A DNA stretch of 64,000 nt from positions 32,001 to 96,000 of the forward strand of contig CAVZJB010000018.1 of NCBI GenBank assembly GCA_963775425.1, read 5' to 3'. The stretch's first letter is position 1, and the number at the start of each line of letters is the position of its first letter. Below are positions 1-64,000 of the stretch, piece by piece. The position numbers and the translations under genes were made by a program. The notes beneath the pieces are model-generated. The model worked only from the letters and a program-made list of their open reading frames with translations. It was not told where the DNA came from and searched no databases. This stretch comes from an uncultured delta proteobacterium (GTDB lineage Bacteria; Myxococcota; UBA727; VGSZ01).

Positions 1-22
1 GGGTGATGTCCTTGACGGGCAT
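1..22 (-). CDS. Possible 5' end of a gene running off the left edge (MPVKDIT...)
   Basis: ATG at 22 on the minus strand with GGAGGT at 27-32; only 7 codons visible. Confidence 0.3.
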
Positions 23-113
23 GAAGACCTCCGCCCCCTCTATCGCCCGCGGGCGGGGTTTGGCGCAATGCGCTGCCGCACACCCGCGCGCGGGCGGTGC
101 TAGCTTCCCCGCC

Positions 114-1130
114 GTGATTCCCGGAGACGTCCTCGCGCGCTGGTCCCGCTTCGCCGGCGGCGCCGCCCGGCCCTTCGGGACGGGCCTGATCAACAAGACG
201 TTCCTGGTCGAAAAGGCCGGTGACCGCGGGATCTTCCAGCGGCTGCACCCGGTGTTCGCGGGGAGCGTCAACGAGGACATCGACGCGGTCACGCGCCACC
301 TGGCCAGCAAAGGCCTGGTGACCACGCGCGTGCTCGCCGCCGACGACGGCGCGTTGTTCGTCGAGCACGAAGGCGAGCTCTGGCGCGCGCTGAGCTTCGT
401 CGACGGCGTGAGCGTCGACCGCGTGGACAGCCCCGCCCGTGCCTTCGCCGGCGCCGCCCTGGTCGGGCGCTTCCACGCCGCGGTCGCCGACCTCGCGTGG
501 GATTACCGCCATGTCCGCGCCGGCGTCCACGACACGCGCGCGCACCTCGAGGCGCTCGCGCGGGCGCTCGAGGCGCACCGCGGTCACCGGCTGTTCTCCG
601 AGGTGGAGCCGCTCGCGCGGGAGCTGCTCGCGTCGCCGCTGCCGGACCTGTCGGCGCTGCCCGAGCGCCACGCCCACGGCGACCTCAAGATCTCGAACGT
701 GCTGTTCGACAAGGGAGGCGCGGGGCTGTGCCTCGTCGACCTCGACACCGTCGGCCGCATGATCTGGCCCTTCGAGATGGGCGACGCGCTGCGCTCGTGG
801 ACCAACCCGAGCGGCGAGGACGTCGTCGACGCCGAGGTCGACGTCGCCGTCTTCCGCGCCACCGTCGAGGGCTACGCCTCCACCGCCGCCGCGCTCGTGT
901 CGCCCGCGGAGAAGCGCGCCCTCGTCGAGGGCATGCGCACCATCTGCACCGAGCTCGCCGCGCGCTTCCTCGCCGACGCGCTCGTCGAGAGCTACTTCGG
1001 CTTCGACGACAAGCGCTTCGCCACCCGCGGCGAGCACAACCTCCTGCGCGCGCGCGGGCAGTGGGCGCTCGCCCGCTCCGTCGCCGGCAGCCAGGCGGAG
1101 CTCGAGCGCATCGTCGCCGCCGCGCTGTGA
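114..1130 (+). CDS. Aminoglycoside phosphotransferase (APH)-family kinase, possibly a sugar/N-acetylhexosamine kinase-like enzyme
   Basis: GLINKTF N-terminal loop, Brenner motif HGDLKISN and downstream DLD motif; GTG start at 114 chosen. Confidence 0.8.
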   Translation: MIPGDVLARWSRFAGGAARPFGTGLINKTFLVEKAGDRGIFQRLHPVFAGSVNEDIDAVTRHLASKGLVTTRVLAADDGALFVEHEGELWRALSFVDGVSVDRVDSPARAFAGAALVGRFHAAVADLAWDYRHVRAGVHDTRAHLEALARALEAHRGHRLFSEVEPLARELLASPLPDLSALPERHAHGDLKISNVLFDKGGAGLCLVDLDTVGRMIWPFEMGDALRSWTNPSGEDVVDAEVDVAVFRATVEGYASTAAALVSPAEKRALVEGMRTICTELAARFLADALVESYFGFDDKRFATRGEHNLLRARGQWALARSVAGSQAELERIVAAAL

Positions 1131-1134
1131 CCTC

Positions 1135-2862
1135 TCACCCGCGCTCGAGCACCACGAGCTCGACGCGCCGGTTCTTGTCGCGGCTCTTCGCGTCGACGCC
1201 GTGCACGAGCGGGCGCGAGCCGCCGTAGCCGACCGCCTCGATGCGCGCCTCGTCGACGCCGTGGGCGACGAGGTAGCGCTTGACCGCCGCCGCGCGCGCC
1301 TGGCTCGCGAGCAGGAGCTGCATGCGGCGCGCGCGGCTCGGCTCGGTGTGCGCCTCGACGCGCACCTTCTTGATCTCGCGGTGCGCGCGCAACAACGACG
1401 CCACGGCGTCGAGCGCCCGCGCGGCCTCGTCGTCGAGGACGGGCCTGCCGCGGCGGCGGCCCGCGAACGCGATGGGCGCGGCGACGTCGACGCGGCCGCC
1501 CGCGAGCGAAGCGGCGACGCCGCCGTCGTCGGGGCAGCCGTCGTCGTCGTCGACGCCGTTGTACGTCTCGGGCGCGCTCGGGCACCGGTCGGCGGCGTCG
1601 GCGAGGCCGTCTTCGTCCTCGTCGTCACCGGGGCAGCCGTCGCCGTCGACGACGCCGTCTTTGTCCTCGGCGACGTCGGGGCACGCGTCGTCGGCGTCGG
1701 CGATGCCGTCCTGGTCCCTGTCCTCGGCGACGCTGTAGGGGCAGCCGCCACCGTCGACGCGGCCGGGGGAGTCGGCGCACCGGTCGTCGACGTCGGCGAC
1801 GCCGTCGTGGTCGCCGTCGGGGCAGCCGCGCAGGGCGGCGGGTCCGGCGGCGGCGGGGCAGCGGTCGGCGGCGTCGAGGAGACCGTCGCCGTCACGGTCC
1901 GCCGGCGCGGCGACGGCCTCCGCCCGGGGCGCGGGCGGGGAGCGCCCGGGCACGAAGCGGACGCCGGCGAGCGCGCGGGCGAGCGGCGTGCCGGGCGCGC
2001 CGACGAGGGTGGTGCCGGCGGCGACGAAGACGTCGAGCGCGCCGAGGTGCGCGGTGACGCCGACGAGCGCCTCGCCGGGGTTGTCGCCCGCGGCAAGCGG
2101 CGTCGGGTAGACGACGAGCGCCTGGTTCACCGTGGCGGCGAGCTCGACGGGGCCGAAGCCCCAGGCCGCGCCCGCGCGCAGCGCGATCTCGTCTCCCTGC
2201 ACGACGTCGCCGAACACCGAGGGCCAGCGCGCGAGGAAGCCGGCGTCGGCGGCGACGCGCAGCGCGCCGAAGCGCAAGGACGCGTCGAGCTCCGGGGTGA
2301 GCGTGGGCAGGCCGTCGCCGATGTAGCGGTGGCGCGGGACGCTCGTCGGCAGCGTCACGTGGGCGGCGGCGGCGAGGTCGAAGGACGACGAGCGGACGAG
2401 CGCGAGCTTCGGGACGAGGCGCACGTCGTCGAGGCCGAAGGGGGCGATCGGGTCCTTGCCGGCGACGCCGGGGACGACGAGCGGGCCGCTCTGGAACACG
2501 ACGACCGGGAGCTCGGCGCCGAGGGACACGCCGTCCACGGGCGCCCACGACGCGAGCACGTGCGCGCTCACGCGATCGTCCACCAAAGCGGTGGTGCGGG
2601 CGCGGCCGCCCTCGGGCGAAAACGAGACCGTGAGCGGGTCAAGCGCGCCGTTCACGACGAGCGCGGCGTCGACGGCGCCGGCCGCGGGCAGCGCGCCGGA
2701 CTCCACGTCGAGGACGGCGCCTTCGTCGAGCCCCGGGCGCAGCCGCTCGACGTCGATGGAGCCCGCGCCCTGGCCCGCGAGCGCGTCGAGGACGCCGTCG
2801 GCCCGCGCCGGCCCCGCGAGCGCGGCGAGCGACACGACGGTGGCGAGCGTCGCGCCCCTCAC
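1135..2862 (-). CDS. OmpA-family outer membrane protein with thrombospondin type-3-like Ca-binding repeats
   Basis: Signal peptide, beta-barrel-like region, DxDGDG..D..DxCP repeats, C-terminal OmpA domain (SQARAAAVKRYL, GYG..RP, NRRVE); GTG start overlaps the upstream TGA. Confidence 0.85.
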   Translation of the reverse strand: MRGATLATVVSLAALAGPARADGVLDALAGQGAGSIDVERLRPGLDEGAVLDVESGALPAAGAVDAALVVNGALDPLTVSFSPEGGRARTTALVDDRVSAHVLASWAPVDGVSLGAELPVVVFQSGPLVVPGVAGKDPIAPFGLDDVRLVPKLALVRSSSFDLAAAAHVTLPTSVPRHRYIGDGLPTLTPELDASLRFGALRVAADAGFLARWPSVFGDVVQGDEIALRAGAAWGFGPVELAATVNQALVVYPTPLAAGDNPGEALVGVTAHLGALDVFVAAGTTLVGAPGTPLARALAGVRFVPGRSPPAPRAEAVAAPADRDGDGLLDAADRCPAAAGPAALRGCPDGDHDGVADVDDRCADSPGRVDGGGCPYSVAEDRDQDGIADADDACPDVAEDKDGVVDGDGCPGDDEDEDGLADAADRCPSAPETYNGVDDDDGCPDDGGVAASLAGGRVDVAAPIAFAGRRRGRPVLDDEAARALDAVASLLRAHREIKKVRVEAHTEPSRARRMQLLLASQARAAAVKRYLVAHGVDEARIEAVGYGGSRPLVHGVDAKSRDKNRRVELVVLERG

Positions 2863-4319
2863 GCCAGGCCCCCGTCGTCGTCGGGCGCGGCCTCGTCGTG
2901 GCGGGCGCGGCGCCGGCGGCGGCGGAGCATGCGCAACGCGAGCAAGGCGAAGGGCGAGCCGAACAGCCCGGCGCCCGCCGACGCGCAGTTCTGCGTGCCG
3001 CCGCCGAGCGCGGCGCGGTCGTCGACCCCGTCGCCGTTTTGGTCGACGAAGCCGTCGGCCCCGGGAGCGCCGTCGGCACCGTCTACACCGGGAGCGCCGT
3101 CGGCACCGTCTACACCGGGGGCGCCGTCGACGCCGTCGGCACCGTCTGCGCCGTCGGCACCGGGGGCACCGTCGGCACCGTCTGCGCCGTCGGCACCGGG
3201 GGCACCGTCGGCGCCGTTGCACACGAAGGCGCTGCTCGTGACCTCGCCGGCCGAGAGCGCGCCGTCGCCGTCGACGTCGCTGCCGCTGTCGACGCGCACG
3301 CCGCCCGCGGGGCAGTCCGCGTCTCCTTCGGGGAGCGGGACGACGTCGACGAGCGCGCCGCCGGGCGCGGGCGGCGGCGTGCTCGGGTCGGCGTCGCACA
3401 CGTCGGCGATGCCGTCGTTGTCGGCGTCGACGAGCGGCGCCGGGTCGAGCGTGGTGGCGCCCGCGCCGCCGTCGTCGACGTCGGCGCCGTTTTGCGACAG
3501 GCCGGCCTCGATCACCGTGTCGGCGCTCGTGCCGCTGATCGACACGGCCGTGTCGAAGCCGTTCAGGCTGCCGCGCAGGAGCGTCCCGGACGAGTCGACG
3601 ATCGACACGCCGACGCCGCCGGCCGCGCACAGGTCTCCCGCGTCGATCTCCACGTCGCTTGTCGACACGAGCTCGTACGCGACCGCGTACCCGGCGACGA
3701 CGTTGCCCGTGAGCACCTGGGGGCCCGCGAGCCCCGAGACGCGGATGGCCGTCCCCGCCGCCCGCGTCGACGCCACCGTGTTGCCGTCGACGGCGAGCGC
3801 GGCGCCCGGGGCGAGCGACACGTCGACGCCGGCCGACGAGCACTCCGCGAAGACGCTCGTGTCCACCTCGTCGTCACCGCCGACGTCGACGAGCTCGAGG
3901 CACGCCGCCGAGCCCGCGAAGCTGCTGTCGGCCACGACGACGTCGCCGCTGCCCGCGGAGAAGCGCGCGCCGGCGGCGGGGAAGCCGGAGACGTCGACGC
4001 CCGACAGGAGCACGACGTCGCTCGCGGTGACGTCGACGCCCACGCCGCCGGTGCCGAGCAGCGTGAGGTCGAAGACCGCGAGGCCGTCGGCGCCGGCGGC
4101 CACCAGGCCTTGCGCGCCGGCGTTCATGACATTCAGGCCGCCGTCGACGGCGACGTCGGCCGCCTCCACGCGCAAGACAAAGGGAGCCCCCGTGCAATCG
4201 AGGTCGGCGGTGTAGTCCACCTCCGTCTCGTCGACGTCGACGACGGTCCCGCACGGGGGATCGACGAGGACCTGCGACTGCGCGGGGACCGCGAGGGCGA
4301 AGAAGAGTGCGGGCAGCAT
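2859..4319 (-). CDS. Secreted surface protein: beta-helix-like region, collagen-like G-X-Y repeats, MYXO-CTERM-like anchor
   Basis: Signal peptide; CPAGG..DGDG.L...EV..VCNG module; GADGAPGADG repeats; C-terminal Cys, hydrophobic stretch and RRRRRR. Confidence 0.75.
   Translation of the reverse strand: MLPALFFALAVPAQSQVLVDPPCGTVVDVDETEVDYTADLDCTGAPFVLRVEAADVAVDGGLNVMNAGAQGLVAAGADGLAVFDLTLLGTGGVGVDVTASDVVLLSGVDVSGFPAAGARFSAGSGDVVVADSSFAGSAACLELVDVGGDDEVDTSVFAECSSAGVDVSLAPGAALAVDGNTVASTRAAGTAIRVSGLAGPQVLTGNVVAGYAVAYELVSTSDVEIDAGDLCAAGGVGVSIVDSSGTLLRGSLNGFDTAVSISGTSADTVIEAGLSQNGADVDDGGAGATTLDPAPLVDADNDGIADVCDADPSTPPPAPGGALVDVVPLPEGDADCPAGGVRVDSGSDVDGDGALSAGEVTSSAFVCNGADGAPGADGADGADGAPGADGADGADGVDGAPGVDGADGAPGVDGADGAPGADGFVDQNGDGVDDRAALGGGTQNCASAGAGLFGSPFALLALRMLRRRRRRARHDEAAPDDDGGLA
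3053..3215 (-). repeat. Collagen-like 9-bp-unit coding repeat (GAD/GAP/GVD)
   Basis: Tandem gccgtcggcacc-type units; limits approximate. Confidence 0.85.
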
Positions 4320-4378
4320 GACGGGGGCTACGAGGCCTGCCCCCGGCGGGTTCGCCGCCCGCCGTGCTCGCGGTCACC

Positions 4379-6184
4379 TCAACGGCGGCGGCGCCCGATG
4401 AGCCACAGGCCCGCCAACGCGAGCCCCAGGGAGAGCGGCGACGACGTCGACGAGGGGCCGCACTGGCAACCTCCGGCGTCGCCGCCGCCCTCGCCCTCGC
4501 CTTCGCCCTCGCCCTCGCCCTCGCTGCCGTCGTCGACGACGCAGGAGCCGAAGGGCGCGGCGCAGATGGCGGTGTCGCCGCGCGGCAGGCATTGGACGTC
4601 GCCGGCGCCGCAGGCGCGGCACGGGGTGCCGGCGGGGCACGCGCTCGGGTCGCAGGTGGGGTTGCCGGCGGGGACGCGGGCGATGCCGAGCGCGGCGCCG
4701 ACGCGGGTGGAGCACTTGAAGCCGGCGCCGCAGGAGAGCTGTTGGCCGAGCTCGCTGTCCTCGATGGCGCCGTTGCCGTTCTGGTCGAAATTCGGCGACG
4801 AACAAAACGCGAAGCAGACGCCGTCGTTGGAGTCCGTCGCGATGCTCACGCAGATGTCGCTGCCCGGCGCGCCGTCGGAGTCGTCGAACATCGACTGGTC
4901 GCAGTAGCGGCTGGCGTCGATGACGTTGCAGACGTTGGCCGGGTCGACGGTGTTGCCGTCGAGGGTGTGCTCGTCGGCGGCGGGGACGAGCGTGGCGCAG
5001 TGGCTCTCGGGCTTGTTGCAGAACGCGCCGGTGCCGCCGCCCACGAGGTTGAACACGGTGCAGACGAAGCCGCCGCCGGCGTCGCACGCGCCGGGGTCGC
5101 CGTCGCAGCGCACCTGGTTGCCCGCGCCGTCGATCTGGATCTCGGGGACACCCTGCACGGGCGCGGGCAGGCACTGCTCGCCGTTTTCACACTGCGGCGC
5201 GCCCGGGTCGCACGGCTCCTTGCAGCGCAGCGCGGTGACCTGTTGGTTCGTGATGTCCGCGATGGCGCAGGTGTCGCCCGCGGGGCAGGCGTCGTCGTCG
5301 CCGGCGGCCTCGCAGACGATGTCGCGCACGCCGGCGGGCGCGAGGCACGCGATGGCGGTGATGGTGAGGCTCGGCAGCGAGGTCTGCGTGAGGCACGCCG
5401 TGGCGTCGGGGCAGCTCACCGCCGGGTCTTCGTCGCGCTCGTCGCTGGTGATGGTGCCGTCGTCGTTGGCGTCGAGGACGCAGGGCACGCGGCAGAAGCC
5501 GATGTCGCCGTCGGCGCCCGGGGCCACGCAGACGAGGCCCGCGGCGCAGGTGCCCTGCCCGTTGAAGACGCCGATGTCGACGGCGCAGGCGTCGCCCTCG
5601 CCGGCCTCGCCTTCGCCCTCGCCTTCGCCTTCGCCTTCGCCTTCTCCTTCGCCTTCGCCTTCACCTTCGCCTTCGCCTTCGCCTTCGCCTTCTCCTTCTC
5701 CTTCTCCTTCGCCTTCGCCTTCGCCTTCACCTTCGCCTTCGCCTTCTCCTTCGCCTTCGCCTTCGCCTTCGCCTTCGCCTTCGCCGGCGCTCGCGGCGGC
5801 GACGTCGATGGCGAAGGTGACGGCGGTGGGGCCGTCGCCGGCGGTGTCGTCGGCGGAGAAGGTGGCGGTGAAGCTGCCGGCGTCCCCGGCGGCGGGGGTC
5901 CAGGTGAAGCTCTGGGTCACGGCGCCGGCGCCGGTGGCCGCCGGGAAGATCGTGTCGAGCGCGGGCGCCGACGCCGGGGTGGGATCGAGGCCCGTGAGCG
6001 TCACCGTGACGTCGGCGCCGTCGGCGTCGGTGGCCGTGACGTCGAAGGTGCACAGCGCGCCCTCGGTGCACGCGATGGGCGACGTCGTCGAAAAGTCGAC
6101 GGTGGGCGCGGTCTGCGCGCGCGCCGCCGTCGCGAGGGCGAGGAGGGCGGGGACGGCGAGGAGGGAGCGCGGGGAGAGCGTCAT
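4379..6184 (-). CDS. Cys-rich surface protein with Ig/cadherin-like N-terminal domain, (Gly-Glu)n tracts and MYXO-CTERM-like anchor
   Basis: Signal peptide MTLSPRSLL..; FTWTP Ig-like motif; many Cys; ends GGCQC..TM..RRRR. Confidence 0.8.
   Translation of the reverse strand: MTLSPRSLLAVPALLALATAARAQTAPTVDFSTTSPIACTEGALCTFDVTATDADGADVTVTLTGLDPTPASAPALDTIFPAATGAGAVTQSFTWTPAAGDAGSFTATFSADDTAGDGPTAVTFAIDVAAASAGEGEGEGEGEGEGEGEGEGEGEGEGEGEGEGEGEGEGEGEGEGEGEGEGEGEGEGEGEGEAGEGDACAVDIGVFNGQGTCAAGLVCVAPGADGDIGFCRVPCVLDANDDGTITSDERDEDPAVSCPDATACLTQTSLPSLTITAIACLAPAGVRDIVCEAAGDDDACPAGDTCAIADITNQQVTALRCKEPCDPGAPQCENGEQCLPAPVQGVPEIQIDGAGNQVRCDGDPGACDAGGGFVCTVFNLVGGGTGAFCNKPESHCATLVPAADEHTLDGNTVDPANVCNVIDASRYCDQSMFDDSDGAPGSDICVSIATDSNDGVCFAFCSSPNFDQNGNGAIEDSELGQQLSCGAGFKCSTRVGAALGIARVPAGNPTCDPSACPAGTPCRACGAGDVQCLPRGDTAICAAPFGSCVVDDGSEGEGEGEGEGEGGGDAGGCQCGPSSTSSPLSLGLALAGLWLIGRRRR
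5606..5785 (-). repeat. (Gly-Glu)30 hexanucleotide coding microsatellite
   Basis: 180 bp of (C/T)TC(G/T/A)CC units. Confidence 0.95.
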
Positions 6185-6275
6185 GGTGGGCTCCTTTGTA
6201 CCCCGCGCGGGGCTTCCTGCCACGGACCGGGCGCTCGAGGGCGAGCCCCCTGCTGGGTGCACGACGCTTCGCGCG

Positions 6276-7628
6276 TCACTCGAGCCGGTACAAGTCCACC
6301 GGCGCCCGGCGGCCGCGCACCGGCAAAGATCCCGCCGGCTTCACGTCCTTCACCGGCGCGGTCTTCTCCGCCGCCTCCAGCAGCTCGCGAGAGAACAAGA
6401 GCGGCACGCCCTGCTCCTTGGTCATGCTCTCGAGCCGGCTGGCCACGTTCACGACGTCACCGACGATGGTGTACTGCGCGTGGTCCCGCGTCCCGACGTT
6501 CCCCGCCACCACCGCGCCGTAGTGCACGCCGACGCCGTGGGCGAGCGGCGGCAGGCCGCGCGTCGCCCGCGCCTGGTTGTGGCGTGCCAACGCCCGCTGC
6601 ATCCCGCGCGCGGCCTCGAGCGCGCGCCACGCGTCGTCGGCCTTGCCCGCCGGCGCGCCGAACACGGCCATGATGCCGTCGCCGAGGTACTTGTCGACGA
6701 CGCCGCCCTCGTCGTCGATCACCCGCACCATGTCCTCGAGGTACGCGTTCAATTGGATCACGAGCTCCTCCGGCGGCAGCGACTCCGCCGTCGTCGTGAA
6801 CCCGCGCAGGTCCGAGAACAACACCGCCACCGGCTGGCGCTGCCCGCCGAGCACGATGTCGTCGCCGGCCAGCGCCTCCGCCGCGACCTCCTTGCCGAGG
6901 TACGCCCCGAGCCTCTCCCGCGCCCGCGCCGCGTCGATGGCCCGGCGCGCGCCGCGCAACGCCAGCGCGCGGGCGCGGTCGGCGTAGGCGACGCCGATGA
7001 GCGTCGCGGACACCAACAGCCCCACCTCGAAGGTCACGGCGTTGCTGCCGTACGCGAGCCGGTCGGCCCACCACAGCCGGTCGAGCAGCAGGAGCACGGC
7101 GAGCCCCGCGGCGTTCAGCGCCGCCGACAGCCACACGAAGCTGCGGTCGAGACGCAGGCCGCTCGCGGCCACCAGCACGCCGATGAAGTGGATGTAGGGC
7201 TGCGAGAGCACGCCGCGGTAGTCGGCGCCGGCCCAGATCTCCATCGTCAGGATGATCGCGAAGAACGCCACGGCGTCGACGACGGTGCCGGCGATGCGGG
7301 CGAGCAGCGTGTTTCGCCGCGTGGGCTCGAAGCGCGGGATGATCACCGCGGCCACCGTGGACCACGCCGCGGTCAGCGCCAGCAGCGCCATCACCACCGC
7401 CGCCTGCGTCTTCTGCGTCGACGTGCCGCCGGCGACGAGCTCGCGCAGCAGGAACAGGCCGCACACGATCGCGCGCACCACCGCGAAGCTCCGGCCGCCC
7501 TCGGCGGCGGCGCGCAGCGTGACGTCGTCGAGGATGGCGATGGCGCGCTCGGCGGCGGAGCCGGTGGAGGCGCGCGCGCGCCAACGCGCGTCGGTGCTCT
7601 CGGGTGCGGGCCGTTTCTGCGGGGACAT
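6276..7628 (-). CDS. Membrane-bound class III adenylate cyclase
   Basis: Several TM helices, then LFSDLRGFT, VDKYLGDGIMAVFG and YTIVGDVVNVASRLE; Lys/Thr specificity residues favour ATP. Confidence 0.9.
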   Translation of the reverse strand: MSPQKRPAPESTDARWRARASTGSAAERAIAILDDVTLRAAAEGGRSFAVVRAIVCGLFLLRELVAGGTSTQKTQAAVVMALLALTAAWSTVAAVIIPRFEPTRRNTLLARIAGTVVDAVAFFAIILTMEIWAGADYRGVLSQPYIHFIGVLVAASGLRLDRSFVWLSAALNAAGLAVLLLLDRLWWADRLAYGSNAVTFEVGLLVSATLIGVAYADRARALALRGARRAIDAARARERLGAYLGKEVAAEALAGDDIVLGGQRQPVAVLFSDLRGFTTTAESLPPEELVIQLNAYLEDMVRVIDDEGGVVDKYLGDGIMAVFGAPAGKADDAWRALEAARGMQRALARHNQARATRGLPPLAHGVGVHYGAVVAGNVGTRDHAQYTIVGDVVNVASRLESMTKEQGVPLLFSRELLEAAEKTAPVKDVKPAGSLPVRGRRAPVDLYRLE

Positions 7629-7630
7629 GA

Positions 7631-8203
7631 TCAGTGGATGGCCGGCCGCAACGGCAGCCGCGCGAGCACGTCGGCCTCGAGGGACGCGAAGAACGCCAGG
7701 CGCTCGTCGACGGGCGCGGTGCGCGCGGCCAGGTCGACGAAGAGGGCGTGGTGGTTGGCCTCCTCGCGCCACAGATCGTCGTACAGCGCGGCGAGCGCGC
7801 CGTCGCCGCGGGCGGCGAAGCCGTCGCGCAGGAGCTTGAGGCGCTCGCAGGACCGGGCCTCGATGAAGGCGCACACAAGCAAGCGATCCACGCGCTGCCC
7901 CTCCACGCCCGGGCGCGTGGCGCCGAGGAGCGCGTGGACGTAGGCGTCGCGCTCGGGGTGGCCGAGGGAGAAGCCGCGGGCGAGGCAGACCTCGACCATC
8001 CGCGCAAAGTGCGCGGACTCGTCGCGGGCGAGCGCCGAGAGGGCGCGCACGAGGACGGGGTCGTCGGGGTACTTGGAGACGAAGGAGAGCGCCGTGACCG
8101 CGGCCTTGTGCTCGCAGTGGGCGTGATCGACCAGCAGGCGGCCGACGTCGGCGAGGGCGACGTCGACGTAGCGCGGATCGGTCTCTGAGGCGAGTCGCAG
8201 CAT
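7631..8203 (-). CDS. miaE: tRNA-(ms2io6A) hydroxylase MiaE
   Basis: DHAHCEHKAA, DESAHF, IEARSCERL and EEANHH di-iron motifs. Confidence 0.88.
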   Translation of the reverse strand: MLRLASETDPRYVDVALADVGRLLVDHAHCEHKAAVTALSFVSKYPDDPVLVRALSALARDESAHFARMVEVCLARGFSLGHPERDAYVHALLGATRPGVEGQRVDRLLVCAFIEARSCERLKLLRDGFAARGDGALAALYDDLWREEANHHALFVDLAARTAPVDERLAFFASLEADVLARLPLRPAIH

Positions 8204-8300
8204 GTGAGATGCGTCGCCATCGTACACGGTCTGTCGGCCAATCGAGCCTCGCCGGTGCCCGGGAAATCGGCGGCGCCGGGGGGCGGGTGCTAGGCTCGCG

Positions 8301-10397
8301 GTGGCGATGTCGCGCGTGGCCACTGCCGAGGAGGATGATCCGGAGGCGTTCCCACGCGCCTTCGGCCAGTACCTGCTCCTCGAAAATTTCGCGCGCGGCG
8401 GCATGGGCGAGGTCTACCTCGCCAAGATCGGCGGCATCGCCGGGCTCGAGCGCACCTGCGTGTTGAAGAAGCTGCGCGCCGAGCTCACGCGCGACCGCGA
8501 GTACGTCACCCGCTTCATCGACGAGGCGCGCGTCGTCGTCACGCTCAACCACGCGAACATCTGCCACGTCTTCGACGTCGGCCGCGTCGGCGAGGAGTAC
8601 TACCTCGCCATGGAGTACGTCTCCGGCCGCGACGTGCGCACGCTGCAGGACCGCTGCCGCACGCGCGAGATCACGGTGCACCCCGCGTGCGCGCTGCACC
8701 TCGTGTGCGAGACGCTCGAGGCGCTCGACTACGCGCACCGCAGGAACCACCCGCTCACGGGCGAGCCGCTCAACCTCGTGCACCGGGACGTCTCGCCGCA
8801 AAACGTCCTCGTCAGCTACGAGGGCGAGGTCAAGCTCATCGACTTCGGCCTCGCCGCGTCCAAGCTCAAGGTCGAGCGCACGCAGCCGAACGTCGTCATG
8901 GGCAAGATGGCGTACATGGCGCCGGAGCAGGCGCGCGGCAATCCCATCGACTCCCGCGCCGACCTCTTCGCCTGCGGCGTCCTCGCCTACGAGCTGTTGA
9001 GCGGCGAGCGCTTCTACGAGGGCATGAGCGCCAACGACATCTGGCAGGTCGCCGGCAAGGGCGGCTTCATGCCGCGCCGCTGGGACACGCTCGACCGGGA
9101 GCTCGCCAAGCACATCGGGCGCGCGCTCCACCCCGACCCGCGCAAGCGCTTCGCCACCTGCGGCGACTTCCGCGAGGCGCTCGCGTCGCACCTGCACTGG
9201 CGCTTCCCGGGCACCGGCGTGCGCGGCCTGCGCGAGCTCATGGCCCAGGTCTTCGCCGACGAGCTGCGGCGCGAGCGCGAGATGCTCGCCCGCTTCGGCA
9301 AGGTCACCGTCGCCGGGTTTCGCACCGAGTTCGAGCAGACGCAGAGCCAGAGCGTGTCCCTGGCCCGCGCCGACGACGAGCCGAGCAGGCGCGCGCAGCT
9401 CGTGCGCAACGAGCAGTCGTCGTCGTCGCCGGTGGGGCCGATGCCGCCGCCGTCCAGCGCGCGCGACGTGCACCAGGATCCGACCCGCCTGATGGCCTCG
9501 GGGCCCGCGCGCCAGGCCGTCCGGCGCCACGAGGGGCCGGACCGCACCGAGGCCAAGCCCAAGGCCAAGGACACCACCGACGAGGAGAGCGCGCCGCGCG
9601 TGGTGAAGCCCGAGCCCGAGGCCACGATGCGCGTCAAGCGCGTTCGGCGCCGGGCCGTCGACGACGACACCTCCCTCGCGCTCGACGAGGACCTCGTCGG
9701 CGCGGGCCTCGCGCGCAGCCGCGCCAGCAGCCGCGTCGCCGTCCTCCTCGCGGGGGCCGCCGCCGTCGCTCTCGCCGTCGGCCTCACCTTCGCCCTCAGC
9801 CGCGACGACGACGAGACCTCGACCTCCGCCCCGCCCACCGCCTCCGCCCCGCCCACCGCCTCCGCCGCGCCCACCGCCGCGGGGGACCCACCGCCGGCGG
9901 CACCCGCGCGCACAAGCGACAGCCCCGCCGCCGACGCCGACGCCGACGCCGCCCCCGCCGCCGGTGCCGGTGACGGTGCTGCTGACGGTGCTGACGGTGA
10001 CGCCGCCGACGCCGCCGACGCCGCCCCCGCGGCCGGCGTCCACGACGCCACCGCCTCCGCGGCCGGCGCGCACGACGCCGCCGACGCGGAGCCCCCGGCG
10101 CAAGGCGACGACCGGGCGCTGCCCCTCGAGCCGGTCCCGCACCCCCCGAAGGCCCCGGCGCACAAGGGCCGGCGCCACGGCACGGGCGCGCCGAAGGACA
10201 CCCCGCCGGCCGACGAGGTGAAGCCGCCCAAGGCGACGCCGCCGAAGCCGCCGGTGAAGAGCCGCAGCGAGCGGGTGCGCGCCGCCCAGTCCTGCTCGAC
10301 CTGCGTGATCCGCCTCCAGGAGGACCCGCAGAGCCACCTCGCCGACTACGAGGAGTGCATGGCCACCGTGCCCTCCTGCAAGGCGCTGCTGGATTGA
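8301..10397 (+). CDS. Membrane-anchored Ser/Thr protein kinase
   Basis: GGMGEV, HRDVSPQN, DFG and YMAPEQ motifs; TM helix; Ala/Pro/Asp-rich tail ending in a Cys-containing segment. Confidence 0.92.
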   Translation: MAMSRVATAEEDDPEAFPRAFGQYLLLENFARGGMGEVYLAKIGGIAGLERTCVLKKLRAELTRDREYVTRFIDEARVVVTLNHANICHVFDVGRVGEEYYLAMEYVSGRDVRTLQDRCRTREITVHPACALHLVCETLEALDYAHRRNHPLTGEPLNLVHRDVSPQNVLVSYEGEVKLIDFGLAASKLKVERTQPNVVMGKMAYMAPEQARGNPIDSRADLFACGVLAYELLSGERFYEGMSANDIWQVAGKGGFMPRRWDTLDRELAKHIGRALHPDPRKRFATCGDFREALASHLHWRFPGTGVRGLRELMAQVFADELRREREMLARFGKVTVAGFRTEFEQTQSQSVSLARADDEPSRRAQLVRNEQSSSSPVGPMPPPSSARDVHQDPTRLMASGPARQAVRRHEGPDRTEAKPKAKDTTDEESAPRVVKPEPEATMRVKRVRRRAVDDDTSLALDEDLVGAGLARSRASSRVAVLLAGAAAVALAVGLTFALSRDDDETSTSAPPTASAPPTASAAPTAAGDPPPAAPARTSDSPAADADADAAPAAGAGDGAADGADGDAADAADAAPAAGVHDATASAAGAHDAADAEPPAQGDDRALPLEPVPHPPKAPAHKGRRHGTGAPKDTPPADEVKPPKATPPKPPVKSRSERVRAAQSCSTCVIRLQEDPQSHLADYEECMATVPSCKALLD

Positions 10398-10437
10398 GCG
10401 GCGGCGCCCGGCGCGGCGAGGCCGCGCCTGCCGGGCA

Positions 10438-11139
10438 CTACAGGGCGTCGACGAGAAGCGCCACGCAGCCGAGCACGACGAGGCCGCCGCCCACGCCGAT
10501 GCCGATGGCCGACGCGTCGCCGGCGCTCAGCGGGTCGTGCGCGCCGCTCAACGCCGCGTAGGCGGCGGTGGTGGCGACGATGGCGGCGCCGCCGCCGCCG
10601 AGGAGGCCGGCGCCGACCCAGGTGAGCGTGCCGGCCGGTCGCGCCTTGGGCGCCTCGGGCGCCGGCGCGGGCGCGGGCTTGCGCGGCGGCGGTCCGGGGA
10701 CGGCGACGAGGCGCGTGGCGAGCGCGCGCACCTGCTCCACCGATGTGCCGGCGATGCCGTGCTGGACGACGCTGTCCTCGAACAGCGGCGCGGCGGTCTT
10801 CACGTCGAACAGCTGCACGGCCAGGATGTGATCGCGGATGCCGAGGGGGGCCACGCCGACGACCAGCAGGTGCGTCGCGCCGTGGCTCTCGGCGCGCTTG
10901 CGCAGGCAGGCGGCGTCGCCGGCGTTGCACAGCGCGAGCTCGTCGCCGCCGGAGGTGGCGGGCAGGAGGTCCCACGCGTCGCGGGCGGCGCGCACGAGCG
11001 CGGCGGCGAGATCGCGCTGCACGCCGTCGTTGTCGGAGATGGCGAGCGACACCGCCACCTGCGCGTGCGCCGCCGGCGCGGCGAGCACGGCGACGGCCAG
11101 CGCGGCGACGCCGCGGGCCAGGCGCCGCCCGTCGCTCAC
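10438..11139 (-). CDS. Hypothetical exported/membrane protein
   Basis: Signal peptide, C..GDAAC motif, two C-terminal Gly-rich hydrophobic helices; translationally coupled (GTGA) to the VOC gene. Confidence 0.65.
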   Translation of the reverse strand: MSDGRRLARGVAALAVAVLAAPAAHAQVAVSLAISDNDGVQRDLAAALVRAARDAWDLLPATSGGDELALCNAGDAACLRKRAESHGATHLLVVGVAPLGIRDHILAVQLFDVKTAAPLFEDSVVQHGIAGTSVEQVRALATRLVAVPGPPPRKPAPAPAPEAPKARPAGTLTWVGAGLLGGGGAAIVATTAAYAALSGAHDPLSAGDASAIGIGVGGGLVVLGCVALLVDAL

Positions 11140-12224
11140 GCAGGCATCTTCGCGGTGAACAGCGCGAAGGCCGCGCCGGTGGGGTCCTCGAGCACCGCGA
11201 AGCGCCCCACGTTCGGGATGTCCATCGGCGAGGTGCGCGCCTGCGCGCCGAGGTGGCGCGCGCGCTCGAACGACTTGTCGACGTTGGCGACCGCGAAGTA
11301 CGACACCCACCCGGGCGGCACGCCGTCAGGGGCCTTCACGCAGCCGCCGCGCTGCTCTTCGCCCTCGGTGAAGGTGGTGTACGTGCCCATCGCGCCCATG
11401 TCCTGCTTCTGCATGCCCCAGCCGAAGACGTCGGCGAAGAAGCGCGCGGAGCCCTCGGGGTCGTCGCTCCACACCTCGTTCCACGCCACCTGGCCGGCCT
11501 GCGGCATCGCCCCGTTGCGCGCGCCCATGGCGCCCGCGGACAGCTCGATGGGGGAGATGTGCGCGCCGCGCGGGTCGGCGATGACGGCGAAGCGGCCGAT
11601 GTTGTCGAGCGGCGTCGGCGGCACGGGGGCGAAGCCGCCGAGCTCCTTGGCGCGACGGACGACCGCATCGAGGTCACCGACCTGCACGTAGGGCATCCAG
11701 TGCGACGGGATGCCCTCGGACGACGGCAGCGACACCAGCCCGCCGACCTCGGCGCCGCCGGCCTCGATGCGCTGGGTGACGCCGAGGGGCGCGAGCTCCA
11801 CCGGGTGCGTCTTCCAGGGGAGGAGCGCCGCGTAGAACGATCGGGCCTTGTCCACGTCGGTGGTCATGAGGTCGTGCCAGACGACCAGGCCGGCCCTCTT
11901 GGCCGGCTTGGGCGGCGTGGACGCGGCCTTGGGCGCGGCGGGCCTCGGCGGCGTCGACGGCGCGGCGGCCTTCGGCGGCGTCGACGGCGCGGCGGCCTTC
12001 ACAGGGGTCTTGGCGGGAGGGGCCTTGGCGGGAGCGGCCTTCGCCGGCTTCTTGGCCGGCGCCGCCTTCTTGGCCGGCTTCGCCGCCACGGCCTTCTTCT
12101 TCGCCTTCGCCGGCGCGGGCTTCTTGCTCGCCTTCTTGGCGGCCTTCTTCGCAGGCTTCTTCGACGACGACGACGCCTTCTTCGCAGGCTTGCTCTTCGG
12201 CGCCTTCTTCTTCTTCGCTGCCAT
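11136..12224 (-). CDS. VOC/glyoxalase-family protein (two domains) with histone-H1-like Lys/Ala/Pro-rich N-terminus
   Basis: WHDLMTTD..FYAALL.W, WMPYVQV and GRFAVIADPRGA, with a second copy of the module; about 100 aa of AKKP repeats. Confidence 0.88.
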   Translation of the reverse strand: MAAKKKKAPKSKPAKKASSSSKKPAKKAAKKASKKPAPAKAKKKAVAAKPAKKAAPAKKPAKAAPAKAPPAKTPVKAAAPSTPPKAAAPSTPPRPAAPKAASTPPKPAKRAGLVVWHDLMTTDVDKARSFYAALLPWKTHPVELAPLGVTQRIEAGGAEVGGLVSLPSSEGIPSHWMPYVQVGDLDAVVRRAKELGGFAPVPPTPLDNIGRFAVIADPRGAHISPIELSAGAMGARNGAMPQAGQVAWNEVWSDDPEGSARFFADVFGWGMQKQDMGAMGTYTTFTEGEEQRGGCVKAPDGVPPGWVSYFAVANVDKSFERARHLGAQARTSPMDIPNVGRFAVLEDPTGAAFALFTAKMPA

Positions 12225-12299
12225 ATGCTTGGACCCCTTCGCTGCGAGGCGGAACGACGGATAAAAGCGCGATCCGCGCGCAACAATCAAGCGCTGTCT

Positions 12300-13679
12300 T
12301 CAACCCGTCCAGGGCAGAGAGTCACCCAGCTTGAGCTTCAAGCGATCATGGATCCAATGTGCGTCCCACCACTCGGCGGGATGAACCGGCAGCCCGTCGA
12401 CGAGCACCGTGAAGTGGAGGTGATCGCCGCCGGCGAGGCCTGTCGCCCCGGTCCGGCCGATCTCCTGCCCCGCCTTCACCGCCTCGCCGGGCTTGACCTC
12501 GATCTGGGACAGGTGCGCGTACAGCGTCATCAGGCCGTAGCCGTGGTCGATGACGACGCAGTTGCCGAAGATGCCGAAGTAGCGCGCCTGGGCCACCACC
12601 CCTGAGTTGGACGCGGGCACCGGCGTGTGCTCCACGCTCGCGAGATCGAAGCCGAGGTGGTCCTCGGTGTCGACGTCCTTGCCCTCGTACACGTACGTGC
12701 GGCGGTCGGCGAAGCTGCCCTTGACCGCGCCGTTGGGGAACGGCTGGAACGTCGTCGACCACAGGAACTTCTCCTGGCTCTTCTTCGACAGCTCGAGGAG
12801 CTCCTGCATGTTCTTTTTCCGGAGCCCGTTGTTGAGCGTGAGGTAGTCGTCGATGAGGACGTCCTTCTTCTGCAATTCCGGCGTGCGCGCGAAGATCTCG
12901 CCCGTGACCTTCTTCAAGAACGGGTCGTGGAGCTGGATGGTGTCCTTGCCCATCGAGCGCATCGTGTAGTTCTGGATGAAGGGCTGCTCGGCGCGGTTGC
13001 CGATGTCGTCCTCCGCGATCAACAGCACCTTCTCCTTGATCTGCGCCTCGTCGACGCCGTCCCACTCGTAGGGGATGGCGAACAGCGCGAAGTGCTGCGT
13101 GGGCCCGGTGCCGCCGGGGAGCACGTGGCCGGGGAAGAACCAGTCGCCCGCCTGCACGCCGTCCTTCACCGCCGTCTGGCTCACCTCGTAGACCACCACC
13201 TCGGCGCCGCCCTGCGTCGGGTGGATGAACTGCGACGTGGCCGCCAGCGACGGCGGCGTGAAGCGCACGTCGTAGGGCTTCTCGACGACGACGGGCGCGG
13301 GCTTTCGGAGCTTGGTGCCCTTCGCCTGCACGGTGACCGTGACGAGCGCCTTGCCCGGCTTGAGGTCCTTCATCGCCTCCTTGCCCACGACGAAGGTGGC
13401 GCCGTTGGGCCCGCTCGCGTCGCCGGCGAGCTCGACGGGGACGCCGTTTACGGCGGCGGTGACGCTCTCGATGCCCTTCACCGGCTCGGTGGCCTTGACG
13501 GTGAACGTGGTCTTCTTGCCGATGGCGGGCAGATCGCTCGTGACGTCGACGGACGCGGGCGGCGGCAGGTGGATCTGGCGGTAGAGCATGAAGCCACCCA
13601 CCGCGATGCCCACCACCACCACGAGGGTGAAGAGCTTCTTGAACGGGCCGGACGAGCGCTTCTGACTGATGAGGGCCAT
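12300..13679 (-). CDS. M23-family metallopeptidase with N-terminal membrane anchor
   Basis: HLGFD (HxxxD), YAHLS and GDHLHF (HxH) motifs. Confidence 0.92.
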   Translation of the reverse strand: MALISQKRSSGPFKKLFTLVVVVGIAVGGFMLYRQIHLPPPASVDVTSDLPAIGKKTTFTVKATEPVKGIESVTAAVNGVPVELAGDASGPNGATFVVGKEAMKDLKPGKALVTVTVQAKGTKLRKPAPVVVEKPYDVRFTPPSLAATSQFIHPTQGGAEVVVYEVSQTAVKDGVQAGDWFFPGHVLPGGTGPTQHFALFAIPYEWDGVDEAQIKEKVLLIAEDDIGNRAEQPFIQNYTMRSMGKDTIQLHDPFLKKVTGEIFARTPELQKKDVLIDDYLTLNNGLRKKNMQELLELSKKSQEKFLWSTTFQPFPNGAVKGSFADRRTYVYEGKDVDTEDHLGFDLASVEHTPVPASNSGVVAQARYFGIFGNCVVIDHGYGLMTLYAHLSQIEVKPGEAVKAGQEIGRTGATGLAGGDHLHFTVLVDGLPVHPAEWWDAHWIHDRLKLKLGDSLPWTG

Positions 13680-13687
13680 GTTCTCTC

Positions 13688-14941
13688 TCAGGGTTGGACG
13701 GCGATGGGGGTGGGGATGTTGGCGGCGCCGGCGCCGAGGTCGACGCTGTCCACGTCGCTGCCGTCGGTGCGGAAGAGGTGCACGTTTCCTGTCTGGTTGG
13801 TGGCGGCGGCGAGGACGAGGCCGGCCTCGGCGCCGCGCGCGATCATGTCCATCTGCTCGGCGAGGCCGACGCCGGAGACGCTCTGCCCCTCGACGAGGGT
13901 GCCTGCGCTCACGTCGAAGATCGCCACGCGGTTCTCCTCGTACTGGCTCACCAGCAGGGTGTTGCCGTCGGGCGAGAACATCGCCTCGCTGGCCGCGTTG
14001 TAGCCGTGGACGCGGTCGAGCTCGGCCACGGTCTCGGCGGCGCCGTCGACGGCGAGGAGCACGATGTCGCCGCTCTCGCTCGACGCCAGTGAGTTGTCGG
14101 GCACGGCCGCGAGCGTGCCGTCGGGGCTGGCGCCGATGCGGGTGGCGCCGACGAAGTCCGAAAAGACGTCGAAGGCGTTTTGCTCGTGGACCACGCCGCC
14201 GTCGAGGCCGAGCAGGCGGATGTCGTTTTCGTCGACGGGGTCGAACACCGCCTGGCCGCCGAGGAGCAGCGCGCGGCTGCCCGGGAGGAGCGCGAGGCTG
14301 TCGGCGAGGCGGACGCCGTAGAAGGCGCCGGTGTCCTCGCTCAGGGAGCCGTCGCAGCCGATGTCGACGACGTGGACGCCGTCGTCGGTGGTGACGTTCA
14401 AGCCGGCGACGTAGGCGCGGCGGCCGGTCGCGTCGATGCGCAGGTCGCCGTAGTCGGCGGCGTGCAGGTCGATCTCGTCGACGACGCTGACGTCCCCGGC
14501 GTTCTTCACCTGCACGCTCGCGAGGTGCCCGTCGGCGCCGAGGACGAGCGCGAGCGCGCCCGAGGGCACGAAGGCGATGCGCGCGGGGGCCTGGTGGACG
14601 TCGAGGCGGACGCCGTCGTCGCTGAGGGTCTCGCCGTCGAGGGTGAGCGAGCGGATCTCGGTGCCCGGCGTGCTCGGGTCCTCGGTGAAGGTGTGGCCGA
14701 CGAGGACCACCCGCGCCTTGTCGGGGTCGCCGGCGTCGGCGAGGTCGCAGCCCTCGCCCTCGCCCTCGCCCTCGCCCTCGCCCTCGCCCTCGCCCTCACC
14801 CTCGCCCTCGCCCTCGCCCTCGCCTTCGCCCCCGGCCGCGGGCGGGGGGCAGCCCGCGCCCAGGAGCCCGAGCAGCCCGAAGAGCGCCAGGGCGCCCAGG
14901 GCGGGGACGGCTTCGTGGAAGGCGGGGCGCGGGCTCGGCAT
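13688..14941 (-). CDS. Lipoprotein with (Gly-Glu)n linker and beta-propeller domain
   Basis: LGAGC lipobox, about 13 GE repeats, SPDG/FVPSG blade motifs. Confidence 0.75.
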   Translation of the reverse strand: MPSPRPAFHEAVPALGALALFGLLGLLGAGCPPPAAGGEGEGEGEGEGEGEGEGEGEGEGEGEGCDLADAGDPDKARVVLVGHTFTEDPSTPGTEIRSLTLDGETLSDDGVRLDVHQAPARIAFVPSGALALVLGADGHLASVQVKNAGDVSVVDEIDLHAADYGDLRIDATGRRAYVAGLNVTTDDGVHVVDIGCDGSLSEDTGAFYGVRLADSLALLPGSRALLLGGQAVFDPVDENDIRLLGLDGGVVHEQNAFDVFSDFVGATRIGASPDGTLAAVPDNSLASSESGDIVLLAVDGAAETVAELDRVHGYNAASEAMFSPDGNTLLVSQYEENRVAIFDVSAGTLVEGQSVSGVGLAEQMDMIARGAEAGLVLAAATNQTGNVHLFRTDGSDVDSVDLGAGAANIPTPIAVQP

Positions 14942-14986
14942 CGTGGGCCGCATTCGCACGCGATGCCGCCCGTCGCAAATCCGGGC

Positions 14987-15016
14987 TTGACGCGGCGCCG
15001 CGGCCGGCCCTATGCT
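14987..15016 (+). promoter_or_regulatory. Sigma70-type promoter
   Basis: TTGACG (14987-14992), 18 bp spacer, TATGCT (15011-15016) upstream of 15067. Confidence 0.6.
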
Positions 15017-15022
15017 GGAGTT

Positions 15023-15041
15023 GAGAAGCATTCTCATTATC
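15023..15041. promoter_or_regulatory. Fur-family operator (Fur box)
   Basis: Minus strand GATAATGAGAATGCTTCTC matches GATAATGATAATCATTATC at 15/19; AT-rich island in very GC-rich DNA. Confidence 0.7.
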
Positions 15042-15066
15042 AGAACAATGCGGAATCGAGGCGGCG

Positions 15067-15861
15067 ATGCGGGCAACGGTGGCGGCGGCGGTGATCGCGG
15101 TGTTGGCGGGGGCGGGGGCGACGCGGGCGAGCGAGCGGCACTTCACCTATGTGCAGGAGAGCAACGTGCTGAGCCCCGGCTTGCTCGAGCTCGAGCCCTG
15201 GGTGACCGTTCGTCTCGGCCGCGAGGGCTTCTACTCGGAGTTCGATCACCGCATCGAGCTCGAGGCCGGCATCGTCGACAACGTGCAGGCCTCGCTCTAC
15301 CTGAACGTCGCCGGGGTCGCCGAGGACATCGGCGTGAAGCGCGCGCTGAGCACGGTGTGGCAGGGCATCTCCGGCGAGGTGAAGTGGAAGCTGATGGACG
15401 CCACCGCCGACGCGTTCGGGCTCGCGCTGTACTTCGAGCCGTCGATCGGGCCGGCGTCGGCGGAGCTCGAGGGCAAGGTCATCGTCGACAAGCGCTTCGG
15501 CGACTTCCTCGCGGCGGCCAACCTCGTGCTCGCCCACGAGTGGGAGTGGGACCACGCCGACGCGCTCGAAAACGAGAGCGAGATCGAGGCCGTCGGCGGC
15601 CTCACCTACTTCATCGTCCCCGAGGTCTCGGCGGGGCTCGAGCTGCGCGACCTCAACGAGATCGAGTGGAAGAGCGACGGGCCCGAGGTGCTGTCGACAA
15701 TCTTCGCCGGCCCGGTGGTGACGTGGATGGGCCCGCGCTTGTGGATCTCAGCCACGCTGTTGCCGCAGATCGCCGCGCCGCTCGGGGCGACGTCGGGCGC
15801 GCAGAACCTCGAGGACCACGAGCGCTTCGAGGGCCGCCTCGTGTTCGGGCTGCACCTGTGA
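15067..15861 (+). CDS. Putative outer-membrane beta-barrel protein (DUF6662-like)
   Basis: Signal peptide; FTYVQESNVL.PG..ELEPWVT.R.GR motif; alternating beta-strand pattern. Confidence 0.7.
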   Translation: MRATVAAAVIAVLAGAGATRASERHFTYVQESNVLSPGLLELEPWVTVRLGREGFYSEFDHRIELEAGIVDNVQASLYLNVAGVAEDIGVKRALSTVWQGISGEVKWKLMDATADAFGLALYFEPSIGPASAELEGKVIVDKRFGDFLAAANLVLAHEWEWDHADALENESEIEAVGGLTYFIVPEVSAGLELRDLNEIEWKSDGPEVLSTIFAGPVVTWMGPRLWISATLLPQIAAPLGATSGAQNLEDHERFEGRLVFGLHL

Positions 15862-16169
15862 GGACCGCGCTCGCCGCCGTGCTCCTCGCCGCCGCCGCCG
15901 GTTGCGCCGGCGCCCTCGTCGTCCCCGACGACGCCGACGTCGGCGCCCTGCGCGCGCGCTTCCCCGGCACCACGCTCGCCGACCTCCAACGCGGCCGCAC
16001 GCTTTACGTCTCCCGCTGCGCCGCGTGCCACCACCTGCACCTCCCGGCCGAGCGCGCGCCCGACGCGTGGCCGCGCATCGTCGAAAAGATGGCGCCCGAC
16101 GCGAACCTCTCCGGCACCGACCTCGACGTCGTCGAGCGCTACCTCATGGCCGCTTCCGCGCGCCGCTGA
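15858..16169 (+). CDS. Small monoheme cytochrome c lipoprotein
   Basis: AAGC lipobox, CAACH heme motif, W..IVEKM distal Met; GTGA coupling to the upstream gene. Confidence 0.8.
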   Translation: MRTALAAVLLAAAAGCAGALVVPDDADVGALRARFPGTTLADLQRGRTLYVSRCAACHHLHLPAERAPDAWPRIVEKMAPDANLSGTDLDVVERYLMAASARR

Positions 16170-16189
16170 CCCCTGCGAGCGCGGGTTGC

Positions 16190-16963
16190 TCAAGGCGGCG
16201 CCCCGCCCGGCGCGATCACGGGGACGCTCCGGCCGCGCCACCAGGTCCGCGCCGCCACCGCGCCGAGCGCGACGAGGCCCGCGGCGCACGCGACGACGAC
16301 GACGTCACCGGCGGAGGTGGTGGCGGCGGGCGCGCCCGAGACGCGGGCGCGCACGGCGCCCGCGATCAACAACACGGCGCCGAACGCGAAGCCGGCGATG
16401 CTGCTCCAGCGCACGCCGCGCTCGCGCTCCTTCTGGCCGTAGGGGTCGTGCGTCTTGCGGTTGAGCACGCCGGCGAGGCTCGCGAAGGCCTGCGCCATCA
16501 ACGCCACGGCGACGGTGGCGCCGGCGACGCCGAGGTCCGCGCCGACGAAGGCCACCGCCTCGAGGTGCGGCGGCGGCGCGAGCAGCGCGGCCACCCGCGT
16601 GTCGGCGCAGGCGCGCTCGACGAGGACGACGCCGCACGGCCACGCGAGGTGCCCGGCGCGCGGCAGCCACGTGAGGACGAAGCGGTCGACGAGGAGCGCG
16701 GGCACGAGCGCGGCCGCGGCGACGAGGCCGAGCGTGGCGGCGTCGGAGCCCGACGCGCCCCAGAAGGCGACCGCGCGCCCGGCGGCGCCCGCGACGACGG
16801 TGACGGCGAGGCCCAGCGGCAGCGGCAACGAGCGCATCGCCACCAGCGCAGGGACCGCCCAGAGCACGGCCGACCACGACAGGGGCCACGAGCCGCCGGC
16901 GGTGGCGGCGAGGACGAAGCCGCTCGTCGTCAGGGCCAGGGCCAGGCGCACCGTGGAGGTCAC
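16190..16963 (-). CDS. Hypothetical polytopic membrane protein
   Basis: Multiple hydrophobic helices; weak resemblance to the membrane part of Lnt/nitrilase fusions, no catalytic domain. Confidence 0.55.
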   Translation of the reverse strand: MTSTVRLALALTTSGFVLAATAGGSWPLSWSAVLWAVPALVAMRSLPLPLGLAVTVVAGAAGRAVAFWGASGSDAATLGLVAAAALVPALLVDRFVLTWLPRAGHLAWPCGVVLVERACADTRVAALLAPPPHLEAVAFVGADLGVAGATVAVALMAQAFASLAGVLNRKTHDPYGQKERERGVRWSSIAGFAFGAVLLIAGAVRARVSGAPAATTSAGDVVVVACAAGLVALGAVAARTWWRGRSVPVIAPGGAPP

Positions 16964-17119
16964 GGCCGCAACCTGCGCACGCCGGCGCGGAAGCTCAACC
17001 CCCCTCGCTTTGGCGCCTCATCACGGCGGCCCCGTGCATCGCGCGCGAGCGACGGACGGCGATGGACGGCGGACGAGAAACCCCTTGCCTGCGGCGGCGG
17101 CGTGGCGTCAGCTCACGCG

Positions 17120-18604
17120 ATGAACGACTACGCAGACGTCGACGCCACCACCCTCGCCGAGCGCGTGCGCGCGGGCGATGTCACGCCGGCCGAGCTCGTC
17201 GACGACGCCATCGCCGCCGTCGACAAGGTGAACCCGGAGCTGAACGGGCTCATCCACAAGATGTTCGACAAGGCGCGCGCGCAGGCCAGGGGCGCGCTGC
17301 CCGACGGGCCCTTTCGCGGCGTGCCGTTCGTCGTCAAGGACCTCGACGGCTTCCTCGCGGACGAGCCCTATACGCAGGCCTGCCGGATGTCCGCCCGCTT
17401 CGTGCCCGACCACGACGCCGAGGTCATCGCGCGCATGAAGAGGACGGGCGTCGTCATCATCGGCAAGACCAACTGCCCCGAGCTCGGCCTGCTCGGCGTC
17501 ACCGAGCCCGAGCTGTGGGGCCCGACGAAGAACCCGTGGAACACCGGGCGCACGCCCGGCGGCTCGTCGGGCGGGACGGCGGCGATGGTGGCGGCGCGCG
17601 TGGTGCCCATGGGCCACGGCGGCGACGGCGGCGGCTCCATCCGCATCCCGTCGTCGGCGTGCGGGCTGTTCGGCTTGAAGCCCACGCGCGGCCGAAACCC
17701 GCTCGGCCCCGACGTCGGCGAGGGGTGGGGCGGCTACGTGCAGCAGGGCGTCTTGACGAGGAGCGTGCGCGACTGCGCCGCCATGCTCGACGCCACGCAG
17801 GGCTACGAGCCGGGCGCGCCGTACGCGGCGCCGCCGCGCGCGCGGCCGTTCGTCGAGGAGGCGAAGACCGCGCCGCGCAAGCTGCGCATCGCGTTTTCGA
17901 CGTCGTCGCTGCTCGGGCGCGAGACGCACCCCGACTGCGTCGCCGCCGTCAAGGACGCGGCGGCGCTGTGCGACAAGCTCGGCCACGAGGTCTTCGAGCG
18001 CGCGCCCGCGCTCGACAAGCAGGCGCTCGTCGCGGCGTACTTCGCGCAGGTCGCGGTGGGCACGGCGGCGGGCATCGACATGACCGCCCGCTGGGTGGGC
18101 AGGAAGCCGTCGCCCGACAGCTTCGAGGCCACCACGTGGCTGCTCGGGCAGATCGGCCGCAAGCTCCCCGCCACCGAGCTGCAGCGGTCGCGCGACGCGT
18201 GCCAGACCGCGGGCTTCGCCGTCGCGCGCTTCTTCGCCGACGGCGTCGACGTATTCTTGAACCCGACGATGGCGCACCCGCCGTCGGCCATCGGCGAATT
18301 GTCCTTGAAGCCGGCGGAGCGGGTGGCGCTCGCGGCGCTGCGCGCGGTGTCGCCCAAGGTCGTCCTCGACAAGCTGCTCGCAGACCTCGGCGCCAACGCC
18401 CTCGAAAAGACGCCCAACACGCAGGTGGCGAACATGGTGGGGACGCCGGCGATGAGCGTGCCGCTGTTCTGGACGGCGGCGGGGCTGCCCATCGGCGCGC
18501 AGTTCATGGCGCCCTTCGGCGACGAGGCCACGCTCCTGCAGTTGGCGGCGCAGCTCGAACAGGAGCGCCCGTGGGCGCACAAGAAGCCGCGGGTGTGCGC
18601 GTGA
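17120..18604 (+). CDS. Amidase (amidase signature family)
   Basis: GVPFVVKD, GKTNCPE, GGSSGG and DGGGSIRIP motifs. Confidence 0.95.
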   Translation: MNDYADVDATTLAERVRAGDVTPAELVDDAIAAVDKVNPELNGLIHKMFDKARAQARGALPDGPFRGVPFVVKDLDGFLADEPYTQACRMSARFVPDHDAEVIARMKRTGVVIIGKTNCPELGLLGVTEPELWGPTKNPWNTGRTPGGSSGGTAAMVAARVVPMGHGGDGGGSIRIPSSACGLFGLKPTRGRNPLGPDVGEGWGGYVQQGVLTRSVRDCAAMLDATQGYEPGAPYAAPPRARPFVEEAKTAPRKLRIAFSTSSLLGRETHPDCVAAVKDAAALCDKLGHEVFERAPALDKQALVAAYFAQVAVGTAAGIDMTARWVGRKPSPDSFEATTWLLGQIGRKLPATELQRSRDACQTAGFAVARFFADGVDVFLNPTMAHPPSAIGELSLKPAERVALAALRAVSPKVVLDKLLADLGANALEKTPNTQVANMVGTPAMSVPLFWTAAGLPIGAQFMAPFGDEATLLQLAAQLEQERPWAHKKPRVCA

Positions 18605-18665
18605 CGGGCGCGTCGTCGACAGCCTCGAGCTGCGGGAGCCGCAGCGCTCCCCCGCAGCGCGCCGC

Positions 18666-19265
18666 GTGCGGGCGGCGGCGGTGACGGGCGGCGACGGGCG
18701 ACTGATCGATCCGCCGCGGCGCATCCCGCTGTGGCTGCGGCCGGGGCTGTGGCTCACCAAGCGCATCACCGGCAAGGATCCGCTGCCGGCGCGCCTGCTG
18801 GCGCACGCGCCCAAGCTCGCCGCCGGCTACGGCGTCTTCGAGCTGCTGGCGGCGCACGCGCCCAAGGACCTCGACGCGCGCTCGCTTGCCGCCGCGCGCA
18901 TCGTGGCCAGCGTCGTCGGCGGCTGTCCCTTCTGCATCGACATGAACGCCGCCACCTGGAAGGAAGCGGGCCTCTCGCCCGACGAGCTCCGCCTGCTCCT
19001 CGACGAGGGCGCCGACACCTCGGGGCTCGGCGCGCGCGAGCACCTCGCGGCGGTGTACGCGCGCGCGCTGTCGCAGACGCCGGTGGTCGTCGACGACGCG
19101 CTGCGGGCGTCGCTCACGTCGACGTTTTCGCCGCGCGAGATCGTGGTGCTCGCCGCCACCGTCGCGCAGGTGAACGCGTGGACGCGCTTCAACCAGGGCC
19201 TCGGCGTGCCCGCCGCCGGCTTCTTCGACGAGAGCGCGTGCCCGGTGCGCCTCCCGGCGCCGTGA
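18666..19265 (+). CDS. Carboxymuconolactone decarboxylase/AhpD-family protein
   Basis: GCPFCID motif and NAWTRFN C-terminal motif; start uncertain. Confidence 0.8.
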   Translation: MRAAAVTGGDGRLIDPPRRIPLWLRPGLWLTKRITGKDPLPARLLAHAPKLAAGYGVFELLAAHAPKDLDARSLAAARIVASVVGGCPFCIDMNAATWKEAGLSPDELRLLLDEGADTSGLGAREHLAAVYARALSQTPVVVDDALRASLTSTFSPREIVVLAATVAQVNAWTRFNQGLGVPAAGFFDESACPVRLPAP

Positions 19266-19281
19266 GTGTTATGACGCGGCG

Positions 19282-20553
19282 ATGACGTCGTCGCGCGGCG
19301 AGTGGGGCGCCTTCCTCCCCATCCTCGCCGTGCAGCTCATCGGCGCGCTGGGCTTCTCCATCGCGCTGCCGTTCCTCGTGTACCTCGTCACCGACTTCGG
19401 CGGCGCCCCGTGGACCTACGGCTTGCTCGGCGCCACGTATTCGGCGTTTCAGCTCGTGGGCGCGCCGCTGATGGGTCGCTGGTCCGACCGCGTCGGGCGC
19501 CGCCGTGTGCTGCTGGTGAGCGAGGGCGGCACCGTGGCGGGGTGGCTGTTGTTCCTCGTCGCGCTCGTCCTGCCGCGCACGGAGCTCGCGCACTTCGCCG
19601 GCGCGTCGATCACCTGGCCGCTCATCGTCGTGTTCGCCGCGCGCGCCCTCGACGGGGTCACCGGCGGCAACATCTCGGTGGCGAGCGCGCTCGTCGCCGA
19701 TCTCACCGTCGGCGACGAGCAGAAGCGGCAGCGCGCCTACGGCCGCATGGGCGTCGCCGCGTCGGTGGGCTTCACCGTCGGCCCGGGCATCGCCGCGCTG
19801 CTCGGCGCGCTCGGCTCGGCGTACGTCGCGCCGGTGCTCGCCGCCACCGTCATGTCCGCCGTCGCCGCCGCGCTGTGCCTGACGCTGCGCGATCCGGACA
19901 AGCGCGCCGCGCCCCGCGCGCGGGTGTCGACGAGCGTGCTCCTCCGGCAACGCTCCACCTTCACCGCGCCCGTGCGGCGCATGCTCGCCGGCACGTTCCT
20001 CTTGTTCCTCGCGTTCAACATCTTCTACGCGGTGTTCCCCGTGCACGCGCAGGGCCCGCTCGGCTTCAGCGCAGGCAAGATGGGCGCGTTCTTCACGGTG
20101 TTGTCCGTGGCGCTCGTCGTGGCGGAGGGGCCCGTGCTGACGGCGGCGAGCCGGCGGGTCCGCCCCGGGCGCCTGTTCGCCGGCGGCATGGTGCTGCTCG
20201 CGCTGTCGTTCGTCGCCTTCACGCGCGCGGAGCCGGTGCCGCTGTTCGGCGGCGCCATGTTGTTCGCGCTCGGCAACGGGCTGTCGTGGCCGACCTTCCA
20301 GGCGCGCATCGCCGCCGTGGCCGGCGCCGAGGACCAGGGCACGGTGCAGGGCGCCGCCGGCAGCGCCGGCAGCCTCGCGAGCATCGTCGGGCTCGTCGGC
20401 GGCGGCGTCTTGTACGGCGCCGCCGGCACCTGGCTCTTCGTCGCCGCGGGCGCGCTCTTCCTCGCGCTCGGCGTCGCGTCGCGCGCCTTCTTCCCGCGCG
20501 CGGCGGCGCCCGCGGACGCGTCGACGCAAACAGGCGTGGACGAGCCGGCTTAG
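19282..20553 (+). CDS. MFS transporter (TetA/DHA1-like)
   Basis: GRWSDRVGRRRVL motif A, RALDGVTGGN, about 12 TM helices. Confidence 0.92.
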   Translation: MTSSRGEWGAFLPILAVQLIGALGFSIALPFLVYLVTDFGGAPWTYGLLGATYSAFQLVGAPLMGRWSDRVGRRRVLLVSEGGTVAGWLLFLVALVLPRTELAHFAGASITWPLIVVFAARALDGVTGGNISVASALVADLTVGDEQKRQRAYGRMGVAASVGFTVGPGIAALLGALGSAYVAPVLAATVMSAVAAALCLTLRDPDKRAAPRARVSTSVLLRQRSTFTAPVRRMLAGTFLLFLAFNIFYAVFPVHAQGPLGFSAGKMGAFFTVLSVALVVAEGPVLTAASRRVRPGRLFAGGMVLLALSFVAFTRAEPVPLFGGAMLFALGNGLSWPTFQARIAAVAGAEDQGTVQGAAGSAGSLASIVGLVGGGVLYGAAGTWLFVAAGALFLALGVASRAFFPRAAAPADASTQTGVDEPA

Positions 20554-20635
20554 AGCGCTCGTGTCGCGCCGCGGGAGCGGGCGGGCCACCCGCCGGCCCA
20601 GGCCGGCGATCGGTGGCTTCTCGTCGAGGATCGAG

Positions 20636-20712
20636 TGGGGCGACCGACGGGGCTCGAACCCGCGACTCCCGGAATCACAATCCAGTGCTCTACCAACTGA
20701 GCTACGGTCGCC
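20636..20712 (-). tRNA. tRNA-His (GTG)
   Basis: Full cloverleaf with G-1, GCGACCG/CGGTCGC acceptor stem, anticodon GTG, TTCGA T-loop and encoded CCA. Confidence 0.97.
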
Positions 20713-20852
20713 ACAGCTCGACGAGGCCCTTCCTTATCCGGTCGCGTCGCGCGCTCGTCAAGGCATTCCCCGCACACCGGCGCCACACGTGACCCCCGGC
20801 GCAACGGATCTTGCGCGCGGGGGCCAAGCCCGCACGAACCCAAGGAGGGCGC

Positions 20853-21242
20853 ATGCGTTGGCTCGTGCTCATGCTCATGCTCGTCGCCGGCACCGCCGGC
20901 TGCGGCGAAGACCCCAGGCAGGCCGTGGAGGACGCGATAGCGCGTCGACCTCGAGCCGCTCGAGCGCAACGGCCGGTGGCGATCATCGCGCCGTCGACGC
21001 GGGCGCGGGCGCGCGCATTCACGTCGAGGCGCGCGGATCCGAAACGGTTCGACGCCGCGCGTCGTCGTCGTGCTCGAGGGGCGCCGGAGCTCGCTGCGCT
21101 ACGGGCGCACGATGCAGTCCTCGATGAGCGCGAAGAAGACGTCGCCGGCGGCGGGCGCGTCGATGCGCACGTAGCGCCAGCCGACGTGAGCGTTGCAGGA
21201 GCCGCAGTGCGCGTAGATCCACGCGGTGCCCGGGAACCATGA
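20853..21242 (+). pseudogene. Possible lipoprotein gene remnant
   Basis: Good RBS (AAGGAGG) and lipobox MRWLVLMLMLVAGTAGC, but the downstream frame is Arg-rich and overlaps the cereblon-like gene. Confidence 0.3.
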
Positions 21243-21467
21243 CGTCTCCGCGTCGGGCACGCCCTCCACGCGGGCCCCGGGGACGTCCCGGAAGCACACG
21301 ACGTGGAAGATGATCCCCGAGGGGTTCATGAACACGTGCGCGTGGCGCCCCGCGACAGCGACCGCCTCTGCCTCGGTGGTCAGGCCATGGCCGCAGCGGG
21401 CGCAGCGCACCGCGGGCTCTGCCTCGTCGACGACGTCGGAGCGGGGGGCGGTCGCGTCGAGCGCCAT
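21099..21467 (-). CDS. Cereblon-like (CULT/thalidomide-binding domain, yippee-like) Zn protein
   Basis: CARC..CGSC zinc ligands, FMNPSG, SWFPGTAW and HVGWRY aromatic cage. Confidence 0.88.
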   Translation of the reverse strand: MALDATAPRSDVVDEAEPAVRCARCGHGLTTEAEAVAVAGRHAHVFMNPSGIIFHVVCFRDVPGARVEGVPDAETSWFPGTAWIYAHCGSCNAHVGWRYVRIDAPAAGDVFFALIEDCIVRP

Positions 21468-21567
21468 GACGCCACCATCGCGCAGCCGCGCGCTGCCGTC
21501 ACCCGCGGGGACACGGAGCCCGCCGACGCCCCTGGCCCGGTCGCGATCGGCGTGACATGCCGTCGGC

Positions 21568-22494
21568 ATGAGCGCGCCGAACGACAAGAGCGTCCCGTGG
21601 GTGGCGCTCGTGCAGTCGCAGAAGGGACGCAGCAAGCTGCACGCAAAGCTCGCGCGCACCATGATGCGCACCGTCGATCGCTGGCGGCTCGTCGAGCCCG
21701 GCGACCACATCATGGTCGCCGTCTCCGGCGGCAAGGACAGCTACGCCCTCGTGGATTTGTTGTGGGAGGCCCGCAAGCGCGCGCCGTTCTCCTTCGACGT
21801 CACCGCCGTCCACCTCGACCAGGTGCAGCCCGGCTACGACGGCCGCTCCCTCGTCGAGTGGCTGCGCAACGCCGGCGTGCCCTTCGAGATCTTGCGCGAG
21901 GACACCTACTCCATCGTGAAGGAGAAGACACACGAGGGGCAGGCGTACTGCTTCATGTGCGCGCGCCTGCGCCGCGGCATCCTCTACTCGGCGGCGCAGC
22001 GCCTCGGCTGCAACAAGCTCGCGCTCGGGCACCACCGCGACGACGCCCTCGAGACGCTCCTCATGAACCTCTGCTACGCGGGCAAGCTGCAGGCGATGCC
22101 GGCGCGCTACACCACCGACGACGGCGCGCTCGACGTCATCCGCCCCCTCGTCGACGCGGCCGAGGCCGACCTGCGCGCGTTCTCCGCCGAGCGCGGCTAT
22201 CCCATCCTGCCGTGCAACCTGTGCGGCTCCCAGGACGGGCTCAAGCGCGACGCCATGGCCGCGCTGCTGGACTCGCTCGAGGCGCAGATCCCCGATGTCC
22301 GCGCCGTCATGCACCACGCCATCGGCAACGTGCGCCCCACGCACCTGCTCGACCCGGAGGTGCGCGCGGCCTGGGACGCCCGCGATCCCGGCATCCGCCC
22401 CAGCGCGCCGTCGACGACGGGCCCGCGCAAGATGACCGGCGCCGTCGTCGCGTCGTCCTCGCCGCTGCGCATCCTCGACGAGGACGCGGGCTGA
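21568..22494 (+). CDS. ttcA: tRNA 2-thiocytidine(32) synthetase TtcA
   Basis: SGGKDS PP-loop, CFMCARLRRG, GHHRDD and PCNLCGSQ motifs. Confidence 0.95.
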   Translation: MSAPNDKSVPWVALVQSQKGRSKLHAKLARTMMRTVDRWRLVEPGDHIMVAVSGGKDSYALVDLLWEARKRAPFSFDVTAVHLDQVQPGYDGRSLVEWLRNAGVPFEILREDTYSIVKEKTHEGQAYCFMCARLRRGILYSAAQRLGCNKLALGHHRDDALETLLMNLCYAGKLQAMPARYTTDDGALDVIRPLVDAAEADLRAFSAERGYPILPCNLCGSQDGLKRDAMAALLDSLEAQIPDVRAVMHHAIGNVRPTHLLDPEVRAAWDARDPGIRPSAPSTTGPRKMTGAVVASSSPLRILDEDAG

Positions 22495-22533
22495 GCGCGG
22501 CGCGCTTTTCTCGGGCGGGGGCTCAGCCCCGCG

Positions 22534-23253
22534 TCAATAGTTCGGGTCCCAGTCGGACGCCGGCAGGATCTTCCAACCCGAGTCGTAGCTCTTGGTGTGC
22601 ACGCGCAGCACGCGCAGCGGCCACAGGCGCGAGCGCTTGCCGTTCTCCTTCTCCTCGATGGTGAAGCGGTGCAGCTCGAGGGTGTAGTTGCCCTGCTTGC
22701 CGAGCTTCTTCACCTCTTTGCGCCACGGGTTCTCCGGGTGCCAGAACACGTCCTTGTCGATGCGGGCGACGTAGGCGAACAGCGGGTAGTCGTCCTGGAA
22801 CTTCACCGCCTGCGCGCGCGTGGGACCGAGCACCTTGTTGGCCTGCTCCTGCGTGAGCTCGAGGTTCTCGCCCTCCTTCACGACGACCGTGTTGAGGGTC
22901 TCGGCGCCGACCTTGTCGACGAGCCACATGGCCTTCACGGCGCCAGCGATGGGCTTTTCCTCCACGCGGGCGGCGTCGCGCTTGACGATGGTCCAGTTGG
23001 GGATGCTGAAGTCCTGCGCCGTGAGCGTGATGCCGCCGAGGAGGTAGTTGCGCGCGTCGACGGCGCCCTTGCCCTTGCCGGCGAGCGCGTTCAGGTACGC
23101 CTCGGCCACCTTGCGCGGATCGTCGAGCGGCCCGGGGCCGTCGATGACGGCGGCGGCCGGCGGCTCTTTCTTCACTTCCCGGGCGGGCCCGGACTTGGCG
23201 GCCCCGTGGGTGGGGGCCAACAGCGTGACGACGACGAGCGCGGCAACCGACAT
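22534..23253 (-). CDS. Hypothetical exported protein
   Basis: RBS, signal peptide, coding-like codon usage; no motif recognised. Confidence 0.75.
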   Translation of the reverse strand: MSVAALVVVTLLAPTHGAAKSGPAREVKKEPPAAAVIDGPGPLDDPRKVAEAYLNALAGKGKGAVDARNYLLGGITLTAQDFSIPNWTIVKRDAARVEEKPIAGAVKAMWLVDKVGAETLNTVVVKEGENLELTQEQANKVLGPTRAQAVKFQDDYPLFAYVARIDKDVFWHPENPWRKEVKKLGKQGNYTLELHRFTIEEKENGKRSRLWPLRVLRVHTKSYDSGWKILPASDWDPNY

Positions 23254-23296
23254 GAGGTCTCCTCGGGGCTCCTGGGATGGGACTGCCGACGCTACC

Positions 23297-24034
23297 ATGG
23301 CGGCCATGAGCGCTGCGCGCGTGTCCCTGTTGATCGTCGCTGCCGTCTCCGGCTGCGCGACGACGCGGATCGATCCGGGTCTCTACGATCAAAAGACGTT
23401 CGCCATCGCCAGCGTATTTGCCCGCAAGGACATCGGCTTCGCCAACGTCGGCGGCCCTCCCTCGCTGTACGGCAACGCCCTCGGCGACGAGGTGCTCGAG
23501 ATGGAGCTCGGCGAGACCGAGGTGCGCCTCGGCGAGATCTTCGGCGCGCAGATGGTCCCTCCGGGCAAGGCCCTCGACAAGCGCAAGGCCTACGGCAACC
23601 TGCCCGAGGTGTCCGACCCGGAGGACTACACGCGGGTCAACGACATGACCGCCGTCGACACCGACGCCGCCACCGCGGCGCCCGCGCTCGGGGCGTTGGC
23701 GCAGGCGCTGGGCGTCGACGCCGTCGTCGTGCTCAGCCACGAGTGGACCCTCGCGCGCGACCGCTTCGAGGTCACCGGCGGCGTCACCGCCTACGACCGC
23801 TGCTCCGTCGTCGTCGTCGACGCGCGGGGCCGGCGACTGTGGGACGACGACTTCGTCGTGCAGGTGCCCGCCACACAGCTCGACCAGCTCGGCGTCGGCG
23901 TCGGGCTCGGCTTCAACGGCGCCACCTGGGCCGACGCGGCGCGCCAGCTCGCTCGACGCACCTCGCGCGCCGCGCTCGACGCTGTCGAGCATCGATACCG
24001 GGAAGGGCGGAAGTTGAAGGCGGCCGGTCCGTAG
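23297..24034 (+). CDS. Hypothetical lipoprotein
   Basis: VSGC lipobox; coding-like composition; start may be 23306. Confidence 0.7.
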   Translation: MAAMSAARVSLLIVAAVSGCATTRIDPGLYDQKTFAIASVFARKDIGFANVGGPPSLYGNALGDEVLEMELGETEVRLGEIFGAQMVPPGKALDKRKAYGNLPEVSDPEDYTRVNDMTAVDTDAATAAPALGALAQALGVDAVVVLSHEWTLARDRFEVTGGVTAYDRCSVVVVDARGRRLWDDDFVVQVPATQLDQLGVGVGLGFNGATWADAARQLARRTSRAALDAVEHRYREGRKLKAAGP

Positions 24035-24052
24035 GGCAGCATCGCGAAAGAG

Positions 24053-25333
24053 GTGCACCCGATGCGGGTCGTGGGCTTCGGCCGAACGGACGTGGGCAAG
24101 AAGCGCGGCCACAACGAGGACTATGTGCTCCTCGCGCCGGAGCTCGGCCTGTACATGGTGTGCGACGGCATGGGCGGTCACGCCGCCGGCGAGGTGGCGT
24201 CGGAGTGCGCGGCGCAGACGGTGCGCCGCTACATCGAGTCCAACAAGAAGGTCATGGACGCCTACGACGAGAGCGCCCCGGCCCGCGACTCCCTCCTTCG
24301 GCTCGTGGACGAGGCCGTGCAGCTCGCCTCGCGCGAGGTCTACGCGCTGGCGACGTCGGAGGCGGGCAAGGCCGGCATGGGCACCACGCTCACCATGATG
24401 CTCGTCCTGAAGACGGTCGGCGTCATGGGCCACGTCGGCGACACGCGGCTGTACATGCGGCGCGGGGGTCGGTTGCACCAGCTCTCCGAGGATCACACCT
24501 ACATCAACGAGATGGTGCGGCGGGGCATGGCCACCACCGACGACCTCAAGAAGGGCCCGTACGCCAACGTCATCACGCGCGCCGTGGGCATCCAGCCCAA
24601 CGTCCGCGTGGACACGCTGCTGTTCGACCTGCTCGCGGGCGACACGTTCCTCATGTGCTCCGACGGCCTCTCCAAGCACACCGAGGGCCCCGACGAGCTG
24701 TCGCGCATGATGGACAACGATCACGCCGAGAGCATTCCGCAGCAGCTCGTCGATATCGCCAACTCCCGCGGCGGCACCGACAACGTCAGCGCCATCATCC
24801 TGCGCACCGAGGGGGAAGAGGGCGACGACGCCGTCGACAGGAACCGCACCACCGAGGTCAACCTCAAGCTCGACACGCTCAAGGACATCGCGCTGTTCCG
24901 TCACCTGGACATGGGTGAGCTGTGCAAGGTGCTGAACGTCGTGCGCGCGCAGGAGTGCGACAAGGGTGAGGTCGTGCTCCGCGAGGGGGAGCCGGGCGAC
25001 TCGCTCTACGCCATCCTCGACGGCAAGTTCGTCGTCACGCGCGGCGGCCAGCCCATCGCGTGGCTGGAGGCGGGCACGCACTTCGGCGAGATGGCGCTGT
25101 TCAACAACCGTCCCCGCTCGGCCACCATCGAGGCGCTCGAGCGCTCGCGCGTCCTCGTCATGGAGCGCGTGCGCTTCAACGAGCTCATCCGCAAGGAGCC
25201 GCAGCTCGGCGTGAAGCTCCTCTGGGCGTTCGCGCAGGTGCTGTCCTTGCGCCTCGACGAGACCAGCGTGCAGCTCTACGGCAGCGTCACCCAGGAGCGC
25301 GACACCGACGTCACCATGCCCTTCAAGGGCTGA
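24053..25333 (+). CDS. PP2C (Stp1-type) Ser/Thr phosphatase fused to a cyclic-nucleotide-binding domain
   Basis: NED, CDGMGGH, MGTT, HVGD, CSDGL and GGTDN motifs; C-terminal FGEMAL...RSAT; start may be 24062. Confidence 0.93.
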   Translation: MHPMRVVGFGRTDVGKKRGHNEDYVLLAPELGLYMVCDGMGGHAAGEVASECAAQTVRRYIESNKKVMDAYDESAPARDSLLRLVDEAVQLASREVYALATSEAGKAGMGTTLTMMLVLKTVGVMGHVGDTRLYMRRGGRLHQLSEDHTYINEMVRRGMATTDDLKKGPYANVITRAVGIQPNVRVDTLLFDLLAGDTFLMCSDGLSKHTEGPDELSRMMDNDHAESIPQQLVDIANSRGGTDNVSAIILRTEGEEGDDAVDRNRTTEVNLKLDTLKDIALFRHLDMGELCKVLNVVRAQECDKGEVVLREGEPGDSLYAILDGKFVVTRGGQPIAWLEAGTHFGEMALFNNRPRSATIEALERSRVLVMERVRFNELIRKEPQLGVKLLWAFAQVLSLRLDETSVQLYGSVTQERDTDVTMPFKG

Positions 25334-25357
25334 CGGCGCGAGGGGCGCGGCCCCGGC

Positions 25358-26878
25358 TCACTGCAAAAACGGGCTCGACGTCAGCCAGGCGTCCTGCGGG
25401 TAGTACGCGAAGATCAGCGTGCCCTCCTTGACGACGTCGATGACGGCGGCGGAGCGACTCTGAGCGACGGCGAAGCAGCCGTTGCTTCTGCCGAGGTAAC
25501 CGTTTTGCGCGAGGAAGTCGTCCTCGGCGTAGGTGGCGCCGTGCATGACGATGGCGCGCGAGCGCATGTTGTCGTTGGAGCCCTCGAGGCCGTCGAGGCG
25601 CAGCGAGTAGCCGTGGTTGCCCTGGTACGTCTCGGCGGTGCGCGACAAGCCGAGCGAGGTCTGGTTCGAGCCCGGCGTGTTGGAGAAGGCGTCGGCCATG
25701 GCGGGGTCGCCGGCGGTGTTGCTGCCGCTGCCGTGGGAGACGTGGTCGTTGATGAGGAGCGCGCCCGTGGCGAGGTCCACGATCCACAGGCGCTTCTCCC
25801 AGGACGGCATGGCGAAGTCGATGACGGAGAACACCGTGCTGTCCGTGAGGTCCTGCGCCTTGGCCGCGTTGTAGGCGCGCACCGCGAGCGCGGCGACGTC
25901 GGCGGGGACGCCGGCGGCGACGAGGGCGTCGGGGCCGAAGCCGTCGGGGCCTGCGTCGCCGTCGGGGAGGAAGCTGAAGGTGGCGGAGAACGGGCCTTCG
26001 CCGTCGGTGCCGTCGGCGCGCACGTAGCTGTCGAGCACCACCCACGCCTCGCCGGCGTCGACGTGGGCCGCCGCGCGCTGGTCGTTGCGCGCGAGGCACG
26101 CGGAGGGATCGTCGGCGCTCAGGATGTGGACGTCGACGTCGGTGGGGCCGGCCTCGAGGCCCGCGTCGAGCGCGACGGTGAGGACGCCGGCGGCGGGGAC
26201 GGCGACGCGGTAGACGAGCTCGGGCCCGGACTCGTCCGTCGACGGCGCGCACGCGTAGCCGTCGAAGCCGGCGGCGCCGTCGACGGTGGTGCCGCTGACG
26301 GTGGCGGGCAGCGTGTCGATGCAGGTGACGCCCGCGGGGCAGTCGCTCTGGTCGTCGGGCGGGGTGTCGTCGGGCGGGGTGTCGTCGGGCGGGGTGTCGT
26401 CGGGGGGCGCGAGCGTGAGGTGCGCGGAGAACGGCCCGGCGAGCGCGTCGCCGGCGGCGTCGGCCCAGGTGTCGAAGACGACGTAGGCGAAGCCGGGCTC
26501 GACGGGCGCCGCGGCGTCGGGGGTGCCCGCGGCGACGCAGGCGGCGGCGTCGAGGGAGCCGAGGATGCGGACGTCGACGTTGACGTCGGCGGCGCCGTCG
26601 TCGAGGACCACGGTGAGGACGCCGGCGGCGTCGACGGGGACGCGGTGGATGCGCTCGGGGCCGGTGTCGTCGGCGCCGGGGGCGCAGGCGTAACCCGCGA
26701 GGGCGGTGGTGCCGCCGGCGGTGTCCCCGTCGATGACGTCGGGGAGCGTGTCGTGGCAGGTGACGCCTGCGGGGCAGTCTCCGTCGTCCGCGGGCGTCAC
26801 CGGGACGGCCGGCGGAGTCGGGGCCGGCCCGCACGCGGTGACGGCAGCGAGGACGGCGACGACGGCGAGCGAGCGCAT
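25358..26878 (-). CDS. Lipoprotein with two repeated N-terminal modules and a murein L,D-transpeptidase catalytic domain
   Basis: VTAC lipobox; duplicated GYACAP..DESGPE module; IDF..PS.EKRL, HGSGS, IVMHGA and GRSNGCFA motifs. Confidence 0.85.
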   Translation of the reverse strand: MRSLAVVAVLAAVTACGPAPTPPAVPVTPADDGDCPAGVTCHDTLPDVIDGDTAGGTTALAGYACAPGADDTGPERIHRVPVDAAGVLTVVLDDGAADVNVDVRILGSLDAAACVAAGTPDAAAPVEPGFAYVVFDTWADAAGDALAGPFSAHLTLAPPDDTPPDDTPPDDTPPDDQSDCPAGVTCIDTLPATVSGTTVDGAAGFDGYACAPSTDESGPELVYRVAVPAAGVLTVALDAGLEAGPTDVDVHILSADDPSACLARNDQRAAAHVDAGEAWVVLDSYVRADGTDGEGPFSATFSFLPDGDAGPDGFGPDALVAAGVPADVAALAVRAYNAAKAQDLTDSTVFSVIDFAMPSWEKRLWIVDLATGALLINDHVSHGSGSNTAGDPAMADAFSNTPGSNQTSLGLSRTAETYQGNHGYSLRLDGLEGSNDNMRSRAIVMHGATYAEDDFLAQNGYLGRSNGCFAVAQSRSAAVIDVVKEGTLIFAYYPQDAWLTSSPFLQ

Positions 26879-27012
26879 GGCGCGCATGCAAACACAAAGC
26901 GCGACGAACCCCAATCGGGCGCCGGCGCGTGCGCACGATCTGAACGTACGGGAACCGCGTGTGTCGCGAGGAGGTTCGCGGGAGGTGCGTCGGGAGGGCG
27001 AGCCCCGACGGG

Positions 27013-27612
<600 letters not shown>

Positions 27613-27624
27613 GCCTCTCCCGTT

Positions 27625-28878
27625 TCAGTCCATCGGCGCAGCGGCCGCGCGGAGCGTCTCGTCGATGATCCGCACCGGGACCTCGAGCTTCTTCGCCACG
27701 CGCGCCATGGCGTCGCGCTCCACGGGCTCCACCACGCCGTCGGCGGCGGCGATGATGGTCAGGTGCTGCACGAGCTGCGTACGCGCCAGGAGCCCGGCGT
27801 CCTCGAGCGCCTCGTCGAGCTTCTTGTCGAGCTCGCTCTCAATCTGCTCGCGCGCCGGCGGCTTGTACATGGCGTCCACACCGAGCAGCGCCGTGAGCGC
27901 CTTGAGCTCCTTTTCGTGCAGCTCGCCGTTGGCGTGCGCCACCGCCATGCCCGCGAGGAACAACACGCGGCGCATCAGGTCCGCTTGCGGCGTCTTCTCC
28001 TCGAGGTAGCTCGGCTCCATGAGCTCGAGGTCGCGCTCCACGATCGCCTCGGCGTCCTCGATCTTCAAGGCGCCGGTGAGCCCCGAGCGGCCGAGCACCT
28101 TCTCGTAGACGTCGGAGCGCGCGTACGCCACGAGCGCGCGCACGCGCAGCGGGCCGTACGGGTGGGTGGAGAAGCACTCGAGCGTGTCGTCGTCGTCGCG
28201 CGGCTTCTGGCGCGCTACCGGCGAGCTCGCCAGCGCGTCCACCTGGGACGTGTAGCTCGTCAGGTCGTCGCCGACCTCGGCGCGCGACAAGCCCGACGAC
28301 AGCTTGAGGAACGACGACGCCGCAGCGTTGAGGTCGCGGGCGCAGGCGAGGCCGGCGCGATCGGCGGAGACCTCGGCGGAGCGACACCACAGATACAGCT
28401 CGATGGAGCAGGCGCGCGAGACCAGCGGCCCCGCGAGGTCCTCGATGGTGGCCGTGAGCGGCATCGGCAAAGAGAGGTGGTCGAAGACCGCGTGGCCCAT
28501 CTCGTGGCCGATGACGAAGCGCAGCTCGGCGGGCGTGAACCCCTCGACGAGCCGCGAGGTGAGCCCCAGCGCCAGCGGCCCCACCTCCTGCTTCATGATG
28601 AAGGCGCCGTACATCGGGTCCGGCTTGATGTAGACCTCGAACGGCTCGTCGAAGCCGAGCACGTCGCGGCACTGGTCGATGGCCGAGGCGACGTCGGGCG
28701 CCATGGAGCGCGTCATGCGCAACGCACCCGTGAGCAGCCGGCGACGGCCGTAGAAGCCGTAGCCGCTGGTCTCCTCGTCGATCTTCTTGTGCGCCCGCTT
28801 GACGCCGTCGTCCGCTTCGAGCTTCTCGCGCAACGTCGAGTCACGCCGCGCCTGGATGAGGGTCTTTTCGATGCTCAT
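27625..28878 (-). CDS. M48-family Zn metalloprotease fused to a C-terminal TerB-like domain
   Basis: GHEMGH, EVSADRAG and THPY...R motifs; C-terminal ANGELHEKE and ADGVVEPVE TerB motifs. Confidence 0.88.
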   Translation of the reverse strand: MSIEKTLIQARRDSTLREKLEADDGVKRAHKKIDEETSGYGFYGRRRLLTGALRMTRSMAPDVASAIDQCRDVLGFDEPFEVYIKPDPMYGAFIMKQEVGPLALGLTSRLVEGFTPAELRFVIGHEMGHAVFDHLSLPMPLTATIEDLAGPLVSRACSIELYLWCRSAEVSADRAGLACARDLNAAASSFLKLSSGLSRAEVGDDLTSYTSQVDALASSPVARQKPRDDDDTLECFSTHPYGPLRVRALVAYARSDVYEKVLGRSGLTGALKIEDAEAIVERDLELMEPSYLEEKTPQADLMRRVLFLAGMAVAHANGELHEKELKALTALLGVDAMYKPPAREQIESELDKKLDEALEDAGLLARTQLVQHLTIIAAADGVVEPVERDAMARVAKKLEVPVRIIDETLRAAAAPMD

Positions 28879-28985
28879 GATCTCTTCTCTTCGTCGTCGG
28901 ACGCGGCCGACCCGGGCGCGCCGTCATGGCGCGACCGGGCCGTCCGCAGCGAAGCGGGGGACGAGCCCCCGCCCTACGAAACGCC

Positions 28986-29423
28986 CTACGAAGCGTACTT
29001 GTAGCCCATGACCTCGATGATCTTCTGCGCGGTGTCGTCGTCGATGCCCAGCAGACGCTGGTAGGTCTCGAGCATGGCGTCCTCGGACTCGTCGATGTCA
29101 CCCGACGACATCGCGATGTCGACGGCGAGCACGTAGAGCTTCTTCTTGAGCGCCGGCGTCGACAGCTCGCCGATGGCCTTCACGGACTCCTTGAGACCGC
29201 CGGCCTTGTTCACGATGCGCAGGCCCTGGTCGACGAGCTCGTTCCAGTCCTTGCCGTTGAACTCGGGCAGCGTGTTGTAGAGCGCCAGCACCAGCGAGCG
29301 CTCCTGATCGTCGATGGTGCCGTCGGCGCCGGCCATGAGGAGCATCCCGTGCACGAGCAGGACGTCGTCGGTCGGCTTCTTCTGCGGCTGGGTGCCGCCC
29401 ATGAGACGTGACAACAGACCCAT
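28986..29423 (-). CDS. TerB-family protein
   Basis: ADGTIDDQE and SSGDIDESE acidic motifs. Confidence 0.85.
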   Translation of the reverse strand: MGLLSRLMGGTQPQKKPTDDVLLVHGMLLMAGADGTIDDQERSLVLALYNTLPEFNGKDWNELVDQGLRIVNKAGGLKESVKAIGELSTPALKKKLYVLAVDIAMSSGDIDESEDAMLETYQRLLGIDDDTAQKIIEVMGYKYAS

Positions 29424-29450
29424 GATGTACCTCTCTTTCTGATGTGCGGT

Positions 29451-29885
29451 TCAGACCGCGTACTTGACCCCGAGGACCTCGATGACCTTCTGGGCGAAGG
29501 TGTCGTCGACGCCGAGGAGGCGCTGCATGGTCTCGAGGAGCTTGTCCTCGGACTCGTCGATGTCGCCCGACGCCATGGCGATGTCGGCGGCGAGCACGAA
29601 GCACTTCTGCTTGATGGCCCCGCTCTCGATGTCGCCGAGGGCCGCGATGCTGTTCTTCAGGTTGCCGTGCTTGGCCACGACGCGGTTGGCGTCGCTGAGG
29701 AGCTGGTCGAAGGACTTGCCCTTGAACTCCGGAAGCGTGTCGAAGAACGCCTGCACCGTGGACAGCTCCTTCTGGTCGATGGTGCCGTCGGCGCCGGCCA
29801 TGAGGAGCATGCCGTGCAGGAGGAGGACGTCGTCGGTGGCCTTCTTGGCCGGCTGCGATCCGGTGAGACGCGAAAGGAGACCCAT
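29451..29885 (-). CDS. TerB-family protein (paralog of 28986-29423)
   Basis: ADGTIDQKE and ASGDIDESE motifs; closely similar to its neighbour. Confidence 0.85.
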   Translation of the reverse strand: MGLLSRLTGSQPAKKATDDVLLLHGMLLMAGADGTIDQKELSTVQAFFDTLPEFKGKSFDQLLSDANRVVAKHGNLKNSIAALGDIESGAIKQKCFVLAADIAMASGDIDESEDKLLETMQRLLGVDDTFAQKVIEVLGVKYAV

Positions 29886-30085
29886 GGTGTTTTCCTCTGA
29901 AAGCCCGTGATTGAGCGGGCGGAACGTAGGCCCGCCGCAGGGCCGGGATCAAGCCGGTCGACCCTCGTCGCGCCCGCGGGATCGTGTCCCGCGTCATCAT
30001 GCGTGCGCAGCGTGCGCTCCGAGGAGGCCGGGCCCCGGTCCGGGCCGCCCGTGCCCCGGCTCCCGGACATCGTTAGCATGGCGGC

Positions 30086-30610
30086 GTGGCAGCCCTCCCC
30101 GCCGCCCTGCGGAAGCTCTGGCGCCGGCGCCCCGTGCGCTGGGCCGTCGATCTCGCCCTCGTCGCCGCCGTCTTCCTCGGCGTCTCCGCGTGGCAGTCCC
30201 GCCACGCCGTACGCGGCCACGCGCCCGCGTACACGCTGCGCACGCTCGACGGCGCCACCGTCGACGGCGACGATCTGCAGGGGAAGCCGACGGTGCTCGT
30301 GTTCTGGGCGCCCTGGTGCACCGTCTGCCGCGCCGAGTCCGGCAACGTCTCCTCGCTGCAGTCGCTCGCCGGCAGCCGCGCCCACGTCGTGTCCATCGCC
30401 TCCGACTACGAGCGCGTCGACGACGTCGCCGCGTACGTGAAGAGCCGCGGCGTCGACTACCCCGTGCTCCTCGGCGGCAGACACACCGCCCGTGCGTTCC
30501 ACGTGAGCGCGTTTCCCACCATCTACTTCCTCGACGAAAACGGCGACGTCCGCCACGCCGTCACCGGCTACACCACCGTCGCCGGCCTGGCCTGGCGCAC
30601 GTTCCTCTGA
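30086..30610 (+). CDS. TlpA/ResA-like membrane thioredoxin
   Basis: N-terminal TM, FWAPWCTVC, FPT cis-Pro motif. Confidence 0.88.
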   Translation: MAALPAALRKLWRRRPVRWAVDLALVAAVFLGVSAWQSRHAVRGHAPAYTLRTLDGATVDGDDLQGKPTVLVFWAPWCTVCRAESGNVSSLQSLAGSRAHVVSIASDYERVDDVAAYVKSRGVDYPVLLGGRHTARAFHVSAFPTIYFLDENGDVRHAVTGYTTVAGLAWRTFL

Positions 30611-30619
30611 GCCACGTCG

Positions 30620-32080
30620 TCAGCCGCGCTCGCTCAAGATCTTGAGCGCCTCGCTCTTGCGCGAGGACTTGTCGGCGAGCACGTCGGGCGCGATGACGTA
30701 GTGCTGCGCGAGCTTGTCGAGGTAGTCGAGCTGGACCTCGGTGCCCGTGGTGACGAAGACGCCGCACAGCGTGGCCTTGGACTTGAGCCCCTCGACGACG
30801 CGCGGATCGATCTGGCAGCGGCCGTGCGTGATGAACGTGACCACGACCTCCTTGGGGCTCTCGCGCATGATGCGCGCGAGCTCGCGCTCGAGCTCCGTGA
30901 ACACGCGCGTGGTGTTGCGGCCGCGCTCGCTGCGGAAGCACAACAGGTACGGGATGCGCAGCCGCGACGACGTCAGCTCCTGGCGCTCGTACAGCCGCGA
31001 GTCGAAGAAGCGCAGCCAGACGTCCTCGCCGCGCAGGGTCATCTTCTTGGCCAGCGCGAGCGCCAGGCCGCGCGCGAACACCGTGCGCAGGCCGCGCATG
31101 GAGGCGCTCGCGTCGACGAGGATGTAGTGCAGGCGCTCCTTCTGCGTGTCCTGCTTTTCGCGCCCGTAATAAAACAGCTCGTTGTTGGCGAAGCGGCGGT
31201 CGAACAGGTCGTCCTCGAACGCCAGCTCGCTCGGCAACAGCGAGTCGAGCGAGCCCTGGGTCTCGATGGAGGCGTAGCCGTCGATGGAGAACGTCTGCAC
31301 CCCCGAGCTCTTCTTGGTCTCGAGCACGGACGGGATGAGGTCGAGCGAGAAGTTGGCGATGTCGTGTGCGGCGGGCGTGGCGAGGACGCGATAGAGGTCG
31401 AGGAGGTCAGCGCCGTCGGCGCCGAGGCCGCCGTCGCCCTTGAACATCTCGAGGAGCTTGAGCGTGTCGAGATCGATCTGCTCGAGCGCCACGCGGATGC
31501 GCGTGCGCGCGTCGACCAGCGTGGAGATGACGCCGAGCACCTCCTCGACGAGGCTGGCGTTCACGTAGTGGGCGGGCTCGATCTCCTGATAGGTCTGCAC
31601 GGTCAGGGGCAGCTTGCGGTTGTGCCCCTTGCGCACCACGGACTGCTGGACGGGCTCGATGACCTTGGCGATGACGGCCGCGAGCAGCTCGTCCTGCAGC
31701 CCGCCGGTGGACGCCTTCTGGCACAGCTCGCTGCGCGCGAGGTCGACGAGCAGGTCGCCGTAGCCCTGCAGCTTGCGCTGCGCGGCGGCGTCGAGGCGGA
31801 GGGCGCCGCGGTCGACGGCGATGCGCAAGGAGCGCTCGCGCGCCCCGAGCTGGACGCCGCTGCCCACCTGCTGCGTCAGCAACAGACCGAGGTCGTGCAC
31901 GACGAAGAACGGCAGCCCGAGGCCGAGGCCGTCGAGCAGGTTGTGCCAGTGCGCGGCGCGCACCATGACCATGGGGTTGTCGCCGATGACGCGCGAGAAC
32001 GTCACCGACGCCAGCTCGCGCTCGACGGCGTGGGGATCGACCTCGAAGACGGTGGCGGCGACCACGATGTCCTCTAGCAT
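30620..32080 (-). CDS. VWA domain-containing protein (ViaA/MoxR-partner-like)
   Basis: LLPSELA..LF.RRF..EL.YY.RE pre-VWA motif, DASASM MIDAS, FFDS. Confidence 0.8.
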   Translation of the reverse strand: MLEDIVVAATVFEVDPHAVERELASVTFSRVIGDNPMVMVRAAHWHNLLDGLGLGLPFFVVHDLGLLLTQQVGSGVQLGARERSLRIAVDRGALRLDAAAQRKLQGYGDLLVDLARSELCQKASTGGLQDELLAAVIAKVIEPVQQSVVRKGHNRKLPLTVQTYQEIEPAHYVNASLVEEVLGVISTLVDARTRIRVALEQIDLDTLKLLEMFKGDGGLGADGADLLDLYRVLATPAAHDIANFSLDLIPSVLETKKSSGVQTFSIDGYASIETQGSLDSLLPSELAFEDDLFDRRFANNELFYYGREKQDTQKERLHYILVDASASMRGLRTVFARGLALALAKKMTLRGEDVWLRFFDSRLYERQELTSSRLRIPYLLCFRSERGRNTTRVFTELERELARIMRESPKEVVVTFITHGRCQIDPRVVEGLKSKATLCGVFVTTGTEVQLDYLDKLAQHYVIAPDVLADKSSRKSEALKILSERG

Positions 32081-32146
32081 GCCGGCGGGGCGCGATCACG
32101 CACGACGACGTGCCCGCGCGCGGGCGCGCCGCTACACTCGAGCCCC

Positions 32147-32611
32147 GTGAGGCTCCTGTTCGTCTGCCTCGGCAACATCTGCCGCTCGCCCACCGCCGAG
32201 GGCGTGGTGCGCAAGCTCGCCGCCGACGCCGGCCTCGACGTCGAGGTCGACTCCTGCGGCACCGCCGGCTACCACGTCGGCGAGGCGCCCGACGCGCGCA
32301 CCATCGCGCACGCGCGGCGCCGCGGCTACGACCTCTCGCGGCTGCGCGCGCGCCAGATGACCGCCGGCGACTTCACGGCGTTCGATCGCATCTACGCGAT
32401 GGACCACGACAACCTCCGCCGGCTGCGCGGGCTCGCGCCCGACGGGCACGCGCACAAGCTCTCGCTGTTCCTCGACGTCCCCGGCGCCCCCGGCGGCGCC
32501 GTCCCCGACCCGTGGGCAGGCGGGCCCGAGGGCTTCGAGCAGGTGCTCGACCTGTGCGAAGCCGGCGCGCGCGCCCTGCTCGCCTCCCTGGCGGGCCCCG
32601 GCCCTGGCTGA
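32147..32611 (+). CDS. Low-molecular-weight protein-tyrosine phosphatase
   Basis: VCLGNICRSP, DSCGT..YH and VPDPW motifs. Confidence 0.95.
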   Translation: MRLLFVCLGNICRSPTAEGVVRKLAADAGLDVEVDSCGTAGYHVGEAPDARTIAHARRRGYDLSRLRARQMTAGDFTAFDRIYAMDHDNLRRLRGLAPDGHAHKLSLFLDVPGAPGGAVPDPWAGGPEGFEQVLDLCEAGARALLASLAGPGPG

Positions 32612-32614
32612 GCC

Positions 32615-33586
32615 GTGTACCCGCCGCTCGCCCTGCCCCCTGCCCCGCCCCTCGACGACGATGACGCCGCGCGCGCGTTGCGCCACGCGCTCGACGCCGA
32701 CAACCCCGAGGCCGAGCGCGTCGGCGCCGTCCACGCCTTGCGCGGCGCGCCCAATCCCTTCGCCGCCGGCCGCGCCCTCGCCGGCACGCTGAACGAGCCG
32801 CTGTTGTGGCTCGGCAGCGAGGTGCTCGCGTGCCTCGACCCGCGCATCGCTGTCGGCGTCGACGGGCGCGGGCGCATCACCGCCAGCCCGCGGCCCTTCG
32901 ACGAGCTCGAGAGCGACGGCGACGGCGAGCGCTTCTGCGCCAATCTCGGCGTGCGCGTCGTCCCCGTCCGGCACGCCCCCCGGCTCGCCGCCGGGCTCCC
33001 GGAGGCGCCGGCGTGGCTCACCGCGCCGCCGCACGGCATGGCGTTCCTCGTCGTCCACCGGGGCGCGCGCGCGCCGTCGTCCGTCGCCGTCGTCGGCCCG
33101 GCCGGCACCGCGGTCGTCGCGGGGCGCCATCGCGACGTCGAGGTCGTCATCCAGAGCTCCGACGTGGCCCGCCGTCACGCGCGCTTCGTCGTCAACGGCG
33201 GAAGGCTCATCGTCGCGGACCTCGGGTCGACCAACGGCACGCAGGTGAACGAGCGGCGCATCCGCGCGCCGGAGGTGTTGCGCGCCGGCGACGTCGTCGC
33301 GCCCGGCGCCGGACACACCTTCATCGTCGTCGACACGGTCGTCGGCGTCGACGAGCGCGGGGCGCGGCGGCACGCCAGGCTTCGTGACGGCGCGGGGCCG
33401 CTGCCGTTCCCGCGCGGGGCCGTCGACCCGCTCGGCGATCGCCACGTCGTCCACCTCGGCGAGGGCCGCTGCGGCGTGGTGCGCTACAATCCGCCGGCGG
33501 CCGTGGAGCTCCCCGCCCCCGGCGGCGAGGCGCTCGGTGTGCGCGTCGTCGACGACGGCCGCAGCGTCGACGTCGGCCTCCGCTAG
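32615..33586 (+). CDS. FHA domain-containing protein
   Basis: GR....VARRHA...DLGSTNGT.VN. Confidence 0.8.
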   Translation: MYPPLALPPAPPLDDDDAARALRHALDADNPEAERVGAVHALRGAPNPFAAGRALAGTLNEPLLWLGSEVLACLDPRIAVGVDGRGRITASPRPFDELESDGDGERFCANLGVRVVPVRHAPRLAAGLPEAPAWLTAPPHGMAFLVVHRGARAPSSVAVVGPAGTAVVAGRHRDVEVVIQSSDVARRHARFVVNGGRLIVADLGSTNGTQVNERRIRAPEVLRAGDVVAPGAGHTFIVVDTVVGVDERGARRHARLRDGAGPLPFPRGAVDPLGDRHVVHLGEGRCGVVRYNPPAAVELPAPGGEALGVRVVDDGRSVDVGLR

Positions 33587-33644
33587 GCGCGGCGGAGACG
33601 TCACGCTTGGCACGGGCGGCCTCAGCTTGTAAGTCCAAGGGACC

Positions 33645-35501
33645 GTGGCCTCCCTCCCGCCCTTCCTCGACGCGCTCGCGCAAGGCCCCCTGGTCTTCGA
33701 CGGGGCCATGGGCACGCAGCTGTACGACCGGGGCGGCGCGCTCAACAAGTGCTTCGACGAGATGTGCGTGTCGGCGCCGCACGTGGTGGCGGCGGTGCAC
33801 CGCGACTACGTCGACGTCGGCGCCGACGTCGTCCAGACCAACACCTACGGCGCCAACCGCTTCGCCCTCGGGCCCCACGGGCTGAGCGAGCGCGTCGCCG
33901 AGATCTGCTCGTCGGCGGTGCGCGTGGCGCGCGAGACGGTCCGCGATCGGGCCTGGATCGCCGGCTCCATCGGCCCCACGGGGCTGTTGCCCAAGGACCT
34001 CATCCGCAACAAGACGCGCCGCCTCGCGTTCGACGCGCTCCGGGAGCAGGCGCAGGCCCTCGCCGACGGCGGCTGCAATCTGTTGTCGTTCGAGACCTTC
34101 GGCTACCTCGGCGAGCTCGAGATCGCGGTGGAGGCCGCGTACGGCGTCGAGGTGCCCATCGTCGCCCAGTGCACCTTCGGCGAGGACCTGCTCACCACCG
34201 ACGGCGCGTCCCCCGAGGAGGTGGTGGAGCGCCTGGTGGCCCTCGGCGTCGACGTCGTCGGCGCCAATTGCTCGCTCGGACCCGAGCGCATGCTCGCGGT
34301 GGCCGAGCAGATGGTGGGCCGCGGGCTCCCCGTGATCTTGCGGCCGAACGCCGGCTACCCGCGCGTCGTCGACGGGCGCTCCATCTACCTGAGCTCGCCC
34401 GAGACCTACGGCGTGTGCGCGCGGCGCGCGTTCAAGCTCGGCGTGGCCGCCGTGGGCGGCTGCTGCGGCACGGGGCCCGACCACATCCGCCGCGTGGTGG
34501 CGTCGGCGCGCATGCTCGGCGGCGGGCGCTTCCGGCGGCCCACCGTGCAGGCGCGCACCGGCGAGGGGCCCGCGCTGGCCGACAGGGCGGGGCAGGCGCC
34601 GGTGCCGCTCGTCGAGCGCAGCGCGTTCGGCAAGAAGATCGCCGAGGGCAAGTTCGTGGTCTCGGTCGAGGTGTCGCCGCCCGCGGGGCTCGATCCGGCG
34701 CGCGCGCTCGAGCGCATCAAGCTGCTCGAAGACGGCGGCGTCGACGTCGTCAACATCCCCGACGGCCCGCGCGCCACGGTGCGCATGTCCAACCAGGCGA
34801 TGGCCCGCTGCGTGCGCGACCGCTTTTCGAAGATCGAGCCGCTCTTGCACGTGTGCGGCCGCGACCGGAACCTGCTCGGGCTGCAGGCGGACCTCATCGG
34901 CGCCCACGTCCACGGCATCAAGAACCTCGTCGTCATCACCGGCAATCCGCCCAAGGTCGGCGACTACCCCGACGCCACCGCCGTGTTCGACCTCGACAGC
35001 ATCGGCATCCTCGGCCTCGCCAACGGCTTGAACCGCGGCCTCGACCCGGCGGGCAAGCCCATGGGAGAGCGCACCCGCTTCGTGCTCGCCACCGGGGCGG
35101 AGCCGGCGGCGCTCGACTTCGACCGTGAGATCAAGCGGCTGCACGAAAAGCGCGACGCCGGCGCCGAGCTCGTGCTCACGCAGCCGGTGTTCGACCCGAG
35201 CACGCTCGAGCGCTTCCTCGACGCCACGCGCGACCTCGGCCTGCCCATCGTCCTCGGTGTGTTGCCGCTCGCGTCCAGCAGGAACGCCGAGTTCCTGCAC
35301 GAGAACGTCCCGGGCATGCGCATCCCCGACGAGGTCCGCGCGCGCATGAAGAGCGCGGGCGAGGGCAAGGCGGCGGCGCAGGAGGGCGTGAAGATCGCCG
35401 CCGAGGCCCTCGGCGCCTTCAAGAAGCGCGTGCAGGGCGCGTACTTCATGCCGCCCTTCGGCCGCGTCGAGCTCGCCCTCGAGGTCCTCGCCCGCATCTG
35501 A
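33645..35501 (+). CDS. yitJ: Bifunctional homocysteine S-methyltransferase / methylenetetrahydrofolate reductase (YitJ-type)
   Basis: DGAMGT, GANC, PNAG and GGCCGT motifs, then an MTHFR domain (RDRN, TQP). Confidence 0.92.
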   Translation: MASLPPFLDALAQGPLVFDGAMGTQLYDRGGALNKCFDEMCVSAPHVVAAVHRDYVDVGADVVQTNTYGANRFALGPHGLSERVAEICSSAVRVARETVRDRAWIAGSIGPTGLLPKDLIRNKTRRLAFDALREQAQALADGGCNLLSFETFGYLGELEIAVEAAYGVEVPIVAQCTFGEDLLTTDGASPEEVVERLVALGVDVVGANCSLGPERMLAVAEQMVGRGLPVILRPNAGYPRVVDGRSIYLSSPETYGVCARRAFKLGVAAVGGCCGTGPDHIRRVVASARMLGGGRFRRPTVQARTGEGPALADRAGQAPVPLVERSAFGKKIAEGKFVVSVEVSPPAGLDPARALERIKLLEDGGVDVVNIPDGPRATVRMSNQAMARCVRDRFSKIEPLLHVCGRDRNLLGLQADLIGAHVHGIKNLVVITGNPPKVGDYPDATAVFDLDSIGILGLANGLNRGLDPAGKPMGERTRFVLATGAEPAALDFDREIKRLHEKRDAGAELVLTQPVFDPSTLERFLDATRDLGLPIVLGVLPLASSRNAEFLHENVPGMRIPDEVRARMKSAGEGKAAAQEGVKIAAEALGAFKKRVQGAYFMPPFGRVELALEVLARI

Positions 35502-35602
35502 GCGCAGTCAAGTGTGACGGCAACCGTCTCCGCCAGCGGGCCGATGCCCGGGCGCGGTCCCTCCGAGGAAGGGCTGATGATCGAGGGGCGCATGCGCTGC
35601 GC

Positions 35603-36952
35603 ATGCTGCGCCGCATGGACAAGCGCGCCCCCTCCCTCCGCTCCCCGATCGCTCGCTGCCTGCCGGCCATCGCCGTCGCCGTCGTGGGGCTCGCGCCCGC
35701 GTGCGTGAACGAGGTCGACGACGGCGCCGACGGCTTCGAGCCCATCGACCTGCGCGACAACGTCGAGCTGCAGGGCCTGGTGGACTGCACCGAGCGCGGC
35801 GACACCGGCTACACGCACGGCAGCTCCTTCGCCATCGACGTCGTCACCGTCGACGGCCGCCCGGTGGAGGTGGCCACGGCCAACGCGTACGTCGCCATGC
35901 AGCGCGCGGCCGCCGACGACGGCATCTCGCTGCGGATCGTCAGCGGCTTCCGCACCATGGCGGAGCAGCAGCACCTCTACTCCTGCTACGTGAACTGCAG
36001 TTGCAACTCGTGCAACCTCGCGGCGCGCCCGGGCTACAGCAACCACCAAAGCGGCCACGCGCTCGACCTCAACGCGAGCGACTCCGGCGTGTCGTCGTGG
36101 CTGTCGCACAACGCGAGCCGCTTCGGCTTCTCGCGCACGGTCCCGTCCGAGAGCTGGCACTACGAGTGGTGGGGGAACGCCGCGGACTTCGCCGGCCCCT
36201 GCGGCGTCGCCGTGGACAACGGCGGCGACGTCGCCGCGGACACCTGCGCGCCCCTCGACGCCGGCGGCGGCACCATCGACGACGGCGACAACTGCTTCGA
36301 GCCCGGCGGCCCCTCGCAGTACCTGCGCGCGGTGAACGTCGGCAACGACGGCGACCTGCTGTGGACGGGCACCACCAATCACGCGAGCGCCGTGAGCTTC
36401 GCGGTGTGGCACCTCGACCTCGCCGAAGCGGGGCAGTACCGCGTGGAGGCGTTCGTGCAGGGGAGCGTGGCGACGTCGACGCAGACGAAGTACGTGGTGG
36501 CCCACGCGGGCTCGACGTCGTCGGTGGTGGTGGACCAGACGGGCGCCGATCGCTGGGTGGACCTCGGCACCTTCGACTTCGACGCCGGCGGCGCGCAGCG
36601 CGTGCGCGTCGATGACAACACCGGCGAGGCGGGCAGCAGCCACAAGAAGATCGTCTTCGACGCCGTTCGCCTCACGCGCATCGACGGCCAGAGCGTGGAC
36701 CCGAGCCCGCCTCCGGCGGACCCCTGCCCGTACGTCGAGGTCACCACCAACGGCGGTTCCTTGAACGTGCGGCGCGACCCGAACACGCAGCAGGCCGCCG
36801 TCGGCTCCCTCGACGACGGCGTCACCGTGCGCGCGCTGGCGACGGTGAGCGGGCAGAGCGTCGGGGGGAACACCGACTGGCACCGCATCCAGACCGCGAG
36901 CCTCACCGGCTACATCTCGGGCGCGTTCGCCACCTGCCGCGACGCCCCCTAG
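35603..36952 (+). CDS. M15B (VanY-like) D,D-carboxypeptidase lipoprotein with a beta-sandwich (golvesin/CBM-like) and a C-terminal SH3b domain
   Basis: SGFRT..EQ, PGYSNHQSGHALD and ESWH motifs; WVDLGTF..FDAVRL; LNVRRDP..GYIS; start may be 35615. Confidence 0.85.
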   Translation: MLRRMDKRAPSLRSPIARCLPAIAVAVVGLAPACVNEVDDGADGFEPIDLRDNVELQGLVDCTERGDTGYTHGSSFAIDVVTVDGRPVEVATANAYVAMQRAAADDGISLRIVSGFRTMAEQQHLYSCYVNCSCNSCNLAARPGYSNHQSGHALDLNASDSGVSSWLSHNASRFGFSRTVPSESWHYEWWGNAADFAGPCGVAVDNGGDVAADTCAPLDAGGGTIDDGDNCFEPGGPSQYLRAVNVGNDGDLLWTGTTNHASAVSFAVWHLDLAEAGQYRVEAFVQGSVATSTQTKYVVAHAGSTSSVVVDQTGADRWVDLGTFDFDAGGAQRVRVDDNTGEAGSSHKKIVFDAVRLTRIDGQSVDPSPPPADPCPYVEVTTNGGSLNVRRDPNTQQAAVGSLDDGVTVRALATVSGQSVGGNTDWHRIQTASLTGYISGAFATCRDAP

Positions 36953-37027
36953 CGTTTCCGCTCGCCGTTCCCCTGCGACGCGCGCCCAACGCGCGCGGCT
37001 CAGGCAGCGCGGTGCTATAGGGCGCGC

Positions 37028-38071
37028 GTGGCCCCCTGGAACGCCTCCGCACGCTTCCCCCGCACCTTCACCGGGCTCGCCGACCTCGCGCGGCTGCCCT
37101 GGTTCGAGGTGCGCGACGGCCGGCTCGTCGTCGTCGACCCGTCGGTCGCGCGCGCCGTCGACATGCACACGCACCTGGCGCTCAGCTACATCCGCCCGCC
37201 CGTCGTCGACCTCACGGCGCGGCACGCGCAAGTGGAGCACTACCTGCCCGCGGACGCGCCGCTCGACTTCGACGTCTACGTGAACCGCAACTTCCGCCCC
37301 GACGACCTGCGCAAGATGAGCCGCGACCTCACCCTCGGCTCGGTGACGAGCGGCGGCATGCGGCGCACGCACACGGTGCCGAACCTGGTGCGTGAGATGG
37401 GCGAGCTGTCCATCACGCGCTCGGTGTTGCTGCCCATCGAGTGGCCGCAGCCGCTCTCGGAGAACACACGCAGCTTCGTCCGCGCCGTGAACGACTGCCG
37501 CGCCGGCGACAGCATGATCTGCTTCGGCTCCATCCACCCCTATACGCCGCGGATGCGCGCGCAGCTCGACGAGCAGGTGCGCCTCGGCGTGCGCGGCATC
37601 AAGGTCCACCCCGCGGTGCAGCTCGTCCGGCCCGACGACCGCCGCGCCATGAAGCTCTACCGGCTCTGCGCCGAGCGCGGGCTGCCCGTGCTCTGGCACT
37701 GCGGCCCCGTCGACATCGAGCCGCGCCTCGGCCGCTACCTGTCCCAGGTGCGCCACTACGAGCGCGCCGTCGCCGAGTCCCCGCAGACCACCTTCGTGCT
37801 CGGCCACTCGGGCGCGCTGCAGATGGACCGGGCCGTCGAGATCGCCCGGCGCTACCCGAACGTGTGGATGGAGCTGTCGAGCCAGTCGGCGCCGAACATC
37901 GACAAGCTCCTCGAGCAGCTCGGCGAGGACCGCCTGCTGTTCGGCTCGGACTGGCCCTTCTATCACCAGGCGATCCCGCTCGCGAAGGTGCTGATGGTCA
38001 CCGACGGCCACGCCGCCGCCCGCGACAAGCTGCTGTTCGGCAACGCCGCTCGCCTGCTGCGCCTCGCGTGA
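37028..38071 (+). CDS. Amidohydrolase_2-family metal-dependent hydrolase
   Basis: DMHTH, GIKVHP, WHCG, GHSG and LFGSDWP motifs. Confidence 0.9.
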   Translation: MAPWNASARFPRTFTGLADLARLPWFEVRDGRLVVVDPSVARAVDMHTHLALSYIRPPVVDLTARHAQVEHYLPADAPLDFDVYVNRNFRPDDLRKMSRDLTLGSVTSGGMRRTHTVPNLVREMGELSITRSVLLPIEWPQPLSENTRSFVRAVNDCRAGDSMICFGSIHPYTPRMRAQLDEQVRLGVRGIKVHPAVQLVRPDDRRAMKLYRLCAERGLPVLWHCGPVDIEPRLGRYLSQVRHYERAVAESPQTTFVLGHSGALQMDRAVEIARRYPNVWMELSSQSAPNIDKLLEQLGEDRLLFGSDWPFYHQAIPLAKVLMVTDGHAAARDKLLFGNAARLLRLA

Positions 38072-38105
38072 AGCGCGCTCCGGGCCGGGCAGCGGCGACG
38101 GCGCC

Positions 38106-38429
38106 TCAACAATCACACGGCGCGCAGCGCACGGTGACGTCGATGGACCGGGACCGCAGCTCCTCCTCGAGCGCCGCGGCCTCGGCGTCGCACTCCGCCG
38201 GCGGCCGCAGCCGTTCGCACGTGAAGCTCTGGCCGGATCCGCGGCCGCAGGCGCGACCGTCGTCGTCGACGGACGCGGCGGCGGCGGCGACGTCACGCCC
38301 GCTCACCTCGAGCACGGGGCAGGGGCACTCGATCGCCGGCGCTCCGCCGCAGGCGAGGGGAGCGCACGGCACGATCACCGCGCCGATGACGAAGGCCACG
38401 AGGACGGTCGCGCGCACGATTGCATTCAC
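38106..38429 (-). CDS. Small Cys-rich exported protein/lipoprotein
   Basis: Hydrophobic leader, PLAC, several Cys, ends CAPCDC; start uncertain. Confidence 0.5.
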   Translation of the reverse strand: MNAIVRATVLVAFVIGAVIVPCAPLACGGAPAIECPCPVLEVSGRDVAAAAASVDDDGRACGRGSGQSFTCERLRPPAECDAEAAALEEELRSRSIDVTVRCAPCDC

Positions 38430-38525
38430 CTTCGATTCCAAGGGTACCCCGGTGTGGGCGGGCAAAGGGGCGGGGCAAAAACTCTTGCGCTCCCCGTGAC
38501 GGCGGCGCGCTCGTAGCGTGCCCGC

Positions 38526-41500
38526 ATGAAGCAACACCGCACGACGCAACGCCGCACGAAGCAACACAGCACCACGCCGCACACGCGCAGCTCGCGCGCG
38601 CCGTGCGCGCGCCTCGCGCCCGAAGGCTCGCGGGCCCCCCGCACCGCCCGCGCCGGCGTCGCCGCCGTCCTGTCGCTCCTGGTCGTCGGCGCCGCCGCGT
38701 GCCGCGACCAGCGCAGCTCGCCGGGCGGGGCGCGGCTCGGCGACGACGACGTGCTCGCCGGCCGCGCGCTCACCGCCGCCGAGGTGGAGCGCGGGTTCTA
38801 TACGTCGAGCGACGCGGAGCTCACGCCGTTCGCCACGCACCTCGCGACCACCATCGGCGGCTCGCTGCAGCTCTACGGCAACCTCACGGCGTCGGGCGCC
38901 GGAGAGATGCTCGACTACAACGCCGTCACGGGCACCTGGTTTCACCCGACGGGCACGACGTTCTCCTTCCCCGTGTCGCAGCTTCGGGACGAGTACGTGG
39001 CGCTCTGCTCCGATCCTCTCCTGGGCGGCCAGTTCCCGAAGTACGGGCCCGCGGAGGACCCGTGCAACTTCCTCCACGTCAGCCAGATCATCAACGACGT
39101 CATCGACGACGTCACCGTGACCTTGCGCGCGGCCGAGGCGACCGCGCGCTGGGTGTCGCCGAGCCGCCGCCTCTCGTGCCAGGAGCGGCAGTACAACGAG
39201 ACGGACTCACCCGGGACGTGCACCGGCGGCTGCAGCCCCGGGTTCCGCTGCGACGACGCCACCGACACGTGCGTGTACGGCAACCAGCCCGTTACCTGCG
39301 CCGCCGACGCCGACTGCCCCGGCGGCGTCACCTGCGACGTCGGCGCGGGCGTGTGCGCCTTCTGCGCGGCGGACAGCGACTGCAACACCTCCCTCACGGC
39401 GGCGGGCGGCGTCTGCGACGGCGCGCGCGGCATCTGCACGCAGACCGTGTGGGACGACTGCTTCGGCGACGCCGACGAAGACGCGCCGGTCATCGAGGTG
39501 CGCATCCCCACAGACGTGAACGTCGACCCCGACGACGGCTTCAGCACCCTCGTCGCCACCGTGCTCGTGCACCACCTCGACCTCATCGTGCGCGTGCAGG
39601 TCCAGGCCTGCCGCGAGGGGCACGGCTGTCCCCGCGACGCCCGCACCATCTTCGAGGGCTACCGGGGCGCCGGCGGCGACGTCGGCTTCAGCGACGCCAA
39701 CATGCACGTCACGGCGGTGACCACCGCCGAGAACATCGAGATCGAGGTCATCCCCGGCCTCGGCATGAGCGCGAGCTGCGCCGGCGGCGACTACGCGGGC
39801 TGCGCCGGCCTCGACGCGCTCCTGCGCTCGGAGCTGACCGGCGGCGTCACCAGGATCGTGCGGCGCCTCGGCAGCGCGTTCGACTACCTGCTGAGCGCGC
39901 CGCCGCTGCCGACGACGCAGTTGACGCGCGCGCAGCTCGACACGTTCATCGACGCGAACCCGATGGGCGGCTTGATCAACGCGCGCGTGCGCGACCAGGT
40001 CGCCGCCCACGCGCGCTTGCCCGTGGCGGGCATCGTCGTGCGCCTGCCGGACGGCTCCGTCGGGCCCCTCGGCGGCGCCGACGGCGCGTGGACCAACCGC
40101 ACCGTCGACGCGCTGGTGAACGGCGCGTCCGTCGTCGGCGCGTCGCTCGACATGCGCGCCTTCGCCGGCGTGTGCGGCGGCGGCTACACGGCCTCGTGCC
40201 GCGACGCGGCGACCCCGGACGCGCGCTGCGTGGTGTGCGACACATGCACGACCTTCGCCGGCCTGGATCCGACGGTGGACTCGATCTGCGCGTTCGGCGT
40301 CTCCACGCTCACGAGCAGCGACCCGTCGACCGCGAGCTACTTCACGATCCCGCCGTCGCCCGCGCTCGGGTCGCTCCTGGCCGGGACGCCCAACATCGCC
40401 GTGGAGCTGCGCCGCGTGTTCTCGCGACCGCTCGACGACTTCGCGCGGCGCACCGGCAGCGCGCCGAAGCTCGTCGACGCCGCGTTCTGCGCCGAGCCGA
40501 GCGGACCGCAGGCGGACGCGTGTCTGCCCGGGGTCACCACGCCCGCGCTGTTCCGCATCCTCGCGGACGCCGACCGCGACGGAGTCCCCGATCACCTCGA
40601 CAACTGCCCCGGCGTCGACAACCCCAATCAGGCGGACAGCGACGGTGACGGGCTCGGCGACGCGTGCGACGGCTGCCCCGGCGTGGCCTCGTCCTCCAAC
40701 GCGGACAGCGACGGCGACGGCACGCCCGACGCCTGCGACTGCGACGCCGACGGAGACAGTTGCAGAAACCCCGTCATCGACGTCGACGGCGTCGAGCGCT
40801 GCGTCGCCGGCGGCCTGTTCGGCGCGTGGGACGAGCACCCGCACACGCCGAGCTGCGATCCCGACTGGGTGCCGCCGCCCGAAGCCGGGCCCGGCCCGGT
40901 CTGCCGGCCGCTCGACACCGACGGCGACGGCGCGCCCGACGACTGCGATCCAGACGACGACAACGACGGCGTCCTCGACGGCGACGACAACTGCCGCCTC
41001 GTGGCGAACCCCGGTCAGCAGGACGAAAACGGCAACGGCATCGGCGACGCGTGCGACCCCATCTGCGTCGGCGCGGGCCTGCCAATCTGCAGCGGCTCCC
41101 CGAGCGTCGTCGGCATCGAGCCCATCGAGACCATCCCGGAGCTCGAGCGGTTCTTCGGTCACGTCCCCGGCTGGCTGCCGACGCCGTGGTGCATCGCCGA
41201 CGGCCCCGGCTGCGGCATCTGGTGGAGCTTCTTCGACGGCGACCTCGTCGCGCACGCCGGCGACGGCTTCGCCGGGCGCATCAGCGCGAAAGCGCTCGGC
41301 CTCGACGAGCTCGGGCTCGACGGCTTCGGCGCGAACGCGCTCTCGGCGCCGCCGACGGCGCTCCTGCCCGACATCGACGGTGACGGCGTCGGCGAGCTCG
41401 CGATCGGCGCGCCGGACGCGCTCGGCGGGCGCGGCGCGCTGCTCGTCATCGGGAGCGCGGCGCACGCGCCGCTGCTGACGCTCTCGGGCACGGGCGACGC

Positions 41501-42645
41501 AGAATCGCTACGGCGCGGCGCTCGCGCTCGTCGGCTCGCTCTTGCACGTCGGCGCCCCTGGCGCGCGCGACGCGCTCGGCAAGGCGACCGGCGCGGTGTT
41601 CCAGCTCGACGTGACGTCGATGACGAGCACCGACGCGTTCTTCGGTGACGAGGACGGCGACGGCTTCGGCGCGTCCATCGTGCCGATCAGCGGCGCGGCG
41701 GGAGATCCCAACGGGCAGCAGGGGCCGTCGCCGTTCGAGCTCGTCGTCGGCGCGCCGGGCCACGGGCGCGCGTACGGCATGGACATCCACGGCATCCGCA
41801 CGACGACGTTCGACGGCGCCGGCGCCGTCGGCTTCGGGAGCGTCATCGCCGACGCGCGCGCGTTTTTCCCCGGCGGTGTGCTCATCGGTGCGCCGGACGT
41901 CATGAACGGAGACGGCGCGGTCGGGCTGTACGACGCCAACGGCGCGGCGAAGTGGATCCTCTACGGCGAGCCCGGCGCGCGCCTCGGCGCGTCGCTGGTG
42001 GGACCCGTCGACTACAACGGGCTCGGCGTCGCGACGGCGATGGTGGGCGCCCCCGGCGAAAAGAACGGCGGCGGGGTCGTGTTCGCGCTCGACGCCGCCG
42101 GCGAGCGGGCGCAGGTCGCGCACGGCGGCGCCGGCGCGGAGCTCGGCGCGGCGCTCGCGAGCCCCGGCGACGTCACGGGCGACGGGCGCCCCGACCTGCT
42201 CGTCGGCGCGCGGGGCCTGCTGCAGGGCGGCGCGTTGCTCGTGTTCCCGGGCGCGTCGTTGAAGGCGCCGCCGACGGCGGGCTCCTGCATGGACTCGTGC
42301 GGCGGCATCGGTGACACGTACACCTGCTGGTGCGACCCGATCTGCGAGAAGTACGGCGACTGCTGCGCCGACCGCGACGAATTCTGTCCCGGCGGCAAGT
42401 ACCCCGCGGCGACGTGCGACGGATCCTGCGGCGGCGCGTCGCCGCAGGGCTGTTGGTGCGACGACCTGTGCAAGAAGTACGGCGATTGCTGCGCCGACTA
42501 CCTCGGCTTCTGCGAGGCGCCGCACTGCTCGATCGTCACCGGGAGCTGCGACGTGACGCTCGAAAACGGCTGGGACTCCTGCGCCTGCGACGCCGACTGC
42601 GCGCAGCGCGGCGACTGCTGCGACGACGCAGGGAGCTGCGGGTAG
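38526..42645 (+). CDS. Large Cys-rich adhesin-like lipoprotein (TSP3 repeats, FG-GAP/integrin-alpha repeats, three somatomedin-B-like domains), split by a frameshift near 41480-41505
   Basis: ORFs 38526-41648 and 41542-42645 continue the same FG-GAP series in adjacent frames; CWCD..C.KYGDCC.D repeats. Confidence 0.75.
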
Positions 42646-42743
42646 GGCCCCGGCGGCGCCGCCGCCCCTCGGGGCGGCGCCGCCCTCCGGCCGGGGCGCT
42701 CCCGGTTGCGAACGGCCGGCGCTGATCGGTATGTCGACGGGCC

Positions 42744-44597
42744 GTGCCCGACGGAAGCGACCCCGACAAGGAGCCCAGGAAGTCCATCCGCGCGCGCATC
42801 GCGGCCGGCGTCGTGGTCTTCAAGCAGGTGCCACGCACCTTCGGGGTGCTGTGGCGGGCGGCGCCCGCGCTGACGGTGGTGCTCGCGGTGTCGACGGCGG
42901 TGCAGGCGCTCATCCCCGCCGGCATCGCGTGGGTGGCCAAGCTCATCATCGACACCGTCGCCGCCGCCGCCCGCGGCGACCTCGCCGCCCGCGGCCACGT
43001 CGTCGACCTCGTCGCGCTGGAGCTGTGCTTCGTCGTCGTCAACATGGCGCTCGGCCGCGGCGCCGAGCTGATGAAGAACCGCATCGGTCAGTCCCTCAAG
43101 CGCCTGCTCGCGCGCGAGGTCCTCGAAAAAGCGCTCGCGCTCGAGGTGCGGCACTTCGAAGACAGCGCGCTGTACGACAAGATGCAGAACGCCAGGCGCG
43201 AGGCCGACGTGCGGCCGCTGCACCTCGTCACCGGCGCGTTCTCCATCGCCCAGAGCACCATCACGCTGGCGAGCTACGCGGCGCTCCTCGTGTCGCTCGC
43301 GCCGTGGAGCCTCGCGGTCCTCGTGGGCGCGGCCATCCCCGGCTTCCTCGCCGAGATGCGCTTCGCCGCGCGTGGCTACCGCGTGCTGTCGTGGCGCGCG
43401 CCGGACTCTCGGCGCCTGAACTACCTCGAGTGGATCCTCACGCGGGACAACACCGTCAAGGAGGTGAAGCTCTTCGGCCTCGGCCCGCTCGTGCTCGGGC
43501 GTTACTTCAAGCTGTTCGACAAGGTCGTCGACGAGGACCACCGGCTGGCGCGCGCCCGCGCCCTGTGGGGCACGCTCCTCGGCGTGGTCGCCGTCGTCGC
43601 CTTCTACGGCTGCTACGCGTGGGTGGCGGGGAGCGCGGCGATGGGCGCGCTCACGCTCGGCGACATGACGCTCTACCTCACGGTGTTTCGCTCGGGGCAG
43701 GCGTCGTTTTCGTCGATCCTCAGCTCGATCGGGTCCATGTACGAGGACGCCTTGTTCATGTCGAACCTGTTTTCGTACCTCGACACCCGGGCGGACGGCG
43801 AGAGGCCGCGCGCGGCGCCGCCGCACCGGTTGCCCGCGGGGCGCCACGGGCTCGAGCTGAAGAACGTGACCTTCCGCTACCCGGGCACGGAGGCGATCGT
43901 CCTCGACGACGTGTCGCTGTCGGTGGCGCCGGGCGAGAAGATCGCGCTCGTGGGCGAAAACGGCTCAGGCAAGACCACGCTGGTGAAGCTGCTGCTGCGG
44001 CTGTACGAGCCGACGTCGGGCGAGATCCTCTACGGCGGCGTCGACATCCGCGACCTCGACGTCCAGGACCTGCGCGCCCGCTTCTCGGCGGTGTTCCAGG
44101 ACTTCGTCCGCTACCAGCTCGCGGTGAAGGAGAACATCGGCGTCGGCGACACGGCGCACCTCACGGAGCTGGACCGCATCGAGCGCGCCGCGGACAAGGG
44201 CGGCGCCGTCCCCGTCGTGAACAAGCTGAAGGGCGGCTTCGACGCGATGCTCGGCGGGTGGTTCGAGGAGGGGCAGGAGCTGTCGGGCGGGCAGTGGCAG
44301 AAGCTGGCGTTGTCGCGCGCGTTCATGCGCGAGGAGGCCGAGGTGTTGGTGCTCGACGAGCCTTCGGCGGCCATCGACGCCCGCGCGGAGGCGGAGCTGT
44401 TCGAGAGGCTGCGCACGCTGGCCGCCGACAAGATCGCGTTTTTGATCTCGCATCGCTTCTCGACGGTGCGCATGGCGGACCGCATCGCCGTCCTCGACCA
44501 GGGGAAGATCGTGGAGCTCGGCAGCCACGACGCGCTCGTCGACCAGGGCGGCGTGTACGCACAGCTCTTCCACCTGCAGGCCAAGGGCTACCGCTAG
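42744..44597 (+). CDS. ABC transporter fused permease/ATP-binding protein
   Basis: TM region, GENGSGKT, LSGGQWQ, LDEP and SHRFST motifs. Confidence 0.95.
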   Translation: MPDGSDPDKEPRKSIRARIAAGVVVFKQVPRTFGVLWRAAPALTVVLAVSTAVQALIPAGIAWVAKLIIDTVAAAARGDLAARGHVVDLVALELCFVVVNMALGRGAELMKNRIGQSLKRLLAREVLEKALALEVRHFEDSALYDKMQNARREADVRPLHLVTGAFSIAQSTITLASYAALLVSLAPWSLAVLVGAAIPGFLAEMRFAARGYRVLSWRAPDSRRLNYLEWILTRDNTVKEVKLFGLGPLVLGRYFKLFDKVVDEDHRLARARALWGTLLGVVAVVAFYGCYAWVAGSAAMGALTLGDMTLYLTVFRSGQASFSSILSSIGSMYEDALFMSNLFSYLDTRADGERPRAAPPHRLPAGRHGLELKNVTFRYPGTEAIVLDDVSLSVAPGEKIALVGENGSGKTTLVKLLLRLYEPTSGEILYGGVDIRDLDVQDLRARFSAVFQDFVRYQLAVKENIGVGDTAHLTELDRIERAADKGGAVPVVNKLKGGFDAMLGGWFEEGQELSGGQWQKLALSRAFMREEAEVLVLDEPSAAIDARAEAELFERLRTLAADKIAFLISHRFSTVRMADRIAVLDQGKIVELGSHDALVDQGGVYAQLFHLQAKGYR

Positions 44598-44790
44598 CTG
44601 ATATGGAGTGACCGCCTGTCAAGCCACGGACGTCGCGGTGATGTTGTTCGGGGGCTCGTCGTCGTCGGTGGCGAGGTCGCTCGCGGAGTCGGAAGGATGG
44701 ACGAGTCAGGGCGCTTCGACGACGAGTCACGCTGCCGAGCCGCATGACCATGAACCGTCGGGCGGACCGGGCTCTTCCCGCGCGCGCGGC

Positions 44791-45624
44791 CTACACCGGC
44801 GCGCCGTGCCCACCCGCGCGAGGGCATGACGCCCGTCGACGACAGCCGAGCAGGAAGACCAACGTCAGCATCGCGCCGCCGTTCGCCCCCGTGGACGAAC
44901 AACCGCCCAGGTCGGCGTCGCCGAGCTCCACGCAGACGGGGTCGAGCGCCGCCTCGTTGCCGGAGACGTCGACGGCGCCGGCGGTGAAGCACGCGGTGCG
45001 CGGGGCGCCGCCCGTGATGCGGAAGCTCAGCGGCGTGCCGCACGTCGGGCTGCCCCCGCCGAGCGGGAGGAAGCCTTCCTCGCCGCCGTCGACGACCACG
45101 TGGAGCACGAGCCCGTTCGCGTCGCTCGCCCGCGGCAGACAGCCGGTCACCGTGTAGCCCGTCGTCGTCGTGAAGGGCCCCGACGCGCCGGCCACGGGCG
45201 TGGCGCGGAAGCGCTGGCGGCCGTCGGCGCCGAACACCGGCGGGTCGTCGTCGGGGCCGTCGCCCACGGTCCAGGTGAACACGTCGTTGCAGCCGTCGCA
45301 GCTCGGCTGCACCACCACGGCGTCGCCGGGCGCGAGGTCGCCGAGCGCGACGAGCAGCGTGTGGGAAATCGCGGAGCTGTGCTTGTCGACCACGAGGGTC
45401 TCGTGGCTGCCGTCGGCGCGCACGCGGTCGAACGACACGTCGCCGCCGTCGGAGAACGCGAGCAGCCGCGCGTTGGTGGGGATGACGACGTCGCGGGCGG
45501 GCACCGCGGCGTCGGGGCTCGCGTGCAGCACGGGCTGCATCAGGGCGTCGCTGGCGGCGGGGGCGGCGCGAGCGGCCGCGGCGCCGGCGACGACGGTGAG
45601 CAGGGCGAGGGGCACGCGAAACAT
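44791..45624 (-). CDS. Secreted protein with MYXO-CTERM-like anchor
   Basis: Signal peptide MFRVPLALL.., IPTNAR motif, GGCSS..TM..RRR. Confidence 0.7.
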   Translation of the reverse strand: MFRVPLALLTVVAGAAAARAAPAASDALMQPVLHASPDAAVPARDVVIPTNARLLAFSDGGDVSFDRVRADGSHETLVVDKHSSAISHTLLVALGDLAPGDAVVVQPSCDGCNDVFTWTVGDGPDDDPPVFGADGRQRFRATPVAGASGPFTTTTGYTVTGCLPRASDANGLVLHVVVDGGEEGFLPLGGGSPTCGTPLSFRITGGAPRTACFTAGAVDVSGNEAALDPVCVELGDADLGGCSSTGANGGAMLTLVFLLGCRRRASCPRAGGHGAPV

Positions 45625-45717
45625 GCGCCGCGCCGTGCAGGACCGGGACCAGCCCGCCCCGGGCGGCGCCAAGCGCGAGGACGTCCACGGAAATTCGTGG
45701 GGCTCTATGATTTCCGG

Positions 45718-46170
45718 GTGCCGTCCCCCCGCCCCATCGCGGTCGTCGCCGCCGCGCTCGCCGCCGGCTGTCTTTGCGCGCCGGACACCCCGAGCGCCGT
45801 CCTCGAGCTGCCCGCGCACCCCGCGGTCGAGCACCAGGACGCCGGCCCCGGCGCGCCCGGCGCCACGTGCGCGAGCGGCGACGGCTGCGCCGCCTGCGAG
45901 CTCCTCGACGCCGACTGCCAGGACGGCGCCACCTGCGGCGAGGACGGCCTGTGCACCTCGGGCTGCTTCGAGCCCGACCCCGACTGCAGGCCCGCCCCCG
46001 ACGGGCTGCACTGCGGCGCCGGCGAGGAGTGCGAGAGCGGCACCTGCACCTTCGTCGACGGAGACACGCTGTGCACGCGGCCGTGCGACGCGAGCGGCGC
46101 GTGCCCCGACGGCTTTTCGTGCGTGAGCCCGGCGGACCACGCGCCGCTGTGCCTGCCGTCGCGCTGCTGA
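45718..46170 (+). CDS. Small Cys-rich lipoprotein
   Basis: AAGC lipobox; CTRPC....CPDGFSC motif. Confidence 0.7.
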   Translation: MPSPRPIAVVAAALAAGCLCAPDTPSAVLELPAHPAVEHQDAGPGAPGATCASGDGCAACELLDADCQDGATCGEDGLCTSGCFEPDPDCRPAPDGLHCGAGEECESGTCTFVDGDTLCTRPCDASGACPDGFSCVSPADHAPLCLPSRC

Positions 46171-46195
46171 CGGCCGCTCCCTCCGGTCGCTGATC
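46171..46195. repeat. Dispersed REP-like motif (GCTCCCTCCGGTCGCTGATC), also at 57680-57699
   Basis: Identical 20-mer downstream of two unrelated genes. Confidence 0.7.
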
Positions 46196-46359
46196 ACACC
46201 CGTGAGATCGATCGCGGCGCCGCCGGTCCCTCGAGGCCGGCACGCACAACGTTCAGGGCCTTGAAACTTCTTGGCTTTTCCGCCATCCTCCCCAGGATGT
46301 AGGCAACCGGCGCCCCGTTCAGCCGATATCCGGGACACACCGTTTTCGAGGGGTTCAAC

Positions 46360-46857
46360 ATGTCTCTGGACGTCGTCACCAAGAAGATCGAGGTGATCAC
46401 CAGGAAAGAGGTGATCAAGGAAGCCGACATCCAGGAGGTCATCACCGCCGCCGAGCGCTCCCAGAAGGGGCGCCAGGACGGGGTGTCGAACGCAGAGGGC
46501 CGCGCCGTCGCCGACCTCTTCCTCCGCGCCAAAACGGGCGCGCCGTCGCCCAGGCTCGCCACGCCCAAGCTCGAGGACGGCGCCGTCAGCAAGCTCAACG
46601 CGTTCTTCATGGCCCACCACCTGCCCTACGGGGACAACAAGGGCCCGATGAAGGACCGCATCCTCGCGGCGCTCCACAAGCGCGACGACGACCTGGGCGA
46701 AGCCCTGGCGCGCCCGCCGCGCACCGGCAGCCTCCAACCGCTGCGCTTGTCCGCCAAGGGCGAGCCCCAGAAGGACGCCTACGTCGACGTCGTCAAGAAG
46801 CAGTTCATCGTGAAGCTCGACGGCCGGTTCTACGGGCCCTTCGGCCTCGACGACTGA
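46360..46857 (+). CDS. Hypothetical protein
   Basis: RBS-like GAGGGG, strongly coding-like codon usage. Confidence 0.75.
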   Translation: MSLDVVTKKIEVITRKEVIKEADIQEVITAAERSQKGRQDGVSNAEGRAVADLFLRAKTGAPSPRLATPKLEDGAVSKLNAFFMAHHLPYGDNKGPMKDRILAALHKRDDDLGEALARPPRTGSLQPLRLSAKGEPQKDAYVDVVKKQFIVKLDGRFYGPFGLDD

Positions 46858-47873
46858 ATCACGGCGTAGCGCCCACTCACCATCCAGTCCGCGTCCGCCG
46901 GCGGACGCTCGATGCCGAGCGCCACCTCCGCCTTGAGCGTGCGCAGCGCGACCACGGGCGCGGGGAAGTCGACGACGCTCGCGAAGGGCGTGTCCACGGG
47001 CCACGGCGCGTCGCCGACGAGCCTGCGATAATTGGCGTCGCCTTTGACGACGACGGCGTCGAACGAGGCGAGGGCGTCCGTGAGGTCGGCGGGCATGTCG
47101 CGGCGAGAGAGGAAGCCGCTCGACGTCATGTAGGGGTGCGCGAGGAGCTCGCGCGCGGGCAGGCCGAGGGCGGCGCGGGTGCGCTCGACGTCGGCGGGCG
47201 TGGCGTCCGACACGAAGAACGGGTGCGCCTTGGCGAAGAGCACCGCCCCGAGCGTGTCGGCGAGCAGCAGGTCGAAGCACAGCTCGGTGCCGGCGTTGTC
47301 GAGGAGGATCGCCGTGCGCCCGCCGAGGAGCTCCACGGCCGCGGCGGTGTCGTCGACGAGGAGGTCGCCGGCGTCGCCGCGGTCGCCGTGGGCGAGGCCG
47401 GCGGTGTAGCTGAGGTCCGCGCGGTTCCCCCACAGCGCGGCGTGCAGCAGCGCGGGAAGGGGCGGGCGCGCGTCGACGAGGGGGCGGGCGCGGGGCAGGG
47501 CGCGCCGCTCCTCGGAGAGCTTGACGGCGAGGAAGGGGTCCTCGCCCGTCTCGAAGAAGCGCACGGCCTCGAGCACGCGCCGGTAGAAGAAGCTCTCGGC
47601 GAAGTACCAGGGGACGTCGAGCCAGCTCTTGCCCACGTGCGGCGCGCACGCGACGTCCCAGGCGGCGCGGTCGGGCGTCTCCTCGAGGAGCCCGCGCAGC
47701 CGGCCACCCGTGAGCTCCGCGCGCAAGGCGGCGCAGCGGGCGCGGATGTCTTCGTGGAAGGAAGGGTTCTGCGCGACGGTGTCGTCGAGGATCTTGGGGA
47801 CGCGCACCGCCAACGTGCGGTGCGCGAACGATCCGGCGTCGCCGGTGGACCACGGCCTCACGCCGCCGCCCAT
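46830..47873 (-). CDS. Damage-control phosphatase, ARMT1/DUF89 family
   Basis: WYFAESFFYRR, LWGNRADLS, DNAGTEL, PFFVSD, KGDANYRRL and RTLKAE motifs. Confidence 0.92.
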   Translation of the reverse strand: MGGGVRPWSTGDAGSFAHRTLAVRVPKILDDTVAQNPSFHEDIRARCAALRAELTGGRLRGLLEETPDRAAWDVACAPHVGKSWLDVPWYFAESFFYRRVLEAVRFFETGEDPFLAVKLSEERRALPRARPLVDARPPLPALLHAALWGNRADLSYTAGLAHGDRGDAGDLLVDDTAAAVELLGGRTAILLDNAGTELCFDLLLADTLGAVLFAKAHPFFVSDATPADVERTRAALGLPARELLAHPYMTSSGFLSRRDMPADLTDALASFDAVVVKGDANYRRLVGDAPWPVDTPFASVVDFPAPVVALRTLKAEVALGIERPPADADWMVSGRYAVIQSSRPKGP

Positions 47874-47968
47874 GGGCCCGCCGGCGCGGCGCCCCGGAGC
47901 GAACGGGGCGGGCGACGCCGGACGGTGCCGAGCATGGGGATCACGACGCTGCGATCACGACGCTGCGA

Positions 47969-48541
47969 TCACGACGCCGGGGGCATCAACACCGCGTCGA
48001 CGACGTGGATGACGCCGTTGGTCGCGGTGAGGTCGGCCTGGGTGACGTGCGCGCCGCCCACTTCGACCTTGCCGTCCTTGGCGCTCACCGCGAGGTCGGC
48101 GCCGCCGAGCGTCTTCTCGGTGGTGGCCGTGCTCAGGTCGGCGGCCATGAGCTTCCCGTCGACGACGTGGTAGTTGAGGATCTTGAGGAGCTCGGCCTGG
48201 CCCGCGTCGGTCATCAGCTCGGCGCGCTTCTCCTCCGGGAGCTTGTTGAACGCCTCGTCCGTGGGGGCGAACAGCGTGTACGGCCCGGCGCCCTCGAGCG
48301 TCTTGTCGAGGCCCGCCTTCGACAACATCGCCGTGAGCTGCGTGAAGCCCTTGTACGCGGCGAGCTGGTACACGTCCTTCGGCGCGTCGTCGGCGGCCTT
48401 CTTGGTCTCCGTCGCCGCGGTCTTCTCGGCGCTGGCGACCTCCTTGTCGGAGACGCCGGCGGTCTTGGCGAGGTTCTTTGCTTGCGCGCAGCCAACGACG
48501 GTGAACAGGGCCGCAGCCATCATCAAGGTCTTCGATGTCAT
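47969..48541 (-). CDS. Fasciclin (FAS1) domain lipoprotein
   Basis: VVGC lipobox; TLFAPTDEAF, YHVV and NGVIHVVD motifs. Confidence 0.93.
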   Translation of the reverse strand: MTSKTLMMAAALFTVVGCAQAKNLAKTAGVSDKEVASAEKTAATETKKAADDAPKDVYQLAAYKGFTQLTAMLSKAGLDKTLEGAGPYTLFAPTDEAFNKLPEEKRAELMTDAGQAELLKILNYHVVDGKLMAADLSTATTEKTLGGADLAVSAKDGKVEVGGAHVTQADLTATNGVIHVVDAVLMPPAS

Positions 48542-48574
48542 GGTTTCTCCTCTTGAAGGGAGCGCCGGGATAAC

Positions 48575-49030
48575 ATGAAACCCGAGGCAGTCGTGAAGCT
48601 CATCGAGATAGATGCCGGTGACGCGGACGCTCGTGCGGAGCTCGTTCGCTTCGTGAACGCGCACTACAACAGCGAGCTCCCCGTCGACGAAGGGGCGTTC
48701 GGCCACACCACCTTCTTCTGGGCCCACGACGACGACGGCGGGCGCGTGGGCTGCACCGGCTATGTCAGAAAAACCGCCTTCCTCGCCGAGAGCGTGAAGA
48801 CCGTCATCGACCCCGCCCACCGCGGCCGCGGCCTCGGCGCCGCCGTCTCCAAGGCCATCGAGGACGAGGCGCGCCGCCGGGGCTTCAAGAAGCTCATGAC
48901 CACCATCCTCGTCGACAACCTGCCGATGCTCTTCATCAAGATGAGGCAGGGCTTCCTCATCGAGGGGATGCACCGCGACCACGAAAAGCCCGGCCTGCAC
49001 GAGTACTCGCTCGGCAAGATGCTGGTCTGA
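48575..49030 (+). CDS. GNAT-family N-acetyltransferase
   Basis: IDPAHRGRGLG acetyl-CoA motif. Confidence 0.85.
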   Translation: MKPEAVVKLIEIDAGDADARAELVRFVNAHYNSELPVDEGAFGHTTFFWAHDDDGGRVGCTGYVRKTAFLAESVKTVIDPAHRGRGLGAAVSKAIEDEARRRGFKKLMTTILVDNLPMLFIKMRQGFLIEGMHRDHEKPGLHEYSLGKMLV

Positions 49031-49049
49031 AGGGCGCGCGGGCTGCGGT

Positions 49050-49997
49050 CTAGGCGCGCGCGTGAGCGGAGCGCGCGACGAGGTCGGCCGCCGCCTCGGG
49101 CCAGGTGGGGAAGTGGAACGAAAAGCCGGCGTCGACGAGGCGGCCGGGGACCACGCGACGGCTCTTCAACAACAGCTCGGTCTCGCTGCGCATGAAGAAC
49201 GCGCCGAGCGAGAGCATCCAGCGCGACGCGGGGAGGCCGATGGGGACGTTCCACGCGGCGCGCAGCGCGAGGTTGAAGTCGCGCTGGGGCAGGGGCGTCG
49301 GGGACGCCAGGTTCACCGGGCCGGACAGCTCCTCGTGCGCGACGAGGAAGTCCACGGCGCGGACGACGTCGACGTCGTGGATCCAGCTCACGTATTGGGC
49401 GCCGCCCGCAGCGGCGCCCCCGAGGCCAAAGCGCGTGAGCCGCGACATGACGTCGAAGATGCCGCCGGCGTCGGGGCTCATCACCATCGTCGCGCGCAGC
49501 GCCACCTTGCGCGTCGACGGTGTCGGCGCGTCCGAGAGCGCCTGCTCCCACGCCTTGGCGACCGCCACGCTGCGCGTCCACTTCTGCGGCGCGCCCCGCG
49601 CGCGCTCGGCGTCGCTGCCGCCGATCTCCCCGTGCTCCTCGTCGTTGTCGGCGTCGAAGCGGTGCGCGTAGATCGTCGCCGTCGACATCTGCAGCCACAG
49701 CCGCGGCGGCGCCTTCGCCTGCGCCACCGCCTCGCCGACCACGCGCGTCGAGTCCACGCGCGACGACATCATCTGCCGCAGGTTCTCCGCCGTGTAGCGA
49801 CAGTTCACCGTGCGCCCGGCGAGGTTCACGACGAGGTCGGCGCCGTCGAGCGCGTCGGCCCACGGCCCGAGCGAGCGCCCGTCCCACGCCGGGCTCGTGC
49901 GGCGCCCGATGACGACGACGTCGTGGCCGGCGGCGCGCCAGTGCCGCTCGAGCATGCGGCCGAGCTGCCCGGTGCCCCCGGTGAGGACGGCCTTCAC
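49050..49997 (-). CDS. TIGR01777-family NAD-dependent epimerase/oxidoreductase (DUF1731)
   Basis: TGGTGQLG, VNLAG, SWIHDVD and P.RL..AGF.F motifs. Confidence 0.9.
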   Translation of the reverse strand: MKAVLTGGTGQLGRMLERHWRAAGHDVVVIGRRTSPAWDGRSLGPWADALDGADLVVNLAGRTVNCRYTAENLRQMMSSRVDSTRVVGEAVAQAKAPPRLWLQMSTATIYAHRFDADNDEEHGEIGGSDAERARGAPQKWTRSVAVAKAWEQALSDAPTPSTRKVALRATMVMSPDAGGIFDVMSRLTRFGLGGAAAGGAQYVSWIHDVDVVRAVDFLVAHEELSGPVNLASPTPLPQRDFNLALRAAWNVPIGLPASRWMLSLGAFFMRSETELLLKSRRVVPGRLVDAGFSFHFPTWPEAAADLVARSAHARA

Positions 49998-50007
49998 GGC
50001 TCCACCG

Positions 50008-51024
50008 TCATGGGTTGTCCAGGAGCAGGACGTCTTCGCCCTCGAAGCGCACGCCCACCGTGCCGACGACGACGGCGCCCCGTGCTTGCGACAGCGCCAC
50101 CGCCGACACCAGCACCGCGCCCTTGGGCGTGGCGACCAGGCGCGCCCGCGTGGGCGTGGCGACGTCGTCATCGACGGCGGGGCCGAGCCAGAGTGCTTCG
50201 CCGACCGCGAGCCGTTCGGCGCGGCGGCCCTGGTCGCGAAAGCGCACGGTCAGCCCGCCGGCGCGCTCGAGGCGTGGCACGAAGCGCACCGTGAGCGTCG
50301 TCGCCGCGATGTTGCCGCTGCCGGCGACGTCGATGCGGGTGCCGTTCGTGAGCGCCTTGGGGGCGCCGGGCCGGAGCGCGGCGGCGCCGATGCGCACGTG
50401 TCCCTCGGCGTAGACGTCGGCCACGGTGAACCCGTCGCCCTGGCGGCGAAAGCGGAGCTGGCGCTGCGGCATCGGCAGCTTCAGCGCCGCGTCCCGCAGG
50501 CTGCCGACGAGCGCCTCGTCGCCGCGCACGCGCAGCGACGCCGCGGGCATCTGCGCGTGCGGCGCACGCTCGATGACGAGGTCGTGGCCGGCCGCGGTCT
50601 TCGGCCATTGCAACACCGGCGCCCCCGACGACGGCGCGAGCGCGCCGATCTTTGCGAGCGCCACCACCCGCGCGGCGGCCGCGCTGCCGGCCACTGCGTC
50701 GAGCGGCTTGCCTGCCACCGACAAGCGGCCGCGCGCATCGACGAGGACGGCGAGGTCACGCACCGGCTCGCCGCCGGGGACGTCGAGCCCGAGCAGCGCC
50801 TCGTGGGCCTCGGACCCGACGACGAGGTCCTCGTTCAACAGCTCGCCGAGGTGCTCCGCCAACGTCCGCCCATCGAGCTTCGTCCACGCGGACGCGCCGC
50901 GCAGCTCCCAGAGCGCGCCGATGCGCAGGTCGAGGTCGGCGCCGGGATCGAAGGCCGCGCGGTGCTTTTCGAGGTCGACGGCGCGGGGCGCGACGGGAGC
51001 ACGCTGGGCGCGCGGATAGACCAT
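50008..51024 (-). CDS. Hypothetical protein
   Basis: Fills the gap downstream of dnaN in the same orientation with 7 bp spacing; no motif recognised. Confidence 0.6.
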   Translation of the reverse strand: MVYPRAQRAPVAPRAVDLEKHRAAFDPGADLDLRIGALWELRGASAWTKLDGRTLAEHLGELLNEDLVVGSEAHEALLGLDVPGGEPVRDLAVLVDARGRLSVAGKPLDAVAGSAAAARVVALAKIGALAPSSGAPVLQWPKTAAGHDLVIERAPHAQMPAASLRVRGDEALVGSLRDAALKLPMPQRQLRFRRQGDGFTVADVYAEGHVRIGAAALRPGAPKALTNGTRIDVAGSGNIAATTLTVRFVPRLERAGGLTVRFRDQGRRAERLAVGEALWLGPAVDDDVATPTRARLVATPKGAVLVSAVALSQARGAVVVGTVGVRFEGEDVLLLDNP

Positions 51025-51031
51025 CAGCGGG

Positions 51032-52174
51032 TCACAGACGCATCGGCATCACGACGCACAGGTGGCGCGGCTCGTCGACACCGACCAACAAGCCGGGCGA
51101 GAGGTTGTCGATGAGCTTCAAGAGCACGTTTTTGTCGTCGAGCGACTGCAGCGCCTCGAGGAGGTAGCGCGCGTTGAACGCGACCTCGATGGGCTGACCG
51201 GCGTACTCGACGGGGACGTCGTCGCTGATGTCGCCGGCGTCGGGGTTGGTGCACGACACGACGAGCTGATCCTTGTTGAGCGCGAGCTTGACCGGCTGCA
51301 TGCGGTCCGACGCGAGGACACTCACGCGCTTCAAGCTGTCGGCGAGGTCCTGGCGCGCGATGCGCACGATCTTGTCGGCGAGCTTGGGGATGACCTGCTT
51401 GTAGTCCGGGAACTGCCCGTCGACGAGGCGCATGCCGAGGAGCGTGAGCCCGCGGCGCAACACAGCGTGGTTGTCCTTGAAGCCGAGCTCCACGGTCTTG
51501 TCGCCGTCCTTCTCCGCGGCGGCGTCGCCGAGGATGCGGCGCAGCTCGCCGAGGCCCTTGCGCGGCAGGATGACCGGCGCCTTGAGGTTGAACTGGCTCG
51601 CGCCCTCGAAGGTGCGCTCAATCCGCACGAGGCGGTGGCCGTCGGTGGCGACCATGGTGAGCGGGCCCTCGGCGGTCGACGGCGGCTCGAAGAGCACGCC
51701 GTTGAGGTTGTAGCGGGTCTCGTCCTGCGACGCCGCGTAGAGGGTCTTGTCGACCATGTCGAGCAGCAGCGTGGTGTCGAGGGAGACGAAGCTGGCCTCG
51801 TTGTACGGCGGCAGCGACGGGAACTCGTCCGCCGACAACGCCAACAGCCGCGCGCGCGTGCGCCCGCTCTTCACCTCGACGTGCTGGTTGGGCAAGCGCT
51901 TGAGCGTGACGTCGGGCCCGGGGAGCTCGCGCACCATGTCGGCGAGCGCGCGGGCCGGGATGGTGACCGCGCCCGGCGCGATGACCTCGCACGCGCGCTC
52001 GGTGCGCACGCCGACGTCGAGGTCGGTGGCGGCCAGCGTGAGGCGCCCGCCCTCTCGCGCGCTCGCGTCGAGCAGCACGTGCGAAAGGATGGGCATGGTG
52101 TTCTTGCGCTGGACGACGCCCTGCGCGAGCGCCAGGGCGCGCGACAGCTCGGCGACGGGAATCCGAAGCTCCAT
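51032..52174 (-). CDS. dnaN: DNA polymerase III beta sliding clamp
   Basis: PILSHVLL, ATDLD, ATDGHRL, GQFPDY, FNARYL and VVMPMRL motifs. Confidence 0.98.
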   Translation of the reverse strand: MELRIPVAELSRALALAQGVVQRKNTMPILSHVLLDASAREGGRLTLAATDLDVGVRTERACEVIAPGAVTIPARALADMVRELPGPDVTLKRLPNQHVEVKSGRTRARLLALSADEFPSLPPYNEASFVSLDTTLLLDMVDKTLYAASQDETRYNLNGVLFEPPSTAEGPLTMVATDGHRLVRIERTFEGASQFNLKAPVILPRKGLGELRRILGDAAAEKDGDKTVELGFKDNHAVLRRGLTLLGMRLVDGQFPDYKQVIPKLADKIVRIARQDLADSLKRVSVLASDRMQPVKLALNKDQLVVSCTNPDAGDISDDVPVEYAGQPIEVAFNARYLLEALQSLDDKNVLLKLIDNLSPGLLVGVDEPRHLCVVMPMRL

Positions 52175-52199
52175 GGAGTTACTCCTCGACGGAGACAGC

Positions 52200-52520
52200 C
52201 TCTAGCGGAGCTTTGCGCGCGGCGCAAAGAGGATCGATCCAAGGTTTCAATTGAAGAGTCATCTCCGATCAGCCCTGGGGAATCCGGGGGAAGTCGGGCT
52301 CTGCGTCGACGGCGGGTGGAGGGAGGGCGGGGAAAGGCTTGGGGCGGGGGCCTTGCTCCCCCGGGGAAAAAAAGACCGATCGATTGCTCCCCGGCGCCTC
52401 CCCGGCCGTCGCTGTGGCGAATGGGGAGAGCCGCGCTTTCCCCAGGCGGGCTGTGGAGAGGCAGATCGTCAAAAACACGCGAGAAAGAGCGCGATGCCCG
52501 GGGGCTTCCCCCAAGCATCG
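52200..52520. other. Candidate oriC-like / DnaA-regulated region upstream of dnaN
   Basis: Degenerate DnaA-box-like 9-mers (TGTGGCGAA 52413, TGTGGAGAG 52452, several (T/C)GGGGA..) and a relatively AT-rich patch at about 52230-52270. Confidence 0.4.
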
Positions 52521-52668
52521 GACATCGTCCTACACCTCTTCGTTTCGGCGGCCGGCCTCCCCCGAACCCTGGATCGACGGGCTTGGCGGCCGGACGCGGG
52601 TGAGCGGCTGGCACCGGCGTTGCCTTGGGGCCAGGCACGCCCCACGGGGCGAAACCATGGAGACAGAC

Positions 52669-52902
52669 ATGAGCGACAAGAAGATGAAGCACCTGTGGAT
52701 GGTCGAGGACTACCCGCAGCGGGGGGAGCGGCCGGCGGGCAGCTACTGGACGAAGATCGGCGTCGCCTTCGAAAACCGCGACGGCTCCTGGAGCCTCGAT
52801 CTGAAGGCGTTCCCGCTCAACGGCAGGTTGCAGATGCGCGACCCGGCGCCGCCGCGCGAGCTCGCTCCGGACACGGGCAAGGGCGTCGAGGCGACGGCGT
52901 GA
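52669..52902 (+). CDS. Small hypothetical protein, possibly a PC4/Drc-like ssDNA-binding fold
   Basis: GGAG RBS; YWTKIGVAFENRDGSWSLDL.AFP motif; GTGA-coupled to comEA. Confidence 0.7.
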   Translation: MSDKKMKHLWMVEDYPQRGERPAGSYWTKIGVAFENRDGSWSLDLKAFPLNGRLQMRDPAPPRELAPDTGKGVEATA

Positions 52903-53186
52903 AGGCGTTGATCCTCGCGCTGTTGTTCGCGCTGTCGCTGCCGGTGGCGGCGCTCGAGCCGGTCCCCGTCGACCTCAACCGGGCGACGGTGCAGCAGCTC
53001 GAGAACCTGCCCGGCATCGGTCCCAAGAAAGCCGAAGCGATCGTGGAGCTGCGCCGAAAGAAGCCGTTCACCCGCGTCACCCAGCTCCTGCTGGTGCGGG
53101 GGATCGGAAGGAGGACTCTCGATCGTCTCCGGCCCTACGTGAAGGTGGCGCCGGCGAAGCCGCCGGCGGCGCACCCTTCGCGTTGA
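52899..53186 (+). CDS. comEA: ComEA-family helix-hairpin-helix DNA-binding protein
   Basis: Signal peptide, VDLNRAT..L..LPGIGPKKA and VRGIG motifs. Confidence 0.88.
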   Translation: MKALILALLFALSLPVAALEPVPVDLNRATVQQLENLPGIGPKKAEAIVELRRKKPFTRVTQLLLVRGIGRRTLDRLRPYVKVAPAKPPAAHPSR

Positions 53187-53211
53187 CCTTCGGGCCCGCT
53201 AGACGGCGTGC

Positions 53212-53649
53212 ATGAGAAGCGTCGTGCAGCGGGTCTCGAAAGCGCGGGTGGTCGTCGAGGGGGAGGAGGTCGGCGGCATCGGAGCCGGCCTCCTCGCCCT
53301 CGTCGGCGTCATGGACGGCGACGGTGACGACGACGTCGCGTGGCTCGCGCACAAGCTCCGGACGCTCCGGGTCTTCCCGGACGGGGCCGGCAAGATGAAC
53401 CTCTCCGTCGGCGACGCAGGCGGCGGCTTGCTGGTGGTGTCGCAGTTCACCCTGGCCGCCGACGTCGGGAAGGGCGCGCGGCCCTCGTTCGTGGGCGCGA
53501 TGCACCCCGACCAGGCCCGGCCGCTCTTCGACAGGCTGCTCGGCGCGCTCGGCGAAGGCGTGGCCACCGGCCGCTTCGGGGCGCACATGGACGTGGAGCT
53601 GGTGAACGACGGCCCCGTGACCCTCTGGCTCGACTCGGGGCGGCGATGA
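53212..53649 (+). CDS. dtd: D-aminoacyl-tRNA deacylase
   Basis: [19 protein letters not shown] and NDGPVT motifs. Confidence 0.97.
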
Positions 53650-54230
53650 GCTTCCGGGGTGTCCTGAGCGACGCGGGTCTGGCGGCGCCGCTCGTGGAGG
53701 CGTGCGCGGTCCACTTCGCGTTGCTCCTGCGGTGGAACCGGACCCATAACCTCACGCGCATCACCGACCCGGACGAGGCGGCTCGCAGGCACTACCTCGA
53801 CTGCCTCGTCCCGTTGCTCGCCTGGGACGCGCCCGCGTCCTTCGCTGACGTCGGCGCGGGCGCCGGCTTCCCCGGGCTGCTGGCGGCACTGGCGTGGCCT
53901 GCGGCCGCGGCGACTCTGGTGGAGCCGGCGGCCAAGCGGGCGTCCTTCCTCCGGCTCGCCGCGACGGAGATGGGCGTGGCGGTCGAGGTGCGGCCGCCTG
54001 GCGCGGGGGACTTTGCCCGGGTCCTGTCGCGCGCGACATTTCCTCCGGGAGAGCGGCAGGGCCTGGAGGCGTACGCGGCGGCGCGGGCGTCCGTCGCGGT
54101 GTGGGGTCACGCCGCCGACCTCGCCGCCTGGCGCGCGGAGCTCTCGGGGTGGAGCCGCGCGTGGACCGCCGGTCTGCGCGATTACCAGGTCCCCGGCCTC
54201 GAGCCCCGCGCCCTGCTCGTGGCGGGTTGA
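53646..54230 (+). CDS. rsmG: 16S rRNA m7G527 methyltransferase RsmG (GidB)
   Basis: [22 protein letters not shown] and SRA motifs. Confidence 0.9.
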
Positions 54231-54250
54231 CGGGCGGTCCCCGGGAAGTC

Positions 54251-54309
54251 GGGCAGGTCACGCCCCGGCACAGGGGCGCTCGAGGTCCGCGGGCGCCGGT
54301 CACGCGCGG
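54251..54309 (+). repeat. Approx. 58-bp REP-like direct repeat, copy 1 (near-identical copy at 55464-55521, partial copy at 55420-55448)
   Basis: GGGCAGGTCACGCCCCGGCACAGGG(G)CGCTCGAGGTCCGCGGGCGCCGGTCACGCGCGG with an internal CGCCCC/GGGGCG hairpin. Confidence 0.9.
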
Positions 54310-54367
54310 CGAGCTTGTCGCGGCGGCGGCCGTGAGCGCGGCGCGCGGTGTGGGGTGCGTCCGAGGT

Positions 54368-54453
54368 GGCGCCCTGGGCTTGCCCGCCCTCGGCTGCTCG
54401 CGGCTCCAGGCGGCCGAAGCGGGCGCCCCGGGCTTGCCCGCCCTCGGCTGCTC
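54368..54453 (+). repeat. 32-bp direct repeat pair (54368-54399, 54422-54453); the second copy abuts the IS110 left end
   Basis: GGCGCCC(T/C)GGGCTTGCCCGCCCTCGGCTGCTC, one mismatch. Confidence 0.9.
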
Positions 54454-54479
54454 ATTGGACAACCTCTACGCCGCGGTGA

Positions 54480-54680
54480 CGGGTTGAGCGATCTTCCCGG
54501 CGCCGTCTCCCGGGCTTCGTCGGGGAGGGCCGCGCTCGCTTGCCGGTGAACGGCCCCTGTGAGACCCGCCCCCTCGACGAAGCCGGGAGCCTTGAAGCGG
54601 CTACAGGACGTTGCGCCCGACGATGTTTGCTGACGACGACGGAGCGCCTGTCAATGAGCAACCGATCAAGGCTCCCAGCC
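54480..54680 (+). ncRNA. Putative IS110 bridge RNA (target- and donor-binding loops)
   Basis: Perfect stems GGCTTCGTCG/CGACGAAGCC (54513-22/54575-84) and GGGAGCCTTGA/TCAAGGCTCCC (54585-95/54666-76), each enclosing an internal loop; guide complementarity to the element end and flank; ends approximate. Confidence 0.7.
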
Positions 54681-54712
54681 CGGGGGACGGTACCGCAACA
54701 AGGAGGTCCGTC

Positions 54713-55386
54713 GTGTCGTACTTTGCAGGTTTGGATTGGGCGGCGAACGAACACGCCGTCTGCGTCATCGACGACAAGGGCAGCGTCGTGCTCCGCCTCG
54801 TCGTCAAGCACACCGAGGAGGGTCTCACCGGCGCTGTGGCGAAGCTCCGTAGGTTCACTGAGGAAGCGCCGCTGCGCATCGCCATCGAGCGGCCGACGGG
54901 GCTCGTCGTCGACACGCTGGTCGATGCGGGATTCCACGTCGTGCCGATTCACCCGAACGTCGTGAAAGCGACGCGTCCGCGCTACTCGAGCGTTGGCGCC
55001 AAGAGCGACCCCGGCGACAGCTACCTGCTGGCAGACTTGCTGCGCACCGATGGGCATCGCTTCAAGACGCTCACGCCGCTCGGAGACGAGACGAAGGCGC
55101 TGCGTGCCCTCGTTCGCGCACGCGGCGACCTCGTTGCCGAGCGGGTTGCACTGGCGAACCAGCTGCGCGCGCTCGTTGAGAGCTTCTGGGCCGGCGCCGC
55201 GTGCATCTTCCGCGACATCGACTCGCCCATCGCGCTGGCGTTCCTCGGGAGGTACCCGACACCGCAGCACGCCGAGCGCGTCGGCGAGAAGCGGCTCGAA
55301 GCGTTCCTGGCGCGCAACCACTACTCCGGTCGCAGGGACGTCGCCGAGCTCCTGGGCCGCTTGCGAGGTGCGCCCAGCGGCATGAC
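54713..55386 (+). pseudogene. IS110 transposase/recombinase, N-terminal RuvC-like DEDD domain only
   Basis: AGGAGG RBS; GLDWA, IAIERP and KSDPGDSYLLAD motifs; C-terminal Tnp domain absent, frame runs into repeats and stops at 55606. Confidence 0.85.
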
Positions 55387-55690
55387 AGCCGCTTGGGCTT
55401 CCTGGGATGACGGACCCCCGGGCAGGTCACGCCCCGGCACAGGGGCGCGGGCCCTGGGATCCCGGGCAGGTCACGCCCCGGCACAGGGCGCTCGAGGTCC
55501 GCGGGCGCCGGTCACGCGCGGGCAGATGCAGGGGCAGGCGCGCGGCCACCACGTTCACCCCGCGAGGCGCGACCCTGCGAGCGAGCGGAGCTCCATCACG
55601 TGGTGAAGGCCACCCACCACGTGGCAGCGGCCGACCGGCTTTCGTGTGCCACGGGCAACGCGCGCTGTGCGCAGCAAGGAAGATGGGGTG

Positions 55691-55706
55691 GTTTTCACGT
55701 GGAACA
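55691..55706. promoter_or_regulatory. parS: parS site
   Basis: GTTTTCACGTGGAACA, 14/16 to the parS consensus, upstream of parA. Confidence 0.8.
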
Positions 55707-55801
55707 TTCGAGACGAACGCAAAAAAATCGAGTGAAAACAGCGGATTAAAATGCCGACGCCGCGGGTGGTACGAGGTCGGCCCTCGCTCGCGTCGCTGGG
55801 G

Positions 55802-55817
55802 TGTTCCACGTGAAACC
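55802..55817. promoter_or_regulatory. parS: parS site
   Basis: TGTTCCACGTGAAACC, 15/16 to the parS consensus. Confidence 0.88.
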
Positions 55818-55945
55818 CTCGCCCCACGCGCCCCGCCACGTGGCAGCCGTCTCCACTTTGGGCTGGACGTCGATCCCGGCCGAGCGTACAAGGAGCGCCC
55901 CGGCAGCAACAGAAGCTCGAATCGCGGGCAAATCGCGGAGGTCCC

Positions 55946-56734
55946 ATGGGTCGCGTGGTCGCCATCGTCAACCAGAAGGGAGGCGTCGGGAAGACCACGA
56001 CGTCCGTGAACCTCGCCGCGTCCCTCGCCGCGCAAGGCCAGCGCGCCCTCCTCATCGATATGGACCCGCAGGGCAACGCCTGCAGCGGCCTCGGCGTCTT
56101 CGCGACCCCCGAAGAGCAGACGCTCTATCATGTCCTCCTCGGGCACGCGTCCCTCGACGACGTCATTCGCCCCACCGATGTCGCCGGGCTCTCCCTCGCC
56201 CCCTCCAACACCCAGCTCGTCGGCGCCGAGATCGAGCTGGTCAGCGAGCTGGCCCGGGAGACCCGCTTGAAGCGGGCCCTCGCCAAGGTGCAGGGCTCCT
56301 TTGACGTCGTCCTCCTCGACTGCCCGCCCTCCTTGAACCTCCTCACCGTCAACGCGCTTACCGCCGCCGACGCGGTCCTCATCCCGCTCCAGTGCGAGTA
56401 CTACGCGCTCGAGGGTCTCTCGCACCTCCTCAAGACCATCGAGCTCGTGAAGGGCTCCCTCAACGAGCGGCTCGCCCTCGACGGCATCCTGCTCACCATG
56501 TTCGACGCGCGGAACAACCTCAGCCACCAGGTCATCGAGGAGGTGCGGCAGCACTTCCCTGGCCAGGTCTGCGACACCATCATCCCCCGGAACGTCCGCC
56601 TCTCGGAGGCGCCGAGCCACGGCAAGCCGGGCTTGCTCTACGACGTCGCCTCCCGTGGGGTGCAGGCGTACATCGCGCTCGCCGAGGAGCTCCTGAAGCG
56701 CTGGAAGCTCGAGAAGCCGGCCCGCGCCGCGTGA
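55946..56734 (+). CDS. parA: Chromosome partitioning ATPase ParA/Soj
   Basis: NQKGGVGKTT, DMDPQGNA, DCPPSL and RLSEAPSHG motifs. Confidence 0.97.
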   Translation: MGRVVAIVNQKGGVGKTTTSVNLAASLAAQGQRALLIDMDPQGNACSGLGVFATPEEQTLYHVLLGHASLDDVIRPTDVAGLSLAPSNTQLVGAEIELVSELARETRLKRALAKVQGSFDVVLLDCPPSLNLLTVNALTAADAVLIPLQCEYYALEGLSHLLKTIELVKGSLNERLALDGILLTMFDARNNLSHQVIEEVRQHFPGQVCDTIIPRNVRLSEAPSHGKPGLLYDVASRGVQAYIALAEELLKRWKLEKPARAA

Positions 56735-56738
56735 CCGG

Positions 56739-57608
56739 ATGAGGAGACGAACGATGGACAACGCCATGCTCGACAAGCGCCGCGGACTGGGACGAGGTCT
56801 CTCCGCGCTGATTCCGCCCAAGCCCGCCGAGGTCGTCGGCGGCCCCACCAAGGGCACGCCCACGCTCCCGATCGAGCAGATTCTTCCGGGAGATGGCCAG
56901 CCGCGGCAGCGCTTCGACGACCACCGCCTCGAGGAGCTGTCGGAGTCCATCAAGGCCCACGGCGTCATCCAGCCCATCGTCGTGCGCAAGCGCGGGGCGC
57001 AGTATGAAATCATCGCCGGCGAGCGCCGGTGGCGGGCGGCCCAGCGCGCCGGGCTCACCCACATCCCGGCGGTGGTGTCGGACGCGGCCGAACAGGACAC
57101 GCTCACGCTCGCGCTCGTCGAGAACCTCCAGCGCGAGGACCTGAATCCCATCGAAGAGGCCGAGGCGTTTCACCGGCTCCACGAGGAGCTCGGCTACAGC
57201 CAGCAGGAGATCGCCGAGGCCGTCGGCAAGGACCGCACGACCGTCGCGAACTCGCTGCGCCTCTTGAAGCTGCCCGCCGCGGTCCGCGGCCAGGTGCTCG
57301 GGGGCGAGCTGACCATGGGGCACGCGCGCGCGCTGCTCGCGCTCGACGACGCCGCCGAGATGGAGAAGCTCGGCCGCGAGGTCGTCGCCAAGAAGTGGAG
57401 CGTCCGCCAGACCGAGCGGGCCACGCAGCCGCCGCAGCCGAAGAAGCAAGGCCGCGAGAGCGAGGCCGAGCGGGACGTCCGGCAGCGCCTGCAGCGCGCC
57501 CTGGGCACCCGCGTGGACCTCAAGCACACGGCCGGCAAGGGCACCCTCTCGGTGCACTTCGCGAGCTTCGCCGAGCTCGAGTCGCTGATGGAGCGCTTCG
57601 GGGCCTGA
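56739..57608 (+). CDS. parB: Chromosome partitioning protein ParB/Spo0J
   Basis: GLGRGL, QPR, GERRWRA, ENLQREDLNPIEEA and HTH; the true start may be a later ATG. Confidence 0.97.
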   Translation: MRRRTMDNAMLDKRRGLGRGLSALIPPKPAEVVGGPTKGTPTLPIEQILPGDGQPRQRFDDHRLEELSESIKAHGVIQPIVVRKRGAQYEIIAGERRWRAAQRAGLTHIPAVVSDAAEQDTLTLALVENLQREDLNPIEEAEAFHRLHEELGYSQQEIAEAVGKDRTTVANSLRLLKLPAAVRGQVLGGELTMGHARALLALDDAAEMEKLGREVVAKKWSVRQTERATQPPQPKKQGRESEAERDVRQRLQRALGTRVDLKHTAGKGTLSVHFASFAELESLMERFGA

Positions 57609-57611
57609 TCA

Positions 57612-57700
57612 AGCTCGGCCGCTCGCTCCGGTCGCGCGGCCGCTTCCTCCGGTCGCTCTCACGCGCGGCCGCCCCCTCAGCTCCCTCCGGTCGCTGATCG
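57612..57700. repeat. Cluster of REP-like GCT(C/T)(G/C)CTCCGGTCGC motifs after parB
   Basis: Three copies within 90 bp. Confidence 0.7.
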
Positions 57701-57830
57701 AGATCGGGCTTGTGTGAGGTGAGGCAGATGGCGTACACGAGCGCGGCTCGTCTCGCCGATCGTCGACGTCGCCGAGCCCAACACGTTCGCGCCGGCGGCC
57801 CCACGCGGCCGCCCCTTTCGGAGGATCGCC

Positions 57831-58292
57831 GTGGCCTTGATGCGCAAAGAGGACGTCACCGCTCAAGCGGCCGCCATCGCCGTGGGGCAGACCCACACGA
57901 TTCTCGGCCCGGAGGCCGCGTTCGACGGCAAGCTCACGTTCCAGGGCGCCGTCCGGATCGACGGCAAGTTCTCCGGCGAGATCGTCACCGACGACGTCCT
58001 CGTCGTGGGCGAGAGCGCCGAGGTCACCGCGACCATCCGCGTGGGCTCGTTGATCCTGAACGGGCTCCTGCGCGGCAACGTCCACGCGAAGAAGGCGGTC
58101 GAGCTCCACGCGCCCGCCCGCCTCTACGGCGACATCGAGTGCCCGCAGCTCGTCATCCACTCCGGCGTCACCTTCGAGGGCCACTGCAAGATGGAGAACA
58201 TCGGGCGGTCCGAGAAGGGTCCCGAGATCTTGAAGGCCGTGCCGCCGCCCGCCGACGCCGCGAAGGCCGCGAACCCGCCCGCCAAGACCTGA
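57831..58292 (+). CDS. Bactofilin (polymer-forming cytoskeletal protein), BacM-like by synteny
   Basis: FDGKLTFQGAVRIDGKFSGEI...GVTFEGHCKM; GGAGGA RBS; directly downstream of parAB. Confidence 0.92.
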   Translation: MALMRKEDVTAQAAAIAVGQTHTILGPEAAFDGKLTFQGAVRIDGKFSGEIVTDDVLVVGESAEVTATIRVGSLILNGLLRGNVHAKKAVELHAPARLYGDIECPQLVIHSGVTFEGHCKMENIGRSEKGPEILKAVPPPADAAKAANPPAKT

Positions 58293-58356
58293 CGCAGGCG
58301 ACGGGCCCGCGCGGCCGGCGGCCCGCCTCAGGCCCGCCAGGCCAAAACCGAAATCG

Positions 58357-59565
58357 TCACAGGTGGTCCGCGGCCCAGCGGAGCCAGCCGTCGGCGTCGC
58401 CGTCCGGCTCCTGCTCGGCGGCGGCGGACCAGGCCGCGGGGCTCAGGGCGAAGAGCTCGTCGTGGGCGTCCCGGAGGGAGAGCGCCCACGCGGGGGCGCG
58501 GACGAGCGCCAGGGCGCGGGCTTCGGGTGACTCCGGGGTCCATGGCGGGGCCGCGAGCGTCGCGGTCAACGCCGCGCCCGGGTCGCCGCCGAGGGCGGGG
58601 GCCAGGGCGTCGCGGGCGCCGTCGAGGTCGTCGAGCAAGGCCGCCGCGGCCAGCGCACGGGCGCGGAGCAGGCCCGCGGCGACGGCGACGCGCGCCGCGC
58701 GCTCCGCCGTCGCCCGCCCGACCCCGCAGGCGCGGCGCGCCGGGGCCGCAGCGAGCCCCAGGGCCATCGCGAGGCCGGCGGTCTCCGCGCCGCGCAGGCC
58801 GCGCCCCGCGGCGAGCGCAACGGCGCCTGCCTCGAGCGTGCGCATGTGGCGGTCGAAGCGCGCGATGCGCGGCGGCTCGAGGAAGGTCGCGGCGTCGCCG
58901 TCGTCGACGGCGGCGCCGGCCATGGCCCGCGGCCCGCGCAGCCGGGTGACCTTGCGGCACGGCCGCGCGGCGTCGCGGGCCGCGCGCAGGAGCGCCAGCG
59001 TGGAACCCTCGGCGAAGGTCCCTTCGGCGTCGGGGAGATCGAGGGCGCGGGCCAGGGCAGGGGGATCCTCGGGGGCCTCGCCGCCGAGCGTGCCGAGCGC
59101 GCCGCGGGCGGCGTCACGAAGGGCCACGGTGTCGGCGAGGAACGCCTCGAGGACGCGCCGCCCCTCGCCCTCGGCGCCGATTCGATAGGTGGTAAACTGA
59201 TGAAATGAGGACCAGGCGTCGTCGACGCTCGCGCGCAGCGGCTTGTGCGCGCGCCGCTCCTCCTTGCGCTCCAGCAGGCGCTCGGCGTCGTCGAGGCTCA
59301 GGCGCGACCCGTCCGCGAGGATGACGGGCGCGCCCTCGGCGGCGAGCGCGGCCTCGACCCTCCCCGGCAGCGCCGCGAGCGCCGGGCCCAGGGCCAGGGC
59401 GACGGCGGCGTCGGCGTCGCCGCCGGCGGCGCGGGCGGCGAGCTCCTCTTCGGCGGCCCGGTCGAGCGCTGTCGCGGGGGCGGGCGCGCCGCGCAGCACC
59501 GCGAGCACCGTGCGGGCCCACTCGCGGTGGGCGGAGTCGGCGACGCCGGGCTCGCGCGAAGCCAC
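58357..59565 (-). CDS. Hypothetical Ala-rich protein
   Basis: Long ORF starting 3 bp after the kinase stop; no catalytic motif seen. Confidence 0.6.
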   Translation of the reverse strand: MASREPGVADSAHREWARTVLAVLRGAPAPATALDRAAEEELAARAAGGDADAAVALALGPALAALPGRVEAALAAEGAPVILADGSRLSLDDAERLLERKEERRAHKPLRASVDDAWSSFHQFTTYRIGAEGEGRRVLEAFLADTVALRDAARGALGTLGGEAPEDPPALARALDLPDAEGTFAEGSTLALLRAARDAARPCRKVTRLRGPRAMAGAAVDDGDAATFLEPPRIARFDRHMRTLEAGAVALAAGRGLRGAETAGLAMALGLAAAPARRACGVGRATAERAARVAVAAGLLRARALAAAALLDDLDGARDALAPALGGDPGAALTATLAAPPWTPESPEARALALVRAPAWALSLRDAHDELFALSPAAWSAAAEQEPDGDADGWLRWAADHL

Positions 59566-59568
59566 CCT

Positions 59569-61917
59569 TCAGGTCCCGAAGAAGAGGCGCTGGTGCTCGA
59601 GAACGCGGTTGCGCATCTCCGCGGTGCGCGAGGCGATGGTGTCGTCGAGCAACTGTTTCAACTGCGGCTGCCGCTCGAGGATGTCGAGGAGCTCGCGGCG
59701 GTCGATCTTGAAGAGGCTCACCTCGCCCATGGCCCGCACGCTCACCGTGCGCGGCGTCCCCTTCAGCGCGGCGATCTCTCCGAAGAACTGCCCCTGGCCG
59801 AGCTTGTTGATGAAGATCGGCGTGCCCTTCTGGTCTTGCCGGAACACCTCCACCTCGCCGCGCTTGATGAAGTAGAGGTGGTCGTTGAGGGTGCCCTCTT
59901 CGACGACGAGCTGCTCGTCTGCGTAGTCGACGAGCACGCTGCGCTCGAGCAGCGCGCGCCGGTCGTGCGCCTCGAGCAACGAGAACACCGGGCTCTTGGC
60001 CATCATCAGCTCGACGACGCGCTCCTTGTAGAACTGCAGGAGCGGCTCGGTGAAGTGCGGGTCCGCCCGGCACAGCTCGTCGACGGCGCCGCGGTCGATC
60101 TCGAGGAGCAGCGAGTCCGTGATCGCCTCCACCGTGGCGCTGCGCGGGCGCTCGGCGAGGAAGCTGAACTCGCCGAAGAAGTCGCCGTCGGCGAGGCCGG
60201 CCAGATAGACGCGGCTGTTGCGCTCATGGCTGTTCTTCAGCTTGGCGATGGCCGCCTCGACGCTGGTCGCGCCGTCGAAGTCTTCGTCGACGGTGTGGGC
60301 GTTGATGTCGCTCTCCGTGCCCGGGCGGCAGTACACCACGAGCCGCCCGCGGCCGACCGCGAACAGGGAATCGCCGGCGTCACCCTCGCGGATGACCACC
60401 TCGCCGGGGCGCACCCGACGCACGCGCAGGGCGTTGGCCACGCGCGCGAGCTCGAGCGGGCCGAGGGAGCCGAACAGCGGCGTGGCCATCGCGGGAAAAG
60501 GCGCGACCTCGGCGTCGGAGCCGAGGCCCTCGGGGTCGGCGCGCTGCACGATGCGCCAGAAGTCGTGGCGGTCGAACGTCTGCAGGAGCTCGAGCAGCTC
60601 CGCGCGGTTGCCGGCGGAGAGGTCGCCGAGCGCGATGAGGTCGATGCGCACCTCGGCGGCGGTGAGGAGCCGCCGCGCGCCGTCGTACGCGCACAGCGCC
60701 TGCACCAGCAGCCCCCGGTGCGCGAAGATGGCGGCGGCCGTGCGAGACGCGCTCACGGCGTGCGCCTCGAGGTCGAGCTCCTGGTAGCGCTCGCCGATGG
60801 CGACGAGCGTCCACAGATCGGGCTCGGCGTGCAGCTCCTCGAGCAGCCGGTTGAGCTGCTTGTCGTCGGGGGCCTCGATGGCGACGCGATCGGTCTCCCC
60901 GCTGTTGGCGCGCACCGCGTTTCGCGACGGGCGCATGCGGGCGGTGTCGTCGTCCCAGGCGAGCTGCGCGAGGGTGCCGGCGAGGTCGGCCTCGGCGAAG
61001 GCGTGGGAGCCGGCCCCTGCGCGGGCGTTGGGGGCGCGCACGGGGTGGTCGCGCAGCCACGCGCCGAGCTCGTCGGCCATGGCGTGGGCCGAGCTGTAGC
61101 GCGCGCCCGGATCGCGCTGCAGCGCCGTCATCACGATGCGATCGAGCGTGGGCGGCACCGACGGCGTCTTCTTCGACGGCGGCGGGATGACGTCGTGCAC
61201 CACGCGCTGGATGGTGGCGAGCGGCGTCTCGTCGGCGAACAGGCGCTCGCCCGAGAGCATCTCGTGGAGGATGACGCCGAGCGCCCACACGTCGGTGGCG
61301 TAGCTGACGGGCTTGCCCGTGGCCTGCTCCGGGGCCATGTACGCGGCCTTGCCGAGCACCGTCCCCGGGGAGGTGAGCGTGAGCTTGTGGCGCGCGGCGG
61401 CGATGCCGAAGTCGGTGAGCTTCACCTGCCCCGTCGACGACAGCAGCACGTTTTGCGGGGAGACGTCGCGGTGCACGATGCCGAGCGGGCGCCCGTTGTG
61501 GTCCCGCAGCGTGTGCGCGTGGTGCGCGCCGTTGCACATCTCCCGGACGATGAACGCCGACACGGTGTGGTCGACGCCCTGGGCGCGCTGCAGGTGCGAG
61601 CGCATGAGCGCAGCGAGGTCGGTGCCGTCGACGTACTCGATGGCCATGTAATAGACGCCTTCGTGCTGCCCGAAGTCGTAGAGCTTCACGATGTTTCTGT
61701 GATCGAGGCCGATGGTGATGCGGGCCTCGTCGATGAACATCGACACGAAGGTGAGGTCGCGGGAGTACTGGGGCAGGATCCGCTTGATGACGCAGGTGCG
61801 GTTGACGCCGCCGAAGTTCAGCGAGCGCGCCAACAAGATCTCCGCCATGCCGCCGATGGCGATGCGCTCGAGGATCTCGTAGCGCCCGAAGACCTCGTTG
61901 TGCTCGCCGTCCGGCAC
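59569..61917 (-). CDS. Ser/Thr protein kinase with two C-terminal cyclic-nucleotide-binding domains
   Basis: GGMAEI, HRDVSPQN, DFG and YMAPEQ motifs; FFGEFSFL..RPRSAT and FFGEIAAL..TPRTVSV. Confidence 0.92.
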   Translation of the reverse strand: MPDGEHNEVFGRYEILERIAIGGMAEILLARSLNFGGVNRTCVIKRILPQYSRDLTFVSMFIDEARITIGLDHRNIVKLYDFGQHEGVYYMAIEYVDGTDLAALMRSHLQRAQGVDHTVSAFIVREMCNGAHHAHTLRDHNGRPLGIVHRDVSPQNVLLSSTGQVKLTDFGIAAARHKLTLTSPGTVLGKAAYMAPEQATGKPVSYATDVWALGVILHEMLSGERLFADETPLATIQRVVHDVIPPPSKKTPSVPPTLDRIVMTALQRDPGARYSSAHAMADELGAWLRDHPVRAPNARAGAGSHAFAEADLAGTLAQLAWDDDTARMRPSRNAVRANSGETDRVAIEAPDDKQLNRLLEELHAEPDLWTLVAIGERYQELDLEAHAVSASRTAAAIFAHRGLLVQALCAYDGARRLLTAAEVRIDLIALGDLSAGNRAELLELLQTFDRHDFWRIVQRADPEGLGSDAEVAPFPAMATPLFGSLGPLELARVANALRVRRVRPGEVVIREGDAGDSLFAVGRGRLVVYCRPGTESDINAHTVDEDFDGATSVEAAIAKLKNSHERNSRVYLAGLADGDFFGEFSFLAERPRSATVEAITDSLLLEIDRGAVDELCRADPHFTEPLLQFYKERVVELMMAKSPVFSLLEAHDRRALLERSVLVDYADEQLVVEEGTLNDHLYFIKRGEVEVFRQDQKGTPIFINKLGQGQFFGEIAALKGTPRTVSVRAMGEVSLFKIDRRELLDILERQPQLKQLLDDTIASRTAEMRNRVLEHQRLFFGT

Positions 61918-62035
61918 ACCACCCCCGCTCCCGCGAACTGTAGCGCACGCCTGCTTCACTGGCACGAATGCTGCCCAAAGCGGCCGCGGGGCACGCACCG
62001 GAAACACCGCGACCGACTTTCACGGGGTTGCGAGG

Positions 62036-62044
62036 TTTTCCACA
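62036..62044 (+). promoter_or_regulatory. Consensus DnaA box
   Basis: TTTTCCACA matches TTWTNCACA, in a divergent intergenic region; single site. Confidence 0.4.
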
Positions 62045-62166
62045 GCTTTCCCCCGCAGCCGCCGGCCACGCACGCACATCGACGTCGACACGCGCGCGGA
62101 TCGACGTCGACAAAGGGTTGATCCCGAACGCTGAGACGATCCAGGGTGCCCTTCCCGAGGAGCCCC

Positions 62167-64000
62167 ATGGTCGACGTCGCCGACGCGCTGCAGGATCTCG
62201 CCGAAGAGGCGAGCGACGCGCCGGCCCGGCCGAAGGCGGCGGCCAAGCTCACGCTCGCGGACATCGAGCGCCTCGTCGCCGCCGAGAGCCTGGACCTCCC
62301 CGCCGCGATCCGCTCCTACCTCGCCGCGCCCGACGTGGAGCCCGCGAAGAAGCCCGCCGACTTCGTCAGCGTCGACACCCTCCGGCGCCAGCTCGCCGCC
62401 GCTCGTCGACGTCGCCACAAGCAGCAGCGCAAGGAGGCGAGCACCGAAGCGTGGCGCAAATTCATGCAGCAGCGCGCGCTGCCCGAGCGCATGAAGCTCG
62501 CGGACATCGTCGTCGCCCTCCACGAAAGCGGCAGCGAAGCCTCGCGCGCGCTCCTCGTGCGCATCGCGCGCGAGGCGCCGTTGTCCATCGGGTTGTGGGG
62601 CGGCGTGAAGCGCGTGTGGAAGCGCGCGGAGCAGCGCTTCGACGTCCTGCTGTGGGCGGCGCTCACCGCCGCCATCGAGCACAACGCCGGGGTCGGCGAC
62701 GACGTCGGCCCCGGCACCCGCCGCTACGTCTCGCGCCGCGCGTGGCGCACGCTGCGCGACCTCGGGCGCGCGTCGCCCGAGATGTTCCCGACCGCGGCCG
62801 CCGAGCTGCTGCGCCACTACACCTCGTGGGGCACCGTGATCTCGCGCGTGATGTACCTGCGGCCGTCGGACCCGCTCTACGCCACGTGGAAGACGTCGCC
62901 CGAGCCCCTGTGGCGCCTCGTCGAGGGCGCGCAGATCGAGGCCGTCGCCCGCTTCGCCGCCGACGCGCTGCGAAAGCTCCACGCCGACGCGCTGCGCGCG
63001 CTCCCGCCGGCGCGCCTCGCCCGCCTGGTCGAGCGCGAGCCGGCGCTGTCGGCGGCGCACGAGCTGTTCCTCGAGCTCGTCGAGAAGTCTCCGAGCCTGC
63101 CGAAGGCCAAGCTGCGCGAAGCCGGCCTGCACGACGCCGCGCTCGCGCTGTTGTTCTCGCCGTCGCAGCAGGCGCGGGTGTGGGCCGTCGAGTACGCGCG
63201 CGCCCACGCCGACGACCTCGCCGTCGACGCCGTGGTCGCCCTCGTCGAGCGCGGCCAGGGCGAGGTGCAGCAGCTCGGACTGCAGCTTCTCGAGCCCGTG
63301 CCGGCGGCAACGCTCGACATCGACGTGCTCGCGCGCCTCCTCGACGTCGCCGCGGCGGTCCCGCTGGTCGACAAGAAGCTGCGCGCGCGGCTCGACGCCG
63401 TCGACGAGGAGGCGCGCACCGCGTTCCTCGTGCGCTGCGCGCTGACGGGCGCCGCGCAGGCGAAGTTCGTGTCTGCGGGGGCCACCAGCGCCGAGGTGTG
63501 GCTGCGCGTGCTCGAGGACGAGCGCTGCGACAACCGCCTCGCCGAGCTCGCGCTGCGTCAACTCGGCGCGCAAAACGGCGGTGACCCCGTCGCCGTCGTC
63601 GACGCCGCGCGCCTCCTCACGCTGGTGGCGCACAAGCCGCAGCACGCGGCGGTGGTGGGCGCGCTGTTCGACAAGGCCGCGCGCGCCAACGAGCTCGACG
63701 TCGAGCGCGCCAAGGGGCTCGTGTTCCCGTCGAAGACGCGCGCGTTCGCCCTGCGCGTGCTCGGCAACCGCAAGCTCGTGCGGCCGCTCGACCTCGGGCT
63801 GCCCTGGCTCCTGGCGCTCGCCAAGCGCGCGGACCCCGACCTGCACCGCTTCGCCTACGCCACGCTCCTCGAGCACACGCGCCCCGAGGACTTCGCCCCC
63901 GCGGCAGGCGGCGACGGCGACGCCGGCGCGCGCGGCGTCGAGCGGCTGTTCCACATGGCGACGGGCGCGGCGGAGAGCGACAACACCCGCGGCTTCGCGC
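62167..64000 (+). CDS. Large alpha-helical (HEAT-repeat-like) hypothetical protein, 5' part only; missing from the ORF track because it runs off the window
   Basis: GAGGAG RBS and ATG at 62167 (MVDVADALQD..); frame appears open to the end; TRRYVSRRAWRTLRDLG motif. Confidence 0.8.
   Translation, partial: MVDVADALQDLAEEASDAPARPKAAAKLTLADIERLVAAESLDLPAAIRSYLAAPDVEPAKKPADFVSVDTLRRQLAAARRRRHKQQRKEASTEAWRKFMQQRALPERMKLADIVVALHESGSEASRALLVRIAREAPLSIGLWGGVKRVWKRAEQRFDVLLWAALTAAIEHNAGVGDDVGPGTRRYVSRRAWRTLRDLGRASPEMFPTAAAELLRHYTSWGTVISRVMYLRPSDPLYATWKTSPEPLWRLVEGAQIEAVARFAADALRKLHADALRALPPARLARLVEREPALSAAHELFLELVEKSPSLPKAKLREAGLHDAALALLFSPSQQARVWAVEYARAHADDLAVDAVVALVERGQGEVQQLGLQLLEPVPAATLDIDVLARLLDVAAAVPLVDKKLRARLDAVDEEARTAFLVRCALTGAAQAKFVSAGATSAEVWLRVLEDERCDNRLAELALRQLGAQNGGDPVAVVDAARLLTLVAHKPQHAAVVGALFDKAARANELDVERAKGLVFPSKTRAFALRVLGNRKLVRPLDLGLPWLLALAKRADPDLHRFAYATLLEHTRPEDFAPAAGGDGDAGARGVERLFHMATGAAESDNTRGFA

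Follow-up and report, generated by a model that had tools for sequence, protein, structure and literature searches.

What is encoded by the noncoding stretch at positions 54451-54712 of the window, that is, of the 64,000 nucleotides of DNA from an uncultured delta proteobacterium that are analyzed here, and is whatever it encodes still in working order? The surroundings consist of dtd-rsmG upstream (rsmG is on the same strand and ends at 54230), two parS-like sites, parA-parB and, downstream, a bactofilin gene. The order of parA-parB and then bactofilin, which is linked to myxobacteria, is the only hint here that the host is myxobacterial, and a Protein Atlas search with ParB yielded mixed phyla. 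The region between rsmG and parA looks like an origin-proximal spacer. The initial annotation read the stretch as the left end of an IS110 element that encodes a bridge RNA, with a target-reading loop 1, a donor-reading loop 2 and a CT core, and went on to envisage a working RNA-guided recombinase system programmed against a repeat of the host. These are separable claims, and they fared differently. The first is supported as a prediction from the guides, the fold and the orthologs, and we put at about 0.9 the probability that 54451-54712 is the noncoding left end of an IS110-group element encoding an IS621-type bridge RNA with two guide-bearing loops. The claims of a working system and of a repeat as its target did not hold. 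The features on which the discussion below relies are collected in Table 1.

Table 1. Features of the element and its left flank in the window (putative guides are given as RNA)
Feature	Position	Strand	Remarks
Two tandem 32-nt repeat units	54368-99 and 54422-53	+	97% identity, period 54
Repeat region	54368..54453	+	last bases, TCGGCTG (54444-50), form the window copy's left target flank
CT core dinucleotide	54451..54452	+	before CATTG in 5/5 copies, after ACAGGACGT in 4/4 intact copies; common to target and donor
Right donor arm (RD) CATTG	54453..54457	+	complement of the 3' side of loop 2, 5/5
Candidate -10 hexamer CAACCT	54460..54465	+	putative; the -35, TTGACA, belongs to the right end and is missing from the window copy
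Target-binding stem-loop	54513..54585	+	lower stem about 54513-29 with 54569-85, upper hairpin 54542-54
Left target guide GCGCUCG-CU, loop 1, 5' side	54532..54540	+	same sense as the left-flank top strand plus core
Right target guide CUGUGAG, loop 1, 3' side	54557..54563	+	complement of CT+CACAG
Target-loop handshake dinucleotide AC	54564..54565	+	complementary to GT, the last two bases of the left donor arm
Donor-binding stem-loop	54586..54675	+	lower stem 54586-600 with 54662-75, upper GCGC 54613-16 with GCGC 54644-47
Left donor guide ACAGGACGU, loop 2, 5' side	54603..54611	+	same sense as the right terminus ACAGGACGT
Right donor guide CAAUGAG, loop 2, 3' side	54652..54658	+	complement of CT+CATTG, the left terminus
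Donor-loop handshake dinucleotide CA	54659..54660	+	C pairs with G at left-flank -1
Truncated recombinase gene	54713..55382	+	GTG start at 54713, AAGGAGG 7 nt upstream

Intact copies and the relic in the window

A search of the 8.26-Mb genome retrieved four further copies that are 100% identical to positions 54450-55382 of the window and then continue. These intact copies are 1513 bp long (as aligned, including one left and five right flanking target bases), identical to one another except at one position, and embedded in unrelated flanks; a 40-mer of the left end occurs five times in the genome and one of the right end four times. Upstream of 54450 the copies are unrelated and from 54450 on all of them are identical, and because the four copies share the window sequence from this position only, the element boundary at 54451 that had been proposed originally is right. 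A conserved base of the target, the G at 54450, occupies left-flank position -1, and the element-specific sequence starts at 54453. The left junction reads (C/T)G-CT-CATTGGAC.. in all five copies. In all four intact ones, the right junction is ..TTGACACAGGACGT-CT-CACAG with CC or GC after it, and the right end together with its flank is ACAGGACGT-CT-CACAG. Full-length copies, which the initial annotation had suggested seeking, thus exist, and their right end, ACAGGACGT-CT, matches the ..ACAGGACG-CT that had been predicted for it. In the intact copies CT is present at both junctions (4/4), with no target-site duplication beyond this shared core dinucleotide. The element also has the layout of the IS110 group, namely a long left end (about 260 nt of noncoding sequence from the core to the start codon), a short right end (about 45 nt from the stop codon to the right core) and no terminal inverted repeats.

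The intact element is predicted to encode a DEDD/Ser recombinase of 401 aa, with matches to PF01548 (E 1.5e-32) and PF02371 (E 2.3e-14). The predicted catalytic residues were located at D8, E59, D99 and D102, with D99/D102 aligned opposite the D..D pair of IS621, and an alignment of the Tnp domain with chain 8wt6 of IS621 (E 3.8e-7) places Ser315 opposite the Ser of ..YESG... Among 60 relatives of the host, no homolog of this recombinase was detected at E <= 1e-40, and the nearest homologs are in other phyla; given its absence from these 60 relatives at that threshold, the element looks horizontally acquired and recently multiplied.

The copy in the window is different. It breaks off at 55382 and its right end is missing, which the initial annotation had not noticed. 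The open reading frame consists of 223 codons identical to those of the intact 401-aa protein and 74 unrelated codons that extend to 55606; the window protein matches PF01548 (DEDD_Tnp_IS110) only, with E 1.2e-32, and the Transposase_20 domain (PF02371) was not found in it, the recombinase sequence ending at residue 223. What the window contains is a relic from which a deletion has removed everything past codon 223. With neither the Tnp domain nor the right terminus, it can be neither a source of recombinase nor a recognizable donor, and the proposal of a working RNA-guided system at this locus has to be given up. The deletion is probably recent because the RNA-coding part is still 100% identical to that of the live copies. 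Recombinase-made deletion was considered as well and is ruled out, there being no CT core at the 55382 breakpoint.

Loops, guides and their covariation with the flanks

So does the left end specify a structured RNA? The segment 54453-54713 folds with a minimum free energy (MFE) of -143.2 kcal/mol (z = -6.05) and the shorter segment 54490-54690 with -114.3 kcal/mol (z = -6.14), and in neither case was any of 200 shuffles as good. The two stem-loops with internal loops that had been described at the outset are predicted by folding and are kept across orthologs. When the four-helix structure is imposed on nine orthologous left ends, 88.5% of the cells are paired, compared with 43-49% in a control in which the pairing partners are slid by 1-3 columns. 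Among the 31 pairs, 19 have changed on both sides, and none of 500 shuffles reaches any of the five measures used, although these shuffle controls overstate independence because the orthologs are related. The two-sided changes affect 9/11 pairs of helix 1 and 9/12 pairs of helix 3; in helices 2 and 4, 100% of the cells are paired. Loop 1 is left open by RNAalifold on the nine left ends, whereas in the single-sequence fold the guide segments partly pair together because both arms of the loop contain the core. A long-range 12-bp helix, 54503-14 with 54679-90, which encloses both loops in the MFE fold, was tried as a further part of the RNA and rejected, being absent from the consensus fold. An Rfam search of positions 53800-56200 with E values up to 10 found no family match for the left end; the sole hit in this region is a chance-level one to Chloroflexi-1 inside parA.

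The loops carry segments that correspond to DNA at the element's ends and beyond them. All six motifs on which the initial annotation had built its reading are at the positions it gave: CTCATTG (54451-57), CAATGAG (54652-58) and ACAGGACGTT (54603-12) for the donor side, and GCGCTCGCT (54532-40), CTGTGAG (54557-63) and CTCGCGG (54397-403) for the target side. CAATGAG is the reverse complement of CTCATTG, and the left donor guide that had been predicted agrees at 9/9 positions with the right end ACAGGACGT in all four intact copies. The CTGTGAG of loop 1 complements exactly the CT+CACAG that forms the right target flank in the same four copies; the right target guide could possibly be extended by C 54556, which pairs with the sixth flank base in two of them. 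When 54458-54712 was shuffled by mononucleotides 100,000 times, 0.7% of the shuffles contained CAATGAG, 1.2% CTGTGAG and 0.1% ACAGGACGT, and none contained all three.

A more demanding comparison is offered by orthologs. Protein-based scans yielded 10 loci from species genomes (45-67% identity), belonging to Methylomirabilota, Gemmatimonadales, Roseomonas, Rokubacteria and Actinomycetota, and 19 from metagenomes. From these 29 loci, 11 were dropped, because the contig ends inside the element or at a junction (L012, L034, L036, L037, L039), because the junction is unrecognizable or the alignment unreliable (L016, L038, L040), or because element and flanks are the same as those of L024, L007 and L009 (L026, L027 and L029, respectively). 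With 18 loci kept, the comparison covered 17 distinct elements, with 23 left junctions; both junctions were available for 21 events. Guides were read from fixed alignment columns, junctions were found via the donor arms, and the target arms were scored afterwards. The donor-arm matches are therefore partly circular, the junctions having been located by searching for these arms; the target-arm matches, which played no part in locating the junctions, are not.

On the right side, the 5-mer of the flank matches the element's own guide at 5/5 positions in 19 of the 21 events, the exceptions being L032 (4/5) and L009 (3/5), and the mean match is 4.86 for cognate against 2.60 for non-cognate pairs. 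In total, 77/80 positions match across 16 elements, a score as high as which was not reached in any of 20,000 permutations. On the left side, positions -7 to -3 match at 50/85 positions across 17 elements, again with no permutation out of 20,000 scoring as high. By position, the match is 23/23 at -1, 17/23 at -2 and 4/23 at -7; since the last value is what is expected by chance, the effective left guide comprises 6 nt plus the core. The target guides in these comparisons comprise 15 distinct ones on the right and 16 on the left. Furthermore, the guides follow the core: in elements with a GT core they end in ..GU and ..GAC, and in those with a CT core in ..CU and ..GAG. In L022, the closest relative of the present element (88% protein identity), the donor loop is the same and the target guides are different, and the two together are a natural example of modular reprogramming.

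The bases that follow the two 3' guides are consistent with the handshake guides of IS621, in which the two bases 3' of each right guide pair with the non-cognate DNA, at positions 6-7, and do not pair with the cognate DNA (Hiraizumi et al., 2024, PMC11208158). The AC of the target loop can form 2/2 pairs with the GT of the donor in 20 of the 21 events. In the donor loop, the first base of the dinucleotide can pair with left-flank -1 at 23/23 junctions, and in L009 it covaries (G with C), which is the single such case because the handshake positions are nearly invariant; the A of this dinucleotide pairs with -2 (a T) in the window copy only. In sum, with regard to two of the observations by which the initial annotation had wanted its idea of a bridge RNA to be judged, the loops are conserved among orthologs and the guides covary with the flanks of their own elements.

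Could the left end nonetheless be something other than a guide RNA? It might be a 5' leader that controls translation of the recombinase, or it might act at the DNA level, through recombinase sites in the form of sub-terminal repeats; the complementarities would then be nothing but repeats of the element's own termini. Donor guides are inherently internal copies of the termini, a 6/7 sub-terminal inverted repeat (GGTTGAC, GACAACC) flanks the donor arms, and the long-range helix around both loops that appears in the MFE fold would suit such a role as well. But loop 1 matches external host DNA, and this match covaries over 16-17 elements, which terminal repeats cannot explain; the stems stay paired through two-sided changes, which argues for an RNA; and the long-range helix is the very part that the consensus fold lacks. 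We regard this alternative as highly improbable.

Proposed junction promoter and comparison with IS621

If the left end encodes a bridge RNA, by analogy with IS621 the element would be expected to operate as follows. The excised circle would join the right end to the left end, and across this junction TTGACA from the right end and a weak -10 from the left end would make up a promoter for the bridge RNA. In loop 1, the 3' side, CUGUGAG, would read the top strand of CT+CACAG; in loop 2, ACAGGACGU would read the right terminus and CAAUGAG the CT+CATTG of the left terminus; and the handshake bases, AC and CA, are positioned such that each, once the top strands have been exchanged, could pair with the other DNA. 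The complex of RNA and recombinase would then insert the circle at sites of the type ..CG-CT-CACAG... Eight of nine loci have a TTGACA that overlaps with the beginning of the left donor arm (L009 reads TGGACA instead); 17-18 nt downstream of it, in the left end, follows a weak -10-like xACCxT, which is TACCCT or CACCCT in other elements. The CAACCT of the present element shares only A2 and T6 with the -10 consensus. In IS621, the circle rebuilds a sigma-70-like promoter across the junction (PMC11208158, PMC11208160).

The window copy is unable to form this promoter because its right end is absent, so that any RNA made from it would need read-through from rsmG. This leaves a further role to be weighed for the relic, namely that of an RNA gene, with the window bridge RNA, transcribed by such read-through, serving in trans the recombinases of the intact copies. 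The stretch 54451-54712 is 100% identical to the intact copies and rsmG ends upstream on the same strand, as this proposal would have it; moreover, the IS621 bridge RNA works in trans (PMC11208160) and integrated IS621 copies express some bridge RNA, albeit weakly (PMC13626964). Against this, the relic is without its own promoter because the -35 half belongs to the missing right end, and a recent deletion explains the perfect identity equally well. On balance, we consider it unlikely that the relic provides such an RNA.

How close is the bridge RNA reading to what has been established for IS621? The rule that assigns the target to loop 1 and the donor to loop 2 (Durrant et al., 2024, PMC11208160) is followed by the present element, and there are further likenesses to IS621: the RNA is encoded in the long left end, upstream of the recombinase gene; the CT core is found at both junctions; a handshake dinucleotide follows each 3' guide; the 5' guides, of 8-9 nt, are same-sense and would pair with the bottom strand; the 3' guides would pair with the top strand and are 7 nt long here, with 4-7 nt reported; TTGACA in the right end is placed where it could form part of a putative junction promoter; and the recombinase has DEDD and Ser catalytic residues. 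The differences are evident too. The protein is distant (phmmer E 3.8e-7), with only the Tnp domain aligning well, and has 401 aa compared with the 328 residues of the PDB chain. The right target guide of the present element covers five flank bases plus the core and is always matched, whereas that of IS621 has 4 nt; at its first base, the 9-nt left guide matches no better than chance, leaving the effective 6 plus core. The natural targets here are not REP elements. A second solved IS110-family recombinase, the ISCro4 transposase (PDB 9t56), is also matched by the intact protein (E 9.7e-7), in a relationship as distant as that to IS621.

A literature search found no paper on bridge RNA and IS110 in Myxococc. 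With a mechanism known since 2024 and a dead relic as the copy in the window, our finding is confirmatory rather than new; bridge RNAs have been predicted for 85.7% of the IS110-group elements in ISfinder, with thousands of elements analyzed (Durrant et al., PMC11208160), and the present one may already be among these predictions. What the locus does illustrate is that raw sequence allows a bridge RNA to be read correctly, down to the assignment of its guides, core, handshake bases and target, in a region that is not flagged by any Rfam model. Furthermore, the intact copies encode a candidate high-GC bridge recombinase, with a predicted right guide of five flank bases plus the core, and the five insertions of one identical element, together with L022 and its rewritten target loop, amount to a natural data set that illustrates modular reprogramming and relaxed left-arm recognition in nature.

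Target choice

Which sites, then, does the element enter? The initial annotation had an operating recombinase system aimed at the flanking 32-nt repeat, with CT-CGCGG read by means of two G-U pairs. The repeat does exist, in two tandem units that are 97% identical (54368-99 and 54422-53), the second of which is broken by the element after ..GGCTG-CT, and CUGUGAG can indeed pair with the CTCGCGG of the uninterrupted unit at 7/7 positions, two of these being G-U, exactly as had been claimed. However, there are only three copies of the repeat in 8.26 Mb, and none of the four intact copies of the element is inside it, all being in unrelated sequence with CACAG as the right flank, which is a perfect Watson-Crick match to CUGUGAG. 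The third repeat unit, a single paralog elsewhere in the genome that is 83% identical, reads ..TCGGCTG-CT-CACAG.., that is, the left flank of the window copy joined to a perfect right arm, and the CGCGG of the uninterrupted unit differs from CACAG at exactly the two positions bridged by G-U; the interrupted unit, therefore, need not have read CGCGG. Because both the paralog and the four intact flanks read CACAG, it is more likely that the interrupted unit did so as well, CACAG being the probable pre-insertion right flank of the window copy, whose own flank has been deleted. Taking into account also the missing Tnp domain and right end of the window copy, we consider a system that operates on the repeat very unlikely.

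The left arm presents a different picture from the right one. That the left target guide matches the flank in the window only partly had been recognized from the start, and the match is 3/7; among the five copies in this genome, the guide matches the left flank at 6/7 positions in L004 and at 4, 3, 3 and, in the window, 3 of 7 in the others. Perfect 14-nt sites are absent from the genome, those with a single mismatch number 21, and among the 208 unoccupied CTCACAG sites there are six with a 6/7 left arm. Strict two-arm targeting was examined as an account of the insertions in this genome and rejected: the occupied intact sites score 6, 4, 3 and 3 despite the availability of better free sites. 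Given the poor fit of the left arm and the free 6/7 sites, target choice appears to be looser than in a strict two-arm model. The three copies in a Rokubacteria MAG are similar, with left arms of 2, 3 and 3 of 7, so that in the two multi-copy genomes (n=5 here and n=3 in that MAG) the left guide scores at least 5/7 in one of eight flanks. In contrast, among the four genomes in which a single copy was found, the left arm matches at 6/7 positions in three, and in the fourth at 6/7 when U-G pairs are counted; the contrast between single-copy and multi-copy genomes is only a lead because two of the four are MAGs, which tend to lose repeats.

A tentative explanation, which we consider possible but somewhat less probable than its negation, is that in this clade the two arms differ in what they are needed for, a two-arm match serving the first landing in a genome and a right-arm half-match the spread within it. 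In the present element, a half-match site may consist of the core, the 5-nt right flank and the 1-2 bases of the left flank that are also read by the handshake dinucleotide. There is a precedent in that, as reported in a recent preprint, the core plus one complementary arm on the partner DNA suffices for IS621 insertion in vitro, and half-matches account for many off-target insertions (Xie et al., bioRxiv 10.64898/2026.08.31.748434). The likeness is that three of the four intact copies and the window copy combine the core and a right arm that is matched, where known, with a left arm of 3-4/7. A difference is that right-target-only events were unscorable in the genome re-analysis of that preprint because the right guide of IS621 has only 4 nt; another is that the events described here are fixed natural insertions, deduced from genomic DNA. 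If the explanation is correct, fixed natural insertions would show half-match recombination driving the proliferation of IS110 elements, and the half-match would be more than an off-target nuisance of engineered systems. The relaxed left-arm matching in natural insertions is, apart from this, an observation of modest additional interest.

Guides and cores in relatives of the element

Because a metagenome relative with 88% protein identity (L022) carries donor guides identical to those of this element, whereas its target guides, TGCGTCGCT and CCGCGTGAG, are unlike those found here, comparison of the two shows, at the level of sequence, that one loop only has been reprogrammed in nature. In the orthologous Actinomycetota element L014, the core reads GC at the left junction (L014:1242-1243) and GT at the right one (L014:2733-2734), and the left target guide ends in GC and the right guides in AC. 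To judge from these residues, the target and donor cores of this element may have been unlike each other when it inserted. A Rokubacteria genome (G062) contains three full copies besides a solitary fragment, 88% identical, that is confined to the portion of the left end encoding the donor loop.

Element ends and the third repeat copy

The sole other copy of the 32-nt repeat is an unoccupied site that reads TCGGCTG-CT-CACAG and has its left flank in common with the insertion in the window. An opposite-strand ORF (..FGACSCEQP..) holds this copy in its lipoprotein-signal-like N-terminal part.

In one of the intact copies of the element from the same genome (L004), the donor arms are flanked by a sub-terminal inverted repeat, the halves of which match at six of seven positions, one half standing 9 nt and the other 5 nt away from the core; inspection by eye indicates that the pattern GGTnnAC/GTnnACC is retained in orthologues. 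Of the two halves, the one in the right end shares bases with the putative -35 of the proposed junction promoter. Folding of the single sequence further predicts a 12-bp long-range helix, with one G-U pair, that would enclose both stem-loops; this helix is absent from the consensus fold of nine orthologues.

Positions of the features discussed
Feature	Position	Remark
Third copy of the 32-nt repeat	G000:C18:175608-175664	minus strand; outside window
Inverted repeat, right-end half GGTTGAC	L004:2991-2997	
Inverted repeat, left-end half GACAACC	L004:1509-1515	window 54458-54464
Predicted long-range helix	window 54503-54514 with 54679-54690	
Metagenome relative	L022:47-306	
Rokubacteria fragment (L045)	G062:C11:200812-200928	
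Direct repeat, ~76 nt	window 54234-54309 and 55447-55521	
Direct repeat, partial further copy	window 55403-55444	
parS-like palindrome TTTCACGTGGAA	window 55693-55704	upstream of parA
parS-like palindrome TTCCACGTGAAA	window 55804-55815	upstream of parA

Surroundings of the truncated copy

The entire block of tandem 32-nt repeats and truncated element is enclosed by a direct repeat (a 42-nt segment with 88% identity and a 36-nt segment with 100%), of which no copy was found elsewhere in the genome. To judge from this bracketing, the truncation may be connected with a duplication or rearrangement of the local sequence. Beyond it, two parS-like palindromes match the parS consensus (2 matches observed against 0.01 expected) and, together with dtd, rsmG, parA, parB and a bactofilin gene, appear to mark an origin-proximal segregation locus.
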